This document shows, piece after piece, positions 1 to 9,316 of a stretch of 9,316 nt of DNA. The notes under the pieces are model-generated. The model saw only the letters and a program-made list of their open reading frames with translations. It did no database searches and had not been told where the DNA came from. Source of the DNA: a virus (lineage: Duplodnaviria; Heunggongvirae; Uroviricota; Caudoviricetes). Within the stretch, counting starts at the first letter, position 1. Each line of letters begins with the position of its first letter. The DNA lies in the IMG/VR virus record IMGVR_UViG_2695420699_000004, one strand, 5' to 3'. Made by a program: the position numbers and the translations under genes.

Positions 1-1217
1 CGACGCTGAAAAAGCCGAAACAGTCCGGCGTGAAGGTGTCTGCGGGCGATCGTCAGGAAGACAGTGCTCATGCTGCCCTGCTGACGCTTCAGGCTGAACT
101 CCGGACGCTGGAGAAGCATGCCGGAGCAAATGAGAAAATCAGCCAGCAGCGCCGGGATTTGTGGAGGGCGGAGAGTCAGTTCGCGGTACTGGAGGAGGCG
201 GCGCAACGTCGCCAGCTGTCTGCACAGGAGAAATCCCTGCTGGCGCATAAAGATGAGACGCTGGAGTACAAACGCCAGCTGGCTGCACTTGGCGACAAGG
301 TTACGTATCAGGAGCGCCTGAACGCGCTGGCGCAGCAGGCGGATAAATTCGCACAGCAGCAACGGGCAAAACGGGCCGCCATTGATGCGAAAAGCCGGGG
401 GCTGACTGACCGGCAGGCAGAACGGGAAGCCACGGAACAGCGCCTGAAGGAACAGTATGGCGATAATCCGCTGGCGCTGAATAACGTCATGTCAGAGCAG
501 AAAAAGACCTGGGCGGCTGAAGACCAGCTTCGCGGGAGCTGGATGGCAGGCCTGAAGTCCGGCTGGAGTGAGTGGGAAGAGAGCGCCACGGACAGTATGT
601 CGCAGGTAAAAAGTGCAGCCACGCAGACCTTTGATGGTATTGCGCAGAATATGGCGGCGATGCTGACCGGCAGTGAGCAGAACTGGCGCAGCTTCACCCG
701 TTCCGTGCTGTCCATGATGACAGAAATTCTGCTTAAGCAGGCAATGGTGGGGATTGTCGGGAGTATCGGCAGCGCCATTGGCGGGGCTGTTGGTGGCGGC
801 GCATCCGCGTCAGGCGGTACAGCCATTCAGGCCGCTGCGGCGAAATTCCATTTTGCAACCGGAGGATTTACGGGAACCGGCGGCAAATATGAGCCAGCGG
901 GGATTGTTCACCGTGGTGAATTTGTCTTCACGAAGGAGGCAACCAGCCGGATTGGCGTGGGGAATCTTTACCGGCTGATGCGCGGCTATGCCACCGGCGG
1001 TTATGTCGGTACACCGGGCAGCATGGCAGACAGCCGGTCGCAGGCGTCCGGGACGTTTGAGCAGAATAACCATGTGGTGATTAACAACGACGGCACGAAC
1101 GGGCAGATAGGTCCGGCTGCTCTGAAGGCGGTGTATGACATGGCCCGCAAGGGTGCCCGTGATGAAATTCAGACACAGATGCGTGATGGTGGCCTGTTCT
1201 CCGGAGGTGGACGATGA
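1..1217 (+). CDS. H: Tail tape measure protein, C-terminal ~405 codons (5'-partial; frame open from position 3, stop TGA 1215-1217)
   Basis: Reading frame is open from the window start (codons 3-5, 6-8 ... with no stop); the ORF track begins at a GTG at 30 but the gene clearly continues upstream. Long coiled-coil-like, Gln/Ala/Arg/Glu-rich sequence followed by a Gly-rich hydrophobic segment (VGIVGSIGSAIGGAVGGGASASGG), typical of siphovirus tape-measure proteins. Sits directly upstream of M-L-K-I-J as in lambda. Stop overlaps the M start (ATGA at 1214-1217). Confidence 0.9.
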   Translation, partial: TLKKPKQSGVKVSAGDRQEDSAHAALLTLQAELRTLEKHAGANEKISQQRRDLWRAESQFAVLEEAAQRRQLSAQEKSLLAHKDETLEYKRQLAALGDKVTYQERLNALAQQADKFAQQQRAKRAAIDAKSRGLTDRQAEREATEQRLKEQYGDNPLALNNVMSEQKKTWAAEDQLRGSWMAGLKSGWSEWEESATDSMSQVKSAATQTFDGIAQNMAAMLTGSEQNWRSFTRSVLSMMTEILLKQAMVGIVGSIGSAIGGAVGGGASASGGTAIQAAAAKFHFATGGFTGTGGKYEPAGIVHRGEFVFTKEATSRIGVGNLYRLMRGYATGGYVGTPGSMADSRSQASGTFEQNNHVVINNDGTNGQIGPAALKAVYDMARKGARDEIQTQMRDGGLFSGGGR

Positions 1218-1543
1218 AGACCTTCCGCTGGAAAGTGAAACCCGGTATGGATGTGGCTTCGGTCCCTTCTGTAAGAAAGGTGCGCTTTGGTGATGGCTAT
1301 TCTCAGCGAGCGCCTGCCGGGCTGAATGCCAACCTGAAAACGTACAGCGTGACGCTTTCTGTCCCCCGTGAGGAGGCCACGGTACTGGAGTCGTTTCTGG
1401 AAGAGCACGGGGGCTGGAAATCCTTTCTGTGGACGCCGCCTTATGAGTGGCGGCAGATAAAGGTGACCTGCGCAAAATGGTCGTCGCGGGTCAGTATGCT
1501 GCGTGTTGAGTTCAGCGCAGAGTTTGAACAGGTGGTGAACTGA
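1214..1543 (+). CDS. M: Minor tail protein M (109 aa)
   Basis: 109-aa ORF with a strong Shine-Dalgarno GGAGGTGG at 1203-1210 before ATG 1214. Start overlaps the H stop and the stop overlaps the L start (translational coupling). Length and position match lambda gpM as I recall it. Confidence 0.9.
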   Translation: MKTFRWKVKPGMDVASVPSVRKVRFGDGYSQRAPAGLNANLKTYSVTLSVPREEATVLESFLEEHGGWKSFLWTPPYEWRQIKVTCAKWSSRVSMLRVEFSAEFEQVVN

Positions 1544-2241
1544 TGCAGGATATCCGGCAGGAAACACTGAATGAATGCACCCGTGCGGAGCAGTCGGCCA
1601 GCGTGGTGCTCTGGGAAATCGACCTGACAGAGGTCGGTGGAGAACGTTATTTTTTCTGTAATGAGCAGAACGAAAAAGGTGAGCCGGTCACCTGGCAGGG
1701 GCGACAGTATCAGCCGTATCCCATTCAGGGGAGCGGTTTTGAACTGAATGGCAAAGGCACCAGTACGCGCCCCACGCTGACGGTTTCTAACCTGTACGGT
1801 ATGGTCACCGGGATGGCGGAAGATATGCAGAGTCTGGTCGGCGGAACGGTGGTCCGGCGTAAGGTTTACGCCCGTTTTCTGGATGCGGTGAACTTCGTCA
1901 ACGGAAACAGTGACGCCGATCCGGAGCAGGAGGTGATCAGCCGCTGGCGCATCGAGCAGTGCAGCGAACTGAGCGCGGTCAGTGCCTCTTTTGTACTGTC
2001 CACGCCGACGGAAACGGACGGTGCCGTTTTTCCGGGACGTATCATGCTGGCCAACACCTGCACCTGGACCTATCGCGGTGATGAGTGCGGTTATCACGGT
2101 CCGGCGGTCGCGGATGAATATGATCAGCCGACGTCCGATATCACGAAGGATAAATGCAGCAAATGCCTGAGCGGCTGTAAGTTTCGCAATAACGTCGGCA
2201 ACTTTGGCGGCTTCCTTTCCATTAACAAACTTTCGCAGTAA
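1543..2241 (+). CDS. L: Minor tail protein L (232 aa), tail-tip protein with C-terminal Cys cluster
   Basis: 232-aa ORF whose ATG at 1543 overlaps the M stop TGA (1541-1543) by 1 nt. C-terminal Cys-rich stretch (CTWTYRGDECGYHG...CSKCLSGC), consistent with the Fe-S-binding tail-tip protein gpL described for lambda. Synteny M-L-K-I. Confidence 0.9.
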   Translation: MQDIRQETLNECTRAEQSASVVLWEIDLTEVGGERYFFCNEQNEKGEPVTWQGRQYQPYPIQGSGFELNGKGTSTRPTLTVSNLYGMVTGMAEDMQSLVGGTVVRRKVYARFLDAVNFVNGNSDADPEQEVISRWRIEQCSELSAVSASFVLSTPTETDGAVFPGRIMLANTCTWTYRGDECGYHGPAVADEYDQPTSDITKDKCSKCLSGCKFRNNVGNFGGFLSINKLSQ

Positions 2242-2246
2242 ATCCC

Positions 2247-2990
2247 ATGACAGAGACAGAATCAGCGATTCTGGCGCACGCCCGGCGATGTGCGCCAGCG
2301 GAGTCGTGCGGCTTCGTGGTGAGAACACCGGAGGGGGAAAGATATTTTCCCTGCGTGAATATCTCCGGTGAGCCGGAGGCGTATTTCCGGATGTCGCCGG
2401 AGGACTGGCTGCGGGCAGAGATGCAGGGTGAGATTGTGGCGCTGGTCCACAGCCACCCCGGTGGTCTGCCCTGGCTGAGTGAGACCGACCGGCGGCTGCA
2501 GGTGCAGAGTGATTTGCCGTGGTGGCTGGTTTGCCGGGGGGCGATTCACAAGTTCCGCTGTGTGCCACATCTTTCCGGGCGGCGCTTTGAGCACGGGGTG
2601 ACGGACTGTTACACGCTGTTCCGGGATGCTTACCATCTGGCGGGGATTGAGATGCCGGATTTTCATCGCGAGGATGACTGGTGGCGTCACGGTCAGAATC
2701 TCTATCTGGATAATCTGGAGGCCACAGGGCTGTATCAGGTGCCGTTGTCATCAGCACAACCGGGCGATGTGCTGCTGTGCTGTTTTGGTTCATCGGTGCC
2801 GAATCATGCCGCCATTTACTGTGGTGACAGCGAGCTGCTGCACCATATTCCTGAACAACTGAGCAAACGAGAGAGGTACACCGACAAATGGCAGCGACGC
2901 ACACACTCCCTCTGGCGTCACCGGGAATGGCACGCATCTGCCTTTACGGGGATTTGCAACGATTTGGCCGCCGCATCGACCTTCGTGTGA
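2247..2990 (+). CDS. K: Tail assembly protein K, JAB/MPN metalloprotease domain + NlpC/P60 cysteine peptidase domain (247 aa as the long ORF; alternative internal start at 2391 gives 199 aa)
   Basis: Contains a complete JAMM motif H-x-H-x7-S-x2-D (VHSHPGGLPWLSETD, about nt 2449-2490), then an NlpC/P60-like Cys (GVTDCYTLF) and downstream His residues (NHAAIYCG...LLHHIP). 3' end overlaps the I start by 103 nt in another frame. The long ORF has a weak SD; the internal ATG 2391 is preceded by GGAGG (2375-2379). Confidence 0.85.
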   Translation: MTETESAILAHARRCAPAESCGFVVRTPEGERYFPCVNISGEPEAYFRMSPEDWLRAEMQGEIVALVHSHPGGLPWLSETDRRLQVQSDLPWWLVCRGAIHKFRCVPHLSGRRFEHGVTDCYTLFRDAYHLAGIEMPDFHREDDWWRHGQNLYLDNLEATGLYQVPLSSAQPGDVLLCCFGSSVPNHAAIYCGDSELLHHIPEQLSKRERYTDKWQRRTHSLWRHREWHASAFTGICNDLAAASTFV

Positions 2991-3559
2991 AAACGGGGGC
3001 TGAAGCCATCCGCGCACTGGCCACACAGCTCCCGGCGTTTCGTCAGAAACTGAGCGACGGCTGGTATCAGGTACGGATTGCCGGGCGGGACGTCAGCACG
3101 TCCGGGTTAACGGCGCAGTTACATGAGACTCTGCCTGACGGCGCTGTGATTCATATTGTTCCCAGCGTCGCCGGGGCCAAGTCAGGGGGCGTATTCCAGA
3201 TTGTTCTGGGGGCTGCCGCCATTGCCGGATCATTCTTTACTGCCGGAGCCACCCTTGCAGCATGGGGGGCAGCCATTGGGGCCGGTGGTATGACCGGCAT
3301 CCTGTTTTCTCTCGGTGCCAGTATGGTGCTCGGTGGTGTGGCGCAGATGCTGGCACCGAAAGCCAGAACTCCCCGTACACAGACAACGGATAACGGTAAG
3401 CAGAACACCTATTTCTCCTCACTGGATAACATGGTTGCCCAGGGCAATGTTCTGCCTGTTCTGTACGGTGAAATGCGCGTGGGGTCACGTGTGGTTTCTC
3501 AGGAGATCAGCACGGCAGACGAAGGGGATGGTGGTCAGGTTGTGGTGATTGGTCGCTGA
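2888..3559 (+). CDS. I: Tail assembly protein I (223 aa), N-terminal ubiquitin-like domain ending in Gly-Gly, C-terminal Gly-rich hydrophobic region
   Basis: 223-aa ORF starting inside the K 3' end (different frame). N-terminal ~100 aa end in ...VAGAKSGG, immediately followed by a glycine-zipper-like hydrophobic stretch (VFQIVLGAAAIAGSFFTAGATLAAWGAAIGAGGMTGILFSLGASMVLGG). Position between K and J matches lambda gpI. Confidence 0.9.
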   Translation: MAATHTLPLASPGMARICLYGDLQRFGRRIDLRVKTGAEAIRALATQLPAFRQKLSDGWYQVRIAGRDVSTSGLTAQLHETLPDGAVIHIVPSVAGAKSGGVFQIVLGAAAIAGSFFTAGATLAAWGAAIGAGGMTGILFSLGASMVLGGVAQMLAPKARTPRTQTTDNGKQNTYFSSLDNMVAQGNVLPVLYGEMRVGSRVVSQEISTADEGDGGQVVVIGR

Positions 3560-3577
3560 TGCAAAACATTTTATGTG

Positions 3578-3600
3578 AAACCGCCTGCGGGCGGTTTTGT
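3578..3600 (+). promoter_or_regulatory. GC-rich hairpin in the I-J intergenic region (AAACCGCC-TGCG-GGCGGTTT) followed by a T-rich tract; possible attenuator or RNA-processing/stability element
   Basis: Perfect 8-bp inverted repeat at 3578-3585 / 3590-3597 with a 4-nt loop, followed by TTTGTCGTTT. Lies 21 nt after the I stop (3557-3559) and 20 nt before the J RBS (GGAG 3608-3611). Function not determinable from sequence. Confidence 0.4.
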
Positions 3601-3619
3601 CGTTTATGGAGCGTGACGA

Positions 3620-6600
3620 ATGGGTAAAGGCAGCAGTAAGGGGCATACCCCGCGCGAAGCGAAGGACAACCTGAAGTCCACGCAGCTGCTGAGTGTGATC
3701 GATGCCATCAGCGAAGGGCCGATTGAAGGTCCGGTGGATGGATTAAAAAGCGTGCTGCTGAACAGTACGCCGGTGCTGGACAGTGAGGGGAATACCAATA
3801 TCTCCGGTGTCACGGTGGTGTTCCGGGCCGGTGAGCAGGAGCAGACACCGCCGGAGGGATTTGAATCCTCCGGCTCCGAGACGGTGCTCGGTACGGAAGT
3901 GAAATATGACACGCCGATCACCCGCACCATCACGTCTGCAAATATCGACCGTCTGCGCTTTACCTTCGGTGTGCAGGCACTGGTGGAAACCACCTCAAAA
4001 GGGGACCGGAATCCGTCGGAAGTCCGCCTGCTGGTTCAGATACAACGTAACGGTGGCTGGGTGACGGAAAAAGACATCACCATTAAGGGCAAAACCACCT
4101 CGCAGTATCTGGCCTCGGTGGTGGTGGATAACCTGCCGCCGCGCCCGTTTAATATCCGGATGCGCAGGATGACGCCGGACAGCACCACAGACCAGCTGCA
4201 GAACAAAACGCTCTGGTCGTCATACACCGAAATCATCGATGTGAAACAGTGCTACCCGAACACGGCACTGGTTGGCGTACAGGTGGACTCAGAGCAGTTC
4301 GGCAGTCAGCAGGTGAGCCGTAATTATCATCTGCGCGGGCGTATTCTGCAGGTGCCGTCGAACTATAACCCGCAGACGCGGCAATACAGCGGTATCTGGG
4401 ACGGAACGTTTAAGCCAGCATACAGCAATAACATGGCCTGGTGTCTGTGGGATATGCTGACCCATCCACGCTACGGCATGGGGAAACGTCTTGGTGCGGC
4501 GGATGTGGACAAATGGGCGCTGTATGTCATCGGCCAGTACTGCGACCAGTCAGTGCCGGACGGCTTTGGCGGCACGGAGCCGCGCATCACCTGTAATGCG
4601 TACCTGACCACACAGCGCAAGGCGTGGGATGTGCTCAGTGATTTCTGCTCGGCGATGCGCTGTATGCCGATATGGAACGGGCAGACGCTGACGTTCGTGC
4701 AGGACCGACCATCAGATAAGGTGTGGACCTATAACCGCAGTAATGTGGTGATGCCGGATGATGGCGCGCCGTTCCGCTACAGCTTTAGCGCCCTGAAAGA
4801 CCGCCATAATGCCGTTGAGGTGAACTGGATTGACCCGAACAACGGCTGGGAGACGGCGACAGAGCTTGTGGAGGATACGCAGGCCATTGCCCGTTACGGT
4901 CGTAACGTCACGAAGATGGATGCTTTTGGCTGTACCAGCCGGGGGCAGGCACACCGCGCCGGGCTGTGGCTGATTAAAACAGAACTGCTGGAAACGCAGA
5001 CCGTGGACTTCTGCGTGGGCGCAGAAGGGCTTCGCCATGTGCCGGGCGATGTCATTGAAATCTGTGATGATGACTATGCCGGTATCAGCACCGGTGGTCG
5101 TGTGCTGGCGGTGAACAGCCAGACCCGGACGCTGACGCTCGACCGTGAAATCACGCTGCCATCCTCCGGTACCACGCTGATAAGCCTGGTTGACGGAAGT
5201 GGCAATCCGGTCAGCGTGGAGGTTCAGTCCGTCACCGACGGCGTGAAGGTAAAAGTGAGCCGTGTTCCTGACGGTGTTGCTGAATACAGCGTATGGGGGC
5301 TGAAGCTGCCGACGCTGCGCCAGCGCCTGTTCCGCTGCGTGAGTATCCGTGAGAATGACGACGGCACGTATGCCATCACCGCTGTGCAGCATGTGCCGGA
5401 GAAAGAGGCCATCGTGGATAACGGGGCGCACTTTGACGGCGACCAGAGCGGCACGGTGAATGGTGTCACGCCGCCAGCAGTGCAGCACCTGACCGCAGAA
5501 GTCACCGCAGACAGCGGGGAATACCAGGTGCTGGCGCGCTGGGACACGCCGAAGGTGGTGAAGGGGGGGAGCTTTATGCTTCGCCTGACCGTGGCAGCGG
5601 ATGACGGCAGTGAGCGGCTGGTCAGCACGGCCCGGACGACGGAAACCACATACCGCTTCAGGCAGCTGGCGTTGGGGCGTTACACGCTGACAGTCCGGGC
5701 GGTAAATGCCCGGGGACAGCAGGGCGATCCGGCGTCGGTATCGTTCCGGATTGCCGCACCGGCAGCGCCGTCACAGATTGAGCTGACGCCGGGCTATTTT
5801 CAGATAACTGCCACGCCGCATCTTGCGGTTTATGATCCGACGGTACAGTTTGAGTTCTGGTTCTCGGAAACGCGGATTACCGATATCAGGCAGGTTGAAA
5901 CCACAGCCCGCTACCTTGGCACGGGGCTGTACTGGATAGCCGCCAGTATCAATATCAAACCGGGCCATGATTATTACTTTTATGTTCGCAGTGTGAACAC
6001 CGTTGGCAAATCGGCATTCGTGGAGGCCGTCGGTCGGGCGAGCGATGATGCGGAAGGTTACCTGGATTTTTTCAAAGGCAAGATAACCGAATCTCATCTC
6101 GGCAAGGAGCTGCTGGAAAAAGTCGATCTGACGGAGGATAACGCCAGCAGACTGGAGGAGTTTTCGAAAGAGTGGAAGGACGCTAACGATAAATGGAATG
6201 CCATGTGGGGCGTCAAAATTGAGCAGACCAAAGACGGCAAACATTATGTCGCGGGTATTGGCCTCAGCATGGAGGACACGGAAGAAGGCAAGCTGAGCCA
6301 GTTTCTGGTTGCCGCTAACCGTATCGCGTTTATTGACCCGGCAAACGGGAATGAAACGCCGATGTTTGTGGCGCAGGGCAATCAGATATTCATGAACGAC
6401 GTGTTCCTGAAGCGCCTGACGGCTCCCACCATTACCAGTGGTGGCAGTCCTCCGGTATTTTCCCTGACATCAGACGGAAAGCTGACCGCTAAAAATGCGG
6501 ATATCAGTGGCAGTGTGAATGCGAACTCCGGGACGCTCAACAACGTCACGGTAAATGAAAACTGTACGATTAAGGGCATGCTGGAGGCGACTCAGGTCAG

Positions 6601-7033
6601 AGGTGACTTCGTTAAAGCTGTATCCAAATCATTTCCGAAACAGGCTGGTACGTGGGGTAACACGGAAACACCAAACGGGACGGTTACAGTCACCATCAGC
6701 GATGATCATAACTTTGACCGTCAAATCATTATTCCGCCCATTATCTTTAACGGAATAGCGTATAGCTATCCGGGAAGTGGTAATAACCCGGGAGGTACAA
6801 GTTACACGGGTTATGGTTTTGAAGTTCGCAAAAACGGTGTATTAATCGCATCCAGAGAAACTAAAGGGGCCATTCCCGGTAGCTACAGTGCGGTTATTGA
6901 TATGCCGAGTGGCAGGGGAAGCGTCACTCTGGAGTTTAAGGTTTTCCATAAAGGCAATCAGTGGGCAGGTAATATCACCGACTGTACGGTGATTGTGACC
7001 AAAAAAGCCGCTTCCGGCATCAGTATTCGTTGA
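3620..7033 (+). CDS. J: Host-specificity / central tail fibre protein J (1137 aa)
   Basis: 1137-aa ORF with SD GGAG 8 nt upstream of ATG 3620. Size, position after I, and fibronectin-III-like beta-rich repeats in the middle (e.g. ...[27 protein letters not shown]...) are characteristic of lambda-type gpJ. The C-terminal ~150 aa are compositionally distinct (see findings). Confidence 0.95.
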
Positions 7034-7054
7034 AATTGTTATAACCCATATAAG

Positions 7055-7080
7055 GGCACCAGAAATGGTGCCTTTTTTAT
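7055..7080 (+). terminator. Putative rho-independent terminator downstream of J
   Basis: GGCACC (7055-7060) - AGAAAT loop - GGTGCC (7067-7072), followed immediately by TTTTTTATT (7073-7081); 22 nt after the J stop. Confidence 0.6.
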
Positions 7081-7102
7081 TGCAGAAAAGCGAGAGGTAA
7101 TT

Positions 7103-7702
7103 ATGCGTAAAGTTTGTGCCGCAATTTTGTCCGCAGCCATTTGTCTGGCCGTATCCGGTGCGCCTGCATGGGCGTCTGAACATCAGTCCACGCTGAGCGC
7201 GGGGTATCTTCATGCCTCGACCAACGTTCCCGGCAGCGATGATCTGAACGGGATTAACGTGAAATACCGTTATGAGTTTACGGACACGCTGGGAATGGTG
7301 ACGTCATTCAGCTATGCAGGAGACAAGAATCGCCAGCTTACCCGTTACAGCGATACCCGCTGGCATGAAGATTCCGTGCGTAACCGCTGGTTCAGCGTGA
7401 TGGCGGGGCCGTCTGTGCGCGTGAATGAATGGTTCAGCGCGTATGCGATGGCGGGTATGGCTTACAGCCGTGTGTCGACTTTCTCCGGGGATTATCTTCG
7501 CGTAACTGACAACAAGGGGAAAACGCACGACGTGCTGACCGGAAGTGATGACGGTCGCCACAGCAACACGTCTCTGGCGTGGGGAGCTGGCGTGCAGTTT
7601 AACCCGACCGAATCCGTGGCCATTGATATTGCTTATGAAGGCTCCGGCAGTGGTGACTGGCGCACTGACGGTTTCATCGTGGGTGTCGGTTATAAGTTCT
7701 GA
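7103..7702 (+). CDS. lom: Lom/Ail-family outer-membrane beta-barrel protein (199 aa), lysogenic-conversion cassette
   Basis: SD GAGAGG (7092-7097) 5 nt before ATG 7103. N-terminal signal peptide ([24 protein letters not shown]|SE), alternating amphipathic beta-strand pattern and C-terminal aromatic ...VGVGYKF typical of 8-stranded OMP barrels of the Ail/Lom/OmpX family. Position between J and stf as in lambda. Confidence 0.9.
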
Positions 7703-7728
7703 TTAGCCAGGTAACACAGTGTTATGAC

Positions 7729-7756
7729 AGCCCGCCGGTTCAGGCGGGCTTTTTTG
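7729..7756 (+). terminator. Putative rho-independent terminator downstream of lom
   Basis: AGCCCGCC (7729-7736) - GGTTCA loop - GGCGGGCT (7743-7750) followed by TTTTTT (7750-7755); 27 nt after the lom stop. Confidence 0.7.
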
Positions 7757-7766
7757 TGGGGGGAAT

Positions 7767-9316
7767 ATGGCAGTAAAGATTTCAGGTGTACTGAAAGACG
7801 GCACAGGAAAACCGGTAGAGAACTGCACCATTCAACTGAAAGCCAGACGTAACAGCGCCACGGTGGTGGTGAACACGGTGGCCTCAGAAAATCCGGATGA
7901 AGCCGGTCGTTACAGCATGGACGTTGAGTACGGTCAGTACAGCGTTATTCTGTTGGTGGAGGGATTTCCTCCGTCACATGCCGGGACCATCACCGTGTAT
8001 GAAGATTCTCAACCCGGTACGCTGAATGATTTTCTCGGTGCCATGTCGGAGGATGACGTCCGGCCGGAGGCACTGCGCCGTTTTGAACTGATGGTGGAAG
8101 AGGTGGCGCGTCACGCAGAGGAGGCGAAGAAGAATGCCGGAGAGGCAGAGACGTCCGCGAGGAATGCCGGCATATCAGCCAGTCAGGCAGAAAAGAGCGC
8201 TGCAAATGCTGACACTTCAGCAGGGGAGGCATCGGAGTCAGCCCGGCAGGCGGCAGAAAGTGCAGCCTCAGCAAAGCAGTCAGAGGATGCGTCCTCGTCC
8301 TCGGCTTCTGCGGCCGCTCAAAAAGCCAGTGAGTCATCACAAAGTGCAGCAGAAGCTGAATTGTCAAGAAAGACGGCAGAAAGTGCAGCCGGTAATGCAG
8401 CCAGGGATGCAACGACCGCAACAGAAAAAGCCCGGGAGTCAGCAGAAAGCGCACAGTCAGCGGAACAAAGCAGGATAGCGGCGGAAGAAGCCGTAAACCG
8501 AATCCCCACAGTGGTGGGGCCACCCGGGCCAAAGGGAGAACCGGGGCCCGCGGGTCCTCAGGGGCCGAAGGGTGATAAGGGAGAGCGCGGTGACACCGGC
8601 CCTGTCGGGGCAACCGGCGAACGGGGACCGGCAGGTGATGCTGGTCCGGCAGGCCCGCAGGGGCCGAAAGGCGACAGGGGAGAGCGGGGAGAGACCGGTC
8701 TGACGGGAAATGCAGGTCCACAGGGTCCAAAGGGAGATACCGGTGCGGCAGGCCCGAAGAGCGCTGCAAATGCTGACACTTCAGCAGGGGAGGCATCGGA
8801 GTCAGCCCGGCAGGCGGCAGAAAGTGCAGCCGCTGCAAAGCAGTCAGAGGAGGCGTCCTCGTCCTCGGCTTCTGCGGCCGCTCAAAAAGCCAGTGAGTCA
8901 TCACAAAGTGCAGCAGAAGCTGAATTGTCAAGAAAGACGGCAGAAAGTGCAGCCGGTAATGCATCCAGGGATGCAACGACCGCAGCAGAAAAAGCCCGGG
9001 AGTCAGCAGAAAGCGCACAGTCAGCGGAACAAAGCAGGATAGCGGCGGAAGACGCCGTAAACCGAATCCCCACCGTGGTGGGACCTCCCGGGCCAAAGGG
9101 AGAACCGGGGCCCGCGGGTCCTCAGGGGCCGAAGGGAGATAAAGGAGAGCGTGGCGACACCGGTCCTGTCGGGGCAACCGGTGAGCGGGGACCGGCAGGT
9201 GATGCTGGTCCGGCAGGCCCGCAGGGGCCGAAAGGCGACAGGGGAGAGCGGGGAGAGACCGGTCTGACGGGAAATGCAGGTCCACAGGGTCCAAAGGGAG
9301 ATACCGGTGCGGCAGG
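7767..9316 (+). CDS. stf: Side tail fibre protein (3'-partial; at least 516 codons, no stop in window): lambda-Stf-like N-terminal domain + Ala/Ser/Glu-rich helical segment + collagen-like Gly-X-Y repeats
   Basis: Not in the supplied ORF track because it has no stop inside the window. I translated it by hand from ATG 7767 (frame 0) and it is open to 9316. N-terminus MAVKISGVLKDGTGKPVENCTIQLKARRNS... matches my recollection of the lambda Stf N-terminus. Downstream: low-complexity A/S/E/Q-rich sequence, then 27 consecutive G-X-Y triplets (GPPGPKGEPGPAGPQGPKGDKGERGDTGPVGATGERGPAGDAGPAGPQGPKGDRGERGETGLTGNAGPQGPKGDTGAAGPK) at 8517-8759, and again from 9081 to the window end. G-run SD (GGGGGG 7758-7763) upstream. 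Confidence 0.85.
   Translation, partial: MAVKISGVLKDGTGKPVENCTIQLKARRNSATVVVNTVASENPDEAGRYSMDVEYGQYSVILLVEGFPPSHAGTITVYEDSQPGTLNDFLGAMSEDDVRPEALRRFELMVEEVARHAEEAKKNAGEAETSARNAGISASQAEKSAANADTSAGEASESARQAAESAASAKQSEDASSSSASAAAQKASESSQSAAEAELSRKTAESAAGNAARDATTATEKARESAESAQSAEQSRIAAEEAVNRIPTVVGPPGPKGEPGPAGPQGPKGDKGERGDTGPVGATGERGPAGDAGPAGPQGPKGDRGERGETGLTGNAGPQGPKGDTGAAGPKSAANADTSAGEASESARQAAESAAAAKQSEEASSSSASAAAQKASESSQSAAEAELSRKTAESAAGNASRDATTAAEKARESAESAQSAEQSRIAAEDAVNRIPTVVGPPGPKGEPGPAGPQGPKGDKGERGDTGPVGATGERGPAGDAGPAGPQGPKGDRGERGETGLTGNAGPQGPKGDTGAA
8193..8756. repeat. Tandem direct repeat, copy 1 of a 564-bp (188-codon) in-frame module within stf
   Basis: Sequence from 8193 (aagagcgctgcaaatgctgacacttcagcagggg...) recurs from 8757 with the same phase. 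I count about 16 mismatches over about 560 aligned bp by eye (about 97% identity). Confidence 0.9.
8757..9316. repeat. Tandem direct repeat, copy 2 (truncated by window end) of the 564-bp stf module
   Basis: Direct repeat of 8193-8756 at a period of exactly 564 bp; the window ends 4 bp before the copy would be complete, so further copies downstream cannot be excluded. Confidence 0.9.

Follow-up and report, generated by a model that had tools for sequence, protein, structure and literature searches.

Genes K and I of a lambda-type phage tail module encode a JAB/MPN+ and NlpC/P60 protein and a tail-tip precursor with a ubiquitin-like domain

The window analyzed in this study is a stretch of 9,316 nucleotides from a virus of the class Caudoviricetes (IMG/VR record IMGVR_UViG_2695420699_000004). 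It contains a lambda-type tail module composed of H', M, L, K, I, J, lom, and stf'. Each of the seven long ORFs on the plus strand had a Pfam match to a tail protein or to Lom. The gene order around I is K-I-J, and K and I are ordinary tail-tip assembly genes of a lambda-type phage. A preliminary description of the sequence had given coordinates for K and I, and these agree exactly with the two ORFs. The features of the two genes are listed below, with the evidence for each in brackets.

2247..2990, plus strand: gene K, tail-tip assembly protein of 247 aa, JAB/MPN+ followed by NlpC/P60 (ORF; Pfam PF14464 and PF00877)
2256..2540, plus strand: JAB/MPN+ (JAMM) metalloprotease domain, K residues 4-98 (Pfam Prok-JAB; phmmer 2kks; Foldseek)
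2301..2303, plus strand: E19 of K, the upstream catalytic Glu of the JAMM motif, in E-S-C-G (conserved in 120/120)
2448..2489, plus strand: JAMM zinc-site motif H68-S-H70-x7-S78-x2-D81 (HSHPGGLPWLSETD), K residues 68-81 (conservation)
2577..2918, plus strand: NlpC/P60 (C40) papain-like domain, K residues 111-224 (Pfam NLPC_P60; Foldseek)
2607..2609, 2805..2807, and 2841..2846, plus strand: putative triad of K, C121, H187, and H199/H200, respectively (conservation)
2888..2990, plus strand: overlap of K and I in two frames, 103 nt (ORF coordinates)
2888..3559, plus strand: gene I, precursor of the tail-tip assembly/plug protein, 223 aa (ORF; phrog_32)
2927..3178, plus strand: ubiquitin-like (Ubl) beta-grasp domain, I residues 14-97, ending P92-S-V-A-G96-A97 (Pfam; AF2; Foldseek)
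3173..3190, plus strand: candidate processing tail of I, G96-A97-K98-S99-G100-G101 (conservation)
3188..3352, plus strand: Gly/Ala-rich hydrophobic segment, I residues 101-155 (composition; AF2)
3287..3556, plus strand: C-terminal structural ('plug') domain, I residues 134-223 (matches to PDB 8iyk and 9e7m)

The K/I DNA was 97-99.7% identical to the K/I genes of lambdoid phages, and on viral contigs the related loci were only relatives of 89-98% identity, too close to serve for judging conservation. K matched phrog_30 ('minor tail protein') at 1.6e-162. A homologue of K was found in 1760 phage records, 1722 of which cover at least 80% of K, and K was followed by I in 12/12 of the diverse loci fetched. 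If I starts at M14 (nt 2927), the K/I overlap shrinks to 64 nt and the product of gene I to 210 aa. The C-terminal extension of K is also kept in phages without a K/I overlap. We considered whether database K-I fusions (P0009, P0014, P0017, P0029, P0310, and others) point to natural fusion or programmed frameshifting. They were rejected because they came from clusters of one to three sequences with junctions resembling deletions or frameshifts. Of six further ORFs that share sequence with K and I, four lie on the minus strand and two in different plus-strand frames. None of these had a Pfam match, and they were treated as shadows of the coding frames.

Among the seven long plus-strand ORFs, Pfam detected neither E1/ThiF nor UBC. 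The E1- and E2-like enzymes of a Ubl conjugation system (E1/E2/Ubl/DUB) are missing, and the K/I pair serves processing rather than conjugation of the Bil or CBASS Cap2/Cap3 type. It can also be proposed that counter-defence is the primary function of the JAB domain of K, which would act as a deubiquitinase stripping Bil-type ubiquitin-like conjugates of the host from the central tail fibre J. We regard this as extremely improbable. The Bil reading explains neither the presence of a phage-encoded Ubl, found fused to I in all the diverse loci that we examined, nor why assembly requires K when the host lacks Bil. In addition, Bil strongly protects against the siphophages SECphi27 and SECphi4, both of which have lambda-like tail genes.

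Residues 4-98 of K matched Pfam PF14464 Prok-JAB (E=2.2e-14; 53.8 bits, cut-off 25). The domain was also matched by phmmer to the JAB protein 2kks, whose E-A-C-G aligns with E19-S-C-G of K. The fold was compared in a model of P0367, a protein of 428 aa in which residues 1-219 of K are joined to I from residue 7 via a frameshift in the overlap. The alignment for this model was anchored with 12 further fusion proteins. JAB, NlpC/P60, and Ubl were all confident in the model, and S99-G101 of I had a pLDDT below 50, too low to be informative about the tail. Foldseek matched the K part to the JAMM deubiquitinases PfJAMM1, CSN5, Rpn11, and AMSH. Conservation was determined in 120 K homologues of 28-98% identity: H68, H70, and D81 were each found in 120/120 and S78 in 119/120. 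The catalytic residues were also invariant or nearly so across 13 diverse phages. K has both the MPN fold by family profile and the full motif E ... H-x-H-x7-S-x2-D. The preliminary description had reported an intact JAMM motif in K, and we find it at residues 68-81, with E19 in addition upstream. The JAB domain is a putative zinc-dependent protease, predicted to cut after the C-terminal tail of a Ubl.

The second domain of K belongs to the NlpC/P60 family (MEROPS C40). Residues 111-224 matched PF00877 over the whole profile (positions 1-105 of 105; E=1.8e-12; 47.6 bits, cut-off 23), so that the profile search suggested earlier for K recovered MPN/JAB and NlpC/P60 alike. The papain-like Cys/His set that had been noted consists of D120-C121, where D120 precedes the Cys, H187, and H199-H200, in the order Cys-His-(His/polar). 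In the K homologues, C121, H187, and H200 were each conserved in 120/120 and H199 in 119/120. Since the triad is invariant, this domain is almost certainly catalytic too. Its part of the fusion model was matched by Foldseek to MepS, C. difficile hydrolases, 4hpe, and 9ubf.

The N-terminal part of I is ubiquitin-like. Residues 14-97 matched Pfam PF06805 Lambda_tail_I (E=3.6e-28; 98.3 bits, cut-off 23.8). In the AF2 model of I, residues 11-90 had a pLDDT of 91-97 and followed the order beta-beta-alpha-beta-beta-beta. The top PDB matches of this beta-grasp in Foldseek were SAMP1, CysO, MoaD, Urm1, and ubiquitin, with target-normalised TM scores of 0.68-0.75 to SAMP1, CysO, and MoaD. The AF2 model and Foldseek together answer the question, raised beforehand, of a beta-grasp fold at the N-terminus of I. 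I, which lies between K and J, has the profile, the beta-grasp, the conserved Gly, and the Gly-rich linker with TAPI-C of the TAPI family (PF06805).

The N-terminal part of I had been described as ending precisely with SGG. This motif is present (S99-G100-G101, nt 3182-3190), but the conserved end of the Ubl is G96-A97. The Pfam match stops at A97. In 55 diverse I homologues, G96 was conserved in 53/55, Ala or Ser at position 97 in 51/55, G100 in 31/55, and G101 in 50/55. In hhalign, G96 was aligned to the penultimate Gly of MoaD (E=0.014) and of ThiS (E=0.11); these alignments are short and each is weak alone, and their registers agree with each other. The corresponding comparison with ubiquitin did not yield a usable alignment. 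When the Ubl profile was compared with PDB sequences, a MoaD-related protein was matched at E=0.65, and this alignment ended at A97. Because of the conservation and the MoaD/ThiS alignment, we place the likely homologous terminus of the Ubl at G96-A97, four residues upstream of SGG. We therefore lean towards a predicted cut between A97 and K98, after G96-A97, over one between G101 and V102, after G100-G101. Taking G96-A97 rather than Gly-Gly as the Ubl end matters to the designers of cleavage-site mutants.

The tail is followed by the hydrophobic Gly-rich part of I that was pointed out after SGG. Of its 55 residues (101-155), 12 are Gly and 13 are Ala. The two Kyte-Doolittle peaks of I lie near residues 110-115 and 139-147, and AF2 placed helices at residues 100-131 and 136-155. 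In cryo-EM of the lambda virion, gpI is resolved at residues 134/135-223 only, and residues 98-133 are without density. The virion models of gpI (135-223 or 134-222) form a trimer in the tail-tip lumen, gripping the C-terminus of gpH. Residues 134-223 of I differ from the resolved lambda gpI by one substitution, T164I. Mass spectrometry of the virion gave a single gpI peptide with 9.87% coverage, a value that corresponds uniquely to the 22-residue C-terminal tryptic peptide, 202-223.

The reading of K/I as a ubiquitin-like processing pair is not new: such processing was predicted in 2006 and has recently been reported experimentally. For TAPK and TAPI, Iyer, Burroughs, and Aravind predicted that the JAB domain of the former frees the Ubl of the latter, with the cut at the C-terminal glycine of the Ubl (PMC1779556), so the attribution to comparative analyses in the preliminary description was correct. 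Its remark that the arrangement is little tested experimentally is outdated, given the virion cryo-EM, a 2025 conference report, and the maturation of F-pyocin PA0640. The one statement that names K as the protease is the conference summary of the 2025 talk by A. Davidson, according to which a 'deubiquitinating domain' of gpK cleaves the Ubl of gpI, and gpK cuts it only once gpI engages the tip complex. The literature search gave no full paper by the Davidson laboratory on the cleavage of gpI by gpK. In the F-pyocin, the N-terminal region of PA0640 is missing in mature particles and present in stalled assembly mutants, and deletion of PA0639 results in tip-less tubes (bioRxiv 10.64898/2026.02.24.707460). 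Profiles, folds, and conserved catalytic residues in the window support the same reading of K/I, and the motifs noted in the two genes are not chance occurrences.

Another question is which domain of K makes the cut. The NlpC/P60 domain, and not JAB, could remove the Ubl of I, or both could cut, with a second cut by NlpC/P60 within the Gly-rich linker or beyond it. The C121/H187/H200 triad and the JAMM site are equally invariant, most eukaryotic DUBs have a papain fold, and the NlpC/P60 option was raised by Iyer et al. (PMC1779556). The virion density of gpI begins at 134/135, approximately 35 residues past the Ubl tail, which fits a second cut; however, the missing density at 98-133 may be mere disorder. 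We consider the option unlikely. The conference summary credits the 'deubiquitinating domain' of gpK with the cleavage, and other prokaryotic systems repeatedly pair JAB with a Ubl in the absence of NlpC/P60 (PMC1779556). Furthermore, phrog_35166 matches K 3-83 and I 13-210 and looks like a JAB-I fusion without NlpC/P60. It is slightly more doubtful still that the NlpC/P60 triad serves a second proteolytic event in tail maturation, for example a cut in I upstream of residue 134. If true, K would be a dual-specificity maturation protease timing two steps of tip assembly.

The NlpC/P60 domain can also be read in another way. Its nearest structures are murein hydrolases (MepS and the C. difficile autolysins), and a weak NCBIfam match of K is named 'putative phage cell wall peptidase, NlpC/P60 family'. 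K would then be mainly a peptidoglycan endopeptidase for murein crossing, and the Ubl of I would have a passive role, in solubility or as a chaperone, before host proteases remove it. The behavior of PA0640 agrees with this, as it loses its N-terminal region to unnamed host proteases when expressed alone in E. coli (bioRxiv 10.64898/2026.02.24.707460). Nevertheless, we believe that this role is very improbable. gpK was undetected in lambda virions by mass spectrometry, and PA0639 was undetected in F-pyocin particles. On this basis, K cannot act at infection. Tip assembly itself needs K, and the murein model leaves the invariant JAMM site and the pairing with a Ubl unexplained.

We believe that the JAB domain of gpK removes the Ubl of gpI during tip assembly, leaving the C-terminal part of I in the virion. 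Our probability for this explanation as a whole is approximately 0.8. It builds on the domain identities, the fold, and the intact catalytic residues of K and I. The removal of the N-terminal region and the requirement for K are supported by the literature. The I precursor would consist of the N-terminal Ubl (residues ~14-97), a short Gly tail with two hydrophobic Gly/Ala-rich helices, and the C-terminal domain, which, as a trimer bound to both gpJ and the C-terminus of the tape measure, would plug the tail-tip lumen. K would be a non-structural assembly enzyme, recognising the Ubl of I as a deubiquitinase does ubiquitin. We infer the roles of the individual residues of its JAB domain: H68, H70, and D81 as zinc ligands, E19 as the general base, and S78 for the oxyanion. 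The exact bond would lie in the tail between G96 and G101, to be cut after the docking of I into the tip complex of J and L. K and the released Ubl would then depart, and the virion would retain only the C-terminal part of I. Until that point, the Ubl probably acts like a chaperone for the hydrophobic, membrane-active part of I, keeping it in solution, and probably also serves as a checkpoint, blocking the next assembly step till the tip is complete.

Phage lambda gpK/gpI (TAPK/TAPI) are the same genes, in the same order H-M-L-K-I-J-lom-stf and with the same K/I overlap. I is identical to lambda gpI (PDB 8iyk, 8iyl, 8k35, and 8xcg) at 221/223 residues, with the differences S93R and T164I, and residues 49-247 of K differ from lambda gpK at 11/199. 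In RefSeq/GenBank, lambda K is annotated as 199 aa, whereas K here is an intact frame of 247 aa. The reference K is shorter because one base is missing compared with the present sequence and with independently sequenced lambda records, and the first 48 codons of K, E19 included, are therefore out of frame. K should be annotated as 247 aa with JAB, as the 199-aa 'C40 family peptidase' hides this domain. At least one review analyzed the truncated lambda K only. The result from the window is confirmatory, showing intact and near-identical copies of a described system.

Prokaryotic JAMM proteases act on ThiS/MoaD-type beta-grasp proteins at the C-terminal Gly tail. PfJAMM1-SAMP2 (PDB 5lda), HvJAMM1/SAMP, Mec+/CysO, and QbsD/QbsE have the same small MPN+ protease (E...HxHx7Sx2D) and a beta-grasp partner, and such pairs were the top structural matches for both K and I. 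Unlike these pairs, K/I is accompanied by no E1, E2, or sulfur-transfer genes among the ORFs of the window searched with Pfam. In I, the Ubl forms the N-terminal part of a structural precursor, whereas in the JAMM-Ubl pairs it is a free modifier. Homologues of I usually have Ala or Ser in place of the final Gly, unlike Ubl of the SAMP/CysO type, and K has an additional NlpC/P60 domain, unlike proteases of the PfJAMM1 type. K/I is a prokaryotic pair of ubiquitin fold and JAMM protease that works without conjugation machinery.

In eukaryotic fusions of ubiquitin to ribosomal proteins, the N-terminal ubiquitin aids handling and assembly in cis and is removed by DUBs. The logic of K/I resembles that of these precursors, but the protease family, substrates, and context differ, and we claim direct homology only for the beta-grasp and JAMM folds. 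The phage T5 pb3 plug domain corresponds in position and role to the C-terminal domain of gpI, being a trimeric plug that closes the tail-tip lumen. It differs in being an insertion in a hub protein, without a Ubl or a K-type protease. The F-pyocin is a tailocin and not a phage, and the preprint names no protease. Its gpI homologue PA0640 is visible in the particle at residues 127-200 alone, and its gpK homologue PA0639 does not occur in particles, and the tip does not form without it. PDB 25vf_9, a gpI homologue of 200 aa that may be PA0640, matched I at E=5e-18. The K/I pair may act as an assembly checkpoint for the tails of siphophages and F-type tailocins.

The DNA holds a contiguous lambda-type tail module on the + strand, in lambda's own gene order, and all of the ORFs from H to lom (7/7) matched the corresponding Pfam family. 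The features were as follows:

30-1217, +, C-terminal 395 codons of the tape-measure gene H (ORF; Pfam Tape_meas_lam_C)
1214-1543, +, M (ORF; Pfam Phage_min_tail)
1543-2241, +, L (ORF; Pfam Phage_tail_L)
2247-2990, +, K, 247 aa (ORF; Pfam Prok-JAB and NLPC_P60)
2888-3559, +, I, 223 aa (ORF; Pfam Lambda_tail_I)
3620-7033, +, J (ORF; Pfam GpJ domains)
7103-7702, +, lom (ORF; Pfam Ail_Lom)
from 7767, leaving the window at its end (9316), +, start of a side-tail-fibre gene (ORF)

The K-I stretch was 97-99.7% identical at the DNA level to many lambdoid phages, and the related loci on viral contigs were all near-identical to the query. The tape-measure part (30-1217) contains a Gly-rich stretch, GSIGSAIGGAVGGGASASGG...GGFTGTGG; the cut of lambda gpH to gpH* falls within this stretch, and no protease was assigned to it as of a 2025 paper (PMC12617516). 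The side-tail-fibre-like ORF (7767-9316, +), beginning MAVKISGVLKDG..., contains a direct repeat in two near-identical copies (8193-8492 and 8757-9056; 98% identity, 564 nt spacing), each encoding an Ala/Ser/Glu-rich stretch that leads into a collagen-like G-x-y run. Of the 1550-nt query, the Stx-phage tail fibre genes that matched best covered only 990 nt, so they seem to be one repeat copy short. A minus-strand Pro-rich ORF (7990-9294, 434 aa) is the antisense shadow of this gene.

The preliminary description had read K and I as a ubiquitin-like processing pair. The JAMM string that it placed in K was present (H68-S-H70-PGGLPWL-S78-ET-D81, nt 2448-2489), with the upstream catalytic Glu at E19 in E19-S-C-G, and so was the NlpC/P60 set (D120-C121, H187, H199-H200). 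When K was aligned across 13 phages with widely differing hosts (28-52% identity; Mannheimia, Ralstonia, Burkholderia, Moraxella, Serratia, Vibrio, Pseudomonas, T1-like phages and a cyanophage among them), E19, H68, H70, S78, D81, C121, H187 and H200 were invariant. These eight residues and H199 were each kept in 119-120 of 120 homologues. Given this invariance and the Pfam E-values (Prok-JAB 2e-14 and NLPC_P60 2e-12 in K; Lambda_tail_I 4e-28 in I), the features of K and I are far beyond chance. The NlpC/P60 triad is conserved as strictly as the JAMM site, so this domain is very probably catalytic too. A K homologue was found in 1760 phage records, and an I homologue lay downstream of K in all 12 diverse loci compared. 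In 4/12 loci (Mannheimia 535AP2, HK544, Vibrio Len and Pseudomonas phiAH14a; L002, L008, L009 and L010), one to three unrelated genes stood between K and I, among them small hypothetical ORFs, an anti-repressor-like gene on the opposite strand and a lipoprotein. The junction thus seems to tolerate extra genes.

The lambda reference (J02459/NC_001416) is one base short near window position 2381 (K codon 45; GGAGGCGTATTTCC vs GGAGGC-TATTTCC), at ~1268 of the lambda locus L001 or ~14267 of NC_001416. As a result, K is annotated there as 199 aa starting at the M49 equivalent, without the N-terminal JAB part and its catalytic Glu, and this form alone was analysed in a 2020 review. Independent lambda records (KT232076, LC730321, PV340536, DE3, lambda imm21 and imm434) have 195 nt, not 194, over that stretch, which suggests that the 1982 reference has an error or a private variant. 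The K and I genes, read in different frames, share 103 nt (2888-2990). In many homologues and database annotations I starts at the M14 equivalent (nt 2927), as in P0012 (210 aa, 5268 member sequences), and the overlap would then be 64 nt; the 2888 start has a GAGG 11 nt upstream, the 2927 start only a weak GGGA. Mannheimia, mEp021 and Serratia phages all conserve the last 20 residues of K, which form the overlap, even without a K-I overlap in the Mannheimia and Serratia loci.

The beta-grasp fold proposed for the I N-terminus was borne out. The AlphaFold2 model, built with 55 diverse homologues as input, had pLDDT 91-97 over residues 11-90 and the beta-grasp order of elements (E14-19, E29-33, H37-47, E60-64, E87-92), followed by two long helices of lower confidence (100-131 and 136-155). 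Its best PDB matches were SAMP1, CysO, MoaD, Urm1, archaeal ubiquitin, SUMO and ubiquitin. In the database K-I fusion protein P0367, both K domains were confidently modelled; the JAB part best matched PfJAMM1 (alone and with SAMP2), CSN5, Rpn11 and AMSH, and the NlpC/P60 part MepS and C. difficile enzymes. No gpK-type structure was among the PDB sequence or structural matches.

The ubiquitin-like domain (Ubl) had been said to end in Gly-Gly. S99-G100-G101 is indeed present (nt 3182-3190), followed by a 55-residue Gly/Ala-rich hydrophobic stretch, but the end conserved in the family is G96-A97. Among 55 diverse full-length homologues, P92 and G108 were kept in all, G96 in 53, G101 in 50 and G100 in only 31, and residue 97 was Ala in 44, Ser in 7 and Gly in 2. 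The family motif is P-x3-G-[AS]-[KG]-x(1-4)-G-hydrophobic. I of phage mEp021 has a plain Gly-Gly at 96-97 and nothing comparable four residues further on. The Pfam domain stops at A97, as does a profile match in the PDB to a MoaD-related protein. In weak-scoring profile comparisons, 'PDGAVIHIVPSVAG96' of I fell on MoaD '...TDGDEVAFFPPVTG80' and ThiS '...QDGDQILLFQVIAG65' in concordant registers, which equates G96 with the penultimate and A97 with the last Gly of the sulfur carriers. Together, conservation, the Pfam end and these registers indicate G96-A97 as the true end of the Ubl. The K98-S99-G100-G101 that follows resembles a flexible, basic stretch leading into the first hydrophobic helix. 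We lean towards the bond after G96-A97 as the candidate cut; a cut at G100-G101 is possible.

Published work already linked the two proteins. The conserved C-terminal Gly of the Ubl and the combination of JAB and NlpC/P60 in K were described by Iyer, Burroughs & Aravind (2006, PMC1779556), who predicted that JAB releases the Ubl at this Gly and that NlpC/P60 might take part. In lambda cryo-EM, gpI is resolved only over 135-223 (PMC10721106) or 134-222 (PMC12617516), as a trimeric plug in the tip lumen holding the gpH C-terminus. Virion mass spectrometry found one gpI peptide (9.87% coverage; PMC10721106), a coverage that by our computation is matched by the 22-residue C-terminal tryptic peptide alone, even though several good tryptic peptides exist in the Ubl. 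Tail assembly needs gpK (PMC12617516), and virions have no detectable gpK (PMC10721106). [quoted passage not shown] Since K is absent from lambda and pyocin particles, it is unlikely to be a virion murein hydrolase. Hor et al. speculated that K is a deubiquitinase acting against the anti-phage system Bil, which leaves both the phage-encoded Ubl and the assembly requirement unexplained. It is possible that NlpC/P60 instead of JAB cuts I or adds a second cut, as gpI density begins only at residue 134; however, a conference report (October 2025, A. Davidson talk) names the deubiquitinating domain of gpK as what cleaves the gpI Ubl, and only once gpI has engaged the tip complex, and the family phrog_35166 resembles a JAB-I fusion without NlpC/P60. 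Another maturation cut by the NlpC/P60 domain, such as gpH to gpH*, is improbable.

Many chimeric K-I, L-K, L-I or internally duplicated proteins occur in close relatives (P0009, P0013, P0014, P0017, P0029, P0310, P0367 and others). Those listed come from clusters of 1-3 sequences and are joined at short repeats or within the K/I overlap; we rejected them as natural fusions, since decaying prophages or faulty assembly seem the likelier source. True fusions may be present in the families phrog_28576 (K+I) and phrog_35166 (JAB+I, no NlpC/P60). The highly repetitive P0169 (2783 aa, from the representative search) gave 23 separate matches at 42% identity to gpI residues ~10-63 (for example 'FCTFGDFENLSRRMDLKVFADAIRASIREQL' vs 'ICLYGDLQRFGRRIDLRVKTGAEAIRAL') and has the appearance of an ORF running through satellite-type repeat DNA.

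The domain identities, intact conserved catalytic sites, beta-grasp fold and synteny observed here, and the reported loss of the N-terminal part of I, requirement for K and absence of K from particles, make cleavage of I by the JAB domain the most likely mechanism. We infer the individual residue roles, the exact bond and a chaperone or checkpoint role. I would be made as a precursor, with the Ubl keeping its hydrophobic, membrane-active part manageable and holding back the following assembly step. After the I C-terminal domain has docked on J and L, JAB would bind the Ubl in the way deubiquitinases bind ubiquitin and hydrolyse its tail. The Ubl and K would then depart, leaving a tip able to take up the tape measure and tube.

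No E1 or E2 gene was found among the window ORFs checked by Pfam, including those overlapping K and I, which makes this a processing pair rather than a conjugation system. The pair has been described before, and all that the window contributes is another well-preserved copy: K and I are those of lambda, with 2 residues differing in gpI and 11 differences over residues 49-247 of K. Its mode of action is that of archaeal and bacterial JAMM-Ubl pairs, and its logic resembles that of eukaryotic ubiquitin-fusion precursors.

Follow-up and report, generated by a model that had tools for sequence, protein, structure and literature searches.

A probable phage 434-type receptor-binding cassette at the AT-richer 3' end of gene J in a lambdoid tail-tip region

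Since the 1970s and the lambda h434 hybrids, it has been known that the tip of the J protein is the receptor determinant and that the phage 434 version acts via OmpC. The C-terminus of J determines host specificity, and a lambda phage given the J gene of 434 binds to OmpC, which is the receptor that 434 uses (PMC3509688; PMC11101478). Receptor binding triggers the opening of the tail tip through a spreading of domains, a twist of the fibre and a flip of the shaft (PMC11101478), and lambda aa 964 has been used as the junction for engineered gpJ chimeras (PMC11338833). The dependence of phage phi330 on OmpC has been demonstrated by knockout and complementation (PMC12502783).

The locus described here belongs with these systems. 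We estimate, with a probability of roughly 0.85, that positions 6539-7033 encode the phage 434 (h434) allele of the J receptor-binding domain (RBD), an Ig-like and exchangeable cassette whose loops would dock OmpC instead of LamB. A 434-type tip on J is already known, and this is a textbook module exchange which is real but ordinary and very common.

The J protein and its C-terminal domain

The window, by which we mean the whole 9316-nt stretch of DNA that was analysed, covers the tail-tip region of a phage or prophage of the lambdoid group and includes the following features:

5' end of the window: 3' part of H
1214-1543: M, neighbouring ORF matching lambda M
1543-2241: L, neighbouring ORF matching lambda L
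2247-2990: K, neighbouring ORF matching lambda K
2888-3559: I, neighbouring ORF matching lambda I
3620-7033, + strand: gene J (tip attachment or central tail fibre protein), intact, 1137 aa
7052-7075, + strand: terminator-like hairpin and T run 3' of J (consensus scan)
7103-7702, + strand: lom (Ail/Lom outer-membrane protein), 199 aa (PF06316, E = 1e-121)
From 7767, open to the window end: start of stf (side tail fibre gene), matching lambda stf

Phage 434 and lambda h434 imm21 are colinear with the whole window (96.6-96.8% DNA identity), and the phage 434 record has an annotated terminator at the same place as the hairpin at 7052-7075. Most complete E. coli genomes hold prophages matching the window. 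When an 80-nt probe was used for the stf duplication junction, E. coli genomes matched it as two separate pieces only and no second example was seen among the matches listed.

The Pfam domains of J (FNIII-A_GpJ, Phage-tail_3, Ig_J, Ig_J_second, Phage_Tail_Tip and Ig_GpJ_C) are found in the lambda order, and the presence of these six domains in one protein, running from the hub to a C-terminal Ig-like RBD and encoded after H-M-L-K-I, places it amongst the gpJ proteins. Phage 434 J, likewise of 1137 aa, is colinear with it. The protein can be divided into two parts:

3620-6538, + strand: lambda-like J body, aa 1-973, with hub domains, two FNIII/Ig domains, an alpha-helical shaft and a central straight fibre
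6539-7033, + strand: 434-type RBD, aa 974-1137 plus the stop codon, the AT-richer segment (PF12421 match)

The body (aa 1-973) shares ~97% protein identity with lambda J, and its DNA is 95-97% identical up to ~6589. Scored per 100 nt, DNA identity with lambda J is 87-100% up to 6569, 72% at 6520-6619 and 40-59% beyond this, and BLASTN homology stops at 6589. The divergent block opens with an amino acid change at aa 974 (nt 6539), and aa 974-1137 share 38.5% protein identity with the lambda tip. A preliminary description of this DNA had called the upstream part of J lambda-like and the C-terminus, taken to start at 6540, unlike that of lambda; both statements hold, with the start right to within a codon and the pairwise alignment breaking at ~6589 rather than continuing as colinear and highly similar sequence, and the 1137-aa J (ORF 3620-7033, + strand) does end in the C-terminal peptide that it quoted.

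Pfam matches PF12421 to aa 1001-1136. The tip is identical to that of phage 434 J at 153 of 164 residues (93%) with no gaps, and the lambda h434 hybrid tip is also 93% identical at the protein level without indels. The junction with the J body is the same as in both of these, and the alignment with 434 and lambda h434 imm21 runs through it from end to end. Protein identity rises to 98.8% with many Stx1a and Stx2c phages of O157, and with cdtI, Ayreon and PhiR49_1. Tips of this type (at least 92% amino acid identity) are found in 74 phage records, with all other records below 48%, and the nearest other tip type is at most 47-51% identical to the window tip. The tip falls outside the lambda-type (LamB-binding) RBDs, with 38.5% identity to lambda J aa 974-1132 and indels in the loops L1, L2 and L4. 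Two engineered tips were considered as identities and rejected: the RBD is only ~50% identical to the structure sequence of the OmpC-binding tip A8, and the 1A2 sequence given in the Nature 2024 supplement is clearly of another type.

The AlphaFold monomer model of the tip (mean pLDDT 81) has the RBD beta-sandwich fold of the solved gpJ RBDs. Its best Foldseek matches are 8xck, 9wca, 8xcj and 9wcb (each with a probability of 1.0 and TM 0.62-0.63), of which 8xck and 8xcj are the lambda J tip and 9wca and 9wcb the A8 gpJ tip, free and OmpC-bound. With the same PF12421 domain and predicted fold, the new tip is homologous to that of lambda and is not an unrelated module.

As the tip is nearly identical (93%) to that of 434, for which the receptor is known, we infer that it probably binds OmpC. 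A receptor other than LamB had been suggested in the preliminary description, and the comparison with the 434 tip and its OmpC receptor points the same way; the exchange of a receptor-binding module proposed alongside it is borne out by the mosaic comparisons given below, with the 434 type (the 74 records) as the group sharing the tip. Literature searches found no relevant receptor data for the closest relatives (the PhiR phages grown on ECOR13, and mEp332).

Base composition and distribution of the tip allele

The J body (aa 1-973) has a GC content of 0.577 and a GC3 of 0.694, compared with 0.467 and 0.473 for the J tail at 6539-7033 (p = 5e-9 for the tail GC3 against the body value, binomial test), and the GC of the whole window is 0.58. 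The lowest-GC 494-nt segment in all 9316 nt starts at 6611, and the segments with a GC no higher than that of 6540-7033 (172 of 8823) all start within 6537-6708. The fall occurs in two steps, from 0.60 to 0.52 at ~5795, within sequence still ~95% identical to lambda, and then to 0.45 at ~6600, where it coincides with the loss of homology with lambda. The preliminary description had reported J as AT-richer at its 3' end from two sampled stretches, and its values for these are exact (0.55 at 5041-5100 and 0.417 at 6721-6780); the profile is far from uniform, and the host-range cassette had been correctly spotted from composition alone, without tools.

The low GC is a property of the 434-type allele and is carried along with it. 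The 434 tip itself has a GC of 0.477 and a GC3 of 0.485, compared with 0.542 and 0.606 for the lambda tip and 0.530 and 0.684 for the 1717 tip, and the GC of the A8 tip is also low (~0.465, an approximate value from a machine-read sequence). Of 5426 complete E. coli genomes, 2114 (39%) carry the allele, and among E. coli prophages the 434-type module is one of the most common tip alleles. It has two subtypes which are dS 0.34 apart, and the window falls in the subtype of the Stx1a/Stx2c phages, cdtI and Ayreon and not in that of 434. A search of a 5.8-billion-protein database, which returned mostly short J fragments and was used for host distribution and for the modelling alignment, gave source-named homologues from E. 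coli, E. albertii or Shigella only.

We regard it as rather unlikely that the low GC records a recent import of the cassette from a lower-GC phage pool outside Escherichia. Such an import would fit the GC3 of 0.47 against 0.69 in the rest of J, as well as the lesser GC depletion of the lambda and 1717 tip types (GC 0.54 and 0.53), but it has to contend with the restriction of named homologues to E. coli, E. albertii or Shigella, with an allele frequency of 39% amongst complete E. coli genomes, and with the divergence between the two subtypes, which points to a long diversification within this pool. No lower-GC donor lineage of the tip was found in the 5.8-billion-protein search.

Predicted contact loops and receptor specificity

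Three bottom loops of the tip were placed by alignment with phi330, and each lies between strands in the model:

6632-6673, + strand: predicted bottom loop L1, aa 1005-1018
6764-6799, + strand: predicted bottom hairpin L2, aa 1049-1060
6953-6970, + strand: predicted bottom loop L4, aa 1112-1117 (GNQWAG)

L1 falls opposite phi330 T918-Y921, a loop which has been discussed as OmpC-contacting in phage 434 (PMC12502783), and exceeds its counterparts in phi330 and 1717 by 6 aa and that in lambda by 2 aa; its polymorphisms relative to 434 are S1004A, Q1008K and A1009V. The counterpart of L2 in phi330 is E953-S962, a hairpin that points into the OmpC barrel in the published model (PMC12502783), and lambda has a 6-aa deletion here. 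L4 corresponds to phi330 A1015-P1020, for which modelling places the contact at the OmpC rim (PMC12502783), and other 434-type tips have R or G in place of its W1115. The assignment of L1, L2 and L4 as porin-contact loops is thus a prediction, drawn from our monomer model and published AlphaFold3 modelling.

From the solved complexes of lambda J with LamB and of A8 gpJ with OmpC, we infer by analogy that three copies of the RBD, each an Ig-like beta-sandwich, would trimerise at the end of the central tail fibre, with the bottom loops L1, L2 and L4 entering or gripping the trimeric porin OmpC rather than LamB. On binding, the three domains would spread and the beta-prism above them would twist, and the helical shaft would then flip, so that the tail tip opens for DNA ejection.

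Loop lengths are identical to those of 434, and the window tip differs from it at 11 of 164 residues. Five of these 11 differences lie strictly inside L1, L2 or L4 (p = 0.04, hypergeometric, with the 434 contacts taken from modelling), and eight lie within one residue of these loops (p = 4e-4, hypergeometric, with loop boundaries that are somewhat free). A dN/dS of 0.10 for the tip in the comparison with 434 points to purifying selection overall. Compared with its closest relatives (Stx2c, cdtI and Ayreon), three bases of the tip differ, and two of these are non-synonymous, giving D1050Y and R1061S at the two ends of the L2 hairpin, where both remove a charge. DNA identical to the window tip is found in only three complete E. 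coli genomes (NZ_CP090611, NZ_AP029605 and NZ_AP029609).

The sister tips A8 and 1A2 have different RBD sequences and discriminate between OmpC alleles (PMC11338833), and it is conceivable, if unlikely, that the rare pair D1050Y and R1061S might retune the 434-type tip to other OmpC alleles or to another porin. If true, the pair would be a natural two-residue host-range switch in an otherwise common allele; as it stands it is an only mildly new detail, and a small candidate for studies of OmpC-allele specificity. The wider proposal, that the tip is of the 434 type and its loop substitutions have shifted the receptor, either to only some OmpC alleles or to a different porin, for example OmpF, we hold to be distinctly unlikely. 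The clustering of differences near the predicted loops (8/11 within one residue and 5/11 strictly inside) and the charges stripped from the base of the L2 hairpin lend themselves to this, as do the difference between the related tips A8 and 1A2 in the OmpC alleles accepted (PMC11338833) and the fact that lambda J can reach OmpF through point mutations (PMC11101478). They are set against a 93% identity with 434 without indels, a dN/dS of 0.10, and tips, seemingly differing from that of the window at just D1050 and R1061, which belong to phages propagated on K-12 strains as 434 is (Ayreon on K12 and phi458 on MC1061).

Cassette junctions and comparison with known systems

The exchange of the tip was followed in a mosaic alignment of the window with phage 434, an Stx2c phage, 2851, an Stx2a phage, cdtI and lambda, which was scored by segment. 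Two conserved anchors were recognised:

6481-6545, + strand: 5' conserved anchor, the likely upstream recombination junction of the tip cassette
7001-7102, + strand: 3' anchor, made up of the last 11 J codons, the stop codon and the J-lom spacer

The 5' anchor keeps 89-97% identity in all the phages compared, even in 2851, where the J sequence flanking it falls to 61-65%, and identity over the segment just upstream of the anchor (6081-6480) is only 61-69% for 2851, Stx2a_EH2201 and cdtI. Downstream of the anchor, the tip DNA is 90-99.6% identical across the 434-type phages and 51% identical in lambda, and it is kept in cdtI at 99% and in 2851 at 90% despite their diverged upstream segment. Within the 434-type phages the 3' anchor shows 90-100% identity. 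In the comparison with phage 1717, whose tip is of another type (47% amino acid identity), DNA homology is absent from ~6566 to 7000 and returns from 7001, inside the last 11 J codons, to continue at 95% through lom and stf. The cassette is placed by these alignments at ~6546-7000, between the two anchors. Lambda aa 964, the junction of the engineered chimeras, lies inside the 5' anchor.

Against the Stx2c phage PV98-693, dS is 0.99 for J aa 1-600, 0.15 for aa 601-973 and 0.009 for the tip. As a tip at dS 0.009 is shared with phages in which the N-terminal half of J is saturated (dS ~1), the tip moves by recombination, and the mosaic comparisons show that a cassette was truly exchanged, as opposed to local divergence. 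Co-resident lambdoid prophages may swap tips by homologous recombination at 6481-6545 and from 7001.

Homology with lambda is lost from 6590 to 7574, a block which covers the tip and much of lom. It extends this far because lambda lom is also unusual, with the window Lom sharing 44% protein identity with lambda Lom. The window lom allele also accompanies other tip types (1717 and phi330) and so is not part of the tip cassette; a single linked cassette of tip and lom was rejected for this reason and from the resumption of 1717 homology at 7001, inside J.

That the C-terminus instead diverged in place from a lambda-like ancestor under diversifying selection, with no exchange of DNA, is highly improbable, and the mosaic pattern already contradicts it: the tip and the lambda tip are homologues by family and by fold, and positive selection is known to act on receptor-binding domains, but the boundary with lambda is abrupt (within ~50 nt), synonymous composition shifts at it (GC3 0.69 to 0.47), the same tip is found at dS 0.009 in a phage with a J N-terminal half at dS ~1 and behind unrelated upstream modules in cdtI and 2851, and tip types are discrete (at least 92% or below 48% identity) with no intermediates.

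The practical use lies in annotation, where this phage or prophage is best labelled as the carrier of a 434-type and probably OmpC-dependent J tip. The same junction now serves to engineer lambda particles for DNA delivery.

Of the known systems, phi330 J has the same domain family and downstream lom allele as the window, and the contact loops modelled for it fall on L1, L2 and L4; it differs in its tip, with ~53% identity across the 184 C-terminal aa that were aligned, and in an L1 which is 6 aa shorter. The OmpC-binding chimeras A8 and 1A2 (PDB 9WCA and 9WCB; PMC11338833) share the swap principle, the junction (lambda aa 964) and the fold, and A8 has been solved in complex with OmpC (a literature search found no paper on the A8 gpJ-OmpC structures). 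Both carry other tip alleles, the A8 RBD being ~50% identical to the window tip.

Lambda J (PDB 8IYK, 8XCK and 8XCJ) shares the body (~97% protein identity), the domain order, PF12421 and the fold with the window J, and receptor-triggered opening is presumed to be common to both. In contrast, the RBDs are 38.5% identical, the window L1 and L2 are longer by 2 aa and 6 aa and L4 is shorter, and GC is 0.47 in the window tip compared with 0.54; lambda J binds LamB, whereas the window tip is expected to use a different receptor. The closest described system is phage 434, together with lambda h434 (OL657226, OL657227 and OM418627), which has the same 1137-aa J, the same junction and the same tip type, and is colinear with the window at 96.6-96.8%. 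It differs by 11 tip residues, mostly near the predicted contact loops, and by belonging to the other subtype of the allele (dS 0.34).

Independent cassettes in the distal third of J

In addition to the 434-type receptor-binding tip at the end of the tail-tip gene J, a second exchangeable module was found which adjoins the tip on its upstream side.

Equivalent of 6081–6480 in the loci of phages 2851, Stx2a_EH2201 and cdtI (L004, L005 and L006): helical-shaft and straight-fibre segment of J

In these three phages the segment shares 61–69% identity with that of the window and is 28 amino acids longer, while the 434-type tip is retained. We infer from the occurrence of a divergent shaft and fibre segment beside a retained tip that the distal third of J consists of at least two cassettes which are swapped independently.

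A first drop in GC content occurs within J at ~5795, at the FNIII/shaft boundary, where it falls from ~0.60–0.65 to ~0.52. As the sequence around this step is still ~95% identical to lambda, the step is ancestral to both phages and bears no relation to the tip exchange.

The lom allele and cargo genes of related phages

The outer-membrane protein gene lom was compared with phage records and with lambda.

Window 7103–7702; locus L001 7966–8586: lom

The window allele is the common form among lambdoid phages: ~157 phage records have it at ≥90% DNA identity, and some of these phages bear other types of J tip. In contrast, lambda lom is an outlier with 44% protein identity to the window protein, and lambda homology returns only within the final ~130 nt of the gene.

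The tail-tip region of related Stx and cdt phages also carries cargo genes, with sodC between I and J, and the effector genes nleC, nleH-like and cif downstream of the tail fibre genes; all four lie outside the portion of the region covered by the window.

Stx2a_EH2201 (L005) 837–1364 (−): cargo locus
Stx2a_EH2201 (L005) 7744–8730: cargo locus
cdtI (L006) 7419–9351: cargo locus

Antisense ORFs, the stf duplication and hairpins

Five further features were noted.

1441–2937 (−): antisense ORF of 498 amino acids, opposite M/L/K
7990–9294 (−): antisense ORF of 434 amino acids, opposite stf
8193–8756 and 8757–9316: copies of an in-frame 564-nt tandem duplication in the side tail fibre gene stf
7052–7075: terminator-like hairpin and T run, after J
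7729–7750: terminator-like hairpin and T run, after lom

Both antisense ORFs are very long, and they probably arise as a side effect of base composition and of the many repeats in stf. An antisense ORF, orf206b, is also annotated within the stf gene of lambda. The duplicated unit encodes 188 amino acids, combining an Ala/Ser/Glu-rich coiled coil with collagen-like Gly-X-Y repeats, and the two copies differ at 16 positions over 560 nt. In every E. coli match listed, an 80-nt probe spanning the duplication junction was split into two pieces that lay 564 nt apart. Phage 434 stf has one copy of the unit compared to two in the window, and the phage 434 record has terminators annotated where both of the window hairpins are located.

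What the first reader, a model, noticed from the sequence alone, without database searches (positions are those of the whole stretch)
7767..9316. Chimeric side tail fibre: lambda-Stf-type N-terminal anchor fused to collagen-like Gly-X-Y triple-helix modules
The first ~110 residues look like the lambda Stf N-terminus (the part that attaches the fibre to the tail). The protein then switches to an Ala/Ser/Glu-rich helical-looking segment and an uninterrupted 27-triplet Gly-X-Y block rich in Pro, Lys, Glu and Arg, a bacterial collagen-like motif. From memory, lambda Stf itself has no such G-X-Y block. Collagen-like segments act as rigid, length-setting shafts in phage fibres, so this suggests a modular fibre whose shaft length and distal receptor-binding tip (beyond the window) are exchangeable.
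Basis: partly seen in the sequence, partly recalled or inferred. Interest (0 to 1): 0.6.

Follow-up and report, generated by a model that had tools for sequence, protein, structure and literature searches.

The report
Collagen-like prophage side tail fibre

Summary
Positions 7767-9316 are one open frame of 516 codons that runs off the window. It has a lambda-Stf N-terminal domain (PF08400, E 6e-69; 91% identical to lambda over aa 1-117). An Ala/Ser/Glu-rich coiled-coil segment follows, then 27 uninterrupted Gly-X-Y triplets.

It is not new. This is the EPclA class of EHEC prophage collagen-like proteins (Ghosh et al. 2012), shown experimentally to be trimeric coiled-coil plus collagen fibres. 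It is 96% identical over aa 1-330 to the annotated side tail fibre of phage 434. Genes of this type occur in about 712 of 5,426 complete E. coli genomes, usually in several copies.

This is a 564-bp in-frame tandem duplication of the distal coiled coil plus collagen module. I found the junction in no collection I searched.

The window is a whole 9,316-bp draft contig (CYEQ01000065.1). It ends exactly where the repeat becomes ambiguous. The duplication may therefore be a real rare length variant, adding about 39 nm of shaft, or an assembly error. The tip domain lies beyond the contig.

Interest is low.

The parts
7729..7750 (+). Terminator-like GC-rich hairpin followed by a T-run, after lom and just upstream of the fibre gene
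   Evidence: The equivalent site is annotated as a terminator in phage 434.
7758..7764 (+). Ribosome-binding site GGGGGGA, ending 2 nt before ATG 7767
   Evidence: An RBS is annotated at the same place in phage 434.
7767..9316 (+). Side tail fibre gene (stf, EPclA type). It is 5'-complete and 3'-truncated by the contig end, with 516 codons plus 2 nt.
7767..8039 (+). StfN collar domain (aa 1-91), which docks the fibre on the tail at gpV and gpM
   Evidence: PDB 9E7M/9MGH matches aa 1-93 at E 5.9e-52. Domain limits and contacts come from the Ur-lambda structure. The gpM encoded at window 1214-1543 is 100% identical to lambda gpM.
8040..8069 (+). Flexible linker (aa 92-101), assigned by homology with Ur-lambda Stf
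   Evidence: with 91% identity across this stretch. This is an inference.
8117..8118 (+). Mosaic breakpoint relative to lambda Stf. Identity of 91% up to aa 117 drops to none after it.
8070..8516 (+). PCoil: an Ala/Ser/Glu-rich trimeric alpha-helical coiled coil (aa 102-250)
   Evidence: Composition and heptad signal. The PCoil definition and experimental evidence are in Ghosh 2012.
8517..8759 (+). Collagen block 1: 27 uninterrupted G-X-Y triplets (aa 251-331). The last triplet, GPK, is completed by the duplication junction.
8193..8756 (+). Duplication unit, copy 1 (564 nt, 188 codons: distal PCoil plus Col). Its allele is nearly identical to the single-copy fibre gene of strain 95-3192.
8756..8757 (+). 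Novel junction GGC CCG | AAG AGC. It lies at a codon boundary, is in frame, and shows no microhomology.
   Evidence: It is absent from all collections searched.
8757..9316 (+). Duplication unit, copy 2. It differs from copy 1 at 16 of 560 nt and from the Z1323HEC0067 allele at 5 nt. It is cut 4 nt short of a full unit by the contig end.
8757..9080 (+). PCoil': the second coiled-coil segment (aa 331-438). It follows collagen block 1 directly.
9081..9316 (+). Collagen block 2: 26 triplets (aa 439-516) up to the contig end

Best explanation
The region encodes the first 516 residues of a lambdoid-prophage side tail fibre of the EPclA class. This is the PfN - PCoil - Col - PfC architecture, and its closest phage relative is the phage 434 side tail fibre.

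By homology the mechanism is as follows. Three chains form one fibre. The N-terminal StfN domains (aa 1-91) join a collar around the tail tip that contacts gpV and gpM. A short linker leads into a trimeric Ala/Ser-rich coiled coil, and then into a collagen triple helix. Together these form a thin, hinged stalk that holds a small C-terminal trimerising tip domain away from the tail. That tip is presumed to be the receptor-binding part. It makes first, reversible contact with the cell surface before the central fibre J engages its receptor.

As assembled, this copy carries an in-frame 564-bp tandem duplication of the distal coiled coil plus collagen module, giving PfN - PCoil - Col - PCoil' - Col'. 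The two copies match different alleles that occur as single-copy fibre genes in other genomes. If the duplication is real, it therefore arose by unequal exchange between two fibre genes. It would add about 16 nm of coiled coil and 23 nm of collagen to the shaft.

Shown here: the family identity, the domain order, and the repeat in this sequence. Inferred: trimer formation, docking, the tip beyond the contig, and function of the doubled shaft. I put the duplication itself at about 0.6 real.
For: - **Domains.** Pfam finds PF08400 and PF01391.
- **Nearest relative.** Aa 1-330 are 96% identical to the phage 434 side tail fibre. Aa 331-516 are 97% identical to 434 aa 143-328.
- **Missing parts, by analogy.** The 434 protein and the Z1323HEC0067 homologue continue with 10 more G-X-Y triplets and a PF06820 C-terminal domain, followed by an 89-aa PF06820 gene.
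- **Gene context.** The order is H-M-L-K-I-J-lom-stf. J is 98% identical to 434 J and gpM is 100% identical to lambda gpM.
- **Anchor structure.** The solved Ur-lambda StfN collar matches aa 1-93.
- **Experimental work on the family.** EPclA is a trimer with a collagen CD signature, a coiled-coil PCoil, and a 55-62 nm dumbbell shape. The PCoil composition here is 31.6% Ala, 20.5% Ser and 12.8% Glu, against the published 32/19/13.
- **Duplication.** Searches show the repeat. The junction is in frame at a codon boundary. Copy 1 differs from the 95-3192 allele at 1 nt over 8229-8752. Copy 2 differs from the Z1323HEC0067 allele at 5 nt. The two copies differ from each other at 16 nt. The junction has no flanking homology, so a k-mer graph could not create it without reads that contain it. 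This last point is my inference.
Against: The C-terminal tip and the stop codon are not in the window, so completeness and tip type are unknown.

The duplication junction was found nowhere else:
- 5,426 complete E. coli genomes and 50,697 phage records;
- IMG/VR, JGI metagenomes and GTDB representative genomes;
- the protein search, where no protein covers more than 65% of the query, and none covers more than 43% of a junction-spanning peptide at high identity.

The window is an entire draft contig. It ends at exactly the base where the junction path and the normal path diverge, after 131 nt that are identical in both copies. The assembler was therefore struggling with this repeat.

No receptor, and no virion localisation of an EPclA-type fibre, was demonstrated in the papers I read.
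Confidence: 0.85

Rival explanations
1. The gene is an ordinary single-module 437-aa EPclA fibre. On this reading the tandem duplication is an assembly or scaffolding artefact, produced because the strain carries several near-identical fibre genes in different prophages.
For: - The window is a whole 9,316-bp contig of a draft assembly.
- It ends exactly at the repeat branch point.
- The two copies carry different alleles that are known elsewhere as single-copy genes.
- Genomes that have this gene carry a median of 6-9 copies.
- Draft assemblies very often break inside this gene. Clusters of 308 and 1,693 'partial' Col-PfC fragments show this.
- The junction was seen in no other record.
Against: The junction sequence CCCG|AAGAGC has no homology between its two parents, so it cannot come from a k-mer overlap mis-join. 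There are no Ns in the contig. The join is in frame, at a codon boundary, and completes a GPK collagen triplet. Each copy reproduces a natural haplotype over hundreds of bases, which argues against random mis-phasing.
Confidence: 0.38
2. The duplication is real, but the gene is a decaying remnant in a defective prophage and makes no functional fibre.
For: Many EHEC prophages are defective, and frame-disrupted EPclA copies are recorded (Table 2). The 3' end of the gene cannot be inspected here.
Against: The part of H present in the window, and all of M, L, K, I, J, lom and the first 516 codons of stf, are open and full length against their Pfam models. The duplication preserves the frame.
Confidence: 0.1
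3. It is a bacterial cell-surface collagen-like adhesin, like streptococcal Scl, and not a virion component.
For: One database record names a homologue 'collagen-like surface-anchored protein SclE' (P0024).
Against: No signal-peptide-like or anchor features are evident in the translated sequence, though I ran no predictor. The N-terminus is the solved lambda Stf collar domain. The gene sits at the stf position of a lambda-type tail operon.
Confidence: 0.02

Closest known systems
EPclA (EHEC prophage collagen-like protein A, for example ECs2717 or Z0982; Ghosh et al. 2012, PLoS One 7:e37872)
   Same: It has the PfN (PF08400) - PCoil - Col order, the same PCoil composition, the same collagen triplet style, and the same position after J and lom in lambdoid prophages.
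   Different: Published EPclA proteins have one PCoil and one Col of 63-144 aa. This copy has PCoil-Col-PCoil'-Col'. The first Col has 27 triplets instead of 37 and is followed directly by a coiled coil. The PfC end is not in the window.
Phage 434 side tail fibre (UMO75288.1, OL657226.1), together with E. coli WP_406846416.1 and WP_106905600.1
   Same: Identity is 96-97% over every segment. The neighbouring genes are the same: J is 98% identical, and lom is present.
   Different: Those proteins are 437 aa with a single module. This one carries an extra 188-aa module and is truncated.
Lambda (Ur-lambda) Stf, with the collar domain solved as PDB 9E7M/9MGH
   Same: Aa 1-117 are 91% identical. The collar domain and linker are shared. 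The docking partner gpM is identical.
   Different: Lambda continues with a long Ala/Ser/Thr coiled coil, a Pf2 repeat, a hinge and a gp37-like tip with a Tfa chaperone. It has no collagen.
EPclB (933W / Sp5 Stx2-phage fibre, 645 aa)
   Same: It has PfN, PCoil and two collagen domains in one chain.
   Different: In EPclB the two Col domains are separated by a Pf2 repeat and are not copies of each other. Here they are separated by a second PCoil and are 97% identical at the DNA level.
Collectins and class A scavenger receptors, named from general knowledge as a functional analogy only
   Same: These are trimeric stalks in which a collagen helix abuts an alpha-helical coiled coil. That is the Col-to-PCoil' order created here.
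   Different: They are unrelated in sequence, are eukaryotic, and carry lectin or SRCR heads.

Membership tests
EPclA-type prophage collagen-like side tail fibre | N-terminal PfN domain (PF08400) | tested here: met
   E 6.3e-69, matching aa 1-133 to profile positions 1-133 of 134.
EPclA-type prophage collagen-like side tail fibre | Low-complexity Ala/Ser/Glu PCoil with heptad periodicity between PfN and Col | tested here: met
   Ala 31.6%, Ser 20.5%, Glu 12.8%, against the published 32/19/13. Lag-7 autocorrelation is 0.44.
EPclA-type prophage collagen-like side tail fibre | Uninterrupted (Gly-X-Y)n collagen domain (PF01391) | tested here: met
   Blocks of 27 and 26 triplets; PF01391 at E 1.4e-25.
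EPclA-type prophage collagen-like side tail fibre | A single Col domain per chain | tested here: not met
   As assembled, there are two Col blocks separated by a second PCoil. This rests on one draft contig.
EPclA-type prophage collagen-like side tail fibre | C-terminal PfC trimerisation domain (PF06820) | not testable with these tools
   The contig ends inside Col'. PF06820 is present in the nearest relatives. Other relatives carry PF13884 instead.
EPclA-type prophage collagen-like side tail fibre | Located after J and lom in a lambdoid tail gene cluster | tested here: met
   The order is H, M, L, K, I, J, Lom, then this gene.
EPclA-type prophage collagen-like side tail fibre | Forms a trimer with a collagen triple helix and a coiled coil | not testable with these tools
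   Shown experimentally for recombinant EPclA. Inferred here from the 96% identity of the window protein to the phage 434 fibre, which has the same 437-aa EPclA domain architecture; I did not compare it directly with ECs2717.
Lambda Stf family in the strict sense | StfN collar domain that docks on gpV and gpM | tested here: met
   PDB 9E7M/9MGH chain matches aa 1-93 at E 5.9e-52; identity to lambda is 91%.
Lambda Stf family in the strict sense | Pf2 repeat (PF03406) and a gp37-like distal tip (PF07484, PF03335) served by a Tfa chaperone | tested here: not met
   None is found in the 516 aa present. The nearest full-length relatives have PF06820 instead. Lambda has them.

The most novel reading that the evidence does not exclude
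The 188-aa PCoil-Col duplication is real and the fibre is functional. Unequal exchange between two different fibre alleles, from co-resident prophages or a superinfecting phage, would then have produced a (PCoil-Col)x2 side fibre with a shaft of roughly double length, about 88 nm against about 46-48 nm. It would contain a new collagen-to-coiled-coil junction. I did not find this architecture in the published EPclA-D scheme or in any collection searched. It would show whole-module copy-number change as a way of tuning fibre reach.
Probability: 0.4. Interest if true: 0.35.

Novelty: new member of a known kind. Interest (0 to 1): 0.2.

Why it matters

The only point of possible value is the module duplication. 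If it is real, it is a natural experiment. It would test whether a collagen helix can be nucleated by a downstream coiled coil instead of PfC. It would also show how doubling the stalk affects adsorption.

In practical terms, it illustrates how draft assemblies break and mis-annotate this gene. The gene calls returned with the public contig list the antisense ORF and not the fibre.

Tried and rejected
- **Tandem Repeats Finder** returned nothing because the 564-nt period exceeds its 500-nt limit. The repeat finder and a direct offset comparison found the repeat.
- **80-nt junction query.** This was uninformative. Single-copy genes match both halves and the tool joins them into two-piece 'places'. 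I replaced it with a 40-nt query that can only seed across the junction, and it gave no match.
- **Exact 24-mer junction scans** of GTDB representatives, IMG/VR and JGI metagenomes gave 0 hits.
- **Protein searches.** The full protein and a junction-spanning peptide found no two-module relative.
- **Independent assemblies.** I looked up the exact J protein and found only the source contig. I also looked up the antisense ORF product that spans the junction, and it is not on record.
- **Structure prediction.** I did not run it. A monomer model of a trimeric collagen and coiled-coil fibre would be uninformative, and the N-terminal domain already has a solved homologue.
- **Rejected: a novel chimera.** The architecture is a described family.
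- **Rejected: a surface adhesin.** The gene context and the collar domain argue against it.

Full report
**What is in the sequence**

The window carries the distal half of a lambda-type tail operon on the + strand. The genes, with their Pfam matches, are:

| Gene | Coordinates | Evidence |
|---|---|---|
| Tape-measure H, C-terminal part | open from position 1; listed ORF 30-1217 | PF09718 |
| M | 1214-1543 | PF05939 |
| L | 1543-2241 | PF05100 |
| K | 2247-2990 | PF14464, PF00877 |
| I | 2888/2987-3559 | PF06805 |
| Central fibre J | 3620-7033, 1137 aa | six J-specific Pfam domains (plus weak fn3 and Y_Y_Y matches) |
| lom | 7103-7702 | PF06316, E 1.5e-121 |

After a terminator-like hairpin (7729-7750) and a GGGGGGA ribosome-binding site, an ATG at 7767 opens a frame. 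That frame runs without a stop to the last base of the window, 516 codons in all.

**Checking the observation**

- Aa 1-133 match PF08400 at E 6.3e-69.
- Aa 1-117 are 106/117 identical to lambda orf-401, the N-terminal part of Stf. Similarity ends sharply at residue 117.
- Next comes a segment with 31% Ala, 19% Ser and 14% Glu. It has a clear 7-residue periodicity of small residues.
- Aa 251-331 are 27 uninterrupted Gly-X-Y triplets. Pro dominates the X position, and K, A, T and R dominate Y.
- PF01391 (Collagen) matches at E 1.4e-25 in four stretches.
- Lambda Stf (orf-401 plus orf-314) has no such block and no PF01391 hit.

**What it is**

The architecture is not a new chimera. It is the EPclA class of 'EHEC prophage collagen-like proteins' defined by Ghosh et al. 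2012 (PMC3368898). The class has a PfN (PF08400) - PCoil - Col - PfC (PF06820) order.

[quoted passage not shown] It showed experimentally that recombinant EPclA is a trimer. Its Col domain has a collagen triple-helix CD signature with a Tm of 42 C. PCoil is a trimeric coiled coil. The molecule is a 55-62 nm dumbbell with a hinged stalk.

The window protein is 96% identical over aa 1-330 to the annotated 437-aa side tail fibre of phage 434. It is equally close to PGAP-annotated 'prophage tail fiber N-terminal domain-containing proteins' in E. coli chromosomes.

Sequences of this gene type occur in 712 of 5,426 complete E. coli genomes, with a median of 6-9 copies per positive genome. They also occur in hundreds of Stx-converting phage records.

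**How it most likely works**

The N-terminal 93 residues match the solved Ur-lambda Stf collar domain (PDB 9E7M/9MGH) at E 5.9e-52. In Ur-lambda, StfN (aa 1-91) forms a collar that contacts gpV and gpM. A linker of about 10 residues connects three collar domains to the trimeric coiled coil of each of four side fibres.

The gpM encoded in this window is 100% identical to lambda gpM, so the docking mode is very probably the same. This is an inference.

The coiled coil and collagen helix then act as a thin, hinged spacer that carries the C-terminal domain. In the nearest full-length relatives that end is 10 more triplets plus a PF06820 domain, followed by a separate 89-aa PF06820 gene.

Other close relatives carry the same N-terminal two-thirds joined to a PF13884 (S74 intramolecular chaperone) end. 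The listed hits range from 293 to 498 aa, and Ghosh lists Col lengths from 27 to 322 aa.

Positions 8757-9316 repeat 8193-8752 at an offset of exactly 564 nt, or 188 codons, with 16 differences. In protein terms, aa 331-516 repeat aa 143-328 of the 434 fibre at 97% identity. As assembled, the chain therefore reads PfN - PCoil - Col(27 triplets) - PCoil'(108 aa) - Col'(at least 26 triplets).

The junction is GGC CCG | AAG AGC. It falls at a codon boundary, is in frame, and completes a GPK triplet. I can see no microhomology between its two parents.

The two copies are not young sisters.

- Copy 1 over 8229-8752 differs at one base from the single-copy gene of strain 95-3192. That match includes the allele-specific CCCG just before the junction.
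- The 3' half of copy 1 is 100% identical to genes in O145 genomes.
- Copy 2 is 5 nt from the Z1323HEC0067 allele.

If the structure is real, this points to unequal exchange between two different fibre genes.

Using 0.148 nm per residue for a coiled coil and 0.29 nm per residue for collagen, the extra module would add about 16 + 23.5 nm. With exactly two modules and a normal 3' end, the protein would be about 625 aa.

**Is the duplication real?**

I could not settle this. Three findings raise doubt.

- The window is the entire 9,316-bp contig CYEQ01000065.1 of draft assembly GCA_001283285.1.
- The contig ends after 131 nt that are identical in both copies. It stops at exactly the base before the junction path (CCCG AAG...) and the normal path (T/CCCGGCAGG...) diverge. 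That is the signature of a contig stopping at a repeat branch.
- The junction is absent from every collection I searched:
  - 5,426 complete E. coli genomes and 50,697 phage records, using a 40-mer that can only seed across the junction;
  - GTDB representatives, IMG/VR and JGI metagenomes, using an exact 24-mer;
  - the protein search, where no protein covers more than 65% of the full query, and none covers more than 43% of a junction-spanning peptide at high identity.

Four points favour reality.

- A junction without flanking homology cannot be created by a k-mer overlap.
- The contig has no Ns.
- The join is in frame.
- Each copy reproduces a natural haplotype.

I put the probability that it is real at about 0.6.

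**Comparison with known families, and novelty**

Membership in the EPclA family is met for PfN, PCoil, Col and gene context. It is untestable for the PfC end and for trimerisation. It is formally not met for 'a single Col domain'.

The protein shares only the anchor with lambda Stf in the strict sense. The Pf2 repeat and the gp37-like tip are absent.

EPclB also has two Col domains. In EPclB, however, they are separated by a Pf2 repeat and are not copies of each other.

The finding as stated is already known. This sequence is a new member of a known kind, and it may carry a length-variant architecture that has not been reported.

**Verdict**

Interest is low at 0.2. The only thing worth following up is cheap: read mapping or a PCR across the gene would decide whether the doubled shaft exists.

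Noticed in passing
window 1-9316: The window is a complete contig, CYEQ01000065.1 (9,316 bp), of NCBI draft assembly GCA_001283285.1. Both ends are therefore assembly breaks. The 5' end cuts the tape-measure gene H, and the 3' end cuts the fibre gene inside a repeat.
   Followed up: yes
window 7990-9294, minus strand: A 434-aa antisense ORF, rich in Leu, Pro and Arg, spans the PCoil and Col repeats. The gene calls returned with the public contig list it (7990-9285, 431 aa, no Pfam hit) and do not list the fibre gene. It looks like a by-product of the biased, stop-free repeat coding. Lambda likewise has an antisense 'orf206b' annotated inside orf-401.
   Followed up: partly
L001 7083-7352 (phage 434); L002 8083-8352; L004 3678-3947: The 89-aa gene just downstream of the fibre is annotated as a 'tail fiber assembly chaperone' in phage 434. 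It is itself a PF06820 Phage_fiber_C domain (E 5e-36), that is, a free-standing copy of the fibre's own C-terminal domain and not a Tfa-type chaperone. P0015 (494 aa) carries two PF06820 stretches in one chain.
   Followed up: partly
window 3620-7033 (J), aa ~985-1137: J is 88% identical to lambda J overall, but its C-terminal receptor-binding part diverges strongly from lambda. The whole protein is 98% identical to phage 434 J, so the central-fibre receptor is probably the 434 type and not LamB. From memory, and unverified, the 434 receptor is OmpC.
   Followed up: partly
L001 7530-10730; L002 8530-11730; L004 4377-5368: In the closest relatives, the region just downstream of the fibre genes carries type III secretion effector cargo, namely nleB, nleC, nleH and nleD, some as pseudogenes. 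This includes classic phage 434. The same cargo may lie beyond this contig.
   Followed up: no
proteins P0121, P0122, P0123, P0128: There are very large clusters (308, 207 and 1,693 members) of 126-142-aa 'partial' Col-PfC proteins in NCBI. They show that draft E. coli assemblies routinely break inside this gene's repeats and leave 3' fragments annotated as separate proteins.
   Followed up: no
window 2247-2990 and 2888-3559: The K-like ORF is 247 aa (Prok-JAB plus NlpC/P60), against 199 aa annotated for lambda K. It overlaps the longest I ORF by about 100 nt. The public gene call starts I at 2987.
   Followed up: no
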